From the NCBI GenBank assembly GCA_944372795.1, contig CALWAF010000002.1, forward strand, positions 72,558 to 136,557: DNA of 64,000 nt, written 5' to 3'. The stretch is from an uncultured Clostridia bacterium. Its GTDB lineage: Bacteria > Bacillota > Clostridia > Christensenellales > CAG-917. The translations under genes were made by a program, and so were the position numbers. A model generated the notes under the pieces. The model worked only from the letters and a program-made list of their open reading frames with translations. It had not been told where the DNA came from and searched no databases. Positions 1 through 64,000 of this stretch are shown here, one piece after another (positions within the stretch are counted from its first letter, which is position 1; each line of letters opens with the position of its first letter).

Positions 1-290
1 CACACATGTTCGCACACGCACACACTCACCCGCCTACGCATCCTCCCGCGCGCCCTCGGACTTATATGCCTACGTGTACGTCAGATACTTTTCAATTTTT
101 GTATAAAGCGCACACGCACGACGCACTACACACGCACATTTCATTCTGTCATTATGCCGCAGCGCATTGCTCGCGTGCATTTTATCGGTCATTACACCGC
201 AGCGTATTGCATGCTTGCATCGCGCGAAAAAATCTCACGCATTTCATTCACGTTTTATCCGTCATTTTGAAGCGCGTGATCGCACGCAAC

Positions 291-312
291 AAAAAAGAGC
301 CCTCTCGGGCTC
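291..312 (-). terminator. Rho-independent terminator downstream of the LacI-family gene
   Basis: The plus strand reads AAAAAA-GAGCCC-TCTC-GGGCTC. On the minus strand this is a 6-bp GC stem with a 4-nt loop followed by T6, about 60 nt after the stop at 373. Confidence 0.7.
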
Positions 313-372
313 CCGGAAATGCGCATTTAGGATTTGAATATTCGGGATCGGCGTACACTTATCCGGATCGGT

Positions 373-1368
373 TTAGTGCACCATGCTGGGCAAAACAACG
401 AGATTTTTTGTGAAATTGTGCTTGTGTCGAGGCAGTTTTCTGGAATAGAGATACTGCGCGATGAGGTCTATCGCCATTCTCCCCTGCTCGTAGGGCTGCT
501 GGGTGACAGCCGCCGCTACCAGCCCGTTCTTCATCCCGTCCACTACGGCTTTGGTCTCGTCCACTGCGAGCACGCGCACGCTCTTCCCGCTCTCTTCCAC
601 GGCGGCAAGCCCGCCCGTCGTGCCGCCCGCGCTGAAAAAGATGAGATCGGGCGAAAAGTCGCAAAGCACTTTCTTCACGATGTCATACGACAGCGAATCA
701 TCGTCATTATTCTCATATATTGCGATGTCACAGTGCATTTTTGCAATGCGCGACGAGAAACATTCCACGCGTTCGCGGTGTCCCAAAGTGTTCAGCGAGC
801 CCGTCACGATCGCCACTTTCTCTCCGCCCGAGAGCATCATCGCGGCAAGATCGCCGCACATATTCCCGCTTTCCACGTAGTTGCAGCCCACATATGCGAA
901 CTTTTTGTCGAGGTGCAGGTCGTTGTTGAACGTCACGATGTGGAGGGTGAGAGAGTTCAGCTTCTCGATGATGCGCGGAGTGTTGATGGGAGTGAGAGCC
1001 AGCACGTTCACGCCGCGCGCCGCCATTTCGTCGATGGCGGCAAGCTGTTCCTCTTCGTTGTAGCCGCGGATCTCTTTGTAGACGATCTCCAACCCGAAGT
1101 TTTCCCACCGTTTGAGACTGTCTTGGAAGCCCTGCTTCACACGGGCGAAGAAGGGGTTGCCGATGGAGTTGATGACCACACCCACCGCATACTTTTTTTG
1201 CGACATGGAAAGAGCGCGGGCGGAACCGTTGACTTCGTAGTCGTTCTCCCTGATTATCTCTTTTATGCGCTCTTCCAGCTCCTTGTTGACCTTGCCGCGT
1301 CCGTTGATGACCCGGTCCACGGTGCCTCTGGAAGTGCCCGCGAGTTTCGCGATCTCCGCAATCGTCAT
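373..1368 (-). CDS. LacI/GalR-family transcriptional regulator
   Basis: 331-aa ORF. The N-terminal HTH MTIAEIAKLAGTSRGTVDRVINGRG is typical of the LacI family and is followed by a sugar-binding (periplasmic-binding-protein-like) body. A GGGAGGA SD lies upstream of the ATG. Confidence 0.9.
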   Translation of the reverse strand: MTIAEIAKLAGTSRGTVDRVINGRGKVNKELEERIKEIIRENDYEVNGSARALSMSQKKYAVGVVINSIGNPFFARVKQGFQDSLKRWENFGLEIVYKEIRGYNEEEQLAAIDEMAARGVNVLALTPINTPRIIEKLNSLTLHIVTFNNDLHLDKKFAYVGCNYVESGNMCGDLAAMMLSGGEKVAIVTGSLNTLGHRERVECFSSRIAKMHCDIAIYENNDDDSLSYDIVKKVLCDFSPDLIFFSAGGTTGGLAAVEESGKSVRVLAVDETKAVVDGMKNGLVAAAVTQQPYEQGRMAIDLIAQYLYSRKLPRHKHNFTKNLVVLPSMVH

Positions 1369-1531
1369 CTGCCGCGCGTCCTCCCTTGCACAAAATCCTA
1401 GTTTATTGTAAACAGCGGATAAACGCTTGTCAATAGTGAGTTTGCGAATTTTGTCCGCGCTTATTCCCTCGCCCTCCCCTTTTCGCTCTCCGAAGTTGAC
1501 ACGAGGCGCGCGGTAAAGGTATTATGAATTT

Positions 1532-2821
1532 ATGGAAAACGATGCCGACAAGATCACAGCCGCTGCCGCGACCGACGCGGATCCGGATGTCGCCGCCGAC
1601 ACCTCTCCCGAGAGCACCGGCGTGCGATTCGCGCCCTCGGAGGAACGTCTTTTGAAACTCCGCGAACGCAACGTCAACCTCGACCTGCTCAAAGTCTTTG
1701 CGGTGCTGTTCATCGTCATACACCACCTCACCATCAACAACATAGGCGTTGACGGTGTGACGTTCTCCTTCATCGCGGACGGAGCCATCCCGGGCGGCGC
1801 TCTGACCACGGTGCTCGTCTCCGAGTTCATCGACGCCTTCGTCATCATCGGCGTCAACATCTTTTTCCTCATCTCGGGCTACTTCTCCATACACTTCAAG
1901 CTCTCCAAAGTGTTTTCGCTGCTCGTCAAGGTCTACGTCTATTTCTGCGTGGGCGAGCTCATCGCCTATCTCGCGGGGCTGACGTCCTTCGACTCTCCCG
2001 CAGACGCCGTGATAGAGTGCCTCACCGCTCCCGCGAAATATTGGTTCATCCTCGTTTACGTGGCGATAAGCGTCTTCGCACCCCTCTTCAACAAATTCGT
2101 GGAGTCGTTGAGCGCGAAAGGCGCCCGTTACTTCACGGTGGTGAGCCTTCTGCTCTTCTGCATCGTGGGTTTCGTCGCGGACTTTTTCGGCGAGTTCATC
2201 GGCACCAAAGAGGGTTACGCGCCGCTGTGGGGCTTCGTCGTATACATCTACGGCAGACTCATCGCCCGCTTCGGGTTCGGGCTAAAACGCAAGCCTTCCT
2301 TCTGGGCAGTGATGTACATCGTGTGCGCGCTGCTCAACTACGCCGTCGTAGCCGCCGTCACCGCAGCTGCAGGCGACGGCAAATGGGCGTGGCATCTGTA
2401 TAGCTACAACAATCCCCTCGTGCTCGCGGCATCCGTGGCGTTCTGCATGATATTCGTCACGGCAAAGCCCCTGCCCGCGGCAGGCAAAGCCGCAAAACTC
2501 ATCGTGACGCTTGCGGGGCGCTCTCTCGGCGTTTATCTTCTGCACAGCAACAACCCGCTCATCTCGCCGTACAGAGCTTTCCTCGTCGATCTCTGCGCGG
2601 CGGATACCCTGTGGCTGCAATACGTCCTGCTCCTGCCCGACGTCCTCATCCTGTTTGTGGCGCTGTCGGCTGCGGACTTCCTCTTTGACAAGATATCCAC
2701 CCGTCCGATCGCCGCTTTTGCGGGTCTGCTCTCCCGCGCGATAGAGCGCCTCTACGCCTTCATCCTGAAAATTGCGGGACGCCTGTTCGGCACGGACAAA
2801 GAGGAAACGCCCACCCCGTGA
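1532..2821 (+). CDS. Acyltransferase family 3 (OafA/YrhL-like) integral membrane protein
   Basis: 429-aa polytopic membrane ORF. The N-terminal LDLLKVFAVLFIVIHHL motif is characteristic of membrane acyltransferase_3 proteins. Confidence 0.7.
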   Translation: MENDADKITAAAATDADPDVAADTSPESTGVRFAPSEERLLKLRERNVNLDLLKVFAVLFIVIHHLTINNIGVDGVTFSFIADGAIPGGALTTVLVSEFIDAFVIIGVNIFFLISGYFSIHFKLSKVFSLLVKVYVYFCVGELIAYLAGLTSFDSPADAVIECLTAPAKYWFILVYVAISVFAPLFNKFVESLSAKGARYFTVVSLLLFCIVGFVADFFGEFIGTKEGYAPLWGFVVYIYGRLIARFGFGLKRKPSFWAVMYIVCALLNYAVVAAVTAAAGDGKWAWHLYSYNNPLVLAASVAFCMIFVTAKPLPAAGKAAKLIVTLAGRSLGVYLLHSNNPLISPYRAFLVDLCAADTLWLQYVLLLPDVLILFVALSAADFLFDKISTRPIAAFAGLLSRAIERLYAFILKIAGRLFGTDKEETPTP

Positions 2822-2860
2822 ACACATGGTGAAAAAGGCGGATTTTCGTCCGTGAAATAC

Positions 2861-2889
2861 TTGTCAAACTCGGAGGGATAATATATAAT
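2861..2889 (+). promoter_or_regulatory. Sigma-A-type promoter upstream of tRNA-Ser
   Basis: TTGTCA (2861-2866), a 17-nt spacer, then TATAAT (2884-2889), about 112 nt upstream of the tRNA. Confidence 0.55.
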
Positions 2890-3001
2890 CGTTTCGTTGG
2901 GTTTTCCGAGACGCTCTCTCTCGGAGCGACAGTTGGATCGAGCGGTCTTGTTTTCCGCCTCATCCAACTGCCACCCACTTAATTTATGTGCGCAAGCACG
3001 T

Positions 3002-3094
3002 GGAGGAGTCGCCTAGTTTGGTCGAGGGCGCACGACTGGAAATCGTGTAACCGTCAAAAGCGGTTCGAGGGTTCGAATCCCTCCTCCTCCGCCA
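3002..3094 (+). tRNA. tRNA-Ser (anticodon GGA), CCA encoded
   Basis: Hand-folded cloverleaf. The acceptor is GGAGGAG/CTCCTCC and the anticodon stem is CACGA/TCGTG with loop CUGGAAA (anticodon GGA). A long variable arm (ACCG..CGGT) is typical of Ser, and the T arm is GAGGG-TTCGAAT-CCCTC. The discriminator is G, followed by CCA. Confidence 0.93.
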
Positions 3095-3097
3095 GTA

Positions 3098-3135
3098 AGA
3101 ACCTAAATCGAACCCTCGGTTTAGGTTCTTTTTCT
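3098..3135 (+). terminator. Rho-independent terminator after tRNA-Ser
   Basis: Perfect 10-bp stem AGAACCTAAA/TTTAGGTTCT with a 12-nt loop, followed by TTTTTC. Confidence 0.85.
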
Positions 3136-3256
3136 TTATTCTTTTCCGCTTTTATTATTGCATATAACGTCGTCAAACCGCCTATATCGGCTTGTAGCCG
3201 TTTGTATTGAGTTATTTGGTCAATCGCATACAAGCGGACGGTTTATGCCGCGAAAG

Positions 3257-3379
3257 CCGCTTGACGTGAGAAAGGCGTATGGTAGGCTATTTGCCAACGG
3301 CAAACTAAAAGCCCCTTGGGGCGTTTGGTCTTGGCTCTTTGCCTGAATACCATACGCCGCAGAGGCTCGCGTCAAGCGG
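3257..3379. repeat. Large imperfect inverted repeat just 3' of the recombinase remnant
   Basis: The left arm is CCGCTTGACGTGAG-AAA-GGCGTATGGTA (3257-3284). The right arm (3348-3379) reads CCGCTTGACGCGAG-CCTCTGC-GGCGTATGGTA in reverse complement. The 63-nt interior (3285-3347) has two small hairpins, TTGCC-AAC-GGCAA and GCCCC-TT-GGGGC. Confidence 0.7.
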
Positions 3380-3403
3380 AACGTGGAATAAATAGTCCGC
3401 GCT

Positions 3404-4540
3404 TTATATGCGCATTATCAGTTGAAAGTCAATCATTCTCGGCTGCTTTACGTTCTGAATATATATCGGGTACGGCACGTTGTCCGTATAAAAGGAAAAG
3501 CCCTGACTTTCGTCAAGGCTTATCGTTCTCGGGGTGTTGTATACGATTATCATTTTATCGTCGAACAACTGTATTTCTTTTACAAGCAGATTTATCAGCA
3601 TTTTCGGTTCTTGCTCCAACGCGAATTTATAAAAGTCAGCAATTTCCTTTCTGTCGAGTTTGAACGCCGAATGAGATTGCTCTATGCGTATCTGTTTTTC
3701 GAGTTCCGCATTTTTCTCTTCGAGTTCTCGTAATCGTTTCATCGCCGTGTTGCTCGTGCCGCCGTTTTCGATAGCGGTCATAATATTGTTTATGGAGTTT
3801 TCCGTAGCGCGTTGTTCTTTAACTAATCTCGTCAATGCCGAATTGGCTTTTATGTAATCCTCCTGCATTGTCATTAGTTCGCTGACGATATAGTCCATAT
3901 TGTTGCTTAACTGCGTTATGATATTTTCAAGCACATAATTTTCAAGGACTTCCTTTCTTGCTTGGGACTTTTTACAGCCATTGCCGTTCTTACGCCCCAA
4001 ACACTTGTAATAGCGTTTTCGCTCGCCGTTCTTTGCCGTGCCGCACTCCGCGCTTACGGGACTGCCGCAATAGCCGCATTTCATTTTATGGCGCAATAAA
4101 TATACGACTTCGGTACTGCGTTTTCCGTAATGATTGCTGTCTATCTTTTTACGGACAATATCGTATGTTTCCTGCGGTACGATTTGCGGATAGATATTGG
4201 TGAACACTTCGCCGTTATATCTGTATATCCCTGCGTATTTTTCGTTTTTGAGTATGTTGTAAACGGTATTTCGGGCGAAAGGCTTGCCGCGATTATAAAT
4301 GCCTTTTACGGTCAACGCCTTTATAATATCTTTTACATACACACCTATTGCGTATTGCTCGAAAATATATTTCACCGTTTCGGCTTTATCTCCGTTTCGA
4401 CACTTGAAATTATACACTATTTTTCGCTTTGAGCGTGAGTAGGTGAAAGTATACTTTCCGTAGCAAAACCGACACTTTCCGATACTGAAAGTATACAAAC
4501 AGCGAAAAACCGCCGATATACGGATACCGACGGTATACAT
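3404..4540 (-). pseudogene. Large serine recombinase lacking its N-terminal catalytic (resolvase) domain
   Basis: The 378-aa ORF has a recombinase-domain-like segment (ETVKYIFEQYAIG..IIKALTVKGIYNRGKPFARNTVYNILKNEKYAGIYRY). It also has a zinc-ribbon (KCGYCGSPV..YYKC..NGCK) and a C-terminal coiled coil. No Ser-containing resolvase domain is present. An in-frame stop lies 4 codons upstream of the first Met, and only about 170 nt separate it from the next cassette. Confidence 0.7.
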
Positions 4541-4564
4541 TAGCGTTACAACTCAAATACAGCC

Positions 4565-4622
4565 GCACGGGAGATAAGGGCGGATCGCCAAGCAGTTCAG
4601 CGGCGACCGCCCGTTCCCGTGC
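4565..4622. repeat. GC-rich extended hairpin at the recombinase/cassette junction
   Basis: The outer arms are GCACGGGA (4565-4572) and TCCCGTGC (4615-4622). The inner arms are GGGCGGaTCGCC and GGCGACCGCCC. Confidence 0.65.
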
Positions 4623-4656
4623 GCTTTGAGTTTCGCTTTGTTCTGTTGTTTGTTAT

Positions 4657-4713
4657 GGCGGGTGCTTGAACGGCGAGGCGCAGCCGAGCCGCTCGTTTAT
4701 TCAAGCACCCGCC
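4657..4713. repeat. Hairpin with a perfect 14-bp stem at the junction
   Basis: GGCGGGTGCTTGAA (4657-4670) pairs with TTCAAGCACCCGCC (4700-4713) around a 29-nt GC-rich loop. Confidence 0.7.
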
Positions 4714-4766
4714 ACAGTGCCATTTGAAGTTTTTCAAGAATTCTACGTTCGCAAACTCAATAGCGG

Positions 4767-4795
4767 TTGAAAAATTTAGAAATTTATGCTATAAT
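4767..4795 (+). promoter_or_regulatory. Near-consensus sigma-A promoter of the island cassette
   Basis: TTGAAA (4767-4772), a 17-nt spacer, then TATAAT (4790-4795) with a TGc extended -10. It lies about 20 nt upstream of the GTGAGG SD and the ATG at 4817. Confidence 0.65.
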
Positions 4796-4816
4796 AATAA
4801 AAAAGTGAGGTTGATT

Positions 4817-5689
4817 ATGAAATCGTTTAGAGATTATAAAGCTGAAGAAAGAAGAAATTATATTACCTTATCATCAGGGGAGTATTATCCTGACATTTTG
4901 GTTGATGCATGTAAATTATATTCTCCTGTATTAACTATTTTTTCAGAATTATTGCATTCCTCCGAAAGTTCTATAGCCCTATTTAAAAACATTTGTAAGA
5001 CACCCACTCAATGGATGAGAATTCAACTTTGTAGAGTATTTAGAAAGTACTGCTCTCCTGAAACACCAGTTGAGATGCTTAAAAAATCTTCCCAAGTAAT
5101 CAAAATATGTAATGAGTTTGGTGAGGGATTTCGACCAATTAACATTATCCAAGAAAGATTTGATTCTCGTCCTTTCCCTGATGAAGCGTTATGTGCTGTT
5201 CTTTGGGAGTATAAAGACAGAGGGCAAAAGGGATACGATTTGACCGAAAAGTTTTTTGACATCATTGAGTCTACATTTTCAGATGTTATTATTTGGGGTC
5301 CCCGTCGTTCTGGCGCAGATATTCAACCAATATCGTTTTGGAAAGACTATCCTAATGCTCGTCGTCCGCTTGATTTTGTAATTTCATCTCCTGATAAATC
5401 TGTTATTTATGCCGTGGGTCTTGCGAGATATGATGGCGATAGAGGTGGTGCTCAAGAGGATGATAGAACTGGTGGATACAAAAACTGTGCAGACGAAATA
5501 CTAGACTATGTAAAAAGCCACAATCTTCACACAAAAGTCATATTTGTAAATGACGGTCCAGGATTGTTGTTAGGGTCTATGTGGGAAGACTACTCTATTA
5601 TCGAAGAAAGATACAAAGACGAGTGTATCGTGACAACATTAAGAATGATTCCAGAAAGGATTTCTAAAGAATGGTTACTTGGACGGTAA
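4817..5689 (+). CDS. Hypothetical 290-aa protein; candidate restriction endonuclease or effector partner of the downstream methyltransferase
   Basis: I chose the ATG at 4817, which has a GTGAGG SD and lies downstream of the promoter, rather than the track start at 4724. The ORF is AT-rich and ends 6 nt before the methyltransferase ATG. I could not assign any catalytic motif. Confidence 0.6.
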   Translation: MKSFRDYKAEERRNYITLSSGEYYPDILVDACKLYSPVLTIFSELLHSSESSIALFKNICKTPTQWMRIQLCRVFRKYCSPETPVEMLKKSSQVIKICNEFGEGFRPINIIQERFDSRPFPDEALCAVLWEYKDRGQKGYDLTEKFFDIIESTFSDVIIWGPRRSGADIQPISFWKDYPNARRPLDFVISSPDKSVIYAVGLARYDGDRGGAQEDDRTGGYKNCADEILDYVKSHNLHTKVIFVNDGPGLLLGSMWEDYSIIEERYKDECIVTTLRMIPERISKEWLLGR

Positions 5690-5695
5690 AACAAA

Positions 5696-6937
5696 ATGGC
5701 AACTGGGATACCTAAGAAAAAAAAATCTTCAAAAAATAGTATTATTGAATTAAAATATGATATAAAAATAAACAAAGAAGATTTATTGCAATCTCATTAT
5801 TCTTGCTATACCGATATTTGGAGGACTCAAGACAATGCATTCAATAAACTGTTTTATGGTGACAATTTAGATGTTCTTCTTTATTTGCTCAATAATGGCT
5901 ATAAAAATACTGTCAATTTGATTTACATAGATCCACCATATTCGACATCATCAGTGTTTGTAAATCGTGAGCAGAAAGTTGCCTACCATGATACTTTAGA
6001 TGGATATGATTATATTGAGTTTTTACGAAGGCGTTTCTTAATTATGTATGATTTGCTTTCTCAAACTGGCTCTTTTTATATTCATTTAGATGAGAGAATG
6101 GTTTTCCCTATAAAAATAATTTTAGATGAAATTTTTGGCGTTTGTAATTTTAGAGCATTCATTACACGAAAAAAATGTTCACCCAAAAATTCCACAAGAA
6201 CTACCTATGGGGATATTTCGGACTATATATTGTTTTACTCCAAAACGAAGAATTATGTGTGGAATAGACCATATGTAGCCTGGTCGAATGAAAAAATAAT
6301 AGAACAATACCCTTGTATTGATGAAGCCACTGGACGCCGATATAAAAAAGTTCCTATACATGCACCAGGGGTAAGAAATGGAGATACGGGAAAACCCTGG
6401 AGAGGTATGATGCCTCCACTTGGAAAACACTGGCAATATACACCTGAAAAATTAGATATGCTTGATGCTGCTGGTGAAATAGCGTGGAGTAAAAATGGAA
6501 ATCCCAGAAGGAAAGTCTTCTTTGATGGAAAACAAGGCATTCCAATGCAAAATATTTGGCTTGATTATCAGGATTTTGTTAACCAATCCCAGATTTCGAC
6601 TGGATATCCAACAGAAAAAAACATTGAAATGTTAAAAACAATTATTTCAGCATCTTCCAATAAAGGCGATATCGTACTTGATTGCTTTGCTGGAAGTGGA
6701 ACAACACTATCGGCGGCCGAGTTGCTTGAACGGCGTTGGATTGGCGTTGATAATAGTCAAGAAAGTATACAAACTATAATTTCACGTTTGCTATTTGAAG
6801 AGCAATCTTATGGGGATTATGTAATCAAACGACGTAGTAATTCTTGTAGCAGGAAACTTACGAAGTGTGCCTTTCAAATCTTTGCAATTGAGAAAGATAA
6901 AAACAATATTATTTCTTATTGCAACTTAAACAAATAA
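5696..6937 (+). CDS. Site-specific DNA methyltransferase, beta-class N6_N4 family (probably N6-adenine)
   Basis: 413-aa ORF. Motif IV LIYIDPPYSTSS precedes motif I VLDCFAGSGTT, which is the beta-class order. FYGDNLDVLLYL and DEIFGVCNFRAFI resemble Mod-like methylases. Confidence 0.88.
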   Translation: MATGIPKKKKSSKNSIIELKYDIKINKEDLLQSHYSCYTDIWRTQDNAFNKLFYGDNLDVLLYLLNNGYKNTVNLIYIDPPYSTSSVFVNREQKVAYHDTLDGYDYIEFLRRRFLIMYDLLSQTGSFYIHLDERMVFPIKIILDEIFGVCNFRAFITRKKCSPKNSTRTTYGDISDYILFYSKTKNYVWNRPYVAWSNEKIIEQYPCIDEATGRRYKKVPIHAPGVRNGDTGKPWRGMMPPLGKHWQYTPEKLDMLDAAGEIAWSKNGNPRRKVFFDGKQGIPMQNIWLDYQDFVNQSQISTGYPTEKNIEMLKTIISASSNKGDIVLDCFAGSGTTLSAAELLERRWIGVDNSQESIQTIISRLLFEEQSYGDYVIKRRSNSCSRKLTKCAFQIFAIEKDKNNIISYCNLNK

Positions 6938-6978
6938 CAATTCGATTTACGTTACTAACGCTCCGCCACAGCAGAAAA

Positions 6979-7011
6979 ATGCGAACCCCGAAAAGGGGTG
7001 CGCATTTTTTT
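6979..7011 (+). terminator. Rho-independent terminator of the cassette
   Basis: ATGCGAACCCC-GAAAA-GGGGTGCGCAT forms an 11-bp stem with one mismatch, followed by T7. Confidence 0.85.
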
Positions 7012-7141
7012 GTTGCAGCAGAGGCGGAGAAAAGGGACGAACCCTTGCGGCATAAAGTCAATTTGAGCAAAGACAAATTCCCGATATATGCATTCATAAA
7101 TGTGTGTGCAAACGACATGTTACCGCAGGGTTCGGCGGCTT

Positions 7142-7765
7142 GCGAAGCAAGACGCTTTCGCCTTTTCCTACGGCTTATAAAAGGCACAAAGTCTGCTGAA
7201 ACGTTATACCTATTCGGCGTCATGACCTTATGGCGAACATCCCTCCGCCATTGCATGAGTCGGAGGGATTCTTACCCGTGGCTGACGCGAGTTGTTCGGT
7301 GACGATTTTCCTCCCCGCACGACACTCGTTGATCAACGGCACCACGACGAAAATCCCACACATCTTCCTTTTCCCCTCACATCCTCGCTATTCCGTCGCG
7401 CTTCGCGCTCCTTACGAATCCCTCCATACTATGCGAAGCAAGACGCTTTCGCCCTTATGCCCCACAAAGTGTCCTCACTTTCTCCCCGCGGAAAATTATT
7501 TGCATGGACCTCACGTTGCGGTACTTTGCGGGGACCCCGATTTTAGCGAACATCCCTCCGCCATTGCATGAGTCGGAGGTATCCTTACCCGTGGCTGACG
7601 CGATTTGTTCGGCGGCGCGCACGGCGCGACGCTTTCGCCCTATGCCCCACAAAGTGTCCTCACTTTCTCCCCGCGGAAAATTATTTCGCATGGACCTCAC
7701 GTTGCGGTACTTTGCGGGGACCCCGATTTTAGCGAACATCCCTCCGCCATTGCATGAGTCGGAAG
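7142..7765. repeat. Tandem or dispersed intergenic repeat array (about 186-bp unit)
   Basis: Units at 7442-7627 and 7628-7765 are near-identical over 138 bp, differing by two single-nt indels. A partial 72-bp module sits at 7233-7304. The head motif GCGAAGCAAGACGCTTTCGCC occurs at 7142-7162 and 7433-7453. Each copy carries a CCCTCCG-N13-CGGAGGG hairpin. Confidence 0.85.
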
Positions 7766-7775
7766 GATATTACAA

Positions 7776-7805
7776 TAAAAAACGGGCGGACATTTACGTC
7801 CGCCC
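7776..7805 (-). terminator. Rho-independent terminator of the GPH transporter gene
   Basis: The minus strand reads GGGCGGAC-GTAAAT-GTCCGCCC followed by G TTTTTT, about 25 nt after the stop at 7830. Confidence 0.85.
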
Positions 7806-7829
7806 TTGTGGTGCGCTCCGCGCGGGAGC

Positions 7830-9272
7830 TCAATCGTCGTTGTTGGGGAGCGTGATGAGCTGCTCGTCCTCGTCCGTTTTGTTGAGCTTTTCCTGCATTT
7901 CGGCGACCTGCTTTTTGCCGAGGTTGTAGATGAGCATGAATGACACGAACATCACCACGGCGCCTATCAGCATCAAGCCTATGCTCATCTTTACCATGGC
8001 ATCGGGGACGCCGGGGTCTTGATTGCCGATGGGATCCGCCTGCGGGTTGTAGCCCACCGCCTGCATACAAAGCAGCGGCAGCGAGAGCGCGACACCCTGC
8101 GCGATCTTCCTGAACAGGCTGTATATCGCGTAGACGGAGCCCTCTTCGCGCATACCCGTCTTCAGTTGCTGATAGTCTATACAGTCGTTGACCATCGCCC
8201 ACGTGATCAGGTTGAACATACCGCCGCCCGTTTGGATGAACATGAGCCCGACGATGTAGGTGATCATACCCGTGGTGTTGCCGGGTATGGGGACGCACAG
8301 CATGACGACAGACGCGATGATGCTCAAGAGGAAGGGCATCCCGACAGAAACTTTCTTGCCGAATTTCGCCACGATCTTGGACGTGAACGGCAGGAAGAAG
8401 ACTATCGGGAGATAAGATATGATGGTGCAGACGGTGATGAGGCTCGCGTTATGGAAATGGATCTGGAAGAGCCACTTGGAGGTGTGCGAGCCGGACATGA
8501 AGAAGACGATGGATGCAAACGACGCAAGGCAAAGCGCAAGCAGAGGTCTGTTGTGCAAGAAGCCTTTCAGCGTCTTGAGATAGTTGATCTTCTCACGCCT
8601 CTCGGGAGGCACGATTACACGTTCCGTCGTCATCCTGATGCAGAGGAAATAGGCGACGAACGCGACGACGCCCAACCCCAGCGCCACCCACACGAGGATG
8701 TCGCCCATCAGGTTTTCCTGCTCGTCGTAAAGCAGGAGGGGAAGCAACATGCTGATGCCGCCGCCGGCTGCGGCGCCGATGGAACGCCACGTCGAGAGCG
8801 AAGTCCTCTCAAGCGGATCCGCCGTGATGGCTGCGGAGAGGGACCCGTACGGCACGTTCATCAGCGTGTAGCAAACGTCCCAGCTGAGATAGGTCACTAT
8901 ACACAGCGTGACTTTGAGCCATAGCTCGGCATCGGGCAACGGCAGGAACACCAACGCCCCCGTCACAGTGAGCCCCACCGCCGCAATGGTCATCCACGGT
9001 TTGAACTTGGAGCCGCTTTTGCCTATGCGCACCGAGTCCATGATCCCGCCCATGATGGGGTCGTTGATGCCGTCCCACACCTTGGTGAAGATGATGATCG
9101 CCGACCATATCGCGCCGGGGATGCCCATATATTGGGTGTAAAAGTCGAGCATGAACGCCGAGATGAGCGAAAAGCTCAAGTTGCACCCGAAATCCCCTAG
9201 GGCATATCCCACCTTGTCGCGCATACCGAAAGGCCGCACGTCTTTTTTGATCTCATAACATGCTTCCTGCAT
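7830..9272 (-). CDS. Glycoside-pentoside-hexuronide (GPH):cation symporter family MFS transporter
   Basis: 480-aa, roughly 12-TM ORF. The N-terminal RDKVGYALGDFGCNLSFSLISAFMLDFYT is typical of MelB/GPH symporters. A GGGGGA SD is present, and the gene lies downstream of the GH2 gene. Confidence 0.8.
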   Translation of the reverse strand: MQEACYEIKKDVRPFGMRDKVGYALGDFGCNLSFSLISAFMLDFYTQYMGIPGAIWSAIIIFTKVWDGINDPIMGGIMDSVRIGKSGSKFKPWMTIAAVGLTVTGALVFLPLPDAELWLKVTLCIVTYLSWDVCYTLMNVPYGSLSAAITADPLERTSLSTWRSIGAAAGGGISMLLPLLLYDEQENLMGDILVWVALGLGVVAFVAYFLCIRMTTERVIVPPERREKINYLKTLKGFLHNRPLLALCLASFASIVFFMSGSHTSKWLFQIHFHNASLITVCTIISYLPIVFFLPFTSKIVAKFGKKVSVGMPFLLSIIASVVMLCVPIPGNTTGMITYIVGLMFIQTGGGMFNLITWAMVNDCIDYQQLKTGMREEGSVYAIYSLFRKIAQGVALSLPLLCMQAVGYNPQADPIGNQDPGVPDAMVKMSIGLMLIGAVVMFVSFMLIYNLGKKQVAEMQEKLNKTDEDEQLITLPNNDD

Positions 9273-9348
9273 GGTTTCCCCCTTGTCACTTGTTTTGCTT
9301 CTGCAGCAGACGCCTGCGCATACCGCCGTGCGGGCAGTTGCCCGTGTG

Positions 9349-11493
9349 TCACTTCTTTATCGTCTGCAGATATCTGTCCACCATCGAGATCATCTGCTCG
9401 TCCATTTTGACGAAAGGCAGCTTCATGAGCGTCCTGACGCGGAAGGGCTTGACCAGCGCGAGCAGGAACTTCGGCACCTTGTTGCCGACGAACTTCTTGA
9501 TGAGCACCTGCACCTCGGCGTTCTTCACGAGGTCGCCCACTTTATCTGCGGTGCTGAAACGCGTGGGATCTATCTCGTCGGAGTCGGACGCGAACCAATT
9601 GCGCACGAAGCTCTCGCAGCCTTCGGGCATACGATACTCCGCGGGTTCCTCGTCCACGCCCTCTATCTCGAGGGTGTCCGTGAGCCCTCCCGATGTGACC
9701 TTGACAAGGTTGCTCCCCTTCTTTATCGGCACTGCCGCGAACTTGAAGACGTGCGCGCCTTCGAGTTCCGCGGAATATTCCCCCACCTCGAGTTTCACCT
9801 TGTCCACGTTGCCGTACACTTTGATCTCGGAAGGACCCGCCTTACGCTTCAGATACCTCTCCCCCGCGATCTTGACGAAGGGCTCGTCCGACCACCACGC
9901 CTTGTAGACATAGAAGGAGTCCTTTTTCACGGCACGGTCTATGGTGACGAGCCCCTTGTTGTTGCGTCCTCTGACGCCGCCCTCGTTCCTCGCTGCGGAA
10001 CCGAAGTCGAACATATTCCAGACATAGCTGCCCCACAGCCAGTCGGCGGCGGCGATCCGCTCAATATAATTCTCGTGGTAGACTGCCTGATAAGACTCCG
10101 AGTAGTCCCCGGGCACGGGCGCGGGATTCTGATATTTTATTATGCCCTCCGCGCCGTACTCCGAAAGACAGAGTTTCTTGTCGGGAGCCACCTCGCGCCA
10201 ATTTTTCATCCACTTGTCAAGGTCGCGGAAAGTGCCGACATACCAGCCGAAGTAGTGGTTGTAGCCGAGGATATCCGTGACGGAGTTGAGGGGGGAATCC
10301 GCAGGGCACATCGTCACCGCAGCCATGACGGTGGGACGGGTGTCGTCCATGCTCTTCGCAAGTTCGTTAAGTTCGACAAGCGCCTTCTTGAGCCCCTTGC
10401 TCTCCCCCGCTATCGTGATCTCGTTGGAGATGCTCCAAGTGAATATCGAAGGATGGTTTTTTGCCTGAAGAATGAGTTCTTTCAGTTGAGAGAGTGCGTT
10501 TAACTGCCGTTTCGGTGAAAATCGGGAGATGACGGGCACTTCCGCCCACACCAGCAGACCCGCCCTGTCGCACAGTGTATAGAAATAGTCGGAATGCTGA
10601 TAATGCGCGAGTCGCACGGAGTTCGCGCCCACCTCTTTGATGAGTCTTATATCCTCTTCGTGCATCTCGGGAGTGAGAGCGTTGCCCACACCCTCCCTGT
10701 CCTGATGGCGGGACACGCCCTTGATCTTCAGGTGTCTGCCGTTCAGGAAAAAGCCTTTGTCGCTGTCGAAGGAGAAATATCTGAACGCGGTCTCCACCTT
10801 GACCGAGTCGCCGCCCTCTATCGCCGCAGTCAGTGTGTAAAGATAGGGGTCATCGACATCCCAAAGGTGAGGCGAGGTGACTTTTATGACGGCTTTGCCG
10901 TCCGCGCCCTTTGCCTTCGCTGCGCCCACGGCATTGCCCTCCGCATCGTTCAGCACGAACAGGACGGACGCGCCCTTCGCGCTTTCGGACACCTCGAAGT
11001 CGATGCCGACCTCCCATGCACCCTCCTTCTTGCGCGGCGTCACCCACACGCCCGTGCCGTTTGACGTGGGCAGGAAATGTTTGTCGGGACAGAGCAGCAG
11101 GTTCACTCCCCTGTAAAGTCCGCCGTAGAAGGTGAAGTCCGCCATGGTCGGGTATACCGCGTCGTTCGGCGAATTGTCCACCGCGATCTCGAGCTTCGCT
11201 TCCTTCCCGAGCTTGCCGGTGAGCTCCGTCCAAAATGCCGAGTAGCCCCCTTCGTGTCTGCATAGGCTGACACCGTCGAGGAAGACTTCCGCCACGGAAT
11301 TTGCCGCGAGGACTTCAAGATAACACACTCCATTTTCGGGCGCGAGCGTCTTGGAATAGACGCCTTTGGTGCGCAGATATCCGTTCGTGCCGTCCTGACC
11401 GTCGGAGCCGTTCCAAGTGTGCGGCAGATCTACGCCGAAACTTTTTCCGTCAAGTTGCAGTTGCCAATTGGCGTTCAGACTTACTCTTTCCAT
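9349..11493 (-). CDS. Glycoside hydrolase family 2 (beta-galactosidase/beta-glucuronidase-like)
   Basis: 714-aa ORF. It has the GH2-type N-terminal sugar-binding region (NANWQL..LPHTWN) and HPSIFTWSISNE, the acid/base NE motif. The TIM-barrel segment RLAHYQHSDYFYTLCDRAGLLVWAE is also present. Confidence 0.85.
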   Translation of the reverse strand: MERVSLNANWQLQLDGKSFGVDLPHTWNGSDGQDGTNGYLRTKGVYSKTLAPENGVCYLEVLAANSVAEVFLDGVSLCRHEGGYSAFWTELTGKLGKEAKLEIAVDNSPNDAVYPTMADFTFYGGLYRGVNLLLCPDKHFLPTSNGTGVWVTPRKKEGAWEVGIDFEVSESAKGASVLFVLNDAEGNAVGAAKAKGADGKAVIKVTSPHLWDVDDPYLYTLTAAIEGGDSVKVETAFRYFSFDSDKGFFLNGRHLKIKGVSRHQDREGVGNALTPEMHEEDIRLIKEVGANSVRLAHYQHSDYFYTLCDRAGLLVWAEVPVISRFSPKRQLNALSQLKELILQAKNHPSIFTWSISNEITIAGESKGLKKALVELNELAKSMDDTRPTVMAAVTMCPADSPLNSVTDILGYNHYFGWYVGTFRDLDKWMKNWREVAPDKKLCLSEYGAEGIIKYQNPAPVPGDYSESYQAVYHENYIERIAAADWLWGSYVWNMFDFGSAARNEGGVRGRNNKGLVTIDRAVKKDSFYVYKAWWSDEPFVKIAGERYLKRKAGPSEIKVYGNVDKVKLEVGEYSAELEGAHVFKFAAVPIKKGSNLVKVTSGGLTDTLEIEGVDEEPAEYRMPEGCESFVRNWFASDSDEIDPTRFSTADKVGDLVKNAEVQVLIKKFVGNKVPKFLLALVKPFRVRTLMKLPFVKMDEQMISMVDRYLQTIKK

Positions 11494-11728
11494 ATTCCCT
11501 CTATGCGCGCATATTCGCGTTTCTTATAAAAAAGTATACAATGTTAAATAGGCATCTTTCAACCCCGAATTTTGCTCCCTACACCCAAAGCGACTTTTTT
11601 GCCAAGAAATGCCAACCCGATGACAAGATATGCAATGCTTTACCGCGTTTTTGCGATCCCGCCGGATAGAACGGCGCCCTGCGTTTTGTGCTTTCTGTCG
11701 AAAAAAACGACCTACACCCTACGTTTCG

Positions 11729-11758
11729 TTGACAGCCGCGTCGCTTTTGCGCTATCAT
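11729..11758 (+). promoter_or_regulatory. Candidate promoter for pnuC
   Basis: TTGACA (11729-11734), an 18-nt spacer, then TATCAT (11753-11758). Confidence 0.4.
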
Positions 11759-11787
11759 TCCGACACTGCCACCGGGTAGGGATGTTC

Positions 11788-11842
11788 CATCCGCAGATGC
11801 ACCGTTAGGTCTTTGAAGGTGTATCGGCGGATGTTGTTTTTT
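11788..11842 (+). promoter_or_regulatory. Terminator-like attenuator hairpin in the pnuC leader
   Basis: CATCCGC..GCACC-(14-nt loop)-GGTGT..GCGGATG is followed by TTGTTTTTT. It ends about 3 nt before the GAGGTG SD and 10 nt before the ATG at 11852. Confidence 0.45.
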
Positions 11843-11851
11843 GAGGTGAAC

Positions 11852-12664
11852 ATGAAAGACGGCGAAAGCATAGGACGGACCGCCATCACAACGGAGCGCA
11901 CGTCATGGACGGACGCACTGCGCCGTTTCGTGCGCTATTTCACGCCCTTCGAGATCGCGCTTTGGGCGTGCTCCGTGGTGCTCATCTCGGTGGCGTACGG
12001 CGTCTTCGACGGCGAAAGACCTCTCAATCTCGCAGCCTCTCTGATCGGCGCGACTTCCCTAATCCTTACGGCAAAGGGCAATGCGATGGGGCAGGTGCTC
12101 ATCATCGTGTTCAGCGTGCTCTACGGCATCATCTCCTACTCCTACGCCTATTACGGCGAGATGATCACTTATCTCGGCATGTCCGCTCCGATAGCCCTGC
12201 TCGCCGTCATAGCGTGGCTGAAAAACCCGTATGCGGGGAAAAAGAGCGAAGTCAGGGTGAACAGGATCCCCATCCGCGAGCACATATTCCTGTGGGCGCT
12301 AGCCGCAGCCGTCACCACGGCGTTTTACTTCATTCTGGAAGCGTTCGACACCGCAAATCTCATCCCCAGCACGGTGTCCGTGACGACAAGTTTCGTCGCC
12401 GCCTACCTCACCTTCCGCCGCAGTCCACTCTACGCCCTCGCCTACGCCGCAAACGACATCGTGCTCATCGTGCTGTGGGTGCTTGCCGCCATAGACGACA
12501 TCACATACGTGTCCGTGGTCATATGCTTTATCACCTTCCTTGTTAATGACCTCTACGGTTTCATAAGCTGGTCAAGGATGAAGCGCAGACAGCACGCGGA
12601 CACGGACACGGTCTACGTCCGAAGCGCCTCTCACGCGGGAAAAGGTGTCGCGGAAAAAGCGTAA
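11852..12664 (+). CDS. pnuC: PnuC-family nicotinamide riboside (vitamin) transporter
   Basis: The 270-aa membrane ORF starts at an internal ATG with a GAGGTG SD. The Trp/Asn-rich helices (AWLKNPY, ANDIVLIVLWVLAA, LVNDLYGFISWSR) resemble PnuC. Confidence 0.65.
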   Translation: MKDGESIGRTAITTERTSWTDALRRFVRYFTPFEIALWACSVVLISVAYGVFDGERPLNLAASLIGATSLILTAKGNAMGQVLIIVFSVLYGIISYSYAYYGEMITYLGMSAPIALLAVIAWLKNPYAGKKSEVRVNRIPIREHIFLWALAAAVTTAFYFILEAFDTANLIPSTVSVTTSFVAAYLTFRRSPLYALAYAANDIVLIVLWVLAAIDDITYVSVVICFITFLVNDLYGFISWSRMKRRQHADTDTVYVRSASHAGKGVAEKA

Positions 12665-12707
12665 ATTACAATAAACACGGTTTTAAGTTCCGTTTTGAAA
12701 AGATAAA

Positions 12708-12738
12708 CGCGCCGCTTTTGCGGCGCGCTTTCGTTTTA
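12708..12738. terminator. Bidirectional terminator between pnuC and the flavodiiron gene
   Basis: A perfect 8-bp GC stem CGCGCCGC-TTTT-GCGGCGCG has T-rich flanks on both strands. Confidence 0.7.
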
Positions 12739-12756
12739 CGATTTCACAACTCAAAG

Positions 12757-13911
12757 TTATTTGCCCAGCAACTCGTCGGCAAGACGGGCGCAAAGCTCGC
12801 TTAAGTTCTCGGGCACCGAAGAGCGACAGGTGATCATGGTGGGCATGATCTCGATCTCCTTCATCTCTTCGAGAAGTCCGCGCATGAGCTTGCCCGACAT
12901 GGGCGCCCAAGAGCCGTTCTCGATGATGCCTACCCGTCTCTTCTGATAGTTCTTCGCCTTGAGGTGGCGAAGGAAGTCGTCCATCACGGGGAAGATCCCG
13001 CCGTCGAGAGTGGTCGCGGCGAACACCGCTTTGTCGTATCTGAACGCATCTTCGACGGCTTCTGCGAGGTCGCAGCGCGCAAGATCGGTCACCACGACTT
13101 TTTCTCCCCTGCTCTCCAGCTCTTCCGCAAGCGCGAGAGCCGCCTGACGGGTGTTGCCGTACACTCCGCCGAATGCCACAAAAGTGCCCTCGCTCTCCGC
13201 GCGGTAGCTGCTCCAAGTGTCATAGAGGGAGAGATACTTCCCTAGGTCCTCGTCCAACACGGGACCGTGAAGGGGACAGATCGCCGCGATGTCGAGGGGT
13301 GCAAGCTTTTTAAGGAGCGCCTGCACCTGCACGCCGTATTTGCCCACGATGTTGAAGTAGTATCTGCGCGCCTCGCACGCCCAATCGTCCGTTTCGTTGC
13401 AAAGTGCGCCGAATTTGCCGAAGGCGTCCGCCGCAAAGAGGACCTTTTCCGCACTCTCATAGCTGACCATGACTTCCGGCCAATGCACCATGGGCGCGGC
13501 ATAGAAAGTGAGCTCGTGCTCGCCGAGGGAGAGTTTGTCGCCCTCTTTCACCACGAGTTTAGAAGGCAGGTCTACACCGTAGAAGTTTTTGAACATCTCC
13601 AGCGCCTTCGCACTGCCTACCGCCGTGACGGAAGGATACTTCGCCGCAAACGCCGCGATGCCAGCGGAGTGATCGGGTTCCATATGCGAGATGACAAGAT
13701 AATCGGGCGTCCTGCCGCCGAGTGCGTTCTCGACATTCTCCAGCCACTGCGCGATCTTCGCCTTGTCCACGGCATCCATGACGGCGATCTTGTCGTCGAG
13801 GATGACGTAGGAATTGTAGCTCATCCCGTCGGGGACGACATACTGCCCTTCGAAGAGGTCGAGGGAGGTGTCGTCGACGCCGACGTATGCTATGTTCTTA
13901 AAATTTTTCAT
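12757..13911 (-). CDS. FprA-type flavodiiron protein (metallo-beta-lactamase-like plus flavodoxin domains)
   Basis: 384-aa ORF. The di-iron motif ISHMEPDHSAG sits in an MBL-like N-terminal domain. The C-terminal domain is flavodoxin-like (VAFGGVYGNT..). Confidence 0.85.
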   Translation of the reverse strand: MKNFKNIAYVGVDDTSLDLFEGQYVVPDGMSYNSYVILDDKIAVMDAVDKAKIAQWLENVENALGGRTPDYLVISHMEPDHSAGIAAFAAKYPSVTAVGSAKALEMFKNFYGVDLPSKLVVKEGDKLSLGEHELTFYAAPMVHWPEVMVSYESAEKVLFAADAFGKFGALCNETDDWACEARRYYFNIVGKYGVQVQALLKKLAPLDIAAICPLHGPVLDEDLGKYLSLYDTWSSYRAESEGTFVAFGGVYGNTRQAALALAEELESRGEKVVVTDLARCDLAEAVEDAFRYDKAVFAATTLDGGIFPVMDDFLRHLKAKNYQKRRVGIIENGSWAPMSGKLMRGLLEEMKEIEIMPTMITCRSSVPENLSELCARLADELLGK

Positions 13912-13951
13912 CTTTATCTCCGAAAAAAACGTATTTTCTCATTTATTGCGC

Positions 13952-14980
13952 TCACCACGCATTGACGACGTACTCACAGAAGGCATACATATCCTTTATC
14001 TCTATGCGGGTGCCGTCGTCGAGGACGGCAAAGCCGTTCCAGAGCCCGTGCACCTGATGCGTCTTCATCCCGAGTTCGCCGAGGACGATAACGCCCGTCG
14101 CATTGTCGAAAAAAGGAGTCATGGTCACGTCGAATCTGCCGTCGGACGATGTGAAGTGCCAAGGTTTCATCCACGCGTTTCCGTCGCCCGGGAATTTCTC
14201 CACGTCCACGGCGTCTATCTTGTGCGCCTTGCCGTCGAAAAAGAGGCAGGTCTCGGTGGCGGCGGACTCGTCGCCTATCTTCCACGTGATCTCGAAGCCG
14301 AAGCGTTTCCCGTCGATGTAAGTGGAGCCGTTGCCCCAATACCACACGTTCTTGTGAGGCCACACCCCTCTGCCCCAGTCCAGCACGCCGAAGGCGGACG
14401 GGGGAGCGAAGGTGTACGTCTTTCCTCCCGCGCAGACGCTGCCCGTGCAGGGCATACAGTTGTGCTTGGTGGTGAGGAAGAACCTGTCCGGCATCCCCTT
14501 GAACGGGGTGACGATCGTGATGTTTTCGTCGTCCTTTTCAAAGGAGAGCGTGAGGTCGGCAGTGAGAGGCTGCCCCTTCGCTTTCCCCGAGAAGGTGATG
14601 TGACGGGACGTCTCGGTGGTCTCGAAGCGGAGTTTCACGCCGCCCTTTTCGTAGTCGAAGACATTGGGACGGTCGGAGACTTCGGGCAGAAGATAACGCT
14701 TCTTCGTGCCGAGGGTGATCGACGCGCACTCGTGCCTTTCCCCCGTTTTCAGGTCGAGCACGCAGGCGGTGGCGGCGGAAGCTATGGTGATGTTGAAGAA
14801 ATTGATCTGCACCATTATCCTGCCGTCGGAGATCTGATAAAAATCCCACTCTTTCAGCCTGCCGCGCCTTTTCACGAGGGAACGGTCGTAGTCGAAAAGA
14901 TTGCGACGCGCCCAGCCGCGCACGGCGAGCATCCCCGACTCATCCAGAAGTTTTGTCCGCGACGTGATCTCCTTTTGCAT
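13952..14980 (-). CDS. DUF2804-like protein of unknown function
   Basis: 342-aa soluble ORF. The N-terminal GWARRNLFDYDRS..RLKEWDFYQI pattern matches DUF2804 as I remember it. A GAGGTG SD is present. Confidence 0.5.
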   Translation of the reverse strand: MQKEITSRTKLLDESGMLAVRGWARRNLFDYDRSLVKRRGRLKEWDFYQISDGRIMVQINFFNITIASAATACVLDLKTGERHECASITLGTKKRYLLPEVSDRPNVFDYEKGGVKLRFETTETSRHITFSGKAKGQPLTADLTLSFEKDDENITIVTPFKGMPDRFFLTTKHNCMPCTGSVCAGGKTYTFAPPSAFGVLDWGRGVWPHKNVWYWGNGSTYIDGKRFGFEITWKIGDESAATETCLFFDGKAHKIDAVDVEKFPGDGNAWMKPWHFTSSDGRFDVTMTPFFDNATGVIVLGELGMKTHQVHGLWNGFAVLDDGTRIEIKDMYAFCEYVVNAW

Positions 14981-14988
14981 GACTCACC

Positions 14989-16503
14989 TCACAGTCCGGG
15001 CTTGCGAAGATTATAGCCCTCTTTCTGCCACAGTTTGAACTGCATGTTGAGCTGATCGATGAACTCCTTGTTCGATGAGGTCTTGACCAGCATGTTGAGA
15101 AGATTCTCGGTGGCCTCGGTGCTGTCGCCGACGGCGAGCATCTTTCTGACGCCCCACGCACCCGCGAGCTCGCTGGGAGTAAGCAGCAGCTCCTCTTTGC
15201 GCGTGCCGCTCTTTGCAAGGTCGATGGCGGGGAATATCCTGCGTTCGCTGAGTTTGCGGTCGAGGTGTATCTCCATGTTGCCCGTGCCCTTGAATTCCTC
15301 GAAAATGACGTCGTCCATACGGCTGCCCGTTTCGATGAGTGCGGTCGCGATAATGGTGAGGGAGCCGCCGTGCTCGATGTTGCGCGCCGAGCCGAAGAAA
15401 CGTTTCGGGCTGTGAAGCGCGCCGGGATCGACGCCGCCCGAAAGCGTCCTGCCCGTGGGCGGGATGGTCATGTTGTACGCCCTTGCGAGCCTCGTCAGAC
15501 TGTCCATAAGAATGACGACGTCCTTGCCCATCTCGACGAGGCGTTTCGCGCGATCGAGCAGCATCTCCGCAGTCTTGGTGTGGTGCTCGGGCATCTCGTC
15601 GAAGGTGGAATAGACCACCTCGCCCTTGACCGAGCGCTGCATATCCGTGACTTCCTCGGGACGCTCGTCGATGAGCAGCACGAAGAGGACGATGTCGGGA
15701 TAGTTTTCCGCAATAGACCCCGCGATCATTTTGAGAAGGGTCGTTTTGCCCGCCTTCGGGGGGGACACGATGATGCCGCGCTGTCCCTTGCCGATGGGGG
15801 AAACGATGTCGATGCACCTCGTCGCGTAATCACGCGGACGGGACGGGATCTCCATGCGCAGTCTCTCATCGGGATAGATGGGCACGAGGTCGTCGAAATT
15901 GGGACGTTTGCCGAGCTTCGCAAAGTCGATGCCGTTGACGGACACGACGTTGACCACCGCTGCGGGTTTGCCCTCTTGCAAGGTCTTGCACATGGCGCGC
16001 ACACGGTCGCCTTTGCGCAGTCCGAACTGCTTGATCCTGACTGCGGGGACGTAGGCGTCCATCTCGTTGCACTCACAGTTTCGCACGCGCAGGAAACCGT
16101 AGCCGTCGGGGTTTATCTCAAGGAAACCCTCGCGCATCTGATCGGCGTCCTCACGACGCTTGTCGTCGTGGAAAGCCTGTCCTCTGCGGTCGCCGCGGCG
16201 GAAACCCTGATCCACTTTGACGAGTCTGTCCCCGCGCGGTCTTGCGGCGTGTTCCTCGCTCTCCTGCACGGGTGCGGGCTCTGCGCCCTCTTCGCTCGGG
16301 ACGGGGATCTCGGTCTGTTTCTTGGGGCGTCCGCGTCTCGGCGCCTCGGGGGGAGCCATCTCACCCGACGAGATCTTGAGGATGAGGTCGATGAGCTCCG
16401 CCTTATTCTTTTTGGTGGGGGACGAAATGCCGACTTCTTTGGCAATGTCCCTGATGGCGAAGATGCTTGTGGCTTCCAGCATCTCCTTGGTGTAATCAGC
16501 CAT
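14989..16503 (-). CDS. rho: Transcription termination factor Rho (with an N-terminal insertion)
   Basis: 504-aa ORF. It has a Rho_N-like start, [14 protein letters not shown], the Walker [11 protein letters not shown] and the C-terminal RecA-like ATPase motifs. Confidence 0.95.
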
Positions 16504-16591
16504 AATGCCTCCTGTCTCCCCGCACGTATATCGCGCGGGGAGAAGATGATGAATTTTCAGTCTTTAGTGCTTCGCGGCGGACGCCGCAGGA

Positions 16592-17245
16592 TCATTCGGA
16601 AAAGCGTTCCAAAACGTAAACTTTCGTGCTTTCGCCGTCAAAGTCGGCGCGGTCGAACTCGACGGTGTCGGACTCGACGTACACGATGTCTTCGTCATCG
16701 AAAAGATCGAGGAAATCGTTCAGTTTGGCGATGTCGAAGGAGTGATCTTTCGTCTTGTAATGCATGGGGATGACGACGTCGGGCATGATGCGGTCGACAA
16801 ATTCCTTGGCTTCCTCCGCGTCGATGGTGTAGGTGCCGCCGATGGGGATCATGAGGACGTTGACGGGAGCGATGCTGTCCACCAGCATTGCCGTGCATTC
16901 CTCGCCGATGTCGCCCATGTGGCAGACGTCAACACCGTCCATGCGGAACTTGAAGACGAGGTTCTCCCCTCTTGCCGCGCCGGACTTGGAGTCGTGATAG
17001 GTCCTGCGCGCGAGGATGTGCACCCCACTGATGTCATATGCTCCGGCTGCGGAGATGACCTCGGGGTCTCCGAGCACCGCAGACAGATTATTGTGGTCGT
17101 TGTGACCGTGACTCACGGTGACGATGTCCGCAGTCACTCTCGGCATCTTGAAGCCGACGTATGAGTGGTAAGGGTCGGTGACCACCGTCGTGCCCGTGCT
17201 TTCCTCGAGCCTGAAAGCGGAGTGACCCAGCCATGTTATTTTCAC
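16592..17245 (-). CDS. MBL-fold metal-dependent hydrolase (UPF0173-like)
   Basis: A GTG start at 17245 lies 5 nt after AGGAGG. The translation VKITWLGHSAFRLE..VSHGHNDH is typical of this family. Confidence 0.75.
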   Translation of the reverse strand: MKITWLGHSAFRLEESTGTTVVTDPYHSYVGFKMPRVTADIVTVSHGHNDHNNLSAVLGDPEVISAAGAYDISGVHILARRTYHDSKSGAARGENLVFKFRMDGVDVCHMGDIGEECTAMLVDSIAPVNVLMIPIGGTYTIDAEEAKEFVDRIMPDVVIPMHYKTKDHSFDIAKLNDFLDLFDDEDIVYVESDTVEFDRADFDGESTKVYVLERFSE

Positions 17246-17271
17246 TTCTTCCTCCTGAAATTGCCTCTCGG

Positions 17272-18429
17272 CTATTGCTGTTTCTTTTCGAGTGATGCCA
17301 CCAGCTCTTTGATCTTGTCGAAGGGATCGAGCAGGTTGGAGACCGCCTCGTTCAGATTGCCCGCCGCGATGATGTAGGCGAGATACTTCGAGCAGTCGGC
17401 TTCCACAAACCACTTGCGCTCTTCAAGCTCCGGTATGCGGTAAGCGAGATTGGTGGAGATGACCGCGTCGAAGAGCCCTTCCTCATAGGCGCGGTCGAAC
17501 TTCTCAAGCCCCTCGGTGAAGAGGGCGAACGTCGCGGAAAGGAAGACGCGCTGCGCACCCTTTTCCTTGATCTCTTTTGCGAGTTTGATGAGACTGTCGC
17601 CCGTGGCAATCATGTCGTCGGCGACGAAGACGTTCATGCCCATGACGGGAGAACCGATATACTCGTGCGCGATTATGGGATTGCGTCCGTTGACGACGCT
17701 GGCGTAGTCGCGGCGCTTATAGAACATACCGAGGTCCAGCCCCAGCACGGAAGCGTAGTACACATTCCTGCCTATGGCGCCTTCGTCCGGAGAGATGCAC
17801 ATGAGGCTGTTCTTGTCCAGCTTGACGTCGGGGAAACTCTTGGTGAGCGCTTTCAGCACCTGATAGGTGGGGAAATAGTTGTCGAAGCCCATCATGGGCA
17901 CGGAGTTCTGCACTCTGGGATCGTGCGCGTCGAAGGTGATGATGTCGCTCACGCCCATGTCGTAGAGCTCGTGGAGCATAAGCGCGCAGTCCAGCGACTC
18001 TCTGCCCGCCCTTCTGTGCTGCCTGCCCTCGTAGAGCATGGGCATGACCACGGTGATGCGCTCGGGTTTGCAGTTCGCGGCGCAGATGATGCGCTTGAGA
18101 TCCGCAAAATGCTCGTCGGGAGTCATCGGGATCTCCTTGCCGTAGAAGTTGTAGGTGACGCCGTGGTTCGCCATATCGCAGATGACGAAGAGATCCTTGC
18201 CTCGGAGCGTCTCCATCACCATCGCCTTGCCCTCGCCGTTGGTGAAACGGGGATAGCTTGCGTCGATGATGAAAGTGTCCTTCTTGAGGGAGCCGTCCAC
18301 ATCCACCGACTTATACCATTCAACCAGATTTTTGTCTACGAGTTTGGCGAGTTCACGCGCGCCGGGAGTGGCAATGAGAGCGAGAGGACCTTTCGGTCTT
18401 GCGGTGCTCAATGTAAATTTGGATGTCAT
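17272..18429 (-). CDS. prs: Ribose-phosphate pyrophosphokinase family protein (long form)
   Basis: The start is taken at MTSKF. The motifs ITFDAHDPRVQN and FVADDMIATGDS (PRPP-binding loop) are present. Confidence 0.75.
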   Translation of the reverse strand: MTSKFTLSTARPKGPLALIATPGARELAKLVDKNLVEWYKSVDVDGSLKKDTFIIDASYPRFTNGEGKAMVMETLRGKDLFVICDMANHGVTYNFYGKEIPMTPDEHFADLKRIICAANCKPERITVVMPMLYEGRQHRRAGRESLDCALMLHELYDMGVSDIITFDAHDPRVQNSVPMMGFDNYFPTYQVLKALTKSFPDVKLDKNSLMCISPDEGAIGRNVYYASVLGLDLGMFYKRRDYASVVNGRNPIIAHEYIGSPVMGMNVFVADDMIATGDSLIKLAKEIKEKGAQRVFLSATFALFTEGLEKFDRAYEEGLFDAVISTNLAYRIPELEERKWFVEADCSKYLAYIIAAGNLNEAVSNLLDPFDKIKELVASLEKKQQ

Positions 18430-18557
18430 GGGCGTCCTCCGTGATGTTCGAAAACAGTATATCAAAATCGCGTCCGCATTTCAACCTATTTATAACGATT
18501 ATTATCGGAACTTTTGTCTTTTGCGCGAAAAGCCCGCGCCCTCTCCCGCAAAATGCG

Positions 18558-19682
18558 CTAAATGATCTCCGCCAGCACGGAATTCATCACCGCGATCCCC
18601 TCGTCCGTGAGGCTCACTCTGCCTCCCCCTCTTTTAAGGAACCGTTCCACTCTCCCGAAGTCGCGCCCCGCAAGCAGCTCTTCCTCTATACCCTCTCGCG
18701 TGCGCAGCCCCAGCATGATGCGCTCGGTACGAATGTCCGCCTCGGTCAGCACCTGCATATCCGCACGCGGCACGTCGTCGAAGGCGTCCACGCAATTTAT
18801 CCCGCCGATGTACGCATTCAGGTCTTTGGGGGACGCGAAACGGATCTCGGCGCCGAGAGCTTTTCCCTCCGCATCCGTCTTGACGAGGGAATGCGCGCCC
18901 GCGCCCAGCCCCAGATATTCCTCCCGCGTCCAATAGCCGAGGTTGTGGCGGCACTCGAAGCCGCGCTTCGCGAAGTTGGACACCTCATAGCGCTCTATCC
19001 CCCCACGGGAAAGCACGTCCGCAGCGATGTCCATATACTCCGCCACTTCGTCATCGGAGGGCAGCCACACTCTGTCCTCCGCGACCGCACAGGCAAGCGG
19101 AGTGCCCTCCTCGAGCGTGAGTTCGTAGACGGAAACGTGAGGAGCAAGCTCCCCCACTTCCCCCACCTCTTCCCGCACGAGCTGCGGCGTGTCGTAAGGA
19201 AGACCGACTATGATGTCAAGCGAAAAATTGTCGAAATTCTTTGCTATGCGCGCTGCGGCAGCCCTAGCCGTCGCGGCGTCGTGGACGCGTCCCACCGAGC
19301 GCAGATTGTCGTCCGAGAGGCTTTGTACGCCCATACTCACCCTGTTCACTCCCGCGTCGCGGAAGGCGGAAAGCACCTCGTCCGTCGCGCTCTCGGGATT
19401 GACCTCGACGCTGACCTCGGACGGGCCGAAATGTTTGAAGGCGCTCCGCAGTTTGTTGAACAGGCTCTCTATCTCGCGGGGGGTCATGAGCGAGGGAGTC
19501 CCTCCGCCCAGATACACCGTGTCGATGACGGCGTTCGGAAAGCGCTCCCCCGCGAAGGTGATTTCGCGTTTTAATGCCGTTAGATAGCTGAAAACCAGCG
19601 CTTCGCTGCAATTTGCATAGGATGTAAAATCGCAGTACGCGCACTTTTTTCTGCAAAAGGGAAAGTGAATGTAGAGTTCCAT
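18558..19682 (-). CDS. hemW: Radical SAM heme chaperone HemW (oxygen-independent coproporphyrinogen oxidase-like)
   Basis: The start MELYIHFPFCRKKCAYCDF carries the CxxxCxxC radical SAM motif. It begins 2 nt after the lepA stop, which is the conserved lepA-hemW arrangement. Confidence 0.85.
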   Translation of the reverse strand: MELYIHFPFCRKKCAYCDFTSYANCSEALVFSYLTALKREITFAGERFPNAVIDTVYLGGGTPSLMTPREIESLFNKLRSAFKHFGPSEVSVEVNPESATDEVLSAFRDAGVNRVSMGVQSLSDDNLRSVGRVHDAATARAAAARIAKNFDNFSLDIIVGLPYDTPQLVREEVGEVGELAPHVSVYELTLEEGTPLACAVAEDRVWLPSDDEVAEYMDIAADVLSRGGIERYEVSNFAKRGFECRHNLGYWTREEYLGLGAGAHSLVKTDAEGKALGAEIRFASPKDLNAYIGGINCVDAFDDVPRADMQVLTEADIRTERIMLGLRTREGIEEELLAGRDFGRVERFLKRGGGRVSLTDEGIAVMNSVLAEII

Positions 19683-19684
19683 TA

Positions 19685-21508
19685 TTACTTGTCGTCGCCC
19701 ACTTTGAGGATGCTGACGAGCGCCGCGCTCGGCACTGCCACCGAGCCTACGCGGCGCATACGGTTTGTGCCCTCTTTCTGCTTCTCCAGCAGTTTCTTTT
19801 TGCGGGTGATGTCGCCGCCGTAGCACTTTGCAAGCACGTCTTTGCGCAGGGCTTTGACGGTCTCACGGGCTATGATCTTGCCGCCGATCGCTGCTTGGAT
19901 GGGGATCTCGAACAGCTGACGCGGTATGGCGTCCTTCAGTTTCTCGGCGATGCCGCGTCCCCTCGCGTACGCCTTGTCCTTGTGGACGATGAGGGAGAGC
20001 GCGTCGCACATATCGCCGTTGATGAGCATATCCAGCCTGACGAGGTCGCTCTTTTCGTAGCCGTCGGGCTCGTAGTCGAGAGAGGCGTAGCCGCGCGTGC
20101 GGGATTTGAGACTGTCGAAGAAGTCGTAGATGATCTCGTTCAGGGGAAGACGGTAGGTCATCTGCACGCGGGAGGTGTCAACATAGGTCATGTCGATGAA
20201 GACGCCGCGCTTGTCCTGACAAAGCTCCATGATCTGCCCTACGTATTCGGGCGGGGTGTAGATGGTGGCTTTGACCACGGGCTCTTCGATGCTCTCGATC
20301 TCCCCTGCGGGAGGGAGATTGGTGGGATTGTCGATGATGAGTTTCTCGCCGTCCGTCTTGGTGACGTGATAGGACACCCCGGGCGCGGTGGTGATGAGGT
20401 CGAGGTCAAACTCGCGCTCCAGCCTCTCTTCGATGATCTCCATGTGCAGAAGCCCCAGAAAACCGCAGCGGAAACCAAAGCCCAAAGCCTTGGAATTCTC
20501 CGCCTCGAAGGTGAGCGACGCGTCATTGAGCTGGAGCTTCAAAAGCGCCTCTTTGAGGTCGTTGTAGCGCGCGCCGTCGGCGGGATAGACGCCGGTGAAA
20601 ACCATGGGCGTGACCTTCTTGTAGCCTTTCAGCGGCGCTGCCGCGGGACGGTCGGCGGAGGTGATGGTGTCACCCACCGCTGTGTCCGCGACGTTCTTTA
20701 TGCTGGCGGCGATATATCCCACCTCACCCGCAGAAAGCGAGGTTGTAGGACGCATTCCGGGTGCATAAACCCCGACTTCAACCACTTCAAAGGTTTTTCC
20801 CGTGGCGAACATTTTTATCCTGTCGCCCGCCTTAACGCTGCCGTCCACGATGCGCACCATGGAGATCGCGCCTCTGTAATTGTCGTAGTAGCTGTCGAAA
20901 ATGAGGGCTTTGAGCGGCGCCTCGGGATCCCCCGACGGAGGGGGAAGTTTCTCCACGATCTGACGCAGCACTTCGTCTATGCCTATGCCCTCTTTTGCCG
21001 AGATGAGCGGGCATCCCGTAGTGTCCAGACCGATGATGTCCTCGATCTCCTTTTTCACGCCGTCCACGTCCGCGGACGCGAGGTCTATCTTGTTGACGAC
21101 GGGGAGTATCTCAAGGTCGTTGTCAAGAGCGAGATAGACGTTGGAGAGCGTCTGCGCCTCCACACCCTGCGTCGCGTCCACGACAAGGAGCGCCCCCTCG
21201 CACGCGGCGAGAGAACGGGAAACTTCATAGGTGAAATCGACGTGCCCGGGTGTGTCTATGAGGTTGAAGGTGTATTCCTCGCCTTCATAGTCGTAAAAGA
21301 GCCTGCACGTCTGCAGTTTGATGGTGATGCCCCTCTCCTTCTCGATGTCCATGTTGTCGAGAAGCTGGTCGGACATATCGCGGGAAGACACGGTGCCGGT
21401 GCGCTCGATGAGCCTGTCCGCCAGCGTGCTCTTGCCGTGGTCGATGTGGGCGATTATAGAAAAGTTGCGTATGTGTGAAAGGCTCAACACTTCCTCACTT
21501 CCCCGCAC
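19685..21508 (-). CDS. lepA: Translation elongation factor 4 (LepA)
   Basis: [28 protein letters not shown] and NKIDL form the GTPase domain, and the LepA C-terminal domain is present. The true start may lie a few codons downstream of 21508. Confidence 0.95.
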
Positions 21509-21536
21509 ATATGTACGGAAATTTTAACCGAAGGTA

Positions 21537-21565
21537 TTGACATTATTATAATGTAATTCTAGAAT
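21537..21565 (+). promoter_or_regulatory. Candidate promoter for the GDPD gene
   Basis: TTGACA (21537-21542), a 17-nt spacer, then TAGAAT (21560-21565). Confidence 0.55.
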
Positions 21566-21599
21566 TATATCAACAAATTTACACACGGGAGAATCAGAA

Positions 21600-22367
21600 A
21601 TGAAACTCGACTGGCTGCTTGCGACTCCGGTGGCACACCGCGGACTGCATGACGACATCCGCCCCGAGAACAGTATGCCCGCATTCGAAGCGGCGATAGA
21701 AAAGGGCTACACCATCGAGATAGACGTCCATCTCTCCTCGGACGGGCACATCGTCGTCTTCCACGACGACAACCTGAAGCGCGTCTGCGGCGTGGACAAA
21801 AAGGTGGCAAAGTGCACCCTGAAAGAGCTGAAAACGATGAAGCTCAAAGGCACCGACAACACCATCCCCACTTTTGACGAGTTCCTCGCCCTAGTGGACG
21901 GCAAGGTGGGCATCCTCTGCGAGATAAAAGGGTTGAACCCCTACGACAACTCCATCTCAAAAGCGGTGTGTGAAAGGCTGAAGACCTACAAGGGCAAGAT
22001 CGCGCTGCAATCCTTCAACTACGGTGCGGTGAGATACTGCCGCCGTCACTCCGACCTCCCCAGCGGTCAGCTGTGCACGTGGCAGAACCCCTCCACGACG
22101 GGAAGGTCGCACCTTACGGACTTCATGGGGAAACTGTGGATCAACAAGCTCTCCAAGCCCCACTTCATCGCCTACGACGTGAGAGACCTCGAGGACAATC
22201 CCTACATCGTCAAGGCGCGCAAGTCCACCCCGGTCATAACGTGGACGGTCAACAGCCCGGAGAAGCTGGAGCGCGCGAAAAAATTCGCGGACAACATCAT
22301 CTTCGAGGACATCGAACCTCTGGTGGCGTCGGACTATATCCCCTCCCACAAGCCCCGTACGCTTTGA
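21600..22367 (+). CDS. Glycerophosphodiester phosphodiesterase family protein
   Basis: 255-aa ORF carrying the GDPD motifs AHRGLH..PENSMPAFEAA and IEIDVHLSSDGHIVVFHD. Confidence 0.85.
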   Translation: MKLDWLLATPVAHRGLHDDIRPENSMPAFEAAIEKGYTIEIDVHLSSDGHIVVFHDDNLKRVCGVDKKVAKCTLKELKTMKLKGTDNTIPTFDEFLALVDGKVGILCEIKGLNPYDNSISKAVCERLKTYKGKIALQSFNYGAVRYCRRHSDLPSGQLCTWQNPSTTGRSHLTDFMGKLWINKLSKPHFIAYDVRDLEDNPYIVKARKSTPVITWTVNSPEKLERAKKFADNIIFEDIEPLVASDYIPSHKPRTL

Positions 22368-22404
22368 TCGGCGCCACGGAGCGTGACCCGCGTATCATTT
22401 AACC

Positions 22405-22433
22405 AAAAACGTCCGCATCTGCGGACGTTTTTT
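22405..22433 (+). terminator. Rho-independent terminator after the GDPD gene
   Basis: AAAAACGTCCGC-ATCT-GCGGACGTTTTTT. Confidence 0.85.
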
Positions 22434-22445
22434 GCAACAACCTTA

Positions 22446-22559
22446 TATCGGCAAAAATACAAGTGATTTGAGAAGGCAAAATCAATGTTTTTGCCGATAA
22501 CGGCAAGAATACGGAATTTATACGCATTTATAAGGCTGTTTTTTGCCGATAAAGGCAAG
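22446..22559. repeat. Three copies of a TTTTTGCCGATA-containing palindromic motif
   Basis: TATCGGCAAAAA (22446-22457) is the inverted copy. TTTTTGCCGATAACGGCAAG (22488-22507) and TTTTTTGCCGATAAAGGCAAG (22539-22559) are direct copies. TTGCCG-ATAA-CGGCAA is itself an inverted repeat. Confidence 0.7.
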
Positions 22560-22673
22560 AAAAAACGGAGCGCGGTGCGTTCCGTCTTCTCGTGTCATGA
22601 CACTGCCCGTCATAGACGGGACGAGTCTGCGCTGCTCTCACGGAAACCGCAGGAGCAGCGTCATGTCGTGCGA

Positions 22674-22907
22674 TCAGGCGTTTGCCTTCTTCCACGCCTC
22701 GACTTTGGCTTTGCTCATCTGGGTGAGCTTCTCTGCCGTGTGCTTGGACTCCGCACCGCCGTTGGTGTAGAGGAAGTAGGTGCCGTCTTCTGCGACGTAG
22801 AGGGTCTCTTCGTAGCCTGCGGGATCGCCGAACGCGCCGCATGTGACCTTCTTCACCACACTCATTTCCACGGTATCATAGCTTTTGCCCTTGACTGTCT
22901 TTTTCAT
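22674..22907 (-). CDS. Small hypothetical protein (77 aa)
   Basis: The internal ATG at 22907 is preceded by AGGAGG. The translation is MKKTVKGKSYDTVEMSVVKK.., and I recognise no family. Confidence 0.5.
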   Translation of the reverse strand: MKKTVKGKSYDTVEMSVVKKVTCGAFGDPAGYEETLYVAEDGTYFLYTNGGAESKHTAEKLTQMSKAKVEAWKKANA

Positions 22908-23057
22908 ATCTGCCTCCTGAATTTGTCGATATGTGCGGATCTGTCCGCCGTGCAGCATATTATCACATCGCGCTAAAAAAAGCAAAGGAATGGGGCTACA
23001 AATTCAAATGCACCCATAAACAGACAAATTTCGCGCGCTGCGCATTTCCCGAGGCAT

Positions 23058-23086
23058 AAAAAAAAGCCCCCGCGGCTGCGGAGGCT
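23058..23086 (-). terminator. Rho-independent terminator of the large membrane protein gene
   Basis: The minus strand reads AGCCTCCGC-AGCC-GCGGGGGCT followed by T7, 15 nt after the stop at 23101. Confidence 0.75.
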
Positions 23087-23100
23087 CTTTTAGGCGTTTG

Positions 23101-25323
23101 TCAGTCCTTCTTGAAGACGTCGGCGACGGAACGGAACCCGTCCTTGAGCGCCGCGCCGAAGGATTTGTTCATGGGCTTGATGTCCACGATCTTGCCCGTG
23201 TTGGTGATGTTGTAGACCACATAGCTGTAGTACAGCGTGAGGATGACCGTGAACACACTGAACACGATGAAGTCCGCACCCGTACGCTCGAAGTCCACGA
23301 TCATGCCGTCGGACACTATGGACGCGAAGCCGGAGTTCTTGACGATGAGTCCGACACACAGGAAGGACAGGATGGCGTAGCCGCCCATCACGCCGAAGAC
23401 GCGCTTGTCACCCGAGATGATCGCGTACAGCAAGCCGAGAGCGATGGTCATGAAGAGATAGGTGTAGGTCACTTTCAGGGTGAACACCGACACCATCGCG
23501 AGGGTGTAAGACGCAAGCAGGAGCACTTCGTGGCGGTTGCGCTTCTTGAAGTACAGCGAGCAGATGTACACCACCAGCACCAAGATGAACACGAGGTTGA
23601 GGATGGATGCCGTGTTGTTGAAGCCCTGCCCGTTCAGCGTCGCCATGCCGTAGAAACCGAACGCGTTGTCGACGAAGATCTGATTGTTGATCATCTGGCC
23701 TGCGATCATACGCATACCGTAGAAGGCGTTCTCGCCGAGGTGACCGACCGCGACGGGCAGCGTGAGAAGATACACCGCGACAAAGGCTCCGATGAGGCCG
23801 AAGACCATGACCGCGCGGTTCTTACCGAACTTCTTCAGGCTGTCGTCGTCACGATAGTACATATAACCCATATAGGTCACCGCGATGGGCGCGAGCGCGA
23901 GGGCTCTTATGTCGAGCACGGTCGCAAGCGCCATGACGGCGTACATCGCAAGATACTTCTTTTCGACGAGCAAGAGCACCGCAGCCACCATGAGCGCGAG
24001 CAGCAGGGACACGAAGGTGTTGCTCATGCCGCTCATCACGAGGGCGACGGGAAGCACCGCATAAAGCGCCGCAGCAATGACGGAGACCTTGTCGCCGGCG
24101 TACTTTCTGCCGTAGAAGTAGATCATCGCCACCACAGCCATGTCGGCGAGCACGCCCACCATCCTGATGAGCACAGACACGCCGTCCGCGGTGAGGTTCT
24201 GCCCCACGGCGCCGATGATAGCGAGGATGTACATCGCGCCGGGCGCCATGACGGTGACGTCGATATTTGCAAAGTTGGAGGCATTGGCATAGACATCGCC
24301 GACACCGTGGGAAGCGAGCCATCTTGCGAGCTCCACGGTGGCATCCATCTCGCCGCCGAAACCGTACATCGTAAGCAGGAAGATGAGGCGGACGAGGAAG
24401 GTGCCCAGCATCAGCATACCCGCGACGAAGAAGCAGTTCGTCCACCACTTGCCGGACACCGCCTTTGCGTGAGTTTTGTCTTTGCCCTTGCCTGCGGCAT
24501 AAGAGGGCGCGGACGCGTCGGTGCCGTCAAAGTTGACGAAGACATCCGTCTTGGCGTACGCCTTCTTGATGAGGACGTAGGCACACACTACGGCTGCCGC
24601 CGAGAAGATGGTGAGGAAGGTCACGAAGAGGGTGCCCGAAAGATCGCGGTTGTATCTTGCGATCTGGGACATCCTGAAATCGTAGACTGTCGTGCCCTCG
24701 GGGACGGCGGAAGGATCGACGCGCATCATGGACACGTTGTCGAAATACGCCCTGCCCTCGCACTGCTCGTCCTCGGCGCCTAAAGAGAGCGCGAGAGTGA
24801 GATAATCCGTGTTGAGGGGCTTCACATAGAACGTGAGCGTCATCCAGCCGTCGGTGGTGGTCTTCTGCTCGCGGAAGAAGTAGTCGGGATTCTCGAGGAA
24901 GGTCACATAGACGCCGCGGAAAGTGTCGTCCTTGCCACCGGTGAGAGAGGGAACTCTGACGTCCACGCTCACACGATAGACGGCTCCGCGGTCCACCGCG
25001 ACTTCCTGCGAGAGATACACCCATCCGCTTTCTCCGTCGGTGTCGAGATAGATGTAGTAGCTGCCGTGATCCTCATAAAGGTCGCTGTCCGAGGAAACGG
25101 GCTGTCTGCCGTAAGGAGAATCCACGTCCTCGTCCCACTCGCCGCCGAGAGTCCAGCCGTCTATGGTGAAACCGTTGTCGCCCGAGGTATAAGACGAGAA
25201 ATCGCCGTTGGAGATGAGCTCGGTGTCCACCGCAGTGCGGCCGTCGTTGCACGCCGAAAGTACAAATAGTGCCAGTACGAGTACCAGCACTATCACACAT
25301 ATCGAAACAAGTCTTTTCTTCAT
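23101..25323 (-). CDS. Lipoprotein-anchored polytopic membrane protein; putative GT-C/ArnT-like glycosyltransferase with an extracytoplasmic beta-rich domain
   Basis: 740-aa ORF. A signal peptide with the lipobox LSAC is followed by about 200 aa of soluble beta-rich sequence and then more than 10 TM helices. The functional assignment is tentative. Confidence 0.4.
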   Translation of the reverse strand: MKKRLVSICVIVLVLVLALFVLSACNDGRTAVDTELISNGDFSSYTSGDNGFTIDGWTLGGEWDEDVDSPYGRQPVSSDSDLYEDHGSYYIYLDTDGESGWVYLSQEVAVDRGAVYRVSVDVRVPSLTGGKDDTFRGVYVTFLENPDYFFREQKTTTDGWMTLTFYVKPLNTDYLTLALSLGAEDEQCEGRAYFDNVSMMRVDPSAVPEGTTVYDFRMSQIARYNRDLSGTLFVTFLTIFSAAAVVCAYVLIKKAYAKTDVFVNFDGTDASAPSYAAGKGKDKTHAKAVSGKWWTNCFFVAGMLMLGTFLVRLIFLLTMYGFGGEMDATVELARWLASHGVGDVYANASNFANIDVTVMAPGAMYILAIIGAVGQNLTADGVSVLIRMVGVLADMAVVAMIYFYGRKYAGDKVSVIAAALYAVLPVALVMSGMSNTFVSLLLALMVAAVLLLVEKKYLAMYAVMALATVLDIRALALAPIAVTYMGYMYYRDDDSLKKFGKNRAVMVFGLIGAFVAVYLLTLPVAVGHLGENAFYGMRMIAGQMINNQIFVDNAFGFYGMATLNGQGFNNTASILNLVFILVLVVYICSLYFKKRNRHEVLLLASYTLAMVSVFTLKVTYTYLFMTIALGLLYAIISGDKRVFGVMGGYAILSFLCVGLIVKNSGFASIVSDGMIVDFERTGADFIVFSVFTVILTLYYSYVVYNITNTGKIVDIKPMNKSFGAALKDGFRSVADVFKKD

Positions 25324-25334
25324 CGTTTACCTTG

Positions 25335-25676
25335 TTATCTGATCTCTTTGAGTTTTGCAGCCTTACCGGTGCGTTCGCGCAGATAATAGAGTTTCGCGCG
25401 TCTGACCTTGCCGTGGCGCACCACTTCGATGTGATCGATCTTGGGGGAATGCATGGGGAAAGTCCTCTCCACCCCCACGCCGTAAGTCACGCGGCGGACG
25501 GTGAAAGTCTCGCGGATGCCGCCGTTCTTCTTGGCGATGACGATGCCTTCGTAAGACTGCAGTCTCTCGCGGTTGCCTTCCACGACTTTGACGAAGACTT
25601 TGACCTGATCGCCGATGGCGATCTCGGGCAGATCCGTTCTCATGCCTTCTTTTTCGATGGTGTCGATAATGTTCAT
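25335..25676 (-). CDS. rplS: 50S ribosomal protein L19
   Basis: 113-aa ORF with [41 protein letters not shown], a typical L19 sequence. Confidence 0.97.
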
Positions 25677-25750
25677 TGCTGACTGTCCTCCTTTTTACTA
25701 AACGTTCTTAACGGTATTCCCGCAAGCGGAACGTCCGAGTCACGCGTGTT

Positions 25751-25779
25751 ATAATATCATATAATTTTTTTTATCACAA
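25751..25779 (-). promoter_or_regulatory. Candidate promoter for rplS
   Basis: The minus strand has TTGTGA, a 17-nt spacer, then TATTAT with a TGa extended -10. It lies about 75 nt upstream of the rplS ATG. Confidence 0.5.
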
Positions 25780-25822
25780 GCGATTGACACGCCCGTTTTC
25801 AAAATTTATCCGCAATTTTCGC

Positions 25823-26188
25823 CTATTTTCGGCGTTTTTTCGGAGTGGACGCGTCAAATGCGTCCTCGGTGTAGACCACCCTGCCGTCCGTGACCTCCGC
25901 AACGTCGAAGCGGACGGGTACGCCCGAAAGTCCGTGGGAGGCGAGATACGCCTCCGCCGCGCGAACGTAGCGCAACATCTGCGTGTCCGTGACGTGCTCT
26001 GCGGGACGGGCGTCGAAAAAGTCGGATGATTTGACTTCGACAAACACCAGCGTCCTGCCGTCTGCCGCCACGATGTCCACTTCCACGCCCGCGATCCTGC
26101 GGTTGCGCTCTAGCACCGTGCACCCTCTCTTCACGAGATATTCCGCGGCAAGCTGCTCCGCGATGCGACCCGCCGAACGCCTATTCAT
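25823..26188 (-). CDS. yraN: YraN-family (UPF0102) endonuclease-like protein
   Basis: 121-aa ORF with AEQLAAEYLVKRGCTVLERNRR..EVDIVA..LVFVEVK. Confidence 0.85.
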   Translation of the reverse strand: MNRRSAGRIAEQLAAEYLVKRGCTVLERNRRIAGVEVDIVAADGRTLVFVEVKSSDFFDARPAEHVTDTQMLRYVRAAEAYLASHGLSGVPVRFDVAEVTDGRVVYTEDAFDASTPKKRRK

Positions 26189-26798
26189 CGCAGTCCACGA
26201 AGTGCCCGATGAAGGTGCGGCGGTGTATGGGCGTGGCGCCCAGCTCTTTCAGCGCCGCGATGTGCTCCGCCGTGCCGTATCCCACGTTGCGGGAAAAACC
26301 GTAGCCGGGATAGCGCTCGTCCATCTCCCGCATGAACGCGTCCCTCTCGACTTTGGCAAGTATTGACGCTGCGGCTATGGAATAGCTCTGCGCGTCGCCG
26401 TGCACTATGCCGAAAGTGCGCACGGGGATGTCGAGTTTCAGCGCATCCACGATGACGACGTCGGGCGTCACCGCAAGCGACCCGACAGCCTCCGCCATGC
26501 ACGCCTTGGTGGCGGCAAGGATGTTCATCTCGTCTATCTTCCCGTTGTCGTAAGACACCACCGAATAAGCAATTGCCTTGCTCTTTATCTCTTCGGCAAG
26601 CCGTTCGCGCTTCTTCTTCGCCACCTTCTTGCTGTCGTTGACGCCCTCGATAAGATCGTCGAGGGGCATTATTACGGCGGCGCACGTGACGGGTCCCGCA
26701 AGGGGTCCCCTGCCCACTTCGTCCACACCGCAGATGAGCTTACACCCCTCTGCCATGAGGCGTTTTTCGTATTCCATCAGATCGGCAGCATGCACCAT
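26181..26798 (-). CDS. rnhB: Ribonuclease HII
   Basis: CGVDEVGRGPLAGPV and DSKK motifs in a 205-aa ORF. Confidence 0.93.
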   Translation of the reverse strand: MVHAADLMEYEKRLMAEGCKLICGVDEVGRGPLAGPVTCAAVIMPLDDLIEGVNDSKKVAKKKRERLAEEIKSKAIAYSVVSYDNGKIDEMNILAATKACMAEAVGSLAVTPDVVIVDALKLDIPVRTFGIVHGDAQSYSIAAASILAKVERDAFMREMDERYPGYGFSRNVGYGTAEHIAALKELGATPIHRRTFIGHFVDCDE

Positions 26799-26808
26799 AA
26801 CAACGTGT

Positions 26809-27675
26809 TTATCCTTTGCTTTTGAGCACTAAACCCTGCTTTCGGGGCTTTTCCAGCATGATCTTGCCCAGCCTGCCCTTTCTGAAATCGTCGAGGATGC
26901 AGGCGGCTGTGCGGTCGTAATCGGGGTCTCCGCCCTTGGCTTTGAAACCCCTTGCTCTCGCGATGGCGTCGAACAGAGCGAGGGTGTCGTCGGGAAGGCA
27001 GTCCAGCCCGTAGCGTGCGGCGAGATCGCCGCCGTACTCCCCTCTCACTTCGTCAAGGAAAGCGAACGCCAGCTCTCCTTTGTCCAGCACTTCGTCGCGT
27101 ATGCTGCCGATGTAGGCAAGGTGCAGCGCGACCTTTTCGTCCTCGAACTTCCCCCAAAGCGTCCCCGGGGTGTCGAGGAAATCCACGCCGCCTATGCTCA
27201 ACCACTGTTTGCCTCTCGTGACGCCGGGTCTGTCCCCCGTCACCGCTCCCGCGCGCTTGCACATGGCGTTGATGACGGTGGATTTGCCGGAGTTCGGGAC
27301 GCCCACCACCATGGCACGCACGGATACGTTCGCGCCCTTGTCGTTAAACCGCGCGATCTTGTCGGATGCCACGCGCTTGAGTCCCGTGACGATCGCCGAA
27401 CAGTCTCCCGAAGTGCCGACAGCCTTCACGAAAGGTTTTCCTTCCTCACGGAAACGCTCACACCACGGCGCGAGGTCTTCCTCTTTCACGAGGTCGCATT
27501 TGTTGAAGACGTAAAGGACTTTCTTCCCCGCGATGAGTTTGTCGAAGAGGGGGTTGTTTGAGCTGAACACCGCGCGGGAATCTATGACGTAAATGAGCGC
27601 GTCAACAAGACGGAGGTTTTCCTCCATCATGCGTATGGCTTTGGTCATATGTCCGGGAAACCATTGGATGTTCAT
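26809..27675 (-). CDS. rbgA: Ribosome biogenesis GTPase A (YlqF/RbgA)
   Basis: The start is MNIQWFPGHMTKA. The GTPase motifs are circularly permuted, with NKCDL preceding GVPNSGKST. Confidence 0.92.
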   Translation of the reverse strand: MNIQWFPGHMTKAIRMMEENLRLVDALIYVIDSRAVFSSNNPLFDKLIAGKKVLYVFNKCDLVKEEDLAPWCERFREEGKPFVKAVGTSGDCSAIVTGLKRVASDKIARFNDKGANVSVRAMVVGVPNSGKSTVINAMCKRAGAVTGDRPGVTRGKQWLSIGGVDFLDTPGTLWGKFEDEKVALHLAYIGSIRDEVLDKGELAFAFLDEVRGEYGGDLAARYGLDCLPDDTLALFDAIARARGFKAKGGDPDYDRTAACILDDFRKGRLGKIMLEKPRKQGLVLKSKG

Positions 27676-27695
27676 AGTAGTTCTCCGGCCAGACG

Positions 27696-27720
27696 AAAAA
27701 TATTGCTGTGCAATATTTTT
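27696..27720. other. AT-rich perfect hairpin between trmD and rbgA
   Basis: AAAAATATTGC-TGT-GCAATATTTTT is an 11-bp stem, extended by CCGGC/GCCGG. Its function (terminator, processing site or operator) is unknown. Confidence 0.35.
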
Positions 27721-27802
27721 GCCGGACTTCGTTCCTTGTGCTCCGTGCTCGGGCGCACTCACCGCACCGCGTCACAGAGGGCGCTTGTACCCCGCGTTGC
27801 GT

Positions 27803-28474
27803 TTATTTGTCCAGCAGGTCGGGACGGCGTTCGCGGGTGATCTCCAGCGACTTGCGCGCACGCCACGCGTCCACTTCGGCATGATTGCCCGAGATGAGCA
27901 CCTCGGGGACAGAAAGTCCGCGATAAACCTGCGGGCGCGTGTATTGCGGATATTCGAGCAGCCCGGAGGAAAAGCTCTCTTCCACCGTGCTTTCGGGACT
28001 GCCGAGCACGCCGTCGAGATAGCGCGAAACGGCGTTCATGACCACGAGCGCGGGAAGTTCCCCTCCCGTGAGGACGTAGTCGCCTATGGAGATCTCGCGG
28101 TCGTAGGCGAGCTCCAACGCGCGTTCGTCCACGCCTTCGTAGCCGCCGCAGAGGAAGAGCAATTCTTCCTCCCCCGCAAGTTCCTTCGCCATACTCTGTC
28201 TGAACGGCTCTCCCTTGGGAGAAAGGTAGATGCGAAGAGCTTTGTGCTCGGGGTCTGTCGCCTCCGTCGCCCTGACGATGGGGTCGGGAGTCATCACCAT
28301 ACCCGCACCGCCACCGTAGGGATAGTCGTCCGTCTTGTGGTGCTTGTCCGTGGAATAGTCGCGGATGTTGACCACGTTGACCTCAAACCTCCCCTCTTTG
28401 ACGGCGCGTCCCATTATGCCGAGGTCTAGGACGCCGAAATATTCGGGAAATATGGTGAGAAAATGAAACTTCAT
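27803..28474 (-). CDS. trmD: tRNA (guanine37-N1)-methyltransferase
   Basis: MKFHFLTIFPEYF.. and DDYPYGGGAGMVM motifs. The start overlaps the rimM stop in an ATGA arrangement. Confidence 0.96.
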   Translation of the reverse strand: MKFHFLTIFPEYFGVLDLGIMGRAVKEGRFEVNVVNIRDYSTDKHHKTDDYPYGGGAGMVMTPDPIVRATEATDPEHKALRIYLSPKGEPFRQSMAKELAGEEELLFLCGGYEGVDERALELAYDREISIGDYVLTGGELPALVVMNAVSRYLDGVLGSPESTVEESFSSGLLEYPQYTRPQVYRGLSVPEVLISGNHAEVDAWRARKSLEITRERRPDLLDK

Positions 28475-28977
28475 GCGTTGTACACCGCCGTTCTTGCAAA
28501 CATTCTGCCGTCGAGAGTGATGACGCCTTTTTCGGTGTCGATCTCTCTTACCACCTCTTTGAGCGCGGGGAAACTGACGCTGCCCGACTCCGTCTTCACC
28601 ACATAGACGTCGGCGGAACCGTATTGCAACACGTCCACGAGTTCCCCCAGCCTGTCGCCGTCAACGACGACGTCGGCGCCGAGGATGTCGGCGATATAGA
28701 CCCGCCCTTCGGGGGGAGGAGGCAACGCTTTTCGCGCCACTTTGACCTCCTTGCCGCGGAGTTTTTCGGCATCCTCGGGGGTGTCCACTCCCGAAAGTTT
28801 TGCAAAGAGGAAAACGCCCTCGGCGGACGCATCTTCCACGCGGTAGTGCGTCCCGCCGACGACAAGCGTACCGACATGCAGCAGCCTAGCGGTGTTCTCG
28901 GAATAGGTCTCGATCTTCACCACTCCTTTGATCCCGCGCGGGCGCAGCACTCTGCCTATGGTGAATTCCTCTTTCAT
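28471..28977 (-). CDS. rimM: 16S rRNA processing protein RimM
   Basis: 168-aa ORF with GRVLRPRGIKGVVKI and a PRC-barrel C-terminus. Its operon position is the expected one. Confidence 0.9.
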   Translation of the reverse strand: MKEEFTIGRVLRPRGIKGVVKIETYSENTARLLHVGTLVVGGTHYRVEDASAEGVFLFAKLSGVDTPEDAEKLRGKEVKVARKALPPPPEGRVYIADILGADVVVDGDRLGELVDVLQYGSADVYVVKTESGSVSFPALKEVVREIDTEKGVITLDGRMFARTAVYNA

Positions 28978-29207
28978 TCGTGCTCTTCGATGACTACGTT
29001 ATAGCGGACGGAAGACTTCGCGGACGCGGCTTTCACCAGCACCCTTATGGCGCGGGCGATCTTGCCCTGCTTGCCGATGATCTTGCCGATGTCCTTTTTC
29101 GCCGCCGCGATCACGATGTCGGATTCGTCGCCGTTCTCGCGGAGTTCTACAGACCACTCCCCGTCCGGGACGAGCTTACCGACCAGATATTCGACGAGTT
29201 CCAGCAT
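28974..29207 (-). CDS. KH-domain RNA-binding protein (YlqC-like)
   Basis: 77-aa ORF with IGKIIGKQGKIARAIR, a GxxG KH motif. It sits between rpsP and rimM. Confidence 0.88.
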   Translation of the reverse strand: MLELVEYLVGKLVPDGEWSVELRENGDESDIVIAAAKKDIGKIIGKQGKIARAIRVLVKAASAKSSVRYNVVIEEHE

Positions 29208-29215
29208 ACTTCACC

Positions 29216-29455
29216 TTACAGAATGCCGTGTTCCTTGAACAGGTTGCGGACGGTGTCGGTGGGCTGGGCGCCGTTGGCGAGCCACTTCTTGGCGAGCTCC
29301 GCGTCGATTCTCACGACCTTGGGTTCGCTTGCGGGATCGTAGATGCCGATCTGCTCGATGTACTGTCCGTCACGCGCTTTTCTGGAGTCGGTGGCGACGA
29401 TGCGGTAGAAAGGTGCTTTTTTTGCTCCCATTCTGGTGAGTCTGAGTTTGACCAT
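29216..29455 (-). CDS. rpsP: 30S ribosomal protein S16
   Basis: The ORF begins [25 protein letters not shown]. Confidence 0.97.
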
Positions 29456-29535
29456 TGTTTTTCTCCTTTTGCCTTGCGGCTGTATATAAATTTCTTATTT
29501 GACGTTTTATCTTGCGCTTTTGAGGCGATAAAGTG

Positions 29536-30873
29536 TCAGAACAGACCTTTCATCCCCTTCATCCCGCGCAATCCTTTCATGCCGCCCTTCTGCATCCGCG
29601 CCATCATATCGCGCGTGAGCTCGAACTGTTTGAGCAGCTGATTGACCTCTTGTATGGACGTGCCGCTGCCCTGCGCGATACGCTTGCGGCGGCTGCCTTT
29701 GATGATGTCGGGGTTGCGTCTCTCCTTCACCGTCATGGACTGGATGATGACTTTTGCGCGCATCAGCTTATCCTCGTCGATGTCCTCGGTGCGGATCTTT
29801 CCCGCCATGCCGGGGAGCATCTTCATCATGTCGCCGATGCCGCCCATCTTCTTCACGCTCTCCAGCTGCTCGAGATAATCCTCGAGTGTGAAGGAACGCT
29901 CCTTCAGCTTCTTCTGCAAGCTCTCCGCCTGCTCTTTCGAGAACGCTTGCTCCGCCTTCTCGATGAGGGTGAGCACATCGCCCATGCCGAGGATGCGGCT
30001 CGCCATACGCTCGGGATGGAATACCTCGAGGTCCTCCGGCTTCTCGCCCGTGCCGCTGAACTTGATGGGTTTGCCCGTCACCGCCTTGATTGAGAGCGCG
30101 GCGCCGCCTCTGGTGTCGCCGTCGAGTTTGGTCATGATGACGCCCGTGATGTCCAGCGTCTTATTGAAGGTGTCTGCGACGGTGACCGCGTCCTGACCCG
30201 TCATGCTGTCCACCACAAGGAGTATCTCGGAGGGCGAGACGGCGGCTTTCACGTCAACGAGCTCCTTCATCAATGCCTCGTCGATGTGCAGTCTGCCCGC
30301 AGTGTCGACGATGACTGTATCGAAGCCGTTTTTGAGTGCGTATGCGACGCCTTCTTTTGCTATCTTGACGGGGCTTATCTGTCCCATCTCGAAGACCTCG
30401 GCACCCACCTTCTTGCCCACTATGCCCAGCTGTTGGATGGCTGCGGGGCGATAGACGTCCGCGGCGACGAGAAGTGCGCGTTTGCCCTGCTTTTTGAGGA
30501 AGAGCGCGAGTTTCCCGCACATGGTCGTCTTGCCCGCGCCCTGCAATCCGCACATCATATACACCGTGGGCGGACGGTCGGAGACGGCAAGTTTCTGATG
30601 CTTGCTGCCCATGAGCGCGACCAGCTCGTCGTTGACGATCTTGACTATCTGCTGCGCGGGAGTGAGGGACTTCAGGATGTCCTCGCCCAGCGCCTTCTCG
30701 CTGACGGCGGCGACGAAATCCTTCACGACGCCGAAGTTGACGTCCGCCTCGAGCAGCGCCACGCGGATCTCGCGCATCGCCTGCTTTATCTCCAGCTCCG
30801 TAAGTTTGCCCTTATTGCGGAGCTTTGAGAAGATGTGGTTCATCTTGTCCGAAAGACTCTCGAAGACTGCCAT
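29536..30873 (-). CDS. ffh: Signal recognition particle protein Ffh
   Basis: GLQGAGKTT and DTAGR form the NG domain. The M domain is Met-rich (MGGIGDMMKMLPGM). Confidence 0.97.
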   Translation of the reverse strand: MAVFESLSDKMNHIFSKLRNKGKLTELEIKQAMREIRVALLEADVNFGVVKDFVAAVSEKALGEDILKSLTPAQQIVKIVNDELVALMGSKHQKLAVSDRPPTVYMMCGLQGAGKTTMCGKLALFLKKQGKRALLVAADVYRPAAIQQLGIVGKKVGAEVFEMGQISPVKIAKEGVAYALKNGFDTVIVDTAGRLHIDEALMKELVDVKAAVSPSEILLVVDSMTGQDAVTVADTFNKTLDITGVIMTKLDGDTRGGAALSIKAVTGKPIKFSGTGEKPEDLEVFHPERMASRILGMGDVLTLIEKAEQAFSKEQAESLQKKLKERSFTLEDYLEQLESVKKMGGIGDMMKMLPGMAGKIRTEDIDEDKLMRAKVIIQSMTVKERRNPDIIKGSRRKRIAQGSGTSIQEVNQLLKQFELTRDMMARMQKGGMKGLRGMKGMKGLF

Positions 30874-31220
30874 TATTCCTCCAATATCTTTTCCGCTCGG
30901 TCGAGAAGAGCCGCGCCTTTTTCCGCATCGAGGGAAGAAAATGCCTCCTTCGCCTCGCGGATGAGCGCCGCCACTTCGCCGTCACGACGCACCAGACCGA
31001 GTTTTTCCTCGAACTCGACTAGGGAGCGCTCCCCTCTCTTGATGCCGTCCAGCACCGCCTGACGCGACACCGAATAGAGCTGGGCTATCTCCCCCAGAGA
31101 GATGTCTTCGTCGTAATGCAGACGGAGCCACTCGTTCTGCTTTTCGGTGATGAGGGCGCCGTAGTAGGCGCGCAGGGTGCTTATCTCGAATCTGTTCATT
31201 GGCACGGTGTCAAGGCGCAC
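30873..31220 (-). CDS. ylxM: YlxM (UPF0122) putative DNA-binding protein
   Basis: A sigma-70 region-4-like HTH (ISLGEIAQLYSVSRQAVLDGIKR) lies immediately upstream of ffh with a 1-nt overlap. The start codon is uncertain (31220 GTG or 31199 ATG). Confidence 0.85.
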   Translation of the reverse strand: MRLDTVPMNRFEISTLRAYYGALITEKQNEWLRLHYDEDISLGEIAQLYSVSRQAVLDGIKRGERSLVEFEEKLGLVRRDGEVAALIREAKEAFSSLDAEKGAALLDRAEKILEE

Positions 31221-31261
31221 GCCTTTGCAAAGGCGTCAACCTTTACACATATGATAAACGC

Positions 31262-31297
31262 AAAAAAAAGCGGTGTCAAGCGTCTGACACCGTTTTT
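31262..31297 (-). terminator. Rho-independent terminator after ftsY
   Basis: The minus strand reads CGGTGTCA-GACGCT-TGACACCG followed by C TTTTTTTT. Confidence 0.85.
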
Positions 31298-31318
31298 CTC
31301 GCGTGAGCGTGCGCGTGT

Positions 31319-32212
31319 TCAAATCAAAGCATCCACAAAATCTTTGGCGTCGAAGGGGATGAGATCGTCTATCTTCTCGCCCACGCCGACGTACAGCACG
31401 GGGAGCTCGAGTTCCACGGAAATGGCGATGACCACCCCGCCCTTCGCGGTGCCGTCCAACTTGGTGAGTATGATGCCGTCGAGGTCAATTGCCTCCGAGA
31501 ATATCTCCGCCTGCGCCACGCCGTTCTGTCCCGTGGTGGCGTCGAGGACGAGATATTTTCTGAAATCGGCATCCGGGAGCTCTCTTTCCACCACGCGGCA
31601 GATCTTTTTGAGCTCCTCCATCAAGTTTTTCTTGTTGTGCAGCCTGCCCGCGGTGTCCACGAGTATGACGTCGGTGCCGCGCGCCTTGGCGGAGGAAACG
31701 GCGTCGTAGACCACTGCCGCGGGGTCTGCGCCCTCGTTGTGGCGGATGACGCGCACCCCGGCGCGCTCACCCCACACTTCGAGCTGCTCGCCTGCGGCGG
31801 CGCGGAAGGTGTCGGCAGCGGCGATGACCACACTCTTGCCCTGTTCGCGGAAAAGGTGCGCGAGTTTGCCTATCGCGGTGGTCTTACCCACTCCGTTGAC
31901 CCCGGAAAGCAGGATGACGAGAGGATAGGAATATTCCTCCACTTCGTAGTCGATGTTGTCCACAAGGATCTCTTTCAGCACGCTTTTGGCGTCCTCGGGG
32001 GCTTTGATCTTCTCCTCGAAAACGCGGTCTTTTAGGTCCCCAACGATGCTGTCTGCGGCAGTGACTCCGACGTCACCCGCAAGCAGCGCTTCCTCGAGCG
32101 ACTCATAAAACTCGTCGTCGAGCTCGCGTGCCGAGAACGCATAGAACAGCTTCTTTGCGATGCTGTCCTTGGTCTTTTTTATGCCTTCGGCGATCTTTTT
32201 GAAAAATCCCAT
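31319..32212 (-). CDS. ftsY: SRP receptor FtsY (short, NG-domain form)
   Basis: GVNGVGKTT, DTAGRLH and TKLDGTAKGG motifs in a 297-aa ORF. Confidence 0.96.
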   Translation of the reverse strand: MGFFKKIAEGIKKTKDSIAKKLFYAFSARELDDEFYESLEEALLAGDVGVTAADSIVGDLKDRVFEEKIKAPEDAKSVLKEILVDNIDYEVEEYSYPLVILLSGVNGVGKTTAIGKLAHLFREQGKSVVIAAADTFRAAAGEQLEVWGERAGVRVIRHNEGADPAAVVYDAVSSAKARGTDVILVDTAGRLHNKKNLMEELKKICRVVERELPDADFRKYLVLDATTGQNGVAQAEIFSEAIDLDGIILTKLDGTAKGGVVIAISVELELPVLYVGVGEKIDDLIPFDAKDFVDALI

Positions 32213-32220
32213 ATCTTCTC

Positions 32221-35200
32221 CTATTCCGCCTCTTTGGCGTGCTTCTGCGCTTCCTCGAAGGAGACGGAAACTATCTTCGTCACGCCCTTTTCCTCCATGG
32301 TGACGCCGAATATGGTGTCGGCGTGGCGCATGGTGGGCTTGCGGTGGGTGATGACGATGAACTGCGTCTCGGCGGAGAATCTCTTCAGAAATTCCGCAAA
32401 CAGGTTGCAGTTGGTGTCGTCGAGGGCGGAGTCTATCTCGTCCAGCACGCAGAAAGGCATGGGGTTGAGCATGATGATCGCGAACAGGATCGCGATAGCG
32501 GTCAGCGCGCGCTCGCCGCCCGACAGCAGAGAGATGTTGCGCAGCTTCTTGCCGGGAGGCTGCGAGAATATCTCTATGCCCGCCTCGAGGGGGTCGTCGG
32601 TGACGGAGGTGTCCAGCCGCAGCTCACCCGAGCCGCCGTTGAAGAGCTTCGCGAACACATCGCGGAAGTTCTCGTTGATCTTGTTGAAGGCGGTGAGGAA
32701 CTTGGAGCTCATCTCCTCCGTCATGGTCTCGATGACCTTCATGATGTCGCGGCACGCCTGCAGGATGTCGTCGCGCTGTGTGGTCTGCTCCGTGAGCCTC
32801 GCCTCGGCGTCGGCAAGGTCCTGCACGGCGAGCGGGTTGACGTCGCCGAGCTTCGCGATGGACTTCTTCAGCTCCGCGATGACGGTCTTCGCTCCGTGGT
32901 GCTCGAAAGCCTCGTCCTTCAACGGGAGAGCCGAAGTGTAAGTCAGGTCGTATTCCTCGAGGATATGCTGCTGGAGATACGCATTTTGATTGTCGACGTT
33001 CTCCAACATATTCTCGTCGCGGATCTTCTTTTCGGCAAGCGCGGTACGCTCCTCCGCAAGCCTCGTCCTCTCCTCGTCGAGGGAGACGATCTTTTCGGAG
33101 AGCTTACGCTTCATCTCGCTGAGCCCCGCGATCTGCGTTTCGAGCTCCTCGATGCGCTTCTTGTCCGCCTCCGAGAAATTGGTCTTTGCGGGAGCGGTGC
33201 GGATCTTGTTCAGCTCCGCCGTGCGGGACTGCAATTGAGCCGAGATGTCCTCTTTTTCTTCCTTCAACGCGTTCTCGTCGCGGCGCAGACGGAAGAGTTC
33301 GGTATCATAGCCCTCGATCGCGTTCTTCTGCTCGGCTAGCCTGACGCGGAGGTTCATCACCTCTTCGTTCAGAGTCTCGCGCTCGGACTTCTGCTCGCTG
33401 CTCTGCGTCTTGGACGCCTCGATGAGCGCGCCGTATTCCTCCTGACGCTGTTTGACGTCCGTCTCCAGCTTGTCGATGTCGCCGAGGTCTGCGGCAAGGG
33501 CTTTGAGGATGGCTTGCACCCTCTCGAGCTCCGCAGCATCTGCCGATATCTCTTCGCGCAGCTGCTCTACGGTATCGGCTGCCTGTTTCGCCTTGTTCTC
33601 GTTGAGGGTGGTCTCGATGCTGACCTCCGAGATGCGGGCTGCGATCTCGGTGAGCTTTTCCTCCGCCGCCGCGATCTCCGCAGTGTAGTCCTCGCGCTGT
33701 GCGGTGAGCCCCGCGATGCGCGAGCGCATACGCTCCACGTTGGCTTTTGCCTGTTCGATCTGCTTCTCCTGCGAAAGGAGACCGGAATTCTGCGTGCGTC
33801 TGGAACCGCCCGTGATCTCGCCGCCTCGGGCGTATATCTCGCCGTCCAGCGTCACTATCTTGAAGCCTTGGTTATATTTGCGGTAAAGCCTCTCCGCCGT
33901 GTTCATCCCGTCCACGACGACGGTGGTGCCGAGAAGGGTCTGAACGAAGGGATAGAACCTGTCCTCGCACTCGACAAGATCGGCGGCTATGCCGAAACAG
34001 CCCTGCTCGTTGAGCGCGGGCATATATTCTCTCGCCAGAGCCCTCGGTCTGCACGCCGAAAGAGGACGGAACGTCACTCTGCCGTAGCTCTTCTGTTTGA
34101 GGTAGGTTATGAGTGCCGCGGCGTCGCGCTCGCTCTCGACAAGGACGTTCTGCAATGCGGCGCCCAGCGCGTACTCAATTGCGGATTCGTAGCCTTCGGG
34201 CACGTTGATGACCTCTGCGAGCACGCCCATGATGCGCCCTTTCAGGGCGGGATCGTGTCTTGCGTCGCGCATGAGGTTCTTCACCGCTTCCTGATAGCCC
34301 TGATAGTCGTCCTTGACAGAGACCAAAAGTTTAAGCTGTCCTTCGGCAAGACCCAGCTTCGAGTTGAGGGTGACGACGTCCGCCTCCAGCCCCTTTATCG
34401 CTTCCTGCGCCTCGAGTTTGCCGGAGAGCACCTCGTTGTTCTGCTGCGATAGCTCTCTCATCTCGGCGCGCCCCGCCTTGACGTTGCTGTCATATACGGA
34501 AAGATCGGTCTCCGCCTCGTCCAGACTCGCCTTTTTTACCGAGAGCATCTCGCGCAGATTCTTGAGCCTTTCGTCGTTGATGGCTTTTTCGGCGATGAGC
34601 GCGGACTGGTTGCCCTTGAGTTCGCCCAGACGTTTCAGCGCCTCGACGTACTCGTCGTTCTTGCTGGCAAGCGCGCTCTCTCTGCCCTCGATGTCCTGCG
34701 AGAGGAAGCCGAGCTTCTTGCTCTTTTCCTCGAATTCCTTGCTGGTGGCGAGATACGCCTCGGTCTCTGCCTCCTTCTTCTCGGTGCATTTGCGGATGAG
34801 ATCCTCCGAGACAGCTATCTGCGCATCCGCAGAGCGCAGCTCCCCGTTCAGACGGTTGACCTCCGCCTGCAGGTTGGCGATCTTCTCCTTGATGACGTTG
34901 GCTTGACCGATGGTGCGCTCGGCGTCGACTTTCAGTGCGAGCAGCTCCGCATTGCTCTCTTCCGCCACGCGGTCTACGCCGCTGGACTCGCGCAATGCGC
35001 GCTCGTATTCGCTCACGCACCTGTTGAACGCCGCCTCTTTTTCCGTGATGTCGCGCTGCGCCGCGGCGATGCGGTCGAGGATCTTTTGCTTGATCTGCTG
35101 CGCGTTCTCGTAATTATAGATATAGAGGTTGACTTCCTGCACCTTGAGCTGCTCACGCAGTGCGGCGTACTTCTTTGCCGTCTCCGCCTGCCGCCTCAAA

Positions 35201-35817
35201 GGCCCTATGTGACGCTCTATCTCCGCGATGACGTCGTTTGCCGCCTGAAGGTTGAACTTCGCCTTCTCGAGGTCGGACTCCGCACGCTTCCTCTGCTCGC
35301 GGAACTTGGAGATGCCCGCCGCTTCCTCGAAGATGCGGCGTCTGTCCTCCGGCTTTGCCGAAAGCACCTCGTCCACTCTGCCCTGACCGATGATGCTGTA
35401 ACCGTCCTTGCCCATGCCGGTGTCGTGCAGCATATTGATGATGTCGCGGCGCAGGCAGGAGGTGCGGTTGATGAAATACTCGCTCTTACCGCTGCGGTCG
35501 AGCTTTCTGGTGATCATCACCTCGTCGAAAGGAAGGGTGGGGAAAAGTTTCTTGTCGGAATTGTCGAAAAGGAGGCTGACCTCGCAGTAGGACATCATGC
35601 CGCGGTGGTCGCTGCCGCAGAATATGACGTCGGACATGACGGTGCCGCGCAGCTGTTTCGCACGCTGCTCGCCCAGCACCCACTTGATGGAATCCGAAAC
35701 ATTGGACTTCCCGCAGCCGTTGGGGCCGATGATGGCGGTGAACCCGTCGCTGAACGGGATCTCCACCTTGTCGGCGAAGGATTTGAACCCTCTGGCTTCG
35801 ATCATCTTAAGTCGCAT
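32221..35817 (-). CDS. smc: Chromosome segregation protein SMC
   Basis: 1198-aa ORF. It has the Walker A GPNGCGKSN, long coiled coils around a hinge, the signature LSGGERALTAIA and the Walker B FCVLDEID. Confidence 0.97.
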   Translation of the reverse strand: MRLKMIEARGFKSFADKVEIPFSDGFTAIIGPNGCGKSNVSDSIKWVLGEQRAKQLRGTVMSDVIFCGSDHRGMMSYCEVSLLFDNSDKKLFPTLPFDEVMITRKLDRSGKSEYFINRTSCLRRDIINMLHDTGMGKDGYSIIGQGRVDEVLSAKPEDRRRIFEEAAGISKFREQRKRAESDLEKAKFNLQAANDVIAEIERHIGPLRRQAETAKKYAALREQLKVQEVNLYIYNYENAQQIKQKILDRIAAAQRDITEKEAAFNRCVSEYERALRESSGVDRVAEESNAELLALKVDAERTIGQANVIKEKIANLQAEVNRLNGELRSADAQIAVSEDLIRKCTEKKEAETEAYLATSKEFEEKSKKLGFLSQDIEGRESALASKNDEYVEALKRLGELKGNQSALIAEKAINDERLKNLREMLSVKKASLDEAETDLSVYDSNVKAGRAEMRELSQQNNEVLSGKLEAQEAIKGLEADVVTLNSKLGLAEGQLKLLVSVKDDYQGYQEAVKNLMRDARHDPALKGRIMGVLAEVINVPEGYESAIEYALGAALQNVLVESERDAAALITYLKQKSYGRVTFRPLSACRPRALAREYMPALNEQGCFGIAADLVECEDRFYPFVQTLLGTTVVVDGMNTAERLYRKYNQGFKIVTLDGEIYARGGEITGGSRRTQNSGLLSQEKQIEQAKANVERMRSRIAGLTAQREDYTAEIAAAEEKLTEIAARISEVSIETTLNENKAKQAADTVEQLREEISADAAELERVQAILKALAADLGDIDKLETDVKQRQEEYGALIEASKTQSSEQKSERETLNEEVMNLRVRLAEQKNAIEGYDTELFRLRRDENALKEEKEDISAQLQSRTAELNKIRTAPAKTNFSEADKKRIEELETQIAGLSEMKRKLSEKIVSLDEERTRLAEERTALAEKKIRDENMLENVDNQNAYLQQHILEEYDLTYTSALPLKDEAFEHHGAKTVIAELKKSIAKLGDVNPLAVQDLADAEARLTEQTTQRDDILQACRDIMKVIETMTEEMSSKFLTAFNKINENFRDVFAKLFNGGSGELRLDTSVTDDPLEAGIEIFSQPPGKKLRNISLLSGGERALTAIAILFAIIMLNPMPFCVLDEIDSALDDTNCNLFAEFLKRFSAETQFIVITHRKPTMRHADTIFGVTMEEKGVTKIVSVSFEEAQKHAKEAE

Positions 35818-35840
35818 AGCTATCTCCCGAATACCTCTGC

Positions 35841-35869
35841 ATTATATCACACGCACGCCCCGCGCACAA
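35841..35869 (-). promoter_or_regulatory. Candidate promoter for smc
   Basis: The minus strand has TTGTGC, a 17-nt spacer, then TATAAT with a TGa extended -10. It lies about 20 nt upstream of the smc SD. Confidence 0.5.
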
Positions 35870-35930
35870 GCGGAAACACGAATGTTTCACAAAGTTTTGC
35901 GAAACATCAAAAATCCGTGAAACATCGGAC

Positions 35931-35965
35931 AAAAATTAAAAAATACCCGCATAGAATGCGGATAT
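35931..35965 (-). terminator. Rho-independent terminator after rnc
   Basis: The minus strand reads ATATCCGCAT-TCT-ATGCGGGTAT followed by TTTTTAATTTTT. Confidence 0.75.
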
Positions 35966-35998
35966 TTGAAAAACGGGCTTTGTGAAACACTCGAAGTT

Positions 35999-36691
35999 TC
36001 AGCTCTTCTTTTTCCTTTGCGGCTTTGAAAGCGAGCGGAGCGCCTGCTGCGCCGCGTGCTGCTGCGCTTCGCGTTTGCTGCTCCCGCGCCCCGTGCCTGC
36101 GCACTCTCCCGCGATATACACCGAAAAAACGAACTCGGGCTCGTGGGGAGCACCCGACCTGCCCTCCTCACAATAGCGGACGGAAACGCCCTTTTTCATC
36201 GCATATTCGTTTAGGCGGGATTTGGCGTCGGTGAGTTTTTCGTCATCGCCCGCGGATGCCAACTCATCCGCAAGACAGCGCAGCACGAACTTTTCCGCCT
36301 CTCCGAGCCCTCCGTCCAGACACACTGCCGCCGTCAGCGACTCGAATAGATCGCATTTGACGGAGCTGTGCGAGGTGAGGCCGCTCATGCGCTCGTTCTC
36401 GCCCGTGATGAGCTCGTCCGCGATGCCCAGCCTGTCCACGGCTGCGGCAAGAGGTCTTTCGCTCACCACCGCGGCACGCATCTTGGTGAGTCTGCCCTCA
36501 TCCGCCGAGGGATATAAGGCATACAGCCTTGCGGAAACGACGTATTCCAGCACACTGTCGCCCAGAAACTCGAGATTCTGATAGTTCCCCGAAGGTTTCG
36601 GGCAGGCGGAGGAATGCGTAAAAGCGCGCTCGAGAAGCGCGCTGTCACGGAACGTATATCCTATCTTTTCCTCAATCTTCCGTCTGTCCAT
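35999..36691 (-). CDS. rnc: Ribonuclease III
   Basis: NLEFLGDSVLE is the RNase III signature, and a C-terminal dsRBD is present (GSSKREAQQHAAQQAL). Confidence 0.95.
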   Translation of the reverse strand: MDRRKIEEKIGYTFRDSALLERAFTHSSACPKPSGNYQNLEFLGDSVLEYVVSARLYALYPSADEGRLTKMRAAVVSERPLAAAVDRLGIADELITGENERMSGLTSHSSVKCDLFESLTAAVCLDGGLGEAEKFVLRCLADELASAGDDEKLTDAKSRLNEYAMKKGVSVRYCEEGRSGAPHEPEFVFSVYIAGECAGTGRGSSKREAQQHAAQQALRSLSKPQRKKKS

Positions 36692-37694
36692 CCGGTGTCT
36701 GCACCGAGGCTCTGATCTTTTCCACCACCCCGGATTTGGCGAGTTTGCGCGCCTGCAGTATGCTGGCGCATATGGACTTGCGTTTGGAGGCGCCGTGCGC
36801 CTTGACCACCACTTTGTTCACGCCGAGGAAGCACGCGCCGCCCTGACTGTTGTAGTCCATCTTGGTCTTGACCTCTTTCAGCACGGGCTTCAGCATGAGG
36901 GCGCCGAGCTTTGCGCGAAGACCGCCCTTGTTTATGCCCTCCATGAGGATGGAGAATATCGCACCTGCAGTGCCCTCTGCGGATTTCAGCGCGATGTTGC
37001 CGTTGAAGCCGTCAGCGACCACGACGTCGAAGTCGCCGGAGAGCATATCGCGCGCTTCGCAGTTGCCCTTGAAGTCGATGTAAGGAGAGCTCTTCAACAG
37101 CTCGAATGCCTCGCGGTTGAGCTCGCTGCCCTTCTTGTCCTCGGCGCCGTTGCTGAGCAGCCCGACGACGGGTTTCACCGTGTCGGTGACGGCGCAGGAG
37201 AATGCGCTCGCCATTATGGCGAAGTGGAGAAGGTTGAGGGGCTTGCAGTCCACGTTGGCGCCGCAGTCACAAAGTATTACGGGCTTGCCCTTCACGGTGG
37301 GGAGTGCGGGCGCGAGCGCGGGACGGGACACGCCTTTGATCCTGCCCAACTTCATGTACGCCGCGACGAGCACCGCGCCGGTGGCTCCCGCCGAAACGAA
37401 CCCGAGCGCATCGGGATCGGACGCGAGCATCTCCAGCCCTTTGACCACGGAGCTGTCCTTCTTGGTCTTGACGGCGCTCGTGGGAGAGTCGTCGTTGGTG
37501 ATGACTTCGGGCGCGTGCACGACCTCGAGCCGAGCCACGTCGTAAGTCTGCCCTTTCAGCTCGTTCATGATGAGGGCTTTGTCGCCCACAAGCACGACGT
37601 GCAGACTCTTTTTCGCATTCAGCGCATCGAGCGCGCCCAGCACGATTTCGTGAGGTGCGTTATCTCCCCCGAGAGCGTCTACGATGATCTTCAT
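36672..37694 (-). CDS. plsX: Phosphate acyltransferase PlsX
   Basis: The start MKIIVDALGGDNAP follows a GGAGGAAG SD. The ORF is 340 aa. Confidence 0.95.
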   Translation of the reverse strand: MKIIVDALGGDNAPHEIVLGALDALNAKKSLHVVLVGDKALIMNELKGQTYDVARLEVVHAPEVITNDDSPTSAVKTKKDSSVVKGLEMLASDPDALGFVSAGATGAVLVAAYMKLGRIKGVSRPALAPALPTVKGKPVILCDCGANVDCKPLNLLHFAIMASAFSCAVTDTVKPVVGLLSNGAEDKKGSELNREAFELLKSSPYIDFKGNCEARDMLSGDFDVVVADGFNGNIALKSAEGTAGAIFSILMEGINKGGLRAKLGALMLKPVLKEVKTKMDYNSQGGACFLGVNKVVVKAHGASKRKSICASILQARKLAKSGVVEKIRASVQTPDGQTED

Positions 37695-37739
37695 TCTTCC
37701 TCCCCGCGGACGGCGGCACACCGCCGCATCCGATCAAGC

Positions 37740-37767
37740 AAAAAAAGAGAGCGGCAAGCGCTCTCTT
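37740..37767 (-). terminator. Rho-independent terminator or attenuator after rpmF
   Basis: The minus strand reads AGAGAGCGCTTGCCGCTCTCT followed by T6. Confidence 0.75.
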
Positions 37768-37773
37768 GTGCGT

Positions 37774-37959
37774 TCATTTTTCTTCTTTGGGCGCGACGAC
37801 TTCCTTGCCCTTGTAGTAACCGCATTTGGGACACACGGTGTGGCTCTTGATGAGCTCTTTGCACTGGGGGCACTCGACAAGTCCGGGAGCGGAGATCTTC
37901 CAGTTTGCGTAACGGGAATTGGTCTTGGACTTGGAGATCTTATTCTTGGGAACTGCCAT
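37774..37959 (-). CDS. rpmF: 50S ribosomal protein L32
   Basis: [16 protein letters not shown] with a CPQC..CPKC zinc ribbon. Confidence 0.96.
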
Positions 37960-38056
37960 TTATCTTTCCTCCGATTGTGGTTGTATTGCTTATAGTGCTC
38001 GTATGATTATATATAATCGTACGAAGGATGTCAAACGGTTTTGAGCAATTTGCCTT

Positions 38057-39265
38057 TTATGCCATCGCGGGAGCGGCGGACACCAAAGCCGCGGTCTCGC
38101 GGGCGATGGAGAGCTCCTCATTGGTGGGCAGGACGATGACCTTGACGTAGCTTTCGGGGTCGGAGAGCACGTGCAAACCGTCCATCCTCTTCTCGTTCTC
38201 CTCGAAGTCGAACACGACGCCGAGATAGTCCATGTCCTCCATCACAAGACGGCGCATATAAGAGCTGTTCTCGCCTATGCCTCCCGTGAAGACGATGGCA
38301 TCCACGCCGCCGAGCGCCGCCGCGAAGGAACCGATGTACTTCTTGATGCGGTATGCCGCGGCCTCCACCGCGAGCGCCGCCTTCTCGTTGCCCTCCGAGA
38401 TCGCCTTTTCGAGCACGCGCATGTCGGAATCGAGCTCGCTTATCCCCAGCATCCCGCACTTTTTGTTGAGATACTGCACGGTGTCCTCCGGCGTCATGCC
38501 CAGCTTCACGCGCAAGAACTCCACCGCGGCAGGATCGATGTCACCGCTTCTCGTGCCCATGATGAGCCCTTCGAGGGGGGTGAACCCCATGGACGTGTCG
38601 ATGCACTTGCCGTCCTTCACCGCAGAGATGCTGGAACCGTTGCCGAGATGGCAGATGATGATGCGGCTGTGCTCGGCGCCCAGATACTTCACCGCCTCTT
38701 CGCTGACGAACTTGTGGGAAGTGCCGTGGAAGCCGTATTTCCTGATCTTATACTGCTGATAGACGGAATACGGGATGCCGTACATATACGCCTTGGGCGG
38801 CATTGTGCTGTGGAAGGTGGTGTCGAACACCGCCACCATGGGCACACCGGGCATGACCTCTCTGCAGCTCTTGATGCAGGCGATGTTGCCGGGCATATGC
38901 AGGGGGCCCAGCTCCGCGTTCTTCTCGCAGATGCGCACCACCTCGTCGTCGATGACCACGGAGGAATGGAAATCCTCGCCGCTGTGCAGCACTCGGTGAC
39001 CGACGGCCCCGATCTCACTTACTGAGGAAATGGCGCCCGCCTCTTTGTCCACGAGGGCTTTGAGCACGAGCTCGATGGCTTCCTTGTGGGTGGGCATATC
39101 CTCGTCTATACGGAAGGATCTGCCGTCCGCCGTCTTCTGGGTGAGGGACCCGCCCTTCATACCTATGCGGTCGCAGAGACCTTTCAAGAGCATGGTCTCG
39201 TTCGCGATGTCGATGAGCTGATATTTGAGGGAGGAACTCCCCGCATTGATGACGAGTATGTTCAT
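38057..39265 (-). CDS. ackA: Acetate kinase
   Basis: MNILVINAGSSSLKYQL and FHGTSH motifs in a 402-aa ORF. Confidence 0.96.
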   Translation of the reverse strand: MNILVINAGSSSLKYQLIDIANETMLLKGLCDRIGMKGGSLTQKTADGRSFRIDEDMPTHKEAIELVLKALVDKEAGAISSVSEIGAVGHRVLHSGEDFHSSVVIDDEVVRICEKNAELGPLHMPGNIACIKSCREVMPGVPMVAVFDTTFHSTMPPKAYMYGIPYSVYQQYKIRKYGFHGTSHKFVSEEAVKYLGAEHSRIIICHLGNGSSISAVKDGKCIDTSMGFTPLEGLIMGTRSGDIDPAAVEFLRVKLGMTPEDTVQYLNKKCGMLGISELDSDMRVLEKAISEGNEKAALAVEAAAYRIKKYIGSFAAALGGVDAIVFTGGIGENSSYMRRLVMEDMDYLGVVFDFEENEKRMDGLHVLSDPESYVKVIVLPTNEELSIARETAALVSAAPAMA

Positions 39266-39272
39266 ATTCCCC

Positions 39273-40274
39273 TCACTTCACGGATTGCAGCGCGGTGATG
39301 GCGGCGACTGCCACGATGTCCTCTGCCACGCAGCCGCGGCTGAGATCGTTGACGGGAAGCGCGAGACCCTGCATGATGGGCCCCACTGCCATGCAATGGC
39401 CGAAACGCTGCGCGAGTTTATAGCCGATGTTGCCCGCGTCGAGGTTGGGGAAGACGAGGACGTTCGCCCTGCCCGCGACACCGCTGCCGGGAGCCTTCTT
39501 GTTGCCCACCTCTTCGCAGATAGCGGCGTCGAGCTGAAGCTCGCCGTCCACGTCGATGTAAGGATGCGCGGCTTTCACGAGGGCGTATGCCTGACGCACC
39601 TTTTCCACGGACTCGTGCTGCGCGCTGCCCTTGGTGGAGAAGGAAAGCATCGCGATCTTGGGCTCCACTTCCACGATCTGCTTCGCGCTGAAATAAGCCG
39701 CTTGAACGATGTCGGCAAGCTGTTCCACGGTGGGATAAGGGATGACGGCGCAGTCCGCAAAGATGAACGCGGGCGCGTGAGAATATTCGAAATGTTCGGG
39801 CGGGATCATCACGAAGCAGCTGGACACGCTCTTGATGCCGGGCGCCGCCTTGATGACTTGGAACGCCGCGCGGGAGACGTCTGCGGAAGAGAACACCGCT
39901 CCGCCCACGACGCCGTCCACGTCGCCGCACTTCAGCGCCGTGCAGGCATAGAACATATTGTTGCCGCGGATGGTGCGCAGTGCGACTTCCTCGGTCATGC
40001 CCTTCTCTTTGCGCAGCTCGTAGAGCTTCTTGGCGTACTTCTCGAAATACTTGTCGTTCGCGGCGGGATCGCGGAAGGTCACGCCAGCAAACTTATAGTC
40101 GGGATACTTTGCGCGTATCTCCGCCTCGTTGCCGATGAGGACGATCTTGCCTATCTTTTCGCGGGTGAAGATCTCGGCGGCTTTTGCCACTCTGGGGTCG
40201 GTGCCTTCGGCAAGCGCGATGGTCTTTTGCAGCTTTGCGGCTCTTTGGAGCAGATGATCGAGAAATTCGGACAT
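39273..40274 (-). CDS. pta: Phosphate acetyltransferase
   Basis: The 333-aa PTA_PTB-family ORF lies 7 nt upstream of ackA. A C-terminal NDLSRGC motif is present. Confidence 0.92.
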
Positions 40275-40299
40275 AATTACCTCAACTTTCTTTATCTGT

Positions 40300-40328
40300 T
40301 TGATTTATTTTTCGACGGGATATATTAT
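40300..40328 (+). promoter_or_regulatory. Candidate promoter for tmcAL
   Basis: TTGATT, a 17-nt spacer, then TATTAT. Confidence 0.4.
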
Positions 40329-40372
40329 AGAACCGTCATCGGAAAAAAGCAAGAAATCTCAAGGAGTCTGTT

Positions 40373-41506
40373 TTGAAAATCGCAGCGGTCATCGCAGAAT
40401 ACAATCCCCTGCACAACGGGCACGTCAAACTCCTCAAAAAGGCGCGCAGGGAACTTAAGCCCGAAGCCCTCGTCGTGGTGATGAGCGGCTCTTTCACCGA
40501 GCGCGGCGACATCTGCGTCGCCGACAAGTACACCCGCGCGAAATGGGCGGTGGAATGCGGGGCGGATCTTGTCATCGAGCTTCCCACCGTCTACACCCTC
40601 TCCCCCGCGAAGTCCTTTGCCGAAGGCGCGTTGAAGACCCTCTCGATGCTGGGCGAGTTCACCCTCTGCTTCGGCACCGAGACAAAGGAGCTCGAGGAGC
40701 TGTCATACGTTGCGGAATTCATGCGCAGCGAGTCCAATGATATGCGCAATATGCTGCGCGGCTATCTCTCGGAGGGCTACTCCGTCGCAAAGTCCCGCAC
40801 CATGGCTCTCGACCTCATACACCCCGACTACGCCAACCTCGTCAAAGCGCCCAACAACATCCTCGCCGTGGAATACCTGAAAGCGGGCGCGGCATACGGC
40901 GACAGGGTGCAGTATCACAGTGTGGAGAGGAAGCCCGACAACAACCGCACGATAGTCTCTTCCACCAAGATCCGCACAATGATGCAGGAGGGCAAGGACT
41001 TCTCCGCGTTCGTACCCGAGTGCGTGAAGATCGAGCACCCCACGGATATGTCCAAGTACGGCACGGTGTCCACCTACTCCATGCGCACGAAGACCGCGGC
41101 GGAGCTTGCCGAGATCGCCAACATCTCGGAGGGGATGGAGAACCGCATCAACAAGACGGACTTCAACACTTTTGAGGAATTTCTGCGGCTTACCACCAAG
41201 CGCTACACCCGCTCCACCATCAAACGCATCGCGGCGTCCTCGACGGTGGGCATCACCAAGGATCTGGTGGCGCTTGCCCGCGACAACAAACCGTACACGA
41301 CGGTGCTGGCGGCAAACGAGAAGAAAAAGAAAAAGCTCTTCGCGCTGCTTGCAGAAAGCGACGGCTACTTCTTCTACAAACCGTCCGACTGCCCCGCATC
41401 CTCTCCCGTCCGTCCCCTTCTGGACCTTGACGAGAGAGCTGCGAAGGTGTTGCGTCTGTGCCGCGCGGACGAACCCGAGAAAAAGTCGGAAAACGAAGTT
41501 CAATAA
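40373..41506 (+). CDS. tmcAL: tRNA(Met) cytidine acetate ligase (YlbM/TmcAL, UPF0348)
   Basis: A TTG start follows an AAGGAG SD. IAEYNPLHNGH, VVVMSGSFTERG and APNNILAVEYLKA align with B. subtilis YlbM as I remember it. Confidence 0.85.
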   Translation: MKIAAVIAEYNPLHNGHVKLLKKARRELKPEALVVVMSGSFTERGDICVADKYTRAKWAVECGADLVIELPTVYTLSPAKSFAEGALKTLSMLGEFTLCFGTETKELEELSYVAEFMRSESNDMRNMLRGYLSEGYSVAKSRTMALDLIHPDYANLVKAPNNILAVEYLKAGAAYGDRVQYHSVERKPDNNRTIVSSTKIRTMMQEGKDFSAFVPECVKIEHPTDMSKYGTVSTYSMRTKTAAELAEIANISEGMENRINKTDFNTFEEFLRLTTKRYTRSTIKRIAASSTVGITKDLVALARDNKPYTTVLAANEKKKKKLFALLAESDGYFFYKPSDCPASSPVRPLLDLDERAAKVLRLCRADEPEKKSENEVQ

Positions 41507-41569
41507 CACATAACTGCACGATAAAGCAGCGATTTGCGTTGGTCACGCAGTCGCGTTTCGGGGGAAAAG

Positions 41570-43969
41570 ATGAACTTTTTCAAGAAGATAGAAAGGAATT
41601 TTTCGCTGCTCGTCAACAAACTTGCGGGCGGCACCATGCAGAACGTCAACACGGGAGAAGTGAAGGGCGAAGCCTTCCCGGGCATTGCGGCTGCGGCAAG
41701 AAAAGCCGCCGCAGACGGCAGCGTGCTCCTCGTCAACGACGGGGTGCTCCCTCTTGCCGCGGAGTGCAGAGTCGCCCTCTTCGGCAGGGTGCAGTCGGAT
41801 TGGTTCTATGTCGGCTACGGCTCCGGCGGCGACGTGCGCGCACCCTATCTCATCTCCCCGGTCGAAGGATTGAAGCGTGCGGGAGTGAAACTCGACCCCG
41901 TCCTGCTCTCCCTCTATAATGATTGGAGAGCGAAAAATCCCGTAGACCCCGGCTTTTGGGGACACTGGCCCCTTTCCCACCCCGAGATGCCCCTCTCGGA
42001 GGACGTCGTCAAGGAGGCGGCGAAAAGATGCGATGTCGCCGTCATACTCATCGGACGCTCCGCGGGAGAAGACCGTGACTGCGCCGAGCGTCCCGGCAGC
42101 TATTACCTCACCGCTGCGGAAAAGGCTCTGATCTCTTCCGTGGAGCGCGCATTCACGCGCACCGTCGTCGTGCTGGACATCGGCTCTCCCATCGACTTCG
42201 CGTGGACGGAGGAACTGCCCCCGTCGGCGTTGCTCGTCGTATGGCAGGGCGGCATGGAGAGCGGAAACGCGCTTGCCGACATCCTGACCGGAAAGAGTGA
42301 GCCGGGCGGCAGACTGACGGACACGATCGCGCGCAGATACGCCGACTACCCTTCCTCGAAGTCGTTCGGAAACAAGGAATACAACGAGTACACCGAAGAC
42401 ATTTATGTGGGCTACCGCTACTTCGAGACCTTCGCGCGTGACAAAGTGCTCTTCCCCTTCGGTGCGGGAGAGGGCTACACCACCTTCTCCTTCGAGGACG
42501 CGAAGATCGACTGCACCGAGGAGCGCGTCGCGGTCACGGCAGACGTCGTGAACACGGGCGAACGCCGCGGACGCGAAGTCGCACAACTCTATATCGCACC
42601 TCCGCGCGGAGGCATACCGCGTCCCACAAGGGAGCTTGCCGCGTTTGCAAAAACTCCCCCCGTCGGGAATGGCGAAAGGTGCACCGTTGCCCTCTCCTTC
42701 GACATCGCGGACATCGCGGCATTCGACGACAAAAACACCGAATGGGTGGTTGAAAGAGGCGAATACGCACTTTATCTGGGCAAAAACGTCAGAGACGCGG
42801 CATTCATCGGAAACTTTGAGGTGGCGGAGACCCTCCGCGTCCCCGTACGTTCCGCGGGTGCGCCCGTGCTGCCTTTCAAGCGTCTCACGTCATCGGGTGG
42901 CAAACCCGTCTGCGAGGACGTCCCCCTTTCGAAGGTGGATCTGCGCGCACGCATAGCGAGCGCCGTCCCCGACGCTCTCCCCCGCCCCTCCCGTCCCGTG
43001 ACTTTCGCGGACGTGAAGAGAGGCGCTGCCACGCCCGAAGAACTTGCGGCGTGTCTTTCGGACGAGGAGCTGGAGGCGATCTCGCGCGGGGATTACACGA
43101 TGAACAGTCCCTTGGGTGCGGCAGGCAATGCGGGCGCCATCGGCGGCGTGTCCGAGAGCCTGCGCGCAAAGGGTATCCCCGCCGCTATCACGACGGACGG
43201 ACCCTCGGGCATCCGACTCTCCGCATGTTGTTCCCTGCTGCCCTCCGGCATATGCCTTGCGTCCTCGTGGGACACCGAGGGCACGGAGGCGCTCATGGCT
43301 CTCGTCGGCGCAGAGATGAGGGCGCGCGGCTCCGACATCCTGCTCGCTCCCGGCATGAACATCCACCGCAACCCTTTGGGCGGGAGAAACTTCGAGTACT
43401 TCTCGGAAGACCCTCTCATCACGGGGAAGATCGCCGCAGCGTACATAAGAGGGGTGCAGTCGCAGGGAGTCTCGGCGTGTCCCAAGCACTTTGCGTGCAA
43501 CAATCAGGAGCGCAACCGTACGCACAACGATTCCCGACTTTCGGAGCGCGCGCTGCGCGAGATATACCTCAAAGGTTTCTCCATAGCCGTGAAAGAGGGC
43601 AAACCCCTCAACATCATGACCTCATACAACAAGATCAACGGCGTATGGGGGCACTACAACTACGACCTCTGCACCACCGTCCTGCGCGGCGAGTGGGGTT
43701 ACGACGGCTGCGTGATGACGGACTGGTGGATGCGCTATGCGCCGAGCCCCGAATTCCCCGCCCTGCGCGGCAACGCGTACAGAGTGCGGGCGGGCGTGGA
43801 CGTCCTGATGCCGGGCGGCAAGCGCACGGGCGGACGCAAACCCGACGGTACTCTGCTCGAGACGCTGGGCAAGAGCGAAGGCATCTCGCGCGGGGAACTG
43901 CAACGCACAGCGGCGGCAGTGATAAGGATGCTGACGCGGCTAGACACCCTGCCTCGCTCCGACAAATAG
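41570..43969 (+). CDS. Glycoside hydrolase family 3 beta-glucosidase-like enzyme with permuted domain order
   Basis: The start is taken at MNFFKK. The catalytic-barrel motifs KHFACNNQE and GCVMTDWW lie in the C-terminal third. The alpha/beta-sandwich and FnIII-like parts are N-terminal. Confidence 0.85.
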   Translation: MNFFKKIERNFSLLVNKLAGGTMQNVNTGEVKGEAFPGIAAAARKAAADGSVLLVNDGVLPLAAECRVALFGRVQSDWFYVGYGSGGDVRAPYLISPVEGLKRAGVKLDPVLLSLYNDWRAKNPVDPGFWGHWPLSHPEMPLSEDVVKEAAKRCDVAVILIGRSAGEDRDCAERPGSYYLTAAEKALISSVERAFTRTVVVLDIGSPIDFAWTEELPPSALLVVWQGGMESGNALADILTGKSEPGGRLTDTIARRYADYPSSKSFGNKEYNEYTEDIYVGYRYFETFARDKVLFPFGAGEGYTTFSFEDAKIDCTEERVAVTADVVNTGERRGREVAQLYIAPPRGGIPRPTRELAAFAKTPPVGNGERCTVALSFDIADIAAFDDKNTEWVVERGEYALYLGKNVRDAAFIGNFEVAETLRVPVRSAGAPVLPFKRLTSSGGKPVCEDVPLSKVDLRARIASAVPDALPRPSRPVTFADVKRGAATPEELAACLSDEELEAISRGDYTMNSPLGAAGNAGAIGGVSESLRAKGIPAAITTDGPSGIRLSACCSLLPSGICLASSWDTEGTEALMALVGAEMRARGSDILLAPGMNIHRNPLGGRNFEYFSEDPLITGKIAAAYIRGVQSQGVSACPKHFACNNQERNRTHNDSRLSERALREIYLKGFSIAVKEGKPLNIMTSYNKINGVWGHYNYDLCTTVLRGEWGYDGCVMTDWWMRYAPSPEFPALRGNAYRVRAGVDVLMPGGKRTGGRKPDGTLLETLGKSEGISRGELQRTAAAVIRMLTRLDTLPRSDK

Positions 43970-43982
43970 CACATCGCACATC

Positions 43983-44008
43983 GGCGCGCCTTCGGGCGCG
44001 CTTTTCTT
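43983..44008 (+). terminator. Rho-independent terminator after the GH3 gene
   Basis: GGCGCGCC-TTCG-GGCGCGC followed by TTTTCTT. Confidence 0.85.
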
Positions 44009-44039
44009 CGAGCATTGTAAAGCGGAAAAGCGCATAAAA

Positions 44040-45017
44040 TTGGGAGTGAAACTTCCTCACCTCAAAAAGGCGCTCCCGGTGCTTGCGGTCGGCGCGTTCA
44101 TGATAATGCTGGTGGCAAAGCCTGACTATTTTCTGGACTCTGCCTCGCGCGGGCTGCTGCTCTTTGCCTCATCCGTGCTGCCCACGGTGTTCCCCTTTTT
44201 CTTCTGCTCGACACTGCTTACGGCTATGGGAGCGGCGTCATCCCTCTCGCGCATGGGAGCAAAACCCGTACGCGCCATGTTCAACGCTCCGCCTTCCGGC
44301 GCATACGTGCTCGCGCTTTCCCTTCTCGGCGGCTATCCCGTCGGCGCCGCCACCGTCGCCGACCTGTACGCAAAAGGCATCGTGAACGAGACGGACGCGA
44401 AACGCATCGCTTCATTCACATCGACATCGGGGCCCATATTCGTACTGGGCACCGTAGGCTCCGCCATCTTCGGAGATCCCGCCGTCGGCGCCCTCATCCT
44501 CGCCGCCCACTACGCCGCAGCCGTCACCACGGGGTTGGTGTTCAGAGGACGGAAAAAGAGCGCCGACATCTCCCCCGTCTTCCTCGCGGGGTGCGACACC
44601 GATTCCGCCCTTTCAAACAGCATATCCTCCTCCACGCTCGCCATGCTCGCCGTAGGCGGCTATGTGGTGGTGGGCAATATGCTCATCGACGCGCTCTCCC
44701 TCTCGGGGCTCAACGCTCTCATCACACGCATCCCCGACGCCAACGCGGCGCACACTCTCAACGCCCTTCTCGCGGGTGCGGTGGAAATGACGCGCGGCAC
44801 AATTCTGTCGAGCGAAATCCCCTTCTCTCCACTTGCGGTCGCATGCGCGTGCGCAGTGGTATCCTTCGGCGGACTATCCGTCATGTTGCAAAGTTACACT
44901 TTCCTTTCGCGCTGCAAGATGAGTTTTACTGCCCTCGCCGCTCGCAAATGCGTGCAGTGTACAGCCGCATTTATATACGCCTTTATATTTTCACTCATTT
45001 TTTTCACCAATTTATGA
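44040..45017 (+). CDS. ylbJ: YlbJ-like sporulation integral membrane protein (nucleoside-recognition/Gate domain)
   Basis: 325-aa polytopic ORF. PDYFLDSASRGLLLFASSVLPTVFPFFF resembles the YlbJ N-terminus. The start codon is uncertain. Confidence 0.55.
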   Translation: MGVKLPHLKKALPVLAVGAFMIMLVAKPDYFLDSASRGLLLFASSVLPTVFPFFFCSTLLTAMGAASSLSRMGAKPVRAMFNAPPSGAYVLALSLLGGYPVGAATVADLYAKGIVNETDAKRIASFTSTSGPIFVLGTVGSAIFGDPAVGALILAAHYAAAVTTGLVFRGRKKSADISPVFLAGCDTDSALSNSISSSTLAMLAVGGYVVVGNMLIDALSLSGLNALITRIPDANAAHTLNALLAGAVEMTRGTILSSEIPFSPLAVACACAVVSFGGLSVMLQSYTFLSRCKMSFTALAARKCVQCTAAFIYAFIFSLIFFTNL

Positions 45018-45098
45018 CATAATTTGTTGACTATCGGGCTTTGAGGTCAATATCCTTTCCGTATCGGGCATTTTGCCCAGAACTCTCGGAGGAAAATT

Positions 45099-45593
45099 AT
45101 GACCGAAAACCGATGCAACACTGTGCTTGTTGCTTATTCTGCTTTGCCAAAAATTCTGAAAGACCACGATCTAGCCTTCAAAACCCGCCTGAACAGCAGC
45201 TTTATGAGCCGACATTTGCGCGCCGGCGTCTCCACGGAAGCGCTTGTTACGGAAATGCTGCAAATTAATGAGCGAAAAGCCGCCGCTCTCACCCTTGCGG
45301 ACATCGTGCGCACCGCACTCACCACCCTTCCCGCACCCCTTTCCGAAGCCCTCGTACTGCGCTTCGTGAAAGGCAAAACTTTTCAGGAGATAGCCCTAAA
45401 ACAAAACGTCACCCTGCGCACTGCGTTCAGACGCTTCGATCGCGCCCGTGAACTCTTCACCGCAGCGCTCGACAAGCTGGGACTCACCGAACGAGTCTTT
45501 GCGGACACCTATCTCACCGATCCCGCCATAGCAGCCGCGGTCTCCCGCCTCGACGACGGCGCCTACTTCACCGCAAAAAGCCAAAACGTTTGA
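45099..45593 (+). CDS. Sigma-70 region-4-type HTH protein (164 aa)
   Basis: A strong GGAGGA SD is present. LSEALVLRFVKGKTFQEIALKQNVTLRTAFRRFDRARE looks like sigma-70 region 4. No region 2 is recognisable. Confidence 0.5.
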   Translation: MTENRCNTVLVAYSALPKILKDHDLAFKTRLNSSFMSRHLRAGVSTEALVTEMLQINERKAAALTLADIVRTALTTLPAPLSEALVLRFVKGKTFQEIALKQNVTLRTAFRRFDRARELFTAALDKLGLTERVFADTYLTDPAIAAAVSRLDDGAYFTAKSQNV

Positions 45594-45659
45594 CGAGAGA
45601 AAGTATTTGCACTTACTGTGGGTTTCGTCGGGTTCGAAGGCAGAACGTGTGCACGTACC

Positions 45660-45731
45660 CTGACATGGGAGTATTGTTCCCCCACCTTCCCTTCGGGATA
45701 AAGTGCTATCCTCTGACATTGGAGTATTGTT
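45660..45731 (+). repeat. Direct repeat pair CTGACATKGGAGTATTGTT (53-bp period)
   Basis: Copies at 45660-45678 and 45713-45731 match at 18 of 19 positions. Each is followed by a C-rich tract ending in a small hairpin. Confidence 0.8.
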
Positions 45732-45751
45732 TACCCCCTTCCTGCGGGTTT

Positions 45752-45797
45752 CCCCCGAAATCGTTCCCCCTTAAAAGGGGACCCACCATTTCGGGGG
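45752..45797 (+). other. Nested hairpin with a perfect 10-bp outer stem
   Basis: CCCCCGAAAT (45752-45761) pairs with ATTTCGGGGG (45788-45797). The stem encloses CCCC-TTAAAA-GGGG. Confidence 0.75.
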
Positions 45798-46169
45798 ACA
45801 CCTTCGGCACTCGGGCACGAGGGCGTCCGAGGACGGCGCCTCCACGGCGCCGCCATGTTATGCCGCTTGCAATGCGCCCGCTTCGCGAAGAGAGTGGCGC
45901 ATTGCCGGCGCACTTCACGTCAGCCCTCGGCACTCATACGGTCGCCGCGGCGCTCAAGAGGGCTTCGCCCTGTGAGCGCTTGGTGAGCGGCTCCACTCCG
46001 AACTAGATAACGTTGTGTCAAGCGACGTCACGTTCGGGGGTTTTGTTAGACCGTCTCCGAAAGAGAAACATCGTGCTCAAAGACGCTCTGTCAAGCTGTC
46101 CGTCGTATTCAAGCACGCTCCGAATAAGTGTTCGTCTCAAGCGAATCCCGCCCGCCAGCACACGCTATG

Positions 46170-46216
46170 GCGGCGCCCGCGAGAGAGGATTCTCTCGCGG
46201 GCGCCGCACTTTTATT
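46170..46216 (+). terminator. Very strong plus-strand intrinsic terminator with no ORF upstream
   Basis: A perfect 17-bp stem (46170-46186 with 46191-46207) has the loop GGAT and is followed by ACTTTTATT. Confidence 0.75.
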
Positions 46217-46315
46217 GTCCGTCTCTTTACCTCCCCTCTTTTTGTCAAGGAACAGCGCCGAAAAATTTTTGGGTTTCACTCAACAAATTTTTCGCGCCCT
46301 TGACAACGACGACAA

Positions 46316-46355
46316 GTTAAAATCAAAACACGCGCGGAGCGGTCGCCCGCTCCGC
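46316..46355 (-). terminator. Possible terminator of the ABC exporter operon
   Basis: The 9-bp stem GCGGAGCGG/CCGCTCCGC (46334-46355) is followed on the minus strand by CGCGTGTTTTGATTTT. Confidence 0.45.
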
Positions 46356-46593
46356 GCCTTAATTGCTACATGCCCCGCCGAACACTGTTCGGCGGACTAT
46401 CTTCCCCGCCGAAACTTCGGCGGGGCACCGTTTACGTTTTTATTAAAGCCGTTCCTCACAATAGTGCCCGAACGAGTGACGGCGATATTTCGATGAAGTG
46501 CGCGAAAGAGCCACTGCCGAGAGGCGGAGCGTACATTAGTACGTGAGCATCTACGGCAGTGGCTCTGACAAAGCAATTCGCGAAATAGCGCCG

Positions 46594-48522
46594 TCACTCC
46601 AACTCGAAGGCGCCGGTATAAAGCTGATAATACCTCCCCCTCTGCGCGAGAAGTTCGTCGTGATTGCCGCGTTCGATAATCTCGCCGTGTTCGAGGACGA
46701 GGATGACGTCGGCGTTGCGGACGGTGGAGAGGCGGTGGGCGATGATGAACACCGTCCTGCCGTGCATGAGGCTGTCCATACCCTTTTCGATGAGCTTTTC
46801 GGTGCGGGTGTCGATGGAGGAGGTCGCCTCGTCGAGGATGAGGACGGGGGGATCGGCAACGGCTGCCCTAGCGATGGAAAGCAGCTGACGCTGTCCCTGC
46901 GAGAGGTTGGCGCCGTCACCCGACAGCATGGTGTCGTAGCCCTGCGGCAGGTGACGGATGAAAGCGTCGGCATTGGCGAGCTTTGCCGCCTTTTCCACTT
47001 CCTCGTCGGTGGCATTCAGGTTGCCGTAGCGGATGTTGTCGCGCACCGTGCCCGTGAAGAGGTGGGTGTCCTGCAACACCATGCCGAGAGAACGGCGCAG
47101 GTCGGGCTTTTTGATCTTCTGTATGTTGATGTTGTCGTAGCGGATCTTGCCCTCGTCAACGTCGTAGAACCGGTTGATGAGATTGGTGATGGTGGTCTTG
47201 CCCGCACCCGTAGAGCCGACGAGCGCGATCTTCTGCCCGGGCTTTGCGACGAGGCTGACGTCGTGGAGCACCGTCTTTTCGGGCACATAGCCGAAGGTGA
47301 CGTCCTCGAACTCCACCTCCCCCGTCCACTTGACGTAGGTGGTGGAATCGGTGGCTTTGTGATAGTGTTTCCACGCCCACTCGCCCGTGCGGGTATCGCT
47401 CTCGGTGATGTTGCCCTGCTCGTCCTCGCGCGCGTTCACGAGGGTGACGTAACCCTCGTCCTTCTCGGGCTCGGAGTCTATGAGCGCAAATATGCGTTCG
47501 GCGCCCGCCAGCGCCATGAGGATGCTGTTCATCTGCTGGGACATCTGCCCTATGGGCGCGCTGAACTGTCGGGAGAATTGCAGGAAGGCGATGAGGCTGC
47601 CCAGCCCCATTATGCCGCCCACACGGATGTCCGCCGCGATGAAGAGCGCGCCTACTATGGCGGTGATGGCGTAATTGATGTAGCCGATGTTGCCGAGGAT
47701 GGGCATGAGGACGTTGGCGTAGGTGTGCGCCTTGCGGGACGCGCCGCGCAGCTTGGCGTTGATGCCGTCGAACGCCTCCTTCTCGGCGTCCTCATGGCAG
47801 AACACCTTGACGACGCGCATACCCTCGATGTGTTCCTCGACATAGCCGTCCAGCACGCCGATCGCCTTCTGCTGACGCACGAAGTGCTTGCCCGACTTGC
47901 CGCCGACGTACTTCACGATGAAGAACATGATGACGAGCATCACCACTATGAAGAGGGTGAGCAGCCAATTGATGATCATCATCGCGACGAATATGGCGAG
48001 CACCGTGAGCCCGTTGGAGATGAGATAGGGCACGCCGTTTGCCATGAGCTCGCGCAGGGTGTCGGTGTCGTTGGTGTAGCAGCTCATTATATCGCCGTTG
48101 GCGTGGGTGTCGAAGAAGCGCACGGGGAGCTTCTGCATACTCTCGAACATCTGATCGCGGATGTTGCGCTGGATCTTGGTGGTCATGTTGACGATGATCC
48201 AGTTGTAGGCGTAGTGCAGCAGCACGCCGATGAGATAAAGGGACGCCATGACGCCCGTCATCATCGCGAAATCGCCCATCGTCACGGCGGATGAGCCGGA
48301 CGCGAGAGGTCCGATGTAGTCGTCGATGATCACGGAGAGCATGAAGGTGCCGCCCACCGTAGCCGCGACGTTGAGCACGAGGGAGATCCCCGCAAGGATG
48401 ACCCTGCCCTTGTAAGGTTTGAAATAGGAGAGGATGCGCTTGAACGTCGCCATGGGATGACCCACCGCGAATTTGCCCGCACCTGCGGAAAGGATGCCTT
48501 CCTTCTTTTTCCTGCGGCTCAT
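46594..48522 (-). CDS. ABC transporter ATP-binding/permease protein (type I exporter half-transporter)
   Basis: 642-aa ORF. An N-terminal 6-TM domain is followed by the Walker A GSTGAGKTT, the signature LSQGQRQLL and the Walker B LILDEATSS. The start overlaps the upstream gene in an ATGA arrangement. Confidence 0.93.
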   Translation of the reverse strand: MSRRKKKEGILSAGAGKFAVGHPMATFKRILSYFKPYKGRVILAGISLVLNVAATVGGTFMLSVIIDDYIGPLASGSSAVTMGDFAMMTGVMASLYLIGVLLHYAYNWIIVNMTTKIQRNIRDQMFESMQKLPVRFFDTHANGDIMSCYTNDTDTLRELMANGVPYLISNGLTVLAIFVAMMIINWLLTLFIVVMLVIMFFIVKYVGGKSGKHFVRQQKAIGVLDGYVEEHIEGMRVVKVFCHEDAEKEAFDGINAKLRGASRKAHTYANVLMPILGNIGYINYAITAIVGALFIAADIRVGGIMGLGSLIAFLQFSRQFSAPIGQMSQQMNSILMALAGAERIFALIDSEPEKDEGYVTLVNAREDEQGNITESDTRTGEWAWKHYHKATDSTTYVKWTGEVEFEDVTFGYVPEKTVLHDVSLVAKPGQKIALVGSTGAGKTTITNLINRFYDVDEGKIRYDNINIQKIKKPDLRRSLGMVLQDTHLFTGTVRDNIRYGNLNATDEEVEKAAKLANADAFIRHLPQGYDTMLSGDGANLSQGQRQLLSIARAAVADPPVLILDEATSSIDTRTEKLIEKGMDSLMHGRTVFIIAHRLSTVRNADVILVLEHGEIIERGNHDELLAQRGRYYQLYTGAFELE

Positions 48523-50384
48523 TCCTGCACCTCCTCTTCGGCATAGACGGCGGCGGCTTCGTCCGAGCCCCGCTGCTGGGAATAATATACCTCGCGATAT
48601 ATCTTGTTGGACTCGAGCAGCTCCGCGTGAGTGCCGACGGCGTCTATCCTACCGTCATTCATCACGATGATCTTATCGGCGTCCTGCACCGACCCTATGC
48701 GCTGCGCGATGATGAACACCGTGGTGGAACCGAACTCCTCCTTCAAGCCTTTGCGGATGGCGGCGTCCGTCGCGGTGTCCACGGCGGAGGTGGAATCGTC
48801 GAGTATCATGACCTTGGGATGCTTCAGAAGGGCGCGCGCGATGCACAGCCTCTGTTTCTGACCGCCCGAGACGTTGACGCCGCCCTGCCCCAGCTCCGTC
48901 TCGTAGCCGTCGGGGAAGGACATGACGAAATCGTGCGCCTGCGCCGCGCGGGCGGCGTGCTCGATCTGCTCGTCGGTGGCGTCGGGATTGCCCCATTTGA
49001 GGTTTTCTTTGATGGTGCCGGAAAACAGCACATTCTTTTGCAGCACCATCGCGACAGCGTCGCGCAACGTGTTGAGTTTGTAATCTCTCACGTCCACGCC
49101 GCCCACCCTGACGGAGCCGCTCTTCACGTCGTAAAGGCGGGGTATGAGCTGCACCAGCGTGCTCTTTGCCGAGCCCGTGCCGCCTATGATGCCCACCACT
49201 TCGCCGCTCTTCACGTGGAGGTCGATGTGCTCGAGGTTGAGCACGTCGCCGTCCGCGGAATAAGCAAAGTCCACATCGTCGAAGTCCACGCTGCCGTCGG
49301 CGACGTCCTCTGCCGCGGGCGAAGGATTATCCGCAATGTCTGGCACTTCGCGGAAGACCTCGGCGATGCGCCCTGCGGATGCCCGCGAGAGCACCAGCAT
49401 GACGAACACCATCGCCACCATGCCGAGGGACATCAGGATCTGCATGATGTAGTTGAGGAAGGCGGCGAAGGAGCCGAAGTGCATATCTCCCGCGATTATG
49501 TTGTTGCCGCCGAACCAGACGACGGCGATGATGCACGCGAACGCCACGCACTGCATGAGAGGCATGGCGATGACCAGCATCTTTTCGGCGGAGAACTGGA
49601 GCTTCTGCACCAGCTCGCTGATCTTCTTGAACTTGGCGGTCTCGTAGTCCTCTCTGACGAAAGTCTTGACCGTGCGGATGGCGGTGAGGTTCTCTTGGGT
49701 GATCTCGTTCATATCGTCGTACTTCTTCAGCATCTTGGTGAAGCGGGGGTAGACGATGATGATGCCGACGATGAGCCCCACCACGATGACGGGGAGAGCC
49801 ACGGCGAAGACTATGGCAAGCTCCGCGTTGATGGAGATCGCCATCGCAAGCGCCATGATGAGCATGACGGGAGCGCGCACGAGCACGCGGATGACCATCA
49901 TATAGGACATCTGCACGTTGGTGATGTCGGTGGTGAGACGAGTCACCAGCCCGGCGGTGCTGAAACGGTCGAGGTTGGCGAAGCTGAAATCCTGCACCTT
50001 ATAGTAGATCTTCTGCCTGACGTTGGCGCCGAAGCCCGTCGCGGCATACGCCGCATAGCGACCGGACAGCACGCCGAAAAGCAGCGAAAACAGCGCCATG
50101 ATCACCATCATGCCGCCGCAGATCGCGATGAATTTTACGCTCGAATCCACGGTGAACAGCTGCGTGTTGGAAGCCCCCAGCTGAAGGTTGAAGGTGTAAG
50201 ACTCCGCCCCCTCCGCAAGTCCGACGTCGATGATCTGCGACATGATGATGGGGATGAACACCTCCAGCACCACCTCGAGCACGACGAAGACGGAGGTGAG
50301 CACGGAAGCCGCCTTATACTCTCCCACGCACCCCGCAAGAGCGCCCAGCACGTTCTGCTGTTTTGCAGTCTTGTTTTTTGACAT
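48519..50384 (-). CDS. ABC transporter ATP-binding/permease protein (heterodimer partner)
   Basis: The start is taken at MSKNKTAKQQ, which has a GGAGAG SD. Walker A GGTGSAKST, signature VSGGQKQRL and Walker B MILDDSTSA are present. Confidence 0.93.
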   Translation of the reverse strand: MSKNKTAKQQNVLGALAGCVGEYKAASVLTSVFVVLEVVLEVFIPIIMSQIIDVGLAEGAESYTFNLQLGASNTQLFTVDSSVKFIAICGGMMVIMALFSLLFGVLSGRYAAYAATGFGANVRQKIYYKVQDFSFANLDRFSTAGLVTRLTTDITNVQMSYMMVIRVLVRAPVMLIMALAMAISINAELAIVFAVALPVIVVGLIVGIIIVYPRFTKMLKKYDDMNEITQENLTAIRTVKTFVREDYETAKFKKISELVQKLQFSAEKMLVIAMPLMQCVAFACIIAVVWFGGNNIIAGDMHFGSFAAFLNYIMQILMSLGMVAMVFVMLVLSRASAGRIAEVFREVPDIADNPSPAAEDVADGSVDFDDVDFAYSADGDVLNLEHIDLHVKSGEVVGIIGGTGSAKSTLVQLIPRLYDVKSGSVRVGGVDVRDYKLNTLRDAVAMVLQKNVLFSGTIKENLKWGNPDATDEQIEHAARAAQAHDFVMSFPDGYETELGQGGVNVSGGQKQRLCIARALLKHPKVMILDDSTSAVDTATDAAIRKGLKEEFGSTTVFIIAQRIGSVQDADKIIVMNDGRIDAVGTHAELLESNKIYREVYYSQQRGSDEAAAVYAEEEVQE

Positions 50385-50443
50385 ATCTCTCTCCGAAAAC
50401 GCACGCGTCGGGATAGCCGACACGTGTCGTATTCAATATTAAA

Positions 50444-50472
50444 ATTATATGTTAAGAATATATTAAAGTCAA
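50444..50472 (-). promoter_or_regulatory. Near-consensus promoter of the ABC exporter operon
   Basis: The minus strand has TTGACT, a 17-nt spacer, then TATAAT. A perfect 12-bp palindrome CGACACGTGTCG (50418-50429) lies in the leader. Confidence 0.6.
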
Positions 50473-50564
50473 CATCAAAAAGCCCGCGCGGACAAAAGAA
50501 AAGCGAGGCGCGGCGCGCTTCCTAAAAAGAAAAAAGCCCCGAAGGGCGCGCATCGAAGACGCGG

Positions 50565-50759
50565 TCACTCTACGAAGGACGCGGCGAAGACCGACCGCAC
50601 GAAATCCCTCGCCTCGTCGAAGGAATCGAAGACTCTCTCCCCTTCCCCCGCGTCTACGGCGACGGGATAGTGCTCGAAAGCAAGCTCGTCCAGCACCTGC
50701 TTTTCGGTGCCGAGGACGAGCCTGCCGTTCAGCAAAAACTTTCTGTCGCGATCACGCAT
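50565..50759 (-). CDS. Small acidic hypothetical protein (64 aa)
   Basis: The ATG overlaps the upstream stop within ATGCGTGA. Third codon positions look GC-rich like host genes. I recognise no family. Confidence 0.4.
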   Translation of the reverse strand: MRDRDRKFLLNGRLVLGTEKQVLDELAFEHYPVAVDAGEGERVFDSFDEARDFVRSVFAASFVE

Positions 50760-50976
50760 TGAGAAGACGCCAGATGGACTTCTTTACGATCATCATGATG
50801 AGGTCGACGATCCAGATCAGCCATCCGAGGAATATCCTGATGATGCCCGCCACGATCTTGCCTTCCATGATCCTAGTGACGATGCCGAGGATCCATGCCG
50901 TGATGGGGATGATCGCAAGGATGACACTGACGATGTAAGGCAGCCCGAAATAGTCGCTCTTTTTACCCTTTGCCAT
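50752..50976 (-). CDS. Small two-TM membrane protein (74 aa)
   Basis: A GGAGG SD is present. Two hydrophobic helices (LPYIVSVILAIIPITAWILGIV and GWLIWIVDLIMMIV) are evident. Confidence 0.6.
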   Translation of the reverse strand: MAKGKKSDYFGLPYIVSVILAIIPITAWILGIVTRIMEGKIVAGIIRIFLGWLIWIVDLIMMIVKKSIWRLLNA

Positions 50977-51017
50977 AACAAACCTCCGAATGTTTCTGTG
51001 CTCTTCGCACCGTGACG

Positions 51018-51045
51018 ATTATAACATATTCGGCGACGGAAGTAA
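51018..51045 (-). promoter_or_regulatory. Candidate promoter of the small-protein pair
   Basis: The minus strand has TTACTT, a 16-nt spacer, then TATAAT with a TGt extended -10. Confidence 0.45.
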
Positions 51046-51078
51046 ATATCCGCCGCCGAATTATTCCGTCATTTTGTG

Positions 51079-52497
51079 TCAGCCCTTCACGACGGGATTG
51101 CGTGCGGCGCCCGCCTCGTCGGGACGTCCGACGGGAGTGTTGTGAGGCGCGGAGTGCAATGCCGCAGGGTCGGTGTAAGCAAGGTCTACGATCTCTTTCA
51201 AAGCCGCGGCTGCGGCGTCCAGCGTCTCCTTGCTTGCGGTCTCGGTGGGCTCGAACATCAACGCGTCTTCGACGATGAGCGGGAAATACATCGTGGGCGG
51301 ATGGATGCCGCGGTCGATGAGCCCCTTCGCCACGTCGAGGGCGGTGACACCCGTCTCGTCGCGCAGCTTGCGCATGGACAGCACGAACTCATGCATACAC
51401 CTGCCCTCTCCGACGGGATAGAAATAGCTTATCTTCTCGCGCAGATAGTTGGCGTTGAGCACTGCGGTCTCGGCAGCCGCGCGCAGCCCCTTGCCTCCCA
51501 AAGTGACTATGTAGGCAAGCGCTTTGAGGCAGACGCCGAAGTTGCCGTAGAACGCACTCACTCTGCCCACCGACCAGTCGCTCCTGCCGAAGCGGAAGCC
51601 CTTCTTGTCGCGCACCACCTGCGGATCGGGCAGGAATGCGGCAAGCTCCGCCTTGCAGCACACGGGACCCGCGCCGGGACCGCCGCCGCCGTGAGGCGCC
51701 GAGAAGGTCTTGTGCAGGTTGAGGTGTACGAGATCGAAGCCCATGTCGCCGGGACGCACGACGCCCATCACCGCATTGAGATTTGCGCCGTCGTAGTACA
51801 TCAGACCGCCCGCTTCGTGCACTATATCCGCCACCTCGAGCACGTGCTTCTCGAACTTGCCGAGGGTGCTGGGATTTGTGAGCATGAGCGCCGCGGTGTC
51901 CTCGCCGACTTTGAGGCGCAGATCGGCAAGATCAATGCTGCCGTCGGGCGCGGACGCGAGCGTGACCACCTCGAACCCCGCCATCGCGGCGGATGCGGGA
52001 TTGGTGCCGTGAGCGCTGTCGGGGATGAGCACCTTGGTGCGTCCTTCGTCCCCGCGCGAACGGTGATAAGCGTGCACCATGAGCATGGCGGTGAACTCGC
52101 CGTGCGCACCCGCACACGGTTGCAGCGAAACAGCGTCCATACCCGTAATGCCCGCAAGATAGGCACTTAAAGTGTCAATTACGGCAAGTGAACCTTGCAT
52201 TTTGTCGGCACGCGCCAACGGGTGGGCATCTCTGAACCCGGGCAGCGCGGCGATCTCTTCGTTGAGTTTCGGGTTGTACTTCATCGTGCACGACCCGAGG
52301 GGATAGAACCCGTCGTCCACGCCGAACGTGCGCTTCGAGAGCGCCGTGTAATGCGCCGCCACCTCGGGCTCGGAGAGCTCGGGGAGCACGAGACCGTCAC
52401 GGAGACGATCGGCATCGAAGTCATATCTTTCGACATCGAGGGCGGCAGGCATGACGCCGCATCTGCCCTTCACTGATTTCTCGAACACGGTTTTCAT
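51079..52497 (-). CDS. gcvPB: Glycine dehydrogenase (aminomethyl-transferring) subunit 2
   Basis: The start MKTVFEKSVKGR overlaps the gcvPA stop in an ATGA arrangement. The ORF is PLP-enzyme-like and about 472 aa. Confidence 0.93.
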   Translation of the reverse strand: MKTVFEKSVKGRCGVMPAALDVERYDFDADRLRDGLVLPELSEPEVAAHYTALSKRTFGVDDGFYPLGSCTMKYNPKLNEEIAALPGFRDAHPLARADKMQGSLAVIDTLSAYLAGITGMDAVSLQPCAGAHGEFTAMLMVHAYHRSRGDEGRTKVLIPDSAHGTNPASAAMAGFEVVTLASAPDGSIDLADLRLKVGEDTAALMLTNPSTLGKFEKHVLEVADIVHEAGGLMYYDGANLNAVMGVVRPGDMGFDLVHLNLHKTFSAPHGGGGPGAGPVCCKAELAAFLPDPQVVRDKKGFRFGRSDWSVGRVSAFYGNFGVCLKALAYIVTLGGKGLRAAAETAVLNANYLREKISYFYPVGEGRCMHEFVLSMRKLRDETGVTALDVAKGLIDRGIHPPTMYFPLIVEDALMFEPTETASKETLDAAAAALKEIVDLAYTDPAALHSAPHNTPVGRPDEAGAARNPVVKG

Positions 52498-53795
52498 AGC
52501 GTCTCCTCCACGGTCTTCACGACCTCGTCCATATCCGCCTTTCCGACGCACTCGGTGCAGCACCAGAGGATGCGGTGCTCGTCAAGGGGAAGTCCTCCGA
52601 GGATGCCCTTCTTCTCGAGAGCCGCGGCGATCGCCGACGCCTTGTACGGCGTGATGGTGACGAACTCGTGGAAAAACTCTCTCTCATAGAAGAGTTTTGC
52701 ACCGACGCCCGCAAGCGCCGCCGCAAGATAATGCGCGTTGGATGCGCACTTGATCGCGGTCTCTTTCAGCCCTTCGGGTCCGAGCAGTGAGAGATATACC
52801 GCAGCGGTCAGCGCGCAGTGCGCCTGATTGGAGCAGATGTTGGAAGTCGCCTTCTCTCTGCGGATGTGCTGCTCTCTGGTCTGCAGCGTGAGCACGAACG
52901 CACGTCTGCCCTCTGCATCCGCCGTCTCGCCGACGATCCTGCCGGGCAGCTTGCGCATGAACTCCTTCTTCGCCGCCATATATCCGAGGTAGGGTCCGCC
53001 GAAACTCATCGGGATGCCGAAGGGCTGCGCGTCGCCCACCGCGACGTCCGCCCCCAGCTCGCCGGGACTCTTGAACAGGGCGAGGGCGAGGGGGTTGCCT
53101 CCCACGATGACCTTCGCGCCCTGCGCGTGTGCGGAAGCGATGACCGTCTCCGTGTCCTCGAGGATGCCGTAGTAGTTGGGCGACTCGATGTACACTGCGT
53201 CCGCGCCCGTGCCTTCGTCGGGGAGGAAGGCGAAGCCGTCAAGCGCGGGAAGCACTTCGAGGGCGATGCCTCGGGCTTCGAGATAGGTGCGCACGGTCTC
53301 GAGGGTGTCGGGATTGACGTTTGCGAAGGTGACCACCTTTTTCGCCGCGCCCGCGCACATCACGCACGCCTCCGCCGCCGCAGTCGCGCCCGAATAGTGA
53401 GACGCCGTGGCGACATCCATGCCCGTGAGGTTGCACATCATGGTCTGGAACTCGAACGTCGCCTGCAAAATGCCCTGCGAGAGCTCGGGCTGATAGGGGG
53501 TGTAGGCGGTGAGGAATTCCTCCCTCGAGGCGAGGCTCTTCACCGCCGAGGGGATGTAATGGTTGTAGCTGCCCGCGCCGCGGAAGATGCTGCGGTAGGT
53601 CGCATTCCTCGCCGCAAGCTCCTTGAAAGCGTTGTAGACTTCCTGCTGGGACTTGCCCTCCGCAAGCGCGAATTTTTTCCTGCGGAGCGCCATCGGGACG
53701 TCGGCGTAAAGGTCGTCCACATCCGTTATGCCGAGGAAATTCAGCATCTCTTTGCGCTCGCTGTCCGAGATGGAAAGATAATCTGCCATGGTCAC
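52494..53795 (-). CDS. gcvPA: Glycine dehydrogenase (aminomethyl-transferring) subunit 1
   Basis: The 433-aa ORF has an N-terminus typical of GcvPA (..ERKEMLNFLGITDVDDLYADVP). Its operon position is the expected one. Confidence 0.93.
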   Translation of the reverse strand: MTMADYLSISDSERKEMLNFLGITDVDDLYADVPMALRRKKFALAEGKSQQEVYNAFKELAARNATYRSIFRGAGSYNHYIPSAVKSLASREEFLTAYTPYQPELSQGILQATFEFQTMMCNLTGMDVATASHYSGATAAAEACVMCAGAAKKVVTFANVNPDTLETVRTYLEARGIALEVLPALDGFAFLPDEGTGADAVYIESPNYYGILEDTETVIASAHAQGAKVIVGGNPLALALFKSPGELGADVAVGDAQPFGIPMSFGGPYLGYMAAKKEFMRKLPGRIVGETADAEGRRAFVLTLQTREQHIRREKATSNICSNQAHCALTAAVYLSLLGPEGLKETAIKCASNAHYLAAALAGVGAKLFYEREFFHEFVTITPYKASAIAAALEKKGILGGLPLDEHRILWCCTECVGKADMDEVVKTVEETL

Positions 53796-54139
53796 TCCAA
53801 TGAAGCCAGATATTCCGCTTCGCTCATAAGCCCTTCGGCAAGCACGGGGGACGCGATCGCAAAGATCCAGACGCCCTCTTCGCCCGCCTTTTCGGGAGAG
53901 TCGGCAAGTTGCTCGTTGACGGCGTCAACGATGCCGCTCGCGGGGGAATTGACCTCGGCGACAGCCTTCACCGACTCCAGCTCGCAGCAGGGTTCCCCCG
54001 CCGTGACCGCAGCGCCGACGGAGGGAAGATCGACATAGACGACCTCTCCCAGCTCCTCTGCGGCGTGCGCGCTGATGCCGACGTAAGCCTTTCCCTCCAG
54101 CAACTCCACCCATTCATGCGTGTTCGTGTATTGTTTCAT
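53792..54139 (-). CDS. gcvH: Glycine cleavage system H protein
   Basis: HEWVE and the lipoyl-lysine motif ELESVKAVAEV in a 115-aa ORF. Confidence 0.95.
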   Translation of the reverse strand: MKQYTNTHEWVELLEGKAYVGISAHAAEELGEVVYVDLPSVGAAVTAGEPCCELESVKAVAEVNSPASGIVDAVNEQLADSPEKAGEEGVWIFAIASPVLAEGLMSEAEYLASLE

Positions 54140-54182
54140 AACCTACTCCTTATGCCAGCGGCCGTGACGGACCGCTCGCACG

Positions 54183-55250
54183 TTATTTTCTTTTCACGAA
54201 AGGCATCTCCGCCCTTTCCAGCGGGATCGACCTTCCCCTGACGTCTGCGGTGAGGGCGCCCGTGACTCCCCTCTTTATGCGCAGCATCGCGATGCCGCAC
54301 CCGAGAGTCGGCGAGTGAGTGCCCGACGTCGAGACCCCCACCTTCACTCCGTCCGCATAGATGTCGCAGTGTTCGCGCACGATCCCGCGTCCCGCGACCT
54401 TTGCGCCTATCCTCTCGAACTCGGGCGTGTGCGCCATGAGCGCCTCCCTGCCGAGGAAATCTCCCTTGCCCGTCTTCACGGCGAAGTCCAGACCGACCTC
54501 GTCCACGGGTATGTCTTGGGAGAGCTCGTGTCCGTAAAGGGGCATTCCCGCCTCGAGGCGCAGAGTGTCCCTCGCGCCCAGCCCGCAGGGTATGAGCCCG
54601 AACTCCTTCCCCGCCTCGAGCACAAGACGGTAGATGTCCGCGATGTCTTCGTTTCGGCTGTATATCTCGAAGCCGTCCTCCCCCGTATACCCCGTGCGGG
54701 AGATGAGTGTGTTGTGCCCGCCGACGGGGACGTCGCGGGTGAATGTATAATACTTTGCGGGCAGCAGCTCTTCGGGCACGAGTTTTTTCATCACCGCAAG
54801 CGCCGCGGGACCCTGCACCGCGATCTGCGACACTTTGTCCGAAACGTCCGAAAACTCGCAGCCCGACAGATGCGCCGCAACGTGCGCCGCGTCCTTTTCC
54901 ACACACGCGCCGTTGACCACCATCATGAATTTGGTGGCTGCAAAGCGGTAGATGAGCACATCGTCCACCGCGCACCCCTTCTCGTCGGGCAGAATGGAGT
55001 ATCTCACCCTGCCGTCCGTCATCCCGCGTATGTCGTTGGTGAGGATGGCGTTCAGCGCCTCTTCCGCGCCATCGCCCTCGAAGAAAAACTCACCCATATG
55101 CGACACGTCGAAGACGCCCGCGGCTTCCCTCACCGCGCGGTGTTCCTCGAGGATGCCGGAGTACTGCACGGGCAGATCGTAGCCCGCAAATTCCACCATC
55201 TTGCCGCCGAGGGCGACGTGTGTTTCGAAAAGCGCAGTCCGCTTTGCCAT
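54183..55250 (-). CDS. gcvT: Aminomethyltransferase (glycine cleavage T protein)
   Basis: The start MAKRTALFETHVALGGKMVEFAGYDLPVQY follows an AGGAGG SD. Confidence 0.95.
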   Translation of the reverse strand: MAKRTALFETHVALGGKMVEFAGYDLPVQYSGILEEHRAVREAAGVFDVSHMGEFFFEGDGAEEALNAILTNDIRGMTDGRVRYSILPDEKGCAVDDVLIYRFAATKFMMVVNGACVEKDAAHVAAHLSGCEFSDVSDKVSQIAVQGPAALAVMKKLVPEELLPAKYYTFTRDVPVGGHNTLISRTGYTGEDGFEIYSRNEDIADIYRLVLEAGKEFGLIPCGLGARDTLRLEAGMPLYGHELSQDIPVDEVGLDFAVKTGKGDFLGREALMAHTPEFERIGAKVAGRGIVREHCDIYADGVKVGVSTSGTHSPTLGCGIAMLRIKRGVTGALTADVRGRSIPLERAEMPFVKRK

Positions 55251-55258
55251 CTTTCCTC

Positions 55259-56581
55259 CTAGCGCTTGTGGGTCGCCAGCCCGAACACGTCCTCGCACGC
55301 CTCGGCGACGCTCTCATAAAGCGTCGGATGCGCGTGTATGACGGACGCAACGTCCTCCGCAGTCATGCCGCGGCTGACGGCGAGAGAGAGCTCTCCCGCA
55401 AGCTCCGTGACCCCGTCGCCGAACCCTTCCGCCGCTGTGATCACGCCTTTATCGTCACAATATACCTTGATAAACCCTCTGTTCGAGCCGTTCACCAGAT
55501 TTTTCCCGTTCGCTCCCAGCAGGAATTTCCCCGTGCGCGCACCTTCGTCAGCGTGCCCTACGGTGAAGATTTCCGGCGAAGTGTACACCAGCGACGGCAC
55601 GGTGGCAAGGTCGGTGTCTACGGGCGCACCCGCCATATGTCCCACCGCCTTCAACGCGCACGCCGCGGCATAGTGCGCAAGCTGTATACCCCCCGTCACG
55701 TCGCCCGCCGCATACACGCCCGCCGTGGTCGTCATCATGTTGTCGTCCACTTGCACGGGTGTCTCGGGCAGTCCCGCAAGATGGAGCCCTATGCCCTCCA
55801 CCCGCGCGCGTCTTCCCGTAGCCGCGATGACAGCAACGCCTTCCGCTCTGCCCTCCGCGCCGCCGCGCTCGAAAATGGCGTGACCCTTTCCCACCTCGGT
55901 GACGCGGGCGGAGGTGAAGATGTCCACCCCCTTGCGTTTGAGTGCGGATGAAAGCTGTGTCGAAAGTTCCTTTGAAAAGAACGGGAGCACGCGCTCGGCA
56001 TATTCGAGCACGGTCACCTTCCTTCCGCTGTCCGCAAAATAACACGCGAGCTCGGTGCCGATGACCCCGCCGCCCACTATGACCACGTCCCCTTCGGGAA
56101 GGGGGGAGGCGAGCACCTCGTCGGAGGTCAGCGCGTTTTCCGCCCCCTTCGCGGGCAGCGCCGCGGGAGATGACCCGGTGGCGATGAGCACGAACCTGCC
56201 CTCCAATTTCTCGCCGTCCGCCTCGACGACGTGCGCCGAGAGCAGTCTGCCGCGCGCACGCACGACTTTCACTCCCGCCGCCGCCAGCAGTTTCTCCACG
56301 CCGCCGCGGAGGGAGGATACTATGCCCTCCTTGCGCGCGTACACGGCGCTTTCGTCAAAAGTCACGCTCTCTGCCGACACCCCGCACTCCGCCCACGAAG
56401 CGCGCGAGGCAAAGAGGGATGAGGAATGCAGCAGGCATTTGGTGGGAATGCACCCGCGATTGAGGCAGGTGCCGCCGACGTCGGAGCTCTCCACGAGCGC
56501 AACGCTCATGCCTAGCTTCGCCGCTCTGATGGCTCCCGTATATCCCGCAGGGCCTCCGCCCAGCACGACAAGATCAAACAA
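55259..56581 (-). CDS. lpdA: Dihydrolipoyl dehydrogenase
   Basis: The likely TTG start is 6 nt after AGGAGG. The motifs GGGPAGY and the redox-active GTCLNRGCIPTK are present. Confidence 0.9.
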   Translation of the reverse strand: MFDLVVLGGGPAGYTGAIRAAKLGMSVALVESSDVGGTCLNRGCIPTKCLLHSSSLFASRASWAECGVSAESVTFDESAVYARKEGIVSSLRGGVEKLLAAAGVKVVRARGRLLSAHVVEADGEKLEGRFVLIATGSSPAALPAKGAENALTSDEVLASPLPEGDVVIVGGGVIGTELACYFADSGRKVTVLEYAERVLPFFSKELSTQLSSALKRKGVDIFTSARVTEVGKGHAIFERGGAEGRAEGVAVIAATGRRARVEGIGLHLAGLPETPVQVDDNMMTTTAGVYAAGDVTGGIQLAHYAAACALKAVGHMAGAPVDTDLATVPSLVYTSPEIFTVGHADEGARTGKFLLGANGKNLVNGSNRGFIKVYCDDKGVITAAEGFGDGVTELAGELSLAVSRGMTAEDVASVIHAHPTLYESVAEACEDVFGLATHKR

Positions 56582-57563
56582 TACCTTCCTCCTTGAGACG
56601 CGCGATGAGCCGTGAAGCCTCCCCGCGCACAACATTCATATCCGTGCCCGCACCCGCGAACTCCGCCGTGTCCTCGCCTAGGATGAGCGCGCGTACGGCG
56701 CGCACCCCGTCGGCGTCCAGACTGTCGGACGAGATATCGAGCGCGGCGAGCTTTCCGCCCTCCGCAGCCGCCCGCACCACGGCGCGCTCGCCGAAGAGCT
56801 CCGCCGCGATACGCACGCCCGCTTTATCCTTTTTGCCGTATCTCCACTCATCTGCGGAGAAGAAGCCCGTCCATTTCATTACCGCGCCGGCGCCTAGGCT
56901 CACGGGCGACACCGTGTTGAGCCCGCACGAGGGATATGCCTCCCTCCAAGCCTCTTTCAGCGCCGCTCTCACCCTTTCACACGTGACACCCTCCGCGAAG
57001 TCGGCAAGCGCCGCCACCCGCGAGGACACGCTGCGCACCCCTTTGCCCTCAAATTTCTCCTGCGGAGGGGTGAGGAACCTCGCCACTCTCTCCGCGTCGG
57101 TGGTGACGAGCAAGGTGCCGTGATGAAGCTGTTTCCCGTCGCGCTTGTAGTAGGCATTGCCGCCCACTTTCGCGCCCTCCGCGCAGATGTCGTTCCTGCC
57201 CGAAAGCTCCGCACGCACGCCGAGAGAGGCGAGCGCCCGAAGCACTATATCGAAATTCTTTGCCTTGTCGAACTCCCTCTCCCCCGACACGAAGGTGAAG
57301 TTGAGGTTGCCCCGATCGTGCCACACGGCGCCGCCGCCGGACAGCCTTCTTGCCAGCAGCCCGCCCGCGCTTTCCAGCGCATCGACGCGGCACTCGGCAA
57401 AAGCGTCCTGATTGCGCCCCAACACCACGGCGTCGGCATTGCTCCAAAGATACAGCGCCGACTCCCCCTCCGAGACGCTTTCAAACAGCGCCGCTTCTAG
57501 GGCTTGATTGACAAAAACATTGTCGCCCGCGCTTTCGGAAAAGAGGAGAACGGATGGTGCCAT
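56574..57563 (-). CDS. lplA: Lipoate-protein ligase A
   Basis: The start is taken at MAPSVLLF. The motifs RRLSGGGAVWHDRGNLNF and GNAYYKRDGKQLHHGTLL are present. No SD is visible upstream. Confidence 0.85.
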   Translation of the reverse strand: MAPSVLLFSESAGDNVFVNQALEAALFESVSEGESALYLWSNADAVVLGRNQDAFAECRVDALESAGGLLARRLSGGGAVWHDRGNLNFTFVSGEREFDKAKNFDIVLRALASLGVRAELSGRNDICAEGAKVGGNAYYKRDGKQLHHGTLLVTTDAERVARFLTPPQEKFEGKGVRSVSSRVAALADFAEGVTCERVRAALKEAWREAYPSCGLNTVSPVSLGAGAVMKWTGFFSADEWRYGKKDKAGVRIAAELFGERAVVRAAAEGGKLAALDISSDSLDADGVRAVRALILGEDTAEFAGAGTDMNVVRGEASRLIARLKEEGIV

Positions 57564-57715
57564 GTAAACAGTATATAACTTTTGAGCTATATAATCAAGA
57601 GTGGAAACGACTTTTCTCGCATATATGCGCGCTCTCGCGTGAAAGATGTCGTCCGTAAGACACCGAAGCCCCCTCCGAACACATCCCTTGCGAGGGCATC
57701 CGCACGTCCGAAAAC

Positions 57716-57755
57716 ACAAAAAAACGTCCCGCGCCGAAAGCCTCGGCACGGGACG
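57716..57755 (-). terminator. Rho-independent terminator of the DUF1538/PII operon
   Basis: The minus strand reads CGTCCCG-tGCCGAggcttTCGGCg-CGGGACG followed by T7. Confidence 0.85.
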
Positions 57756-57854
57756 AATGATATCACAACAAGGCATTAAAATGCTAAATCGACTTGTTAA
57801 ACACCGATTTTGGCAATATTCCGCGGCGTAAACTTCGCCATGCGGCGAGCGGGA

Positions 57855-58196
57855 CTAGTCGCTCTCCGCGTCGTCACCGCGCTCTTCGATGCCCATGGTC
57901 ACCCCCAGCACGCTGTCCACGGGCAGGGTGAAAGATATCCCCGCACCCGCGGTGCTGAGCCCCGCCTTTTCCACCACTGCGCGCATGATGTCCGCGCACT
58001 TATCCTCGGGGGACAGGATGAGCACGATCTCCTTTTCGGGCTGCACTTCGATGCCGAACGCCTTTTCCGCCTCGCGCGCGCCCGCTCCCCTCGCGTTGAG
58101 GAAGGTGCCACCGGTGGCGCCCGCGTTCCTTGCCGCGTCCATCGCCGCTGTTTCGAAACCGCGGTTGACGATGCTGACTATCAGTCTGTAACTCAT
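57855..58196 (-). CDS. PII-like (GlnB-fold) signalling protein, copy 2
   Basis: The 113-aa ORF starts at MSYRLIVSIVNRG after a GGAGG SD. It has a beta-alpha-beta pattern with a Gly-rich T-loop-like segment (NARGAGAREAEK). Confidence 0.65.
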   Translation of the reverse strand: MSYRLIVSIVNRGFETAAMDAARNAGATGGTFLNARGAGAREAEKAFGIEVQPEKEIVLILSPEDKCADIMRAVVEKAGLSTAGAGISFTLPVDSVLGVTMGIEERGDDAESD

Positions 58197-58197
58197 A

Positions 58198-58542
58198 TCA
58201 CACCTCCCCGCCCGCGGCGATACTTCCCGCGAGCAATGCAAGCGTGGCAGGTCCTCCCACGCTCTTTACGGGCACGGTGAAAGCGATGCCCGTGTTTTTT
58301 TCCTCAAATGCGAATTTCTCCCGCAGCACGTCGTAGAGCGCGGGGACTACGCTCTCTTCCGCGGTGCCCAGCACCACCACCTTTTCCGTCTCGCCCGTGC
58401 CAAACAGCTCGGAGAGCGCGGAGGGAGCGGTGCCCGTACCGAGCGCCGCCTGCGGATGGTTGAGTCCGCACTTTTGCAAGGCGGCTATGACCTTTTCCGC
58501 TTTGTTTTTGTCCACGATGGCAAAGAAGAGTTTCAGCTTCAT
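58198..58542 (-). CDS. PII-like (GlnB-fold) signalling protein, copy 1
   Basis: 114-aa ORF with MKLKLFFAIVDKNKAEKVIAALQKCG and a loop GTGTAPSALSELFGTGE. A strong AGGAGG SD is present. Confidence 0.65.
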   Translation of the reverse strand: MKLKLFFAIVDKNKAEKVIAALQKCGLNHPQAALGTGTAPSALSELFGTGETEKVVVLGTAEESVVPALYDVLREKFAFEEKNTGIAFTVPVKSVGGPATLALLAGSIAAGGEV

Positions 58543-58551
58543 CTTCCCCTC

Positions 58552-60066
58552 CTAATCGAGCTCTATTATCTCGCCTTCGCGAGCGAGAAGGGCTCTGTAT
58601 TGCTCCGCCGCGGCGCGTGCCGAAACGGTCTTTTTCACTTTGTAGACGAGCCCCATGACCTGCACCGCGACGAGTGGCGTCATGGCGACGAACGCCACAG
58701 TGCCGAATGCGTCGTTGATGATGGAGCCGCCTATCTCCGCCGTGGCGCCCATCGCGAACGGTAGCAGGAAGGTCGCGGTCATGGGCCCCGACGCCACACC
58801 GCCGGAGTCGAACGCTATCGCGGTGAACACCTTGGGCACGAAGAAGGAGAGCGCGAGCGCGATGACATAGACGGGCACGATGATCCACCATATCGAGATG
58901 CCCGTGGCGACGCGCAACATGCTCAACGCCACTGCGACTGTCATGGAGATGACCAGCACCACCAGCATGTTTTTGCGGCTGATCGCTCCGCCAGTGATCT
59001 GTTCCACCTGACGGTTGAGGACGTGCACGGCGGGCTCCGCCAGCACGATGAGAGAGCCTATCACCGCGCCTATCGGGATGACCAGCCATCTGCTCACTCC
59101 CGCCACCGCGCCGCCTATGAACGTGCCCGCCTGCATAAAGCCGACGTTGACGCCGGAGAGGAAGAGAGTGAGCCCGATGTAGGTGTACACCGCGCCGATG
59201 ATCATCCTCAAAAGCGTCTTTGCGGGCAGCCGCAGCATGGTGAATTGGAAAAAGAGGAACACCGCAAAAATGGGTGCGAGCGCTATGCCCACTTCCTCGA
59301 GATATACGGGCAGGGTTTTCAGATAAGTGAGAAGGACGTCGCCGAAGCTGCCGAACGCGGTGAGTGCGCCCACTTCCGCCTGCGCGTCCGACTTGTAGAC
59401 GAGCCCGAGGATGATGACGGCAAGTATGGGTCCCACGGAACAGATGCCCACCATGCCGAAGCTGTCTTCCTGCGAGTGCGAGCCGCCTACCGCGCCCGAA
59501 ATGCCGACGCCGAGCGCGAGGATGAAAGGCACCGTGATGGGCCCCGTCGTCACGCCGCCGGAGTCGAAGGAGAGAGGGACATAGCCCTCCGCCACGAACG
59601 CCGCCATCACGAAGACCACGGCATAGAGGGCGATGAGCAGCGCGTTGAGCCTGACTTTCAGGAGCACGCGCAGCACCGCGATGACCATGAATACGCCCAC
59701 GCCCGCGCCCACGCTTGCGATGAGCACGATGTTGGGGATGCTGCCTATCTGCGTCGCGAGCACGGTAAGGTCGGGCTCCGCGACCGTGACCACCACACCC
59801 ACCACGAAGGCGACGAGAAGGATGAACCACACCTTCCGAGTCGCGGTGACTTTCGCTCCGATGTGCTCGCCCGCGGGCTCCATGAATATGGAGCTGCCCA
59901 GCGTATAGAGCGCCATGCCGACGATGAGCAGCACCGCTCCGACGAGGAAAGACGCCAAATTGAGCGTGGGCATCCCTCCCAACGCGAAGTTGAGGATGAG
60001 CACCAACGCGGTGATCGGGATGACGGCGACCGCCGCCTCCTTGAGTTTCATGGCGAAATTCTTCAT
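58552..60066 (-). CDS. Polytopic membrane protein with two DUF1538-like halves (uncharacterised putative transporter)
   Basis: The start is taken at MKNFAMKLKE and the product is about 504 aa. Two internally similar halves each contain ...FDSGGV(T/A)(T/S)GP(I/M)T.PF..A(L/M)G... The DUF1538 assignment is from memory. Confidence 0.6.
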   Translation of the reverse strand: MKNFAMKLKEAAVAVIPITALVLILNFALGGMPTLNLASFLVGAVLLIVGMALYTLGSSIFMEPAGEHIGAKVTATRKVWFILLVAFVVGVVVTVAEPDLTVLATQIGSIPNIVLIASVGAGVGVFMVIAVLRVLLKVRLNALLIALYAVVFVMAAFVAEGYVPLSFDSGGVTTGPITVPFILALGVGISGAVGGSHSQEDSFGMVGICSVGPILAVIILGLVYKSDAQAEVGALTAFGSFGDVLLTYLKTLPVYLEEVGIALAPIFAVFLFFQFTMLRLPAKTLLRMIIGAVYTYIGLTLFLSGVNVGFMQAGTFIGGAVAGVSRWLVIPIGAVIGSLIVLAEPAVHVLNRQVEQITGGAISRKNMLVVLVISMTVAVALSMLRVATGISIWWIIVPVYVIALALSFFVPKVFTAIAFDSGGVASGPMTATFLLPFAMGATAEIGGSIINDAFGTVAFVAMTPLVAVQVMGLVYKVKKTVSARAAAEQYRALLAREGEIIELD

Positions 60067-60222
60067 CGGACCTCTCGCGGGCAAAAGCCACGCCGCGTCG
60101 GGGGTGTCCGGCGCGCTCCCAGAAGGGAGAGATATTGCTGTTTTTTCGGAAACAAGATCATTGTATGCCGCGAACATTAAAACAATATTAGATTCGCGAC
60201 ATATGTTCGGTTTTCGACACCT

Positions 60223-61182
60223 TTATCGTTTTTCCGTCCCCATGCTTTCGCGGAAGAAGGCGAGGGAAAGATCGTTGACGCGCTTGGACTCCTCCCACTC
60301 GTAGTGCACGATGTTGTAGACGTGACGGAGCTTTCTCGTCTCCTCAGCGGCGGGAACGTAGTCAAAAACGAAACGCGGACATCTCCCCTCCCTGACCATA
60401 TCCTCGAACAGCCGCGAAAGCAGCTGACTGTGACGGACGTAGACGTCGCGTTCGCAGCCTATGAGCAATGTGGGCGGGAGAGTCAGCCCCGCGGAATACT
60501 CCGTGAACGCCGCATGTGCGTAAACTTCGTGCTTTTTCCGCTCTTTGCCGAAGAGGATGCCGTCGAAGATGCGCTGCACCGCCCCGCCAGCGCGAGAGGG
60601 ACGGAGATGCTTGTCCAGCATGACGGAATGCACCTGCCCCACCGGGTGGCTCATGACGAGGCACTTCACAGAGAGAGCGGGGACTTTCACGCCGTACACG
60701 GCGGCAAGCTCGGGCGAACGCATCATACACGCCGCAAGGGACGCGAGGTGCCCTCCCGCACTGTCCCCGGAGAGCATCACGTTTTCCGTGTCCGCGCCCA
60801 GCCTCTCCGCGTTGTCCGCAAGGAAGCACATGGACGCAAAGACGTCCTGCACCTGCTCCTTCAGGGTGACCGCGGTCATCAGGCGGTAGCTCATGCCCAT
60901 CACGAGGAAGCCTTTGGACGCGAGATACATACAATAATATTTGTTCAGATCCTTGTCGCCGTACACCCACGCGCCGCCGTGGATGTTGACGATGACGGGA
61001 AGTTTGCCGCCCACTTCCTTCGGGCGGTAGACGTTGAGCCTGTGCATGGGATCGCCGTCCGAGAGATAGTCATACACCTCGACGGAGACGCCCGCAGGCG
61101 GAGTCTGCCCTGCGATCCTCATGTCGTCATACTTTTTCGTATTGCGGCGGATGATCTCCGCAGTCAGCTTGGAAAGCAACAT
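60223..61182 (-). CDS. Alpha/beta hydrolase (hormone-sensitive-lipase-like esterase)
   Basis: The oxyanion motif NIHGGAWVYGD and the nucleophile elbow GDSAGGHLA are present. Confidence 0.85.
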   Translation of the reverse strand: MLLSKLTAEIIRRNTKKYDDMRIAGQTPPAGVSVEVYDYLSDGDPMHRLNVYRPKEVGGKLPVIVNIHGGAWVYGDKDLNKYYCMYLASKGFLVMGMSYRLMTAVTLKEQVQDVFASMCFLADNAERLGADTENVMLSGDSAGGHLASLAACMMRSPELAAVYGVKVPALSVKCLVMSHPVGQVHSVMLDKHLRPSRAGGAVQRIFDGILFGKERKKHEVYAHAAFTEYSAGLTLPPTLLIGCERDVYVRHSQLLSRLFEDMVREGRCPRFVFDYVPAAEETRKLRHVYNIVHYEWEESKRVNDLSLAFFRESMGTEKR

Positions 61183-61186
61183 ATTT

Positions 61187-61996
61187 TCACCTCACTTGAG
61201 AGGGATACGCCCACACGCGTATCCTGCCGTATCTCTCGCTCTCATATTCATAAAAAGTCACGGGTTCGGGCGTGCCCTTTATCTTGGAAGGACGACCGTT
61301 TTCGGGTTTTATCGTTTCAAAAGCGCGGATAAACTCTCGGATGAAGCCGATGGGCAGCGCTTTCCTGCTGTGGGATATGCGCAGCTCCGAAAAGTCGGAA
61401 AGCTCTTTCTCGAGCCCTCTCCACAGCTCGGCATATGCGCCTGTCGAGGATGCGGGACAGGTGAACATCCACTGCTCGCCGTTGATGGCGTCCCCCGCAA
61501 AAACCGCGCGCGTCTCGGCGTCCGCAAACAGAACGCTGCCCTCGGTGTGCCCGGGGCACGGGATGACCTCCACCCTCCTTCCGCCGAGGTCTATCGCGTC
61601 GGGGATGGGCGCATACTCCGCGGTGCTCGGGTCTATCAGCGCAAGCCTGCGCGCAAACTTCATCAGGGGACGCAATGCTCCCCTGCCGTACGCCGCCGCG
61701 ACCCCCTCGAAGAGTTCGTTGGAAGGCACGCCGTGCGAGGGAAGATCCCTCTCCCCCACATACACTTTGCCGAAAAATTTGTTGCCGTTGCTGTGGTCGG
61801 GATGCAGGTGCGTGTTGACCGTGACGACGGGAAGGGAGGTCAGTTTCGCCACCGCCTTGGGCAGTGACTTCGTGCCGTAGCCCGTGTCGATGAGCAGTGC
61901 ACGCTCCTCTCCCTCAAGCAAAAACTGATTGACCCCCGTCAGGCGGTCGGTGAGCATATAAGTGCGCTCCGCGATGCGCTTTGCCGCCGTTCTCAT
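61187..61996 (-). CDS. MBL-fold metallo-hydrolase
   Basis: The start is taken at MRTAAKR after a GGAGGAG SD. The motif TGYG..NTHLHPDHSNG (HxHxDH) is present. Confidence 0.85.
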   Translation of the reverse strand: MRTAAKRIAERTYMLTDRLTGVNQFLLEGEERALLIDTGYGTKSLPKAVAKLTSLPVVTVNTHLHPDHSNGNKFFGKVYVGERDLPSHGVPSNELFEGVAAAYGRGALRPLMKFARRLALIDPSTAEYAPIPDAIDLGGRRVEVIPCPGHTEGSVLFADAETRAVFAGDAINGEQWMFTCPASSTGAYAELWRGLEKELSDFSELRISHSRKALPIGFIREFIRAFETIKPENGRPSKIKGTPEPVTFYEYESERYGRIRVWAYPSQVR

Positions 61997-62142
61997 TCTC
62001 TCCTCCGGGCAGCGGTGCAAGATCCGCTTTTATGATTCAATTATATCTCTCCCGACGTCGTTGTCAAGACCGCGCGCGGGCTCGCGCTTGACATGGCCGC
62101 GCGCGTAAGTTACAATCTTACCGAAACAGGGAGGAGCTCGCC

Positions 62143-63549
62143 ATGGCAGAAACCGACAACAATTTCGTCCCCGAAGAAACTTCCGTCACCGACGCCGCCG
62201 AGGGACAGCCCGCGTCCGAAAACGGCGGCAAAAAGAGAAAGGACAAGAAGCCGAAAGAGAAGTTCTCCGTGCGGCTGAAACGCAACCGCAAGAAGATCCT
62301 CATTTCGCTTGTCGCGGTGCTCACGCTGGGCGTGGTGCTCGCGGTCATCCTCGTCCCCACTCACTTCGTCACTTTGAACGAACCCGGGGATTTCATCTCC
62401 ATCCCCGTCGTAAGTCTTCCCCTCGACACCTCCGTCACGGTGGAAAAGTCCGGCAGCTACATCGCGCATCCCGACTCCGTCTGGGTGGACGACGGCACCG
62501 ACCAAGGCAAGATCATCGTCATGTACCCCTTGGGACACGGCAAGGGAGAGCTCGCCATGCGAGTGAGTTCCGACATGGGGCTCACGTGGTCGGACAGAGT
62601 GAGCGGACTGCCCGAGAGTTTCAAGGATTCACAGGAGACCCCCACTCTCTACAACCTGCACTTCACCGACGGCAGCGAGAAGCTGGTGATGATCTCGGGC
62701 TGCCCGTATTGGGTGGCGACGAAGTATAAAGCGGACGGCTTCAACTTCTCTTTCTCCGACGACGGCGGCGAAACTTGGAGCGAATTCGAGAAGTTCCACT
62801 CCCCCGCCGACGCCATCGTGGCGATGTCCTCGCTCACACAGCTCAAAGAGAACGGCGAATTCGTCGACAAGTGGATGGGTCTCTTCCACGACCATTCCTT
62901 CGACGTCTACAAGACCGTGCTCTCCTTCGACGAAAACGGCGACGCCGAGTGGTCGGAGCCGGAGCTGCTGATGCCTAGCTACGCCGACATCACCCGCAAA
63001 TACGGCATGTGCGAGGTGGAGATCATCCGCGAGCCCGAGAGCGACACGCTCATCCTGCTCGCCCGCACCGAAAAGCGCATCTCCCGCTCCCTCATCTCCT
63101 TCTCCTACGACGAGGGCGCGACGTGGACGGAACCCAAGGAACTCCCCTACGAGCTCTCCGGCGACCGCCACAAGGCGGAGTTCGACCCCGTGAGCGGCAA
63201 AGTGCTCATCTCGTTTAGACAGATGATCCCCGTCAAGCGCAGCGCGGTCAGCATCTACAACCGCATTAGCGGCGGCTGGTACGCATGGGTGGGCAAGTTT
63301 GACGACCTCATGTCCTACGCCGACGACGACGCCTCCAACGACAAAAAGGGCGAATATCTCATCGAGCTGGGCAGGACGGACTACTTCGCCAAGCCCTACA
63401 ACGCCGTCATCGACAACGGCTACAGCGGCGTGGTGTGCGTGGACGGCACCTTCAACGTGGTCGGCTACGGCTCCTTCGACAAAGTGGGCACGACAAGCTA
63501 CATCATCTCCCGCACCTTCACCCTCGCCGACATCGAGAAACTGCTCTGA
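62143..63549 (+). CDS. Membrane-anchored BNR/Asp-box repeat protein (sialidase superfamily-like)
   Basis: A Lys-rich N-terminus is followed by a single TM helix (ILISLVAVLTLGVVLAVILV). Three Asp-boxes are present: SSDMGLTW, SDDGGETW and SYDEGATW. Confidence 0.75.
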   Translation: MAETDNNFVPEETSVTDAAEGQPASENGGKKRKDKKPKEKFSVRLKRNRKKILISLVAVLTLGVVLAVILVPTHFVTLNEPGDFISIPVVSLPLDTSVTVEKSGSYIAHPDSVWVDDGTDQGKIIVMYPLGHGKGELAMRVSSDMGLTWSDRVSGLPESFKDSQETPTLYNLHFTDGSEKLVMISGCPYWVATKYKADGFNFSFSDDGGETWSEFEKFHSPADAIVAMSSLTQLKENGEFVDKWMGLFHDHSFDVYKTVLSFDENGDAEWSEPELLMPSYADITRKYGMCEVEIIREPESDTLILLARTEKRISRSLISFSYDEGATWTEPKELPYELSGDRHKAEFDPVSGKVLISFRQMIPVKRSAVSIYNRISGGWYAWVGKFDDLMSYADDDASNDKKGEYLIELGRTDYFAKPYNAVIDNGYSGVVCVDGTFNVVGYGSFDKVGTTSYIISRTFTLADIEKLL

Positions 63550-63587
63550 ACGATCCGTACGCATAAAACGGCGCAAACGACAACATA

Positions 63588-63617
63588 AAAAGCCCGCGCT
63601 CTCGCGGGCTTTTTCTT
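63588..63617 (+). terminator. Rho-independent terminator after the BNR gene
   Basis: AAAAAGCCCGCG-CTCT-CGCGGGCTTTTTCTT. Confidence 0.88.
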
Positions 63618-63930
63618 GTTCTTTTTTGTGCCGCCACCCTCCATTCTCCCCCACATCACATAGGCGCGGAGCGCGGGCACGCCGAGCGGCGTCTTTCGCT
63701 ATCAATTTTCATTAAATGCATTTCAATGTGCAAAAAGACGCGTATAAACTGCGCATTTCGTCACTTTCCGTATTTTGCTGCTATGCTTTCGTGGAAGGGA
63801 TAGCGGTCTCTGTCGGCGGGGGTTACCGCTCTCATCACGCGGCAGGGGACGCCGCACGCCACCACCCTAGGCGGGATGTCGCGTGTCACCACGCTCCCCT
63901 CGCCTCCAGCCCGCAGAATTGCAAAAACTC

Positions 63931-63958
63931 TTGCATATCGGCAATAATATGCTATAAT
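63931..63958 (+). promoter_or_regulatory. Candidate promoter reading out of the window
   Basis: TTGCAT, a 16-nt spacer, then TATAAT with a TGc extended -10. The target lies beyond the window end. Confidence 0.4.
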
Positions 63959-64000
63959 CTCTTTGCCCGCGTCCGCATACCCTACGGCGTGGGGGTGTAC

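What the first reader, a model, noticed from the sequence alone, without database searches (positions are those of the whole stretch)
3136..7765. AT-rich island wedged between tRNA-Ser(GGA) and the GPH/GH2 sugar operon
Composition changes right after the tRNA-Ser terminator (3098-3135). The interval contains only mobile or defence-type content: a serine recombinase remnant, the R-M-like cassette, and hairpin and repeat junk. Normal host genes resume at the MFS terminator (7776). The flanks are ordinary chromosomal genes, with a LacI regulator and an acyltransferase on the left and the GPH symporter and GH2 on the right. This looks like a fossilised integrative element that can no longer excise. 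Serine integrases do not usually target tRNA 3' ends, so the tRNA adjacency could be coincidental or could reflect an older, different integration event.
Basis: partly seen in the sequence, partly recalled or inferred. Interest (0 to 1): 0.6.

Follow-up and report, generated by a model that had tools for sequence, protein, structure and literature searches.

The report
Crippled serine-integrase element at tRNA-Ser end
The AT-rich island is a 3.9-kb mobile element carrying a BstEII-type restriction system. It was inserted exactly at the last 8 bases of a serine tRNA gene by a serine integrase that has since lost its catalytic half, and it belongs to a large gut-Clostridia family of such integrases that systematically use tRNA gene ends, a target normally credited to tyrosine integrases.

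Summary
The island is real, but its limits are 3095-6960, not 3136-7765. GC is 38.5% against 58.5% for the genome, and it holds the three lowest-GC 1-kb windows of the whole assembly.

It is bounded by an 8-bp direct repeat, CTCCGCCA, which is the tRNA-Ser 3' end. Two inverted arms rebuild a 46-bp serine-integrase-type attP. Relatives have empty sites.

Contents:
- a large-serine-recombinase remnant, with the catalytic domain, the rolling-circle rep gene and a small ORF lost in one ~2.2-kb deletion at 4391-4395
- a conserved two-hairpin segment
- an intact BstEII-like restriction-modification (R-M) pair with its own promoter

6961-7765 is host DNA: the native tRNA terminator plus a genus-wide tRNA-linked repeat.

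The tRNA adjacency is not coincidental. In 52 of 80 related integrase loci a convergent tRNA lies within 1 kb downstream of the integrase gene, covering 18 tRNA species, with none upstream.

The backbone is 96% identical to an intact element in a host whose core genes are only 67-77% identical. The cargo is 98% identical to that of an element with a different backbone. The same crippled island is found in six samples of this species.

The scan has reported tRNA-targeting serine-integrase/Rep elements before, in candidate phyla radiation (CPR) genomes.

The parts
3002..3094 (+). tRNA-Ser(GGA), intact. It is the only Ser-GGA gene in the assembly. Its last 8 nt (3087-3094, CTCCGCCA) form the attL core.
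   Evidence: ARAGORN; Rfam tRNA, 56.6 bits; genome-wide tRNA list.
3095..3130 (+). Element left end. The P' arm GTAAGAACCTAAATCGAA (3095-3112) doubles as the 5' half of an element-borne terminator hairpin (3097-3130) for the tRNA.
   Evidence: 15-pair hairpin followed by a T-run. The same motif, nnnnnAACCTAAAnCGAAC, directly follows CCA at 52 related loci on 18 tRNA species. It is absent from empty tRNA-Ser(GGA) sites.
3242..3335 (.). Family-conserved non-coding block. It contains the invariant TTTATGCCGCGAAAG (3242-3256), a promoter-like TTGACG-16-TAGGCT (3261-3288, + strand, antisense to the recombinase gene) and the recombinase terminator hairpin GCCCCTTGGGGC (3311-3322, acting on the - strand). 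The role of the first two is unknown.
   Evidence: 78 copies in the fetched family loci. RNAalifold finds no supported common structure on either strand.
3404..4540 (-). Large serine recombinase remnant. The homologous part is 3404-4391 and covers the Recombinase domain, the zinc ribbon and the C-terminal region. Codons 1-50 of the 378-aa ORF (4392-4540) read through former upstream non-coding DNA. The Resolvase catalytic domain is missing.
   Evidence: Pfam PF07508 at 7e-16 and PF13408 at 7e-10, with no PF00239. 95.9% nt identity to the intact 522-aa-frame gene of L105 over window 3066-4395.
4391..4395 (.). Junction of a ~2.2-kb deletion. It removed the first ~190 codons of the recombinase, the HUH rolling-circle rep gene and a small ORF.
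   Evidence: Homology to L105 ends at 4395, and homology to the upstream segment of L068 begins at 4391. The intact layouts are seen in L011, L016 and L148.
4396..4723 (.). Conserved backbone segment with two long hairpins (4565-4622 and 4656-4714). It is the most conserved piece of the family. It is probably a cis-acting replication or recombination site, and it is the crossover zone for cargo swapping.
   Evidence: 80-97% identical in 15 loci. Single-stranded DNA fold of -56 kcal/mol, z = -8.6. The cargo-module homology to L148 starts at 4578.
4767..4795 (+). Promoter of the cargo operon: TTGAAA-17-TATAAT with an extended -10 TG.
   Evidence: 11 of 12 consensus positions. A similar TTGAnn-N17-TGCTATAAT is present in G010:C3 and G010:C7.
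4817..5689 (+). Type IIP restriction endonuclease, a full-length homologue of BstEII (which recognises GGTNACC). The true start is the ATG at 4817, not the TTG at 4724.
   Evidence: PDB 9ibq BstEII, E = 5e-81, residues 2-287 aligned to 3-285 of 288. 3473 homologues, the best non-self at 79% identity.
5696..6937 (+). Beta-class N6/N4 DNA methyltransferase, the partner of the endonuclease.
   Evidence: Pfam PF01555 at 1.7e-45. PADLOC MTase_II PDLC03354 at 9e-137, near full length.
6941..6968 (.). Element right end. The P arm TTCGATTTACGTTACTAACG (6941-6960) is followed by the attR core CTCCGCCA (6961-6968).
   Evidence: The same arm followed by nTCCrCCA occurs at five other element ends. It is identical in L148, where homology to the window stops exactly at 6968.
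6961..7023 (+). Native terminator hairpin of tRNA-Ser(GGA). This is host sequence, the B' side of attB.
   Evidence: It directly follows the tRNA in G013:C1 and in metagenome contig L065, and follows the paralogous tRNA-Ser(TGA) of this genome.
7024..7765 (+). Host tRNA-linked repeat modules. Each ends in a pseudo tRNA 3' end, GCGAACATCCCTCCGCCA, at 7233-7250, 7546-7563 and 7732-7749. They are not part of the island.
   Evidence: GC 53%. An 86% identical copy lies at C1:54401-55069, downstream of tRNA-Ser(TGA). The repeat occurs across the genus. Strains differ by one 186-nt unit.

Best explanation
Window 3095-6960 (3,866 bp) is an integrated, recently crippled member of a family of small (about 1-6 kb) elements of gut Christensenellales and other Clostridia.

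An intact member reads, from the tRNA outward:
- the P' arm and its own terminator hairpin
- a conserved non-coding block
- a large serine integrase, convergent with the tRNA
- an HUH rolling-circle Rep
- a small ORF
- a conserved two-hairpin segment
- a promoter
- a variable, mostly nuclease/defence cargo slot
- the P arm

The integrase recombines a ~46-bp dyad-symmetric attP (TTCGATTTACGTTACTAACGCTC|CGCCAGTAAGAACCTAAATCGAA) with the 3' end of a tRNA gene. Exchange occurs inside the last 7-8 nt, so the tRNA stays intact, receives a new terminator from the element, and keeps its old terminator at the far end.

Inference: the universally conserved T-loop (GTTCGAnTC) serves as the distal (zinc-ribbon) recognition motif of the attB half-site. 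It lies 5 bp nearer the crossover than the matching TTCGnTTT motif in both attP arms, as in the structural model for the Listeria innocua (LI/A118-type) serine integrase. The acceptor-stem 3' strand would set which tRNA is used.

In this genome the element entered tRNA-Ser(GGA) carrying a BstEII-type R-M system. It then lost rep and the catalytic half of the integrase in one ~2.2-kb deletion, so it can neither replicate nor excise on its own.

Inference: the intact R-M pair, expressed from its own promoter, both protects the host and makes loss of the island costly (279 GGTNACC sites in the chromosome). This would explain why the same crippled island is found in all sampled strains.
For: Boundaries and empty site:
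- There is an 8-bp direct repeat CTCCGCCA at 3087-3094 and 6961-6968.
- G013:C1 and metagenome contig L065 read tRNA-Ser...CTCCGCCA|CAGCAGAAAAATGCG..., identical to window 6961 onward. L065 also shares the LacI-acyltransferase-tRNA-Ser synteny.
- G010:C2 and G008:C3 are also unoccupied.

Serine-integrase att architecture:
- The P arm and the reverse complement of the P' arm match in 15 of 23 positions around a CC centre (read from the sequence).
- Core repeats are 8, 8, 7 and 17 nt in four attL/attR pairs.
- Serine-integrase cores of 8-12 bp are stated in PMC9303363.
- The 5-bp shift of the zinc-ribbon motif between attP and attB is described in PMC3783163. Here TTCGA starts 23 nt from the centre in both arms and 18 nt from it in the tRNA.

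Family:
- Intact relatives carry Resolvase + Recombinase + Zn ribbon, plus a PF23343 Rep with HUH motifs.
- A convergent tRNA lies within about 800 nt downstream of the integrase gene in 17 of 30 loci.
- A convergent tRNA lies within 1 kb downstream in 52 of 80 loci, with 2 co-oriented and 0 upstream, across 18 tRNA species. In every listed case CCA is directly followed by a P'-type hairpin (a more divergent form at a few loci).

Deletion: homology breaks at 4391-4395.

Horizontal transfer and modularity:
- The backbone is 95.9% identical to L105, whose host core genes are 67-77% identical.
- The cargo, hairpin segment and P arm are 97.9% identical to L148, whose integrase region is only 69% identical.

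Cargo:
- The endonuclease matches BstEII at E = 5e-81 over its full length, the methyltransferase is full length, and there is a strong promoter.
- Other members carry GmrSD, NERD, GIY-YIG, HNH and CoiA-like nucleases.

Presence in strains: an identical truncated island at the same site in contigs from six samples, at 99.9-100% identity.
Against: No recombination was observed. The crossover dinucleotide and the T-loop/zinc-ribbon reading rest on symmetry and on a model built for another integrase.

The attB right half-site shows no motif in the expected register. A TTCGCATTT lies 4 nt too far out.

28 of the 80 related loci show no tRNA within 1 kb. Some are cut by contig ends, and some sit at pseudo-tRNA ends, as in G015:C12 and G010:C7. 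Other targets are therefore not excluded.

No recombination directionality factor was identified.

Rep was assigned only by a Pfam hit (6e-13) and motifs. It has no plasmid relative in PLSDB and only two database phage hits.

GGTNACC is only mildly depleted (observed/expected 0.77, rank 6 of 64 comparable palindromes). Activity of the R-M system is therefore unproven.

No relative shows tRNA-Ser directly beside MFS/GH2. In G013 those genes lie on another contig.
Confidence: 0.87

Rival explanations
1. Two independent events: an old serine-recombinase element remnant (3095-4723), and a separately mobile R-M cassette that later inserted beside it in this chromosome.
For: GC differs between the parts: 41-50% for the backbone against 33-37% for the R-M genes. 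The R-M pair has thousands of close homologues in unrelated taxa, for example 74% identity in Actinobacillus.
Against: The family has a cargo slot at exactly this place, between hairpin 2 with its promoter and the P arm. That slot is filled with other AT-rich nuclease genes in relatives. The P arm and attR core follow the methyltransferase stop codon by 3 nt. L148 carries the same R-M, hairpin segment and P arm (97.9% identity) inside an element that still has rep and a full-length integrase, at another chromosomal site. The cargo therefore travelled as part of such elements. Swapping happened between elements, not by insertion into this locus.
Confidence: 0.07
2. The element is not dead. It is a non-autonomous passenger that a related incoming element could excise and move in trans, because attL, attR and the conserved cis segments are intact.
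For: Both att sites match the family consensus. Gene-poor mini-elements that keep only the arms, the hairpin segment and cargo exist at 0.75, 1.1 and 2.3 kb: G020:C58, G010:C7 and G036:C9. The remnant ORF is uninterrupted, with pN/pS 0.09 against an intact relative.
Against: This genome has no close integrase. The only other large serine recombinase, at C1:152136, is 40% identical. The island is identical in six samples, with no occupied/empty polymorphism seen.
Confidence: 0.25
3. The tRNA adjacency comes from a tyrosine-integrase island that once sat here, with the serine-recombinase element merely landing inside it.
For: tRNA 3' ends are the classic targets of tyrosine integrases (PMC5704250, PMC10484663). 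The pseudo-tRNA repeats downstream could be scars of such elements.
Against: The island contains no tyrosine recombinase or remnant of one. The element's own arms abut the tRNA CCA and the native terminator with nothing in between. The same juxtaposition recurs at 18 tRNA species for this recombinase family.
Confidence: 0.03

Closest known systems
Phage/ICE-type large serine integrases (LI/A118, Bxb1, phiC31, TP901-1, SPbeta; CcrB and XisF by NCBIfam similarity)
   Same: Domain order in intact relatives is Resolvase-Recombinase-zinc ribbon. attP is a short dyad-symmetric site. The core identity is short (7-8 bp). The distal arm motif lies 5 bp further out in attP than in attB, as in the LI integrase model (PMC3783163).
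   Different: The target is the extreme 3' end of tRNA genes (18 species) instead of the interior of protein-coding genes. The element supplies a replacement terminator. The carrier is a 4-6 kb rolling-circle Rep element rather than a phage, ICE or SCC cassette. The window copy lacks the catalytic domain.
Tycheposons of Prochlorococcus (bioRxiv 10.1101/2020.12.28.424599)
   Same: Small tRNA-proximal integrative elements with an integrase, a replication module and variable adaptive or defence cargo. They show tandem accretion, degraded remnants and partial tRNAs at the same hot spots.
   Different: 910 of 937 tycheposon-type elements use tyrosine recombinases, and their replication genes are primase/helicase types. 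Here the integrase is a large serine recombinase, replication is by an HUH Rep, the host is a gut Firmicute, and the duplicated tRNA piece is only 8 nt.
Serine-recombinase integrative mobilizable elements of Firmicutes (Tn4451 family and streptococcal IMEs; PMC5704250)
   Same: Small size, a single large serine recombinase, very short direct repeats at the ends, and cargo of a few genes.
   Different: Those elements insert within, and disrupt, dispensable protein genes such as rumA, and they carry relaxase/oriT modules. No relaxase was seen here, the tRNA target is preserved intact, and an HUH Rep of the PF23343 type is present.
BstEII restriction-modification system (PDB 9ibq/9ic8)
   Same: The endonuclease aligns over its full length with about half of positions identical (E = 5e-81). 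It is adjacent to, and co-oriented with, a beta-class methyltransferase.
   Different: Recognition sequence and activity were not tested. GGTNACC is only mildly under-represented in the host.

Membership tests
Large serine recombinase (serine integrase) integrative element | N-terminal Resolvase catalytic domain with the nucleophilic serine | tested here: not met
   The window ORF has no PF00239 match. The domain was deleted at 4391-4395. It is present in the 96%-identical relative L105 (MKTGVIYCRYSSDSQ...) and in L011 and L016.
Large serine recombinase (serine integrase) integrative element | Recombinase domain plus zinc beta-ribbon domain C-terminal to the catalytic domain | tested here: met
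   PF07508 at 7e-16 and PF13408 at 6.7e-10.
Large serine recombinase (serine integrase) integrative element | Short att sites: an imperfect inverted-repeat attP of about 50 bp, and attL/attR sharing only a short core | tested here: met
   46-bp dyad reconstructed from the two ends, with 15 of 23 symmetric positions. Core repeats of 7-8 nt in three attL/attR pairs, 17 nt in one.
Large serine recombinase (serine integrase) integrative element | Demonstrated attP x attB recombination with a 2-bp crossover | not testable with these tools
   Needs an in vivo or in vitro assay.
Genomic island acquired by insertion (occupied versus empty site) | Related genomes carry the uninterrupted target with the same flanks | tested here: met
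   L065 (same LacI-acyltransferase-tRNA-Ser synteny) and G013:C1 join the tRNA end directly to the sequence at 6961 onward. The right-hand MFS/GH2 adjacency was not found in any relative.
Type II restriction-modification system (BstEII-like) | Endonuclease homologous to a characterised Type IIP enzyme, next to a DNA methyltransferase, both full length | tested here: met
   endonuclease; methyltransferase.
Type II restriction-modification system (BstEII-like) | Cleavage and methylation at GGTNACC | not testable with these tools
   Only site counts were possible: 279 sites, observed/expected 0.77.
Rolling-circle (HUH Rep) replicon | HUH Rep gene with motifs I-III | tested here: not met
   Absent from the window copy (deleted). 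Present in relatives: PF23343 and the motifs FVTFTY, HFHGIFY and YLLKYIEK.
Tyrosine-integrase tRNA island | Tyrosine recombinase gene, and a direct repeat of roughly 15-60 nt of the tRNA 3' part | tested here: not met
   No tyrosine recombinase among the island ORFs. The repeat is 8 nt.
Integrative mobilizable element (IME) | Relaxase and/or oriT for conjugative mobilisation | tested here: inconclusive
   No relaxase family appeared in the Pfam, NCBIfam or PHROGs scans of backbone genes. Rep-related relaxases exist, and the hairpin segment could be an oriT. This is not resolved.

The most novel reading that the evidence does not exclude
This integrase family has turned the universal tRNA T-loop into the fixed distal recognition motif of its attB. 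It retargets among tRNAs simply by changing what it reads in the acceptor-stem 3' strand. That would explain how one family occupies at least 18 tRNA species while never damaging the tRNA.

The genus-wide tRNA-linked repeat modules downstream (window 7024-7765) each end in an exact or near copy of the local tRNA 3' end. They would act as extra landing pads (pseudo-attB arrays) on which such elements accrete, as seen in G015:C12 and G010:C7.

If so, the family is a natural set of orthogonal serine integrases whose targets pre-exist in every bacterium.
Probability: 0.35. Interest if true: 0.75.

Novelty: new variant of a known kind. Interest (0 to 1): 0.6.

Why it matters
Textbook and review statements assign tRNA 3' ends to tyrosine integrases and gene interiors to serine integrases. 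Here a whole family of serine integrases, abundant in gut Clostridia, uses tRNA ends with base-pair precision and leaves the tRNA intact.

Serine integrases need only short sites and no host factors. A family whose attB is a conserved tRNA end would therefore be useful for genome engineering of uncultured or non-model bacteria, and it gives a direct test of the attP/attB register model.

Biologically, the family looks like a minimal shuttle for single defence genes between distantly related gut bacteria: 96-98% identical modules occur in hosts whose core genes are about 70% identical. This window shows how such a shuttle becomes a resident defence locus, by losing its integrase head and rep while keeping an addictive R-M pair.

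Tried and rejected
- **Partial tRNA copies.** Partial matches to window 3066-3146 in other genomes first looked like element-borne tRNA 3' copies. They are simply other tRNA-Ser genes, some occupied by related elements.
- **Rfam scan of 2800-8000.** It found only the tRNA. Nothing matched the hairpin segment or the conserved block.
- **RNAalifold on the conserved block 3242-3335.** No supported structure on either strand, so I do not call it an RNA.
- **Covariation analysis of the 4540-4723 hairpins.** Dropped, because the copies are too similar.
- **GGTNACC avoidance.** Observed/expected is 0.77, too weak to argue for or against long residence.
- **Rep relatives.** No PLSDB plasmid hit, two weak or unannotated phage-database hits, no PDB hit. 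I could not place the backbone among known plasmids or phages.
- **A second family-type attL at C1 tRNA-Ala(GGC).** No recognisable element genes.
- **Metagenome scan for the empty junction.** It returned one contig, from a different species (about 82% identity). No empty site within this species was found.

Full report
**1. The observation**

The window is contig C2:72558-136557 of a 1.6-Mb, 52-contig assembly with 58.5% GC.
- Between about 3100 and 6960 the GC content drops to 30-45%.
- The three lowest-GC 1-kb windows of the entire assembly lie here. The genome-wide 1-kb mean is 0.585 with sd 0.041.
- The tetranucleotide distance from the genome mean peaks at z = 7.7, the highest value in the genome.

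On the left are a LacI-family regulator, an Acyl_transf_3 protein and tRNA-Ser(GGA) at 3002-3094. On the right are an MFS_2/GPH transporter and a GH2 hydrolase. The compositional anomaly is therefore real and far beyond chance.

The stretch 6961-7765 has 53% GC and is not anomalous.

**2. Exact boundaries and empty sites**

The last 8 nt of the tRNA, CTCCGCCA (3087-3094), recur at 6961-6968.

In G013:C1 (same genus) and in metagenome contig ULTA01032709.1 (L065), the tRNA end runs straight into CAGCAGAAAAATGCGAACCC..., the sequence that follows 6968 in the window. In a four-way alignment the only columns shared by the window's two junctions are the eight bases of the core. L065 also shares the LacI-acyltransferase-tRNA-Ser synteny at 67-83% identity.

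G010:C2 and G008:C3 also have unoccupied tRNA-Ser(GGA) genes, with other terminators followed by the same repeat family. Within this genome, tRNA-Ser(TGA) on C1 has the same core and an 86% identical copy of 6961-7609. It shows what the locus looked like before insertion.

The island is therefore 3095-6960 (3,866 bp).

No relative was found with tRNA-Ser directly beside MFS/GH2. In G013 those genes are on another contig, and the tRNA there abuts, in inverted orientation, the gene that lies at 11.9 kb in the window. The neighbourhood has therefore been rearranged.

**3. Anatomy**

- **Recombinase remnant.** The ORF at 3404-4540 (-) has the Recombinase and zinc-ribbon domains but no Resolvase domain.
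- **What intact relatives carry.** G010:C3, G004:C1 and L148 carry, on the same strand, a 500-524-aa integrase with all three domains. Upstream of it is a ~300-aa protein matching PF23343, with the HUH motifs FVTFTY, HFHGIFY and YLLKYIEK. Next comes a small ORF, and then a conserved non-coding segment.
- **Deletion.** The closest relative, L105, is 95.9% identical over window 3066-4395, and homology stops at 4395. Homology to the upstream segment of L068 begins at 4391. One ~2.2-kb deletion therefore removed the first ~190 integrase codons, rep and the small ORF. It fused the rest of the integrase frame to former upstream DNA.
- **Hairpin segment.** The segment 4396-4723 contains two long hairpins. 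As single-stranded DNA it folds at -56 kcal/mol, z = -8.6. It is 80-97% identical in 15 loci, far more conserved than the integrase gene, which is 67-71% identical.
- **Cargo.** A strong promoter at 4767-4795 precedes a 290-aa protein that aligns end to end with BstEII (E = 5e-81). It is followed by a full-length beta-class N6/N4 methyltransferase.
- **Right end.** The methyltransferase stop codon is followed 3 nt later by the right arm and the core.

**4. The ends have serine-integrase architecture**

The right arm TTCGATTTACGTTACTAACG and the reverse complement of the left arm (TTCGATTTAGGTTCTTAC) are imperfect inverted repeats. Joined, the ends give a 46-bp dyad centred on the CC of the core, with 15 of 23 positions symmetric.

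The same right arm, followed by nTCCrCCA and a terminator, ends five other elements. Four attL/attR pairs have core repeats of 8, 8, 7 and 17 nt.

Short cores (8-12 bp) and short att sites are the serine-integrase pattern (PMC9303363).

In both arms the TTCGnTTT motif begins 23 nt from the centre. In the tRNA the T-loop TTCGA begins 18 nt from it. That is the 5-bp inward shift of the zinc-ribbon motif that distinguishes attB from attP in the LI integrase model (PMC3783163).

The shift is measured directly from the sequence. Its mechanistic meaning is inference. The right half of attB does not show the motif in register.

**5. The tRNA adjacency is a family property**

- **Host family.** Among 30 integrase loci from the host's family, 17 have a tRNA within about 800 nt downstream of the integrase stop codon, and all 17 are convergent.
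- **Species-level loci.** The set is 80 loci from the species-representative collection: Christensenellales and other gut Clostridia MAGs. One genus member is titled Candidatus Limadaptatus stercorigallinarum. Of these, 52 have a convergent tRNA within 1 kb downstream, 2 a co-oriented one, and none a tRNA within 1 kb upstream. Only 71 loci had at least 700 nt of flank.
- **tRNA range.** Eighteen tRNA species are used. In every listed case CCA is followed directly by an element-type terminator hairpin, in most of them nnnnnAACCTAAAnCGAAC.
- **Chance expectation.** With about 40 tRNAs per 1.6 Mb, chance predicts about 1%.
- **Pseudo-tRNA ends.** Some members sit at pseudo-tRNA ends rather than true tRNAs, as in G015:C12 and G010:C7.

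Reviews in the held library assign tRNA targets to tyrosine integrases and intragenic targets to serine ones. I found no description of such a serine-integrase family there. The scan itself has reported analogous elements in CPR genomes.

**6. History**

- **Backbone transfer.** The backbone is 95.9% identical to an intact element at tRNA-Ser(TGA) in a genome whose core genes match the window's at only 67-77%. This indicates recent horizontal transfer.
- **Cargo exchange.** The cargo, from 4578 inside the hairpin segment to the last base of the core at 6968, is 97.9% identical to that of L148. There the integrase region is only 69% identical, rep is present, and the chromosomal flank differs. 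Cargo modules are therefore exchanged between backbones, with the conserved segment as the crossover zone.
- **Cargo in other members.** These are GmrSD, NERD-zinc ribbon, GIY-YIG, HNH, CoiA-like nuclease with DUF1643, and a PNPOx-like protein. All are AT-rich.
- **Age of the truncation.** The remnant integrase differs from L105 by 33 synonymous and 12 non-synonymous changes in 328 codons (pN/pS 0.09), without stops or frameshifts. The truncation is thus young relative to that divergence, or the DNA-binding remnant is still constrained.
- **Presence in strains.** Contigs from six samples of the same species (99.9-100% identity) carry the identical truncated island at the same site. They differ only by one 186-nt repeat unit. 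Because those contigs were retrieved through the exact endonuclease protein, they could not have revealed a strain with an empty site.
- **Timing.** The island is absent from other species of the genus. The insertion and the deletion therefore postdate speciation and predate the sampled strain diversity.

**7. Mechanism and persistence**

Shown:
- the insertion at the tRNA end
- the architecture of the att sites
- the loss of the catalytic domain and of rep
- the intactness of the R-M genes and their promoter

Inferred:
- integration by the element's own serine integrase with crossover in the core
- the T-loop acting as the zinc-ribbon motif
- rolling-circle replication of the excised form, with the hairpin segment as an origin
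- stabilisation of the crippled island by the R-M pair

On the last point, the chromosome has 279 GGTNACC sites and only mild depletion, observed/expected 0.77.

The genome has no close integrase that could act in trans. The best is 40% identical.

**8. What 6961-7765 is**

After the native terminator hairpin (6961-7023) come modules that each end in GCGAACATCCCTCCGCCA, a near copy of the tRNA-Ser 3' end.

In this genome the same module family lies 30-60 nt downstream of, and co-oriented with, tRNA-Ser(TGA), Leu(TAA), Arg(ACG), Ala(CGC) and Ser(GCT). At four of these (Leu(TAA), Arg(ACG), Ala(CGC), Ser(GCT)) the modules end in an exact copy of the last 14-17 nt of the local tRNA, in most cases followed by a copy of the local terminator. 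The module body is conserved between loci and across the genus.

These modules are host-composition sequences, not part of the island. They provide extra attB-like sites that family elements do use. Their origin is unexplained.

**9. Limits**

- Rep could not be tied to known plasmids or phages.
- The conserved block at 3242-3335 has no assigned function. It holds the invariant TTTATGCCGCGAAAG and a promoter-like TTGACG-16-TAGGCT.

**10. Verdict**

This is a real, precisely delimited, recently immobilised member of a large family of serine-integrase/rolling-circle elements that target tRNA ends and carry defence genes. The window's copy is an ordinary decayed island. The family behind it is the unusual part.

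Noticed in passing
window 7024-7765; G000 C1:54401-55069, C1:127701-127824, C5:41349-41535, C8:10741-11290, C8:57876-58052: A genus-wide repeat of about 150-190 nt lies 30-60 nt downstream of, and co-oriented with, tRNA genes. Each module starts with the reverse complement of the local T-arm 3' strand. It has a conserved body (GGCTGACGCGAGTTGTTCGG...CATCCTCGCTATTCCGTCG...CTCCTTACGA) and ends in an exact or near copy of the local tRNA's last 14-17 nt including CCA, in most cases followed by a copy of the local terminator. The origin is unexplained. Possibilities are mini integrative elements with long repeats, or scars of another element family.
   Followed up: partly
window 7442-7765 versus L147 and L151: Strains of the same species (99.9-100% identical) differ by exactly one 186-nt unit of the repeat array, so the array is copy-number polymorphic.
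   Followed up: partly
window 3242-3335: A non-coding block between the element's left end and the integrase stop codon, conserved in 78 family loci. It contains the invariant TTTATGCCGCGAAAG, then TTGACG-16-TAGGCT with conserved hexamers and a variable spacer (promoter-like, reading antisense into the integrase gene), then the integrase terminator. No common RNA fold was found.
   Followed up: partly
L148 6478-7971 (Logan ERR13959505_17149): Directly beyond the attR of the element that shares this window's R-M cargo lies a DarT-Macro (DarTG) pair at 29% GC. A second copy of the cargo-slot promoter follows, with two small ORFs. This suggests tandem accretion of defence modules at one tRNA-type site.
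   Followed up: no
G000 C1:119418 (tRNA-Ala GGC), C1:140004 (tRNA-Leu CAG), C21:1728: There are further family-type left ends in the same genome. A P' hairpin follows tRNA-Ala(GGC). A variant hairpin follows tRNA-Leu(CAG), ahead of a ~13-kb low-GC region that ends near a 40%-identical large serine recombinase at C1:152136-153641. An attP-like junction sits at a contig end on C21.
   Followed up: partly
G000 C23:242-796: A second Rep homologue (52-55% identical over its C-terminal 180 residues) lies at the low-GC start of contig C23. Its integrase, if there is one, lies beyond the contig end.
   Followed up: no
window 2843-11800 versus G013:C1 (L013), G008:C3 (L014) and G007:C70 (L026): In three genus members the tRNA-Ser(GGA) gene lies back to back with the homologue of the gene at window 11813-12664 (NMN transporter/PnuC type). 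This implies an inversion or rearrangement of the ~9-kb tRNA-to-GH2 block in one lineage, possibly via the repeat modules.
   Followed up: no

Follow-up and report, generated by a model that had tools for sequence, protein, structure and literature searches.

A two-gene cassette predicted to encode a horizontally acquired BstEII-family Type IIP restriction-modification system

A compact two-gene cassette near the left end of the window (the whole 64-kb stretch of DNA that was analyzed) is very probably a horizontally acquired Type IIP restriction-modification (R-M) system of the BstEII family, the prototype of which cleaves G^GTNACC. By homology, its first gene, ORF1, codes for an intact, full-length restriction endonuclease that is neither a fragment nor the founder of a new family, and its second gene codes for a methyltransferase that is predicted to protect the same sites. 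From these sequence relationships, the cassette is best viewed as an uncharacterized representative of a restriction enzyme family that is already known and has a solved structure.

Layout, base composition, and surroundings of the cassette

The cassette and its upstream neighbors comprise the following features, with coordinates given as positions in the window.

3002..3094, + strand: tRNA-Ser(GGA); the low-GC tract begins directly after it
3404..4540, - strand: large serine recombinase pseudogene, 5'-truncated, with the Recombinase and Zn_ribbon_recom domains only
4767..4795, + strand: sigma-70-type promoter-like site, TTGAAA-17 nt-TATAAT with a TG extension, assigned by consensus match alone
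4805..4810, + strand: Shine-Dalgarno-like GTGAGG, 6 nt 5' of the ORF1 ATG, read off the sequence
4817..5689, + strand: ORF1 (R gene), ATG at 4817 and stop ending at 5689, 290 aa, a predicted BstEII-family Type IIP restriction endonuclease
5696..6937, + strand: M gene, ATG 6 nt past the ORF1 stop, 413 aa, a beta-class N6_N4 DNA methyltransferase
6961..7029, + strand: terminator hairpin, with a GC-rich inner stem (6980-7004) and then a T-run, within a longer inverted repeat

The coordinates of the two genes, the 6-nt gap between them, and the near-consensus, TG-extended promoter are as given in a preliminary description of this DNA, as judged from the sequence and from a consensus scan. With 11 of 12 consensus positions matched, the promoter-like site scores highest in the 3 kb scanned (4400-7400), a region in which promoter-like sites are not enriched overall (13 versus 9.6 expected). 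The ATG at 4817 agrees with the N termini of ORF1 homologues in an alignment. A second candidate promoter, a weak match of the form TTGAGT-16-TATTAT, lies inside the R gene at 5265-5292, upstream of the methyltransferase. At the other end of the unit, the terminator was previously credited with an 11-bp stem; there is indeed a stem of 11 positions that forms a strong hairpin and is followed by seven T residues, but it includes one mismatch and is itself enclosed by the longer hairpin at 6961-7029, which has a predicted dG of -42.2 kcal/mol (z = -7.4), with none of 200 shuffled sequences folding as well. DNA similarity to related cassettes (∼69%) is limited to the two coding regions, and the promoter and terminator are therefore local features; the promoter DNA is not conserved in distant relatives of the cassette. 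We propose that R and M are transcribed, in that order, as one operon that extends from the single promoter at 4767-4795 to the hairpin, as suggested by the consensus matches, and the short gap between the genes may provide for translational coupling.

The cassette, very probably acquired horizontally, has a foreign base composition, with a G+C content of 34.6% (36.5% in ORF1 and 33.3% in the methyltransferase gene) versus 58.5% in the rest of the window. It is the lowest-GC stretch in the window, as had been noted, although the 60 to 67% earlier quoted for the host is somewhat high, the 2-kb bins of the remainder ranging from 55 to 63%.

The recombinase pseudogene upstream is the 3' two-thirds of a gene, with 95% identity to aa 154 to 497 of a 497-aa homologue, and its catalytic resolvase domain is missing throughout the 64-kb window, which places the cassette within a decayed integrative element. 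Insertion of the cassette into the recombinase gene was considered as the cause of the truncation and rejected, as no part of the window codes for the missing domain and ∼350 nt separate the cassette from the breakpoint (∼4390-4420). A search for att-type direct repeats of the 3' end of tRNA-Ser, which could have marked the limits of the island, was negative; the one resemblance, 21 nt at 7257-7277, is in inverted orientation. The small flanking ORFs, scanned one by one, have no Pfam match, and none of the flanking ORFs is an HTH gene, such that a small controller gene of the C-protein type is absent from the vicinity of the cassette. The cassette is present with 100% identity and the same neighbors in four further metagenome contigs, and no empty, cassette-free site was found among contigs carrying an identical neighboring MFS gene. 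Separately, a repeat search detected 186-nt repeats that were missed by Tandem Repeats Finder.

ORF1 and its relationship to BstEII

ORF1 had been placed in no known nuclease family, leading to the suggestion that it is either a new or highly divergent restriction endonuclease or a different kind of methylation-guarded effector. Both suggestions give way to a match with a characterized family: a phmmer search of the PDB aligned residues 2 to 287 of ORF1 with residues 3 to 285 of BstEII (chains 9ibq_A and 9ic8; E = 5e-81) as the sole strong full-length match, and BLASTP aligned the two proteins over 287 aa with 49% identity and 64% positives (E = 4e-88). A 29-kb plasmid (CP128495) of Geobacillus stearothermophilus ATCC 12980 encodes a protein with 100% identity to the BstEII sequence in the PDB.

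The structural comparison that the preliminary description had proposed, Foldseek with an AlphaFold model, likewise finds a nuclease. An AlphaFold2 model of ORF1, computed with a 30-sequence alignment as input (mean pLDDT, 83.6), has a helical N-terminal half (residues 1 to 153) and an alpha/beta C-terminal half, and its only significant match in the PDB is 9ibq_A (E = 7.4e-26; probability, 1.00), an entry released on 2026-03-04 under the title "Structure of BstEII with DNA substrate." The global TM-score between the model and 9ibq is only 0.55, which we attribute to differences in how the domains are placed between an apo model and a DNA-bound crystal, together with a low-confidence loop at residues 206 to 220. 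Weak Foldseek matches to the PD-(D/E)XK proteins EcoT38I, SfsA, Nt.BspD6I, and MUS81 are not significant.

ORF1 is also well conserved at the positions that define the family. It was compared with 29 other family members drawn from the two clades described below and keeps all 76 of the columns that are invariant among them and 96 of 97 near-invariant columns; it is full length relative to its homologues, which disposes of the possibility, raised earlier, that it is a truncated fragment. The invariant residues include P184-x-D186, A203-R-Y-D206, D208-R-G-G211, Q213-E-D-D-R217, K240, and N245-D-G-P-G-L250, and the two segments previously singled out as weak nuclease motif candidates, RRPLDFVI and GLARYDGDRGGAQEDD, map in the alignment onto the most conserved and largely invariant blocks of the family. 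Seven candidate acidic residues (D186, D206, D208, E214, D215, D216, and D246) are invariant in the family alignment. Inspection of ORF1 by eye reveals no classical PD-(D/E)XK, HNH, or GIY-YIG motif, and no fit of its catalytic residues to the classical PD-(D/E)XK pattern was found; literature searches found no paper behind 9ibq and 9ic8, and those on the structure and fold of BstEII gave no assignment of catalytic residues.

It is easy to see why ORF1 was difficult to place. It matches no profile in Pfam, NCBIfam, or PADLOC, but this reflects the lack of a model for this nuclease family in the three libraries rather than novelty of the protein, and members of the family are labeled "hypothetical protein" in public records; several homologues are named "BstEII" in UniRef. 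The missing models and this annotation together account for the difficulty.

The methyltransferase and its linkage to the nuclease

The M gene product was described as an intact methyltransferase with both DPPY and FAGSGTT motifs, and this description holds. It matches PF01555 (N6_N4_Mtase) with an E value of 1.7e-45 and a score of 156.1 bits, against a gathering cutoff of 26.7, and the PADLOC MTase_II profile PDLC03354 with an E value of 8.8e-137. DPPY (motif IV, aa 79 to 82) precedes FAGSGTT (motif I, aa 331 to 337), which is the circularly permuted order of the beta class. The protein shares 54% identity with the enzyme adjoining R.BstEII on plasmid CP128495 of G. stearothermophilus, and from these comparisons it is an intact beta-class DPPY enzyme orthologous to the methyltransferase of the BstEII system. 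In beta-class methyltransferases the target recognition domain (TRD) is located between motifs VIII and X, and the putative TRD in this interval is 59% identical to that of the BstEII-linked enzyme, a degree of conservation equal to that of the catalytic motifs.

DPPY is the usual motif IV of N6-adenine enzymes, whereas N4-cytosine enzymes usually have SPP(Y/F). M.BstEII is listed among adenine methylases (preprint 10.64898/2026.03.21.713436). From that listing and the DPPY motif, and from the orthology with M.BstEII, the window's enzyme most likely methylates N6 of the one adenine that each strand of the palindrome GGTNACC contains.

Linkage of nuclease and methyltransferase is obligate across genomes. 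An orthologous methyltransferase, 47 to 64% identical to that of the window, lies immediately downstream of the ORF1 homologue in all 93 loci that were fetched. This linkage, the methyltransferase profile matches, and the contrast in G+C content together support the earlier view of the unit as a self-contained, foreign Type II R-M cassette. The genes are organized as in the window, collinear with R before M, in 91 of these loci, including those of Actinobacillus ureae, Campylobacter concisus, and many metagenome-assembled genomes (MAGs) of gut Clostridia. In the remaining two, those of the BstEII prototype and of Gloeothece PCC 7424, the M gene converges with R and has a small HTH_17 gene ahead of it.

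The nuclease family is large and taxonomically broad. Searches with two queries (E ≤ 0.001) gave 3,474 and 3,531 homologous protein clusters, respectively, at a clustering level of 90% identity, and relatives are encoded in at least 559 species-representative genomes, with members in the Bacillota, Verrucomicrobiota, Chloroflexota, Cyanobacteria, Pseudomonadota, Campylobacterota, Acidobacteriota, and candidate phyla. A very widespread family, with more than 3,400 clusters, therefore has no profile in any of the three libraries searched, and surveys of defense systems will consequently score such loci as orphan methyltransferases. The family falls into two clearly separate clades: members of the window's clade are 72 to 79% identical to each other and 45 to 49% identical to members of the BstEII clade, and an ARYDxDRGGxQEDDR block and an NDGPGLxLGSMW motif are identical across both clades in the alignment.

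Recognition sequence, alternative readings, and related systems

If the system operates as its relatives suggest, the methyltransferase would mark the GGTNACC sites of the host, most likely with N6-methyladenine, and the nuclease, most likely a homodimer, would cut unmethylated GGTNACC in incoming phage or plasmid DNA, a prediction that draws on the 49% identity to BstEII and the retention of the invariant residues. GGTNACC recognition with m6A protection is thus probable, although 49% identity makes an unchanged recognition sequence likely without guaranteeing it.

The principal alternative is that the system belongs to the same family but that its recognition sequence has changed, with the window's clade targeting something other than GGTNACC. 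The separation of the family into two clades with different gene organizations is in keeping with such a change, and literature searches on GGTNACC methylomes and BstEII relatives gave no measured specificity for any member of the window's clade. GGTNACC is also not avoided in the window; a search for under-representation of the motif gave 11 sites in the 64 kb compared to 9.4 expected, a count that has little power and is uninformative at this sample size, and a recently acquired system would not yet have depleted its sites. However, R and M have diverged in step (49% and 54% identity, respectively), the putative TRD retains 59% identity with the BstEII-linked methyltransferase, the two long motifs noted above are the same in both clades, and homologues of A. 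ureae and of cyanobacteria, drawn from both clades, are called "BstEII" in UniRef. We therefore regard a change of recognition sequence as unlikely. The broader proposition that the collinear, regulator-less clade has diverged functionally, either by altered recognition or by a different way of delaying the nuclease on entry into a host (for example, by use of the putative internal M promoter at 5265-5292), is similarly doubtful.

A second alternative is a system in decay, with an active methyltransferase and a nuclease killed by point mutations, leaving what is effectively an orphan methyltransferase. The location of the cassette within a degraded island beside a truncated recombinase gives some reason to consider this, but ORF1 is full length and free of frameshifts, keeps every family-invariant residue, and recurs with 100% identity in four independent metagenome contigs, making decay very improbable. 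Finally, the reading of ORF1 as a new nuclease family or a methylation-guarded effector outside restriction, which is favored by the lack of Pfam, NCBIfam, and PADLOC matches and of any classical nuclease motif visible by eye, is rejected as having almost no chance of being correct, given the full-length and highly significant homology, in sequence and in fold, to a classical enzyme crystallized with its DNA substrate and provided that the PDB entry is correctly named.

As a BstEII-family R-M system, the cassette would be a routine accessory defense element and carries little weight for biology in general. For attempts to transform the window's host, a barrier of the GGTNACC type is to be expected.

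The closest characterized relative is the BstEII system of G. stearothermophilus, which resembles that of the window in having an R protein of the same length that is homologous from end to end and in having adjacent R and M genes. The two differ in gene organization: the prototype has a 60-aa HTH_17 gene ahead of an M gene that converges with R, whereas the window's R and M genes are collinear, lie 6 nt apart, and have no accompanying regulator. The window's R protein belongs to a clade of the family separate from that of BstEII. Cassettes of Actinobacillus ureae ATCC 25976 (HMPREF0027_0798, named "BstEII" in UniRef), of Campylobacter concisus, and of many gut Clostridia, Oscillospiraceae, and Lachnospiraceae MAGs are in the window's clade and have the same collinear R-then-M order, gaps of a few nucleotides, and equal protein sizes. 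Relative to the window, the cassettes of its clade have R proteins with 72 to 79% identity and M proteins with 54 to 62% identity, and they differ in their hosts and flanking DNA. Among other enzymes, Eco91I is an isoschizomer of BstEII, and EcoO65I and PspEI are further GGTNACC isoschizomers (REBASE). Eco91I is tabulated with the recognition sequence GGTNACC (PMC3299994). All three enzymes presumably share both their recognition sequence and their Type IIP behavior with the system in the window.

An integrative-element remnant beside tRNA-Ser

To the left of the cassette lies a gene for a large serine recombinase that lacks its 5' end, and the missing resolvase catalytic domain was not found anywhere in the whole window.

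3404-4540, minus strand: large serine recombinase, 5'-truncated, with 95% identity to aa 154 to 497 of a 497-aa homologue (P0241)

This gene, left over from an integrative element, adjoins tRNA-Ser(GGA) (3002-3094).

Repeats and contig ends around the cassette

Both GC transitions of the cassette coincide with copies of a 9-nt direct repeat, CCGCCACAG (4709-4717 and 6963-6971), each of which, as read from the sequence, lies within a GC-rich hairpin arm. The pair could represent a junction or target duplication, or could have arisen by chance; a rough estimate puts the probability of such a pair in two 60-nt windows at ∼1 to 2%, for a repeat that was spotted post hoc. Just 5' of the cassette promoter, at 4656-4714, is a perfect 15-bp GC-rich inverted repeat with arms TGGCGGGTGCTTGAA and TTCAAGCACCCGCCA and a 29-nt loop, which may insulate the cassette against read-through.

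Two metagenome contigs, L011 and L015, both of which carry the identical MFS transporter gene, end shortly past the cassette terminator, ∼110 to 130 nt farther right, at the following window positions:

7138: end of L011
7117: end of L015

These breaks could mean that the island is present in some strains and absent from others, disrupting assembly, or simply that coverage is low. At 7228-7803, the non-coding spacer that separates the cassette from the MFS gene contains three partial copies of a repeat at ∼186-nt spacing, with the common core GCGAACATCCCTCCGCCATTGCATGAGTCGGAGG. Among otherwise identical metagenome contigs, the distance from the methyltransferase gene to the MFS gene is either 707 or 893 nt, a difference of exactly one repeat unit. 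The spacer repeats had no match in an Rfam search and were not reported by Tandem Repeats Finder.

Plasmid-borne relatives and the BstEII prototype clade

Distant relatives of ORF1, the BstEII-family nuclease of the cassette, are present in Acinetobacter johnsonii and A. seifertii (matches H2 to H4, 32 to 33% identity) on small, non-mobilizable plasmids of 8 to 9 kb. All are annotated as "hypothetical protein," and at least one adjoins a site-specific DNA methyltransferase.

The collinear clade, in which nuclease and methyltransferase genes follow one another on one strand as in the window, is without a small gene seen in the BstEII prototype clade, where the gene for a 60- to 75-aa HTH_17 protein immediately precedes that for the methyltransferase:

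7151-7333 of L008: HTH_17 gene in the BstEII prototype locus (plasmid of Geobacillus stearothermophilus ATCC 12980)
6163-6390 of L009: HTH_17 gene in the Gloeothece PCC 7424 locus

In the prototype clade, the HTH_17 protein may act as a controller-type regulator.

Follow-up and report, generated by a model that had tools for sequence, protein, structure and literature searches.

Dispersed non-coding repeats of the REP, BIME, BOX and MITE type are familiar components of bacterial intergenic DNA. The BOX elements of Streptococcus pneumoniae, which occur there along with RUP and SPRITE, are modular repeats of a Firmicute. Their individual boxes combine in variable number and order, fold strongly and often lie just 3' of genes; we know of no enzyme that mobilises them. 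MITEs such as the Correia elements of Neisseria or bcr1 of the Bacillus cereus group are free of ORFs, measure 0.1-0.8 kb, are bounded by TIRs and are present in many near-identical copies, some of which give their neighbours terminators or stop codons. The REP/BIME/REPIN-RAYT systems of Enterobacteria and Pseudomonas consist of high-copy, non-coding palindromic units that are mostly intergenic (PMC3116915, PMC5581495, PMC6006769). REP units of 20-40 bp and REPINs of about 100 bp are distinguished, mosaics vary in composition and orientation, and pairing is kept while the sequence changes. One account describes GTAG or CGTC as a conserved, unpaired tag that marks one end of REP units (PMC3733652).

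Here, we describe a repeat system of this general kind from a genus of uncultured gut Clostridia, relatives of which are titled Candidatus Limadaptatus. The locus is an ORF-free gap of 1000 nt at 45594-46593 of the window (the whole stretch of 64,000 nucleotides that was analysed). A first-pass annotation had marked 45600-46216 as a candidate for a large structured non-coding RNA, and its single observations were correct. Present are the direct repeat CTGACAT.GGAGTATTGTT at 45660 and 45713 (24 nt, 88% identical), the nested hairpin (arms 45747-45764 and 45785-45802, with a perfect 10 bp at 45752-45761 / 45788-45797), GGCGCC-N5-GGCGCC at 45835/45846, the 10-bp stem GCAATGCGCC / GGCGCATTGC at 45869/45896 and four TCAAGC motifs (46018, 46091, 46109 and 46137). 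The perfect 17-bp stem of the terminator hairpin is followed by ACTTTTATTG; in a pattern scan it has a 4-nt loop and 14 G-C among its 17 pairs. The strong structure that had been noticed was found again, both strands of the region folding far better than shuffled sequence (plus strand -269 kcal/mol, z = -6.1; minus strand -282.8 kcal/mol, z = -18.7; for each strand 0 of 20 shuffles reached the value).

Nearly the whole gap (45612-46599) is composed of repeat modules, which are met again at about 100 loci. These modules are non-autonomous, code for no protein and form hairpins, and they are piled up as T, A, B, U and E followed by C and D (Table 1); the mosaic system to which they belong is common to the genus. 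The region most probably represents a cluster of dispersed mosaic repeats rather than an RNA gene, a confidence that refers to the cluster itself and leaves the mobilising enzyme aside. The repeats are a new family of the REP/BIME/BOX/MITE-like type, absent from Rfam and not found in the literature searched. A mobile-element relic, which the first-pass annotation had named as its alternative, was essentially the right reading.

Table 1. Repeat modules, helices of core B and flanking genes at the locus (positions in the window)
Feature	Position	Strand	Description
Sigma-like gene	45099-45593	+	164-aa protein, sigma-70 region-4 domain only; Pfam Sigma70_r4_2 E=7e-9
Module T (terminal, TIR-like)	45612-45697	+	first copy of CTGACATGGGAGTATTGTTCCCCC (A1, core 45649-45697)
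Module A2	45709-45752	+	second copy of the TIR-like motif, head of B element; direct repeat D1
B helices H1/H2 (nested hairpin P1)	45746-45803		
Module B (structured core, ~290 nt)	45753-46046	+	16 copies in this genome (>=80% length, 88-98% identity)
B long-range helix H3	45804-45807 with 45998-46001		
B long-range helix H4	45813-45816 with 45923-45926		
B helix H5	45834-45852		
B helices H7/H8	45869-45905		
B helix H10	45944-45991		
Junction unit U	46047-46103	+	..CCGTCTCCGAAAGAG..CGTGCTC..; repeats the beginning of module R in inverted orientation
Module E	46104-46239	+	short TCAAGC/CCGAATAAG units, then predicted intrinsic terminator with its stem at 46170-46207 and a T tract that runs to 46216
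Module C	46240-46366		minus-strand terminator-like hairpin 46357-46332, then GTGTTTTGAT; 9 full copies
Small palindromes CCCCGCCGAA...TTCGGCGGGG	46371-46427		inverted repeats I11, I18, I19
Module D	46474-46599		126-nt nested palindrome; inverted repeats I2 (19 nt, 95%), I9 (13 nt, 100%)
ABC-transporter ATPase/permease gene	46594-48522	-	convergent with sigma-like gene

The abundance of these modules is considerable. The 1-kb gap gives 114 BLAST matches in its own genome, with a copy depth of 20-60 over 45640-46090, and the genome-wide module map comprises 130 clusters. Altogether 233 repeat islands cover 82 kb; bases with at least five other copies account for 5.0% of the 1.6-Mb genome and for 22% of its predicted intergenic DNA, where 86% of the repeat bases are located. 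Many contigs of the genome end within repeat modules, and repeats of the present kind break metagenome assemblies. The kinds of module (T, A, B, U, R, H, C, D, E, P and Y) are joined in many combinations and orientations. Module T has 37-60 other copies across 45644-45697 (BLAST coverage). A-type matches number 79, of which 64 extend over at least 80% of the length, and A2 is without exception found immediately 5' of B. At the other end, U frequently follows B (right flanks of all B copies compared), and R-[1-61] matches stand 3' of B at many loci. Together with module R (about 330 nt) these units form ORF-free A-B-R-A' composites of about 800 nt, which are closed by inverted T at C47, C4, C8, C11 and C34. 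Hairpins of 36-47 nt are inserted within other modules; the H unit among them has 20 copies of 96-100% identity, and the small palindromes at 46371-46427 repeat the hairpin design of this 47-nt unit. Module D has 38 matches in the genome. The sole other full copy of module E (C45:8333-8442) is likewise located downstream of an ABC-transporter gene pair, which is paralogous (71% identity) to the one at the locus, and a block of 366 nt including the 46371-46427 region also has a counterpart at C45 (91% identical). B copies occur in all intergenic types and in both orientations. A rule for orientation relative to neighbouring genes was not found, nor was there a bias of repeat orientation with respect to the gene-strand majority. 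The repeats are themselves C-rich, which together with the shortness of contigs confounds a comparison with GC skew.

Comparison of relatives reveals considerable turnover. B copies are present in 11 of 14 congeners and also in contigs from human-gut metagenomes. In G007 the orthologous sigma-like gene is followed by D units only and in G013 by a different mosaic, in which module E is missing and the orthologous place of module C is 92% identical. Two spacers with 78-91% identical flanks were compared between G002 and G013; those of G002 are longer by 530-580 nt including a T-A-B cluster that G013 lacks. The two genomes differ by whole clusters only and offer no alignable junction; no clean insertion of a single element with defined ends or a target-site duplication was seen. 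The identical sigma-like protein is encoded on 9 contigs of other samples, all of which stop 85-480 nt downstream, inside T-A-B repeats; in the search for an empty site T-A-B was met 3' of the gene in all nine. Phage and plasmid collections gave no match, and neither did IMG/VR for the B-core pattern.

With REP and BIME the present repeats share the high copy number of non-coding palindromic units, the mostly intergenic location, the mosaics of varying composition and orientation and the conservation of pairing during sequence change. As in REP-RAYT, a single Y1 (HUH) transposase gene is present, which is inherited vertically, keeps its synteny, has palindromes on its flanks and encodes a protein nearer to TnpA_REP (4ER8) than to IS200. 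The differences concern size, since B (about 290 nt), R (about 330 nt) and the composites (about 800 nt) exceed REP and REPIN by far and only the H-type hairpins of 36-47 nt are in their range, but also the host, which is a Gram-positive anaerobe, and the transposase with its C-terminal extension. Furthermore, the abundant modules are not those that flank the RAYT-like gene, and GTAG is not enriched in them. BOX elements are similar in their separate modules of variable order, strong folding, frequent position just 3' of genes and an enzyme that is not established; yet there is no sequence relation, and the modules described here are longer, of more kinds and denser (about 5% of the genome). 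In contrast with IS200/IS605 PATEs accompanied by TnpB/IscB guide (omega) RNA, TnpB (PF07282) was detected in 0 of 15 genomes of the genus; the HEARO and IS605-orfB models of Rfam had no matches in the window (gathering score) or in 44900-46800 (E<=10).

The only candidate for a mobilising enzyme belongs to the Y1 family. Nine of 15 genomes contain Y1_Tnp, the present one (G000) with one match, and it occurs in all seven genomes with B copies of at least 200 nt at >=79% identity, a co-occurrence that lacks phylogenetic independence because the genomes are related; in G001 the B copies are diverged and no Y1 gene was detected. The protein reaches 73.7 bits against the NCBIfam model REP_Tyr_transpos (NF047646; cut-off 80 bits) and 20 bits against IS200. 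In a PDB profile search E. coli TnpA_REP (4ER8) was the best solved relative (E=2.9e-10), and a PDB search with the single sequence returned nothing. HUH and Tyr are invariant, and a C-terminal HTH extension of about 110 aa is present; class-2 Y1 proteins with C-terminal extensions are frequently not REP-associated (PMC6006769). The RAYT-like gene, which is located at C22:18738-19511 in G000 and encodes 257 aa, is single-copy, has a syntenic position in at least 7 species and is bordered by palindromes. These represent an A/T-rich palindrome, Y, with about 8 loci and form a family different from the abundant modules (16-mer frequency 5-8 versus 45-64). BLAST of Y against T, A, B and R revealed no similarity; by eye, CGTCCCC...ATTGTTC can be read as common to both groups, with no other alignable similarity. 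Among tags CGTCCCC, which heads T/A and Y, is enriched 4.5x in the repeats, compared with 0.5x for GTAG and 0.8x for CGTC. In G010 the RAYT-like gene is located between inverted R modules and was considered as a master element; this was rejected, because the gene has the same syntenic position there as elsewhere in the genus, and the R modules are therefore read as later insertions.

Each module is a hairpin or a bundle of hairpins, and it is as DNA that the modules multiply and reshuffle. In the mechanism that we prefer, copying would proceed via single-stranded DNA hairpins and would be performed in trans by a host-encoded HUH tyrosine transposase, for which the product of the single-copy RAYT-like gene is the candidate; mosaics would arise by recombination at shared junction motifs. 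That it is this RAYT-like enzyme which mobilises the modules is a tentative and still doubtful proposal. Alongside the repeats there is one domesticated RAYT-like transposase and no detectable classical IS; the genus can therefore be used as a Gram-positive test case for REP-type spread and hairpin conservation.

A second possibility, which we regard as unlikely, is that the T-A-B-R-T' composites and their fragments are classical MITEs, i.e. internally deleted derivatives of a DDE-type IS that are cut and pasted via inverted T ends (TIRs) of about 40-60 nt, the transposase for this being unassembled, lost or encoded on another replicon. Like the Correia and bcr1 elements, the repeats are ORF-free, measure 0.1-0.8 kb, possess TIRs, are found in many near-identical copies and in some cases give predicted terminators or stop codons to their neighbours. 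The composites of about 800 nt with their long inverted ends would suit TIR-bounded elements of less than 1 kb, and an identity of 88-98% between copies suggests recent bursts. Moreover, an IS could be missing from the bin, because many contigs break in repeats. However, the parent was not found: DDE_Tnp_1 (PF01609) and rve (PF00665) are absent from all 15 genomes, several of which have only 8-30 contigs, and this genome also yielded no Transposase_mut, IS110, ISL3, DDE_3 or IS1595, although in draft metagenome bins, where multi-copy IS elements may be unassembled, such absences are possible assembly artefacts. RVT_1 is present in two of the 15 genomes and this genome is not one of them. No target-site duplication was seen at any junction or flank read; the ends border on further repeats there, and the search for a clean empty site was negative. 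Boundaries are not fixed, and the numerous module combinations and orientations do not correspond to an element with fixed ends. The exact T-end pattern had 0 matches in JGI metagenome contigs. The remaining probability, more than either the RAYT-like enzyme or a DDE transposase receives, falls to mobilisation by other means.

The structured core B requires separate consideration. Its consensus comprises 57 pairs, and 98.6% of the cells are paired. Twelve pairs are changed on both sides, versus 5.2 +/- 1.3 in shuffles (0 of 500 shuffles reach this number) and at most 2 in slid controls; the independent compensatory events behind them are few, because the changes are common to subfamilies. They back the helices H1, H4, H5 and H7, one of which is long-range. 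At least five versions of the outer stem of the P1 hairpin exist, every one self-complementary, and linkers such as CCTTCGGC, ATGCC.CTTGC and GTCGCCGC are invariant across 6 species. Since stems are replaced by other self-complementary versions, the pairing in the modules is kept by selection. The first-pass annotation had expected structure-preserving changes among homologues, and the B copies do show them. Its idea of a structured sequence was therefore partly right, as the helices of the core of about 290 nt are maintained by compensatory changes, but it does not apply to one discrete RNA gene.

Could B, alone or with its neighbours, be a functional multi-copy structured RNA, either a stabiliser or terminator in 3' UTRs or a copied small regulatory RNA, with a fold selected as RNA? 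The compensatory changes and invariant linkers would fit, as would the strong folding z-scores and the arrangement in the window, where B is in sense, 3' of a gene and 5' of a terminator. Published work on REP, BOX and ERIC also shows that repeats of this type are able to act in mRNA (PMC3733652). Nevertheless, we consider this improbable. The orientation of the 19 sizeable B copies towards the nearest incoming gene is mixed (8 sense, 6 antisense, 5 with no gene reading in), and in all 27 copies compared the better fold is that of the reverse strand (consensus -88 versus -73 kcal/mol), so that no RNA strand is indicated. B is also not one unit: P1 alone is found in multiple copies in other species and genera, and the last B hairpin is missing in G008 and G001. 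A scan found no promoter-like site ahead of B, and none of the Rfam families matches. It is an equally long shot that B is a mobile nucleic-acid fold under selection and not just selfish filler, with its helices (one long-range) and invariant linkers working as single-stranded DNA or RNA, e.g. as a REPIN-like but oversized substrate or cofactor for the RAYT-like enzyme or as an RNA element that is dispersed and acts in cis, and with stems that would be renewed by cassette-like swapping.

The original proposal, a single orphan RNA gene about 0.6 kb long with its end at 46216, which would be comparable to OLE, GOLLD and ROOL, is very improbable. Dense structure, lack of an ORF and the strong 3' terminator speak in its favour, and with the large orphan RNAs it shares a secondary structure supported by covariation, restricted to the B core. 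In contrast with OLE, GOLLD, HEARO, ROOL and raiA, however, the sequence has dozens of copies, which occur in every context and in either orientation, and both strands fold. It is a chain of separate, independently repeated modules at many loci, with an arrangement that is not conserved in the orthologous spacer of sister species; the terminator module has one other copy only and is missing from the ortholog in G013, and the relation to a transcription unit is not fixed. Rfam was blank: no match at gathering score in the window, nothing relevant in 44900-46800 at E<=10, where the best hits (E 0.04-0.07) are unrelated miRNA/sRNA models, and nothing relevant for the full composite at E<=1. In this way a false candidate for a new large non-coding RNA is removed, and a dense mosaic repeat system is documented in a little-studied genus of uncultured gut Clostridia. 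A decayed pseudogene, for which long R/P/G-rich open frames such as 45590-46006 (138 aa) could be quoted, is hardly conceivable, given that none of the six ORFs in the gap matched a Pfam family at E<=1 (no credible ORF had been seen before either), that the same non-coding DNA recurs at dozens of intergenic loci with copies separated by 1-nt indels, and that variation in B tracks base-pairing and not codons.

For the dispersed mosaic cluster at this locus, consequences for the adjacent genes can be predicted. The transcript of the sigma-like gene would run on into the repeats, and T-A-B-U probably represents its structured 3' UTR of about 0.6 kb, ended by the E hairpin at 46170-46216. The latter resembles a Rho-independent terminator in that a G+C-rich hairpin is directly followed by a T tract. 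The earlier statement that this putative terminator has no gene to terminate does not hold, since read-through from 45099-45593 is available. On the opposite strand the hairpin of module C and the palindrome D may end the convergent ABC-transporter transcript. Such repeats supply predicted terminators and even stop codons to ordinary genes: several copies of module D are located within about 8 nt of a gene end, and at the locus its outer arm includes the TGA stop of the ABC-transporter gene (46596-46594, minus strand).

The stretch 45600-46216, which the first-pass annotation had read as an ORF-free candidate for a large structured ncRNA, contains every feature listed there. The ORF-free gap is larger than stated there and comprises 45594-46593. 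Folding of the gap stretch is much stronger than that of dinucleotide shuffles on both strands (z = -6.1 and -18.7); its ORFs have no match in Pfam and its sequence matches no Rfam family. The gene product on the left border has the sigma-70 region-4 domain only, without region 2, and in congeners its gene is kept beside a ylbJ-like gene, with ~70% nucleotide identity.

Features of the gap, its bordering genes and the RAYT-like locus (window coordinates except in the last line)
Feature	Position	Strand	Remark
Sigma-70 region-4-only gene	45099-45593	+	left border of gap
Module T	45612-45697		carries CTGACATGGGAGTATTG..CCCCC
Direct repeat, 24 nt	45660/45713		
Module A	45709-45752		carries CTGACATGGGAGTATTG..CCCCC, as T
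Module B	45753-46046		structured core
Covarying helix H1	45746-45803		
Nested hairpin	45747-45802		
Covarying helix H4	45813-45816 with 45923-45926		long-range
Covarying helix H5	45834-45852		
GGCGCC-N5-GGCGCC	45835/45846		
Covarying helix H7	45869-45905		
10-bp stem	45869/45896		
TCAAGC motif, four times	46018, 46091, 46109, 46137		
Module U	46047-46103		junction unit
Module E	46104-46239		holds terminator
Perfect 17-bp hairpin + T tract	46170-46216		
Module C	46240-46366		directly after E
Small CCCCGCCGAA palindromes	46371-46427		
Module D	46474-46599		nested palindrome, 126 nt; ABC-transporter TGA stop in its arm
ABC-transporter gene	46594-48522	-	convergent; right border of gap
RAYT-like cassette with Y flanks	G000 C22:18380-19680 = L024 1286-2336		

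These modules are highly repetitive. When the 1-kb gap was compared by BLAST with the genome to which the window belongs (G000; 1.6 Mb, 52 contigs), 114 matches resulted, with a copy depth of 20-60 over 45640-46090 and of 10-27 over 46270-46590. Bases with at least five other copies make up 5.0% of the whole genome and, according to rough gene calls, about 22% of the DNA outside genes, in 233 islands. The modules occur in many combinations and both orientations, and contig ends often fall within them. Nine contigs from other samples encode an identical sigma-like protein, and all nine show the same T-A-B downstream and end within it. The ABC-transporter stop codon (46596-46594, minus strand) falls within the outer arm of D, and several other D copies lie at most about 8 nt from a gene end. 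The gap lacks one other abundant module, R (~330 nt, 39 near-full copies), which at five loci connects A-B with an inverted T end to form composites of ~800 nt with long inverted termini.

The commonest 16-mers of this genome, CCAAATGAGAGCGTCA (64 copies) and CCCGCATTTTAGGAGG (52 copies), represent the head of D-like palindromes and module R, and within R, some 60 nt from the inverted end, there is an outward-facing TAGGAGGA. The 47-nt hairpin H (GGGCTCCCCGCAAAATCGCCGCAGGCAATTTTGTGGGGTCCCC) is found at 20 loci of G000 with 96-100% identity (e.g., C47:896-942 and C39:7416-7460), constantly at the junction between the R end and inverted A; hairpins of this type are also present at L089, L096 and L106. 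Similar hairpins of 36-40 nt break B at fixed points in G000 and in human-gut contigs; they resemble nested insertions and show no target duplication. The sole other repeat island in the window, 7233-7763 (about 175 nt and 32 nt, C2:79805-79979 and 80103-80134), comprises families other than those of the gap.

Module B was aligned from 27 copies of six species. Its consensus has 10 helices with 57 pairs, and paired cells amount to 98.6%. Changes on both sides occur at 12 pairs compared with 5.2 +/- 1.3 in shuffles (0 of 500 reached 12), and a slid-partner control gave at most 2 such pairs. The first hairpin (P1) alone exists in at least five outer-stem versions, every one self-complementary; of the last hairpin, one genome contains two versions with swapped stems, and G008 and G001 lack this hairpin. 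Judging from this alignment, pairing in B is under selection, because paired cells, both-side changes and self-complementary stem versions all point to it. Covariation in homologues, on which the ncRNA reading had been made to depend, is thus seen for the B core, but independent events are few since the changes come as whole-stem subfamilies. Three observations speak against a single RNA gene: besides these subfamilies, in all copies it is the reverse strand that folds better, and orientation is not fixed, as 8 of 19 copies are sense to the nearest incoming gene, 6 antisense and 5 without any incoming gene.

Each of the other 14 genomes of the genus has matches to the gap. B is near-full in G002, G003, G005, G007, G008 and G010 and diverged in G001; G006, G011 and G012 have only P1 (about 55-90 nt), which is multi-copy in G012 and gives one or two matches each in the other two. 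Two other genera of the family contain P1 only, in 3 of 12 and 7 of 25 genomes, several with multiple copies. Human-gut metagenome contigs carry further variants, and phage, plasmid and IMG/VR collections gave none. The repeat cluster does not keep its place between species. The spacer downstream of the sigma-like ortholog contains D units alone in G007; in G013 it holds another mosaic, and the convergent gene is another one too. Comparison of two G002 spacers, whose flanks are 78-91% identical to those of G013, shows that G013 lacks the T-A-B cluster there; its spacers are 530-580 nt shorter, and one of them is a plain hairpin spacer. No junction was clean enough to demonstrate a duplicated target or a precisely empty site.

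Concerning a mobilizing enzyme, DDE_Tnp_1, rve and TnpB domains were found in none of the 15 genomes of the genus, RVT_1 in only two of the others, and Transposase_mut, IS110, ISL3, DDE_3 and IS1595 not in G000. The one transposase-like gene of G000 (C22:18738-19511) encodes a Y1 (HUH) protein of 257 aa with invariant HUH and catalytic Tyr and a C-terminal HTH extension. Against NCBIfam REP_Tyr_transpos (cut-off 80) the protein reaches 73.7 bits, compared with 20 bits for IS200; the best solved relative of its profile is E. coli TnpA_REP (4ER8, E=2.9e-10). The gene is single-copy; in at least seven species its neighbour is the same acyl-CoA-synthetase-like gene. On either side it has a direct copy of a nested A/T-rich palindrome, Y (~105 nt; TTGAACAA.TGGGGACGGGCTT.TTTTGTTCA...). 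In G002, G007, G005 and G006 this cassette has the opposite orientation to that in G000 and G008. Single copy, synteny, flanking palindromes and likeness to TnpA_REP are hallmarks of a domesticated RAYT (PMC5581495). All seven genomes with B copies of at least 200 nt at ≥79% identity possess the gene. Nevertheless, its link with the abundant modules is weak. That this RAYT-like enzyme mobilized them is less likely than not, because Y is a separate, rare family (about 8 loci, 16-mer counts 5-8 versus 45-64 in abundant modules), the co-occurrence comes from kin genomes and is not independent evidence, and published class-2 Y1 proteins that have a C-terminal domain frequently show no association with REPs (PMC6006769). 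A small serine recombinase of G000 (213-aa open frame, C23:16842-17117) lies about 400 nt from the repeat cluster C23:17534-18049, probably by coincidence since there is one cluster per ~12 kb.

The system behaves like REP/BIME/REPIN mosaics and pneumococcal BOX elements, but for each of these, and for MITEs, one or more defining features are missing. Its units are far larger than REPs and, unlike in REP/RAYT systems, the abundant repeat is not the one flanking the RAYT-like gene; with MITEs it shares inverted ends, but neither parent IS nor target duplication was found. The family appears to be undescribed, being absent from Rfam and from the literature searched. Its kind is already known.

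Locally, the transcript of the sigma-like gene would read through T-A-B-U and end at the E hairpin, because no plus-strand terminator pattern occurs between this gene and 46170. The ABC-transporter transcript would meet D at its stop codon and then, in C, a terminator-like hairpin on the minus strand (46357-46332). This putative bidirectional terminator block also belongs to the repeats, as a 366-nt non-coding block (46126-46490) is found again, 91% identical, downstream of a paralogous pair of ABC-transporter genes. The genes themselves are only 71% identical, which suggests gene conversion or separate acquisition of the block. In both G000 C45:7912-8442 and window 46126-46599 the order is ABC-transporter pair, D palindrome and 366-nt block.
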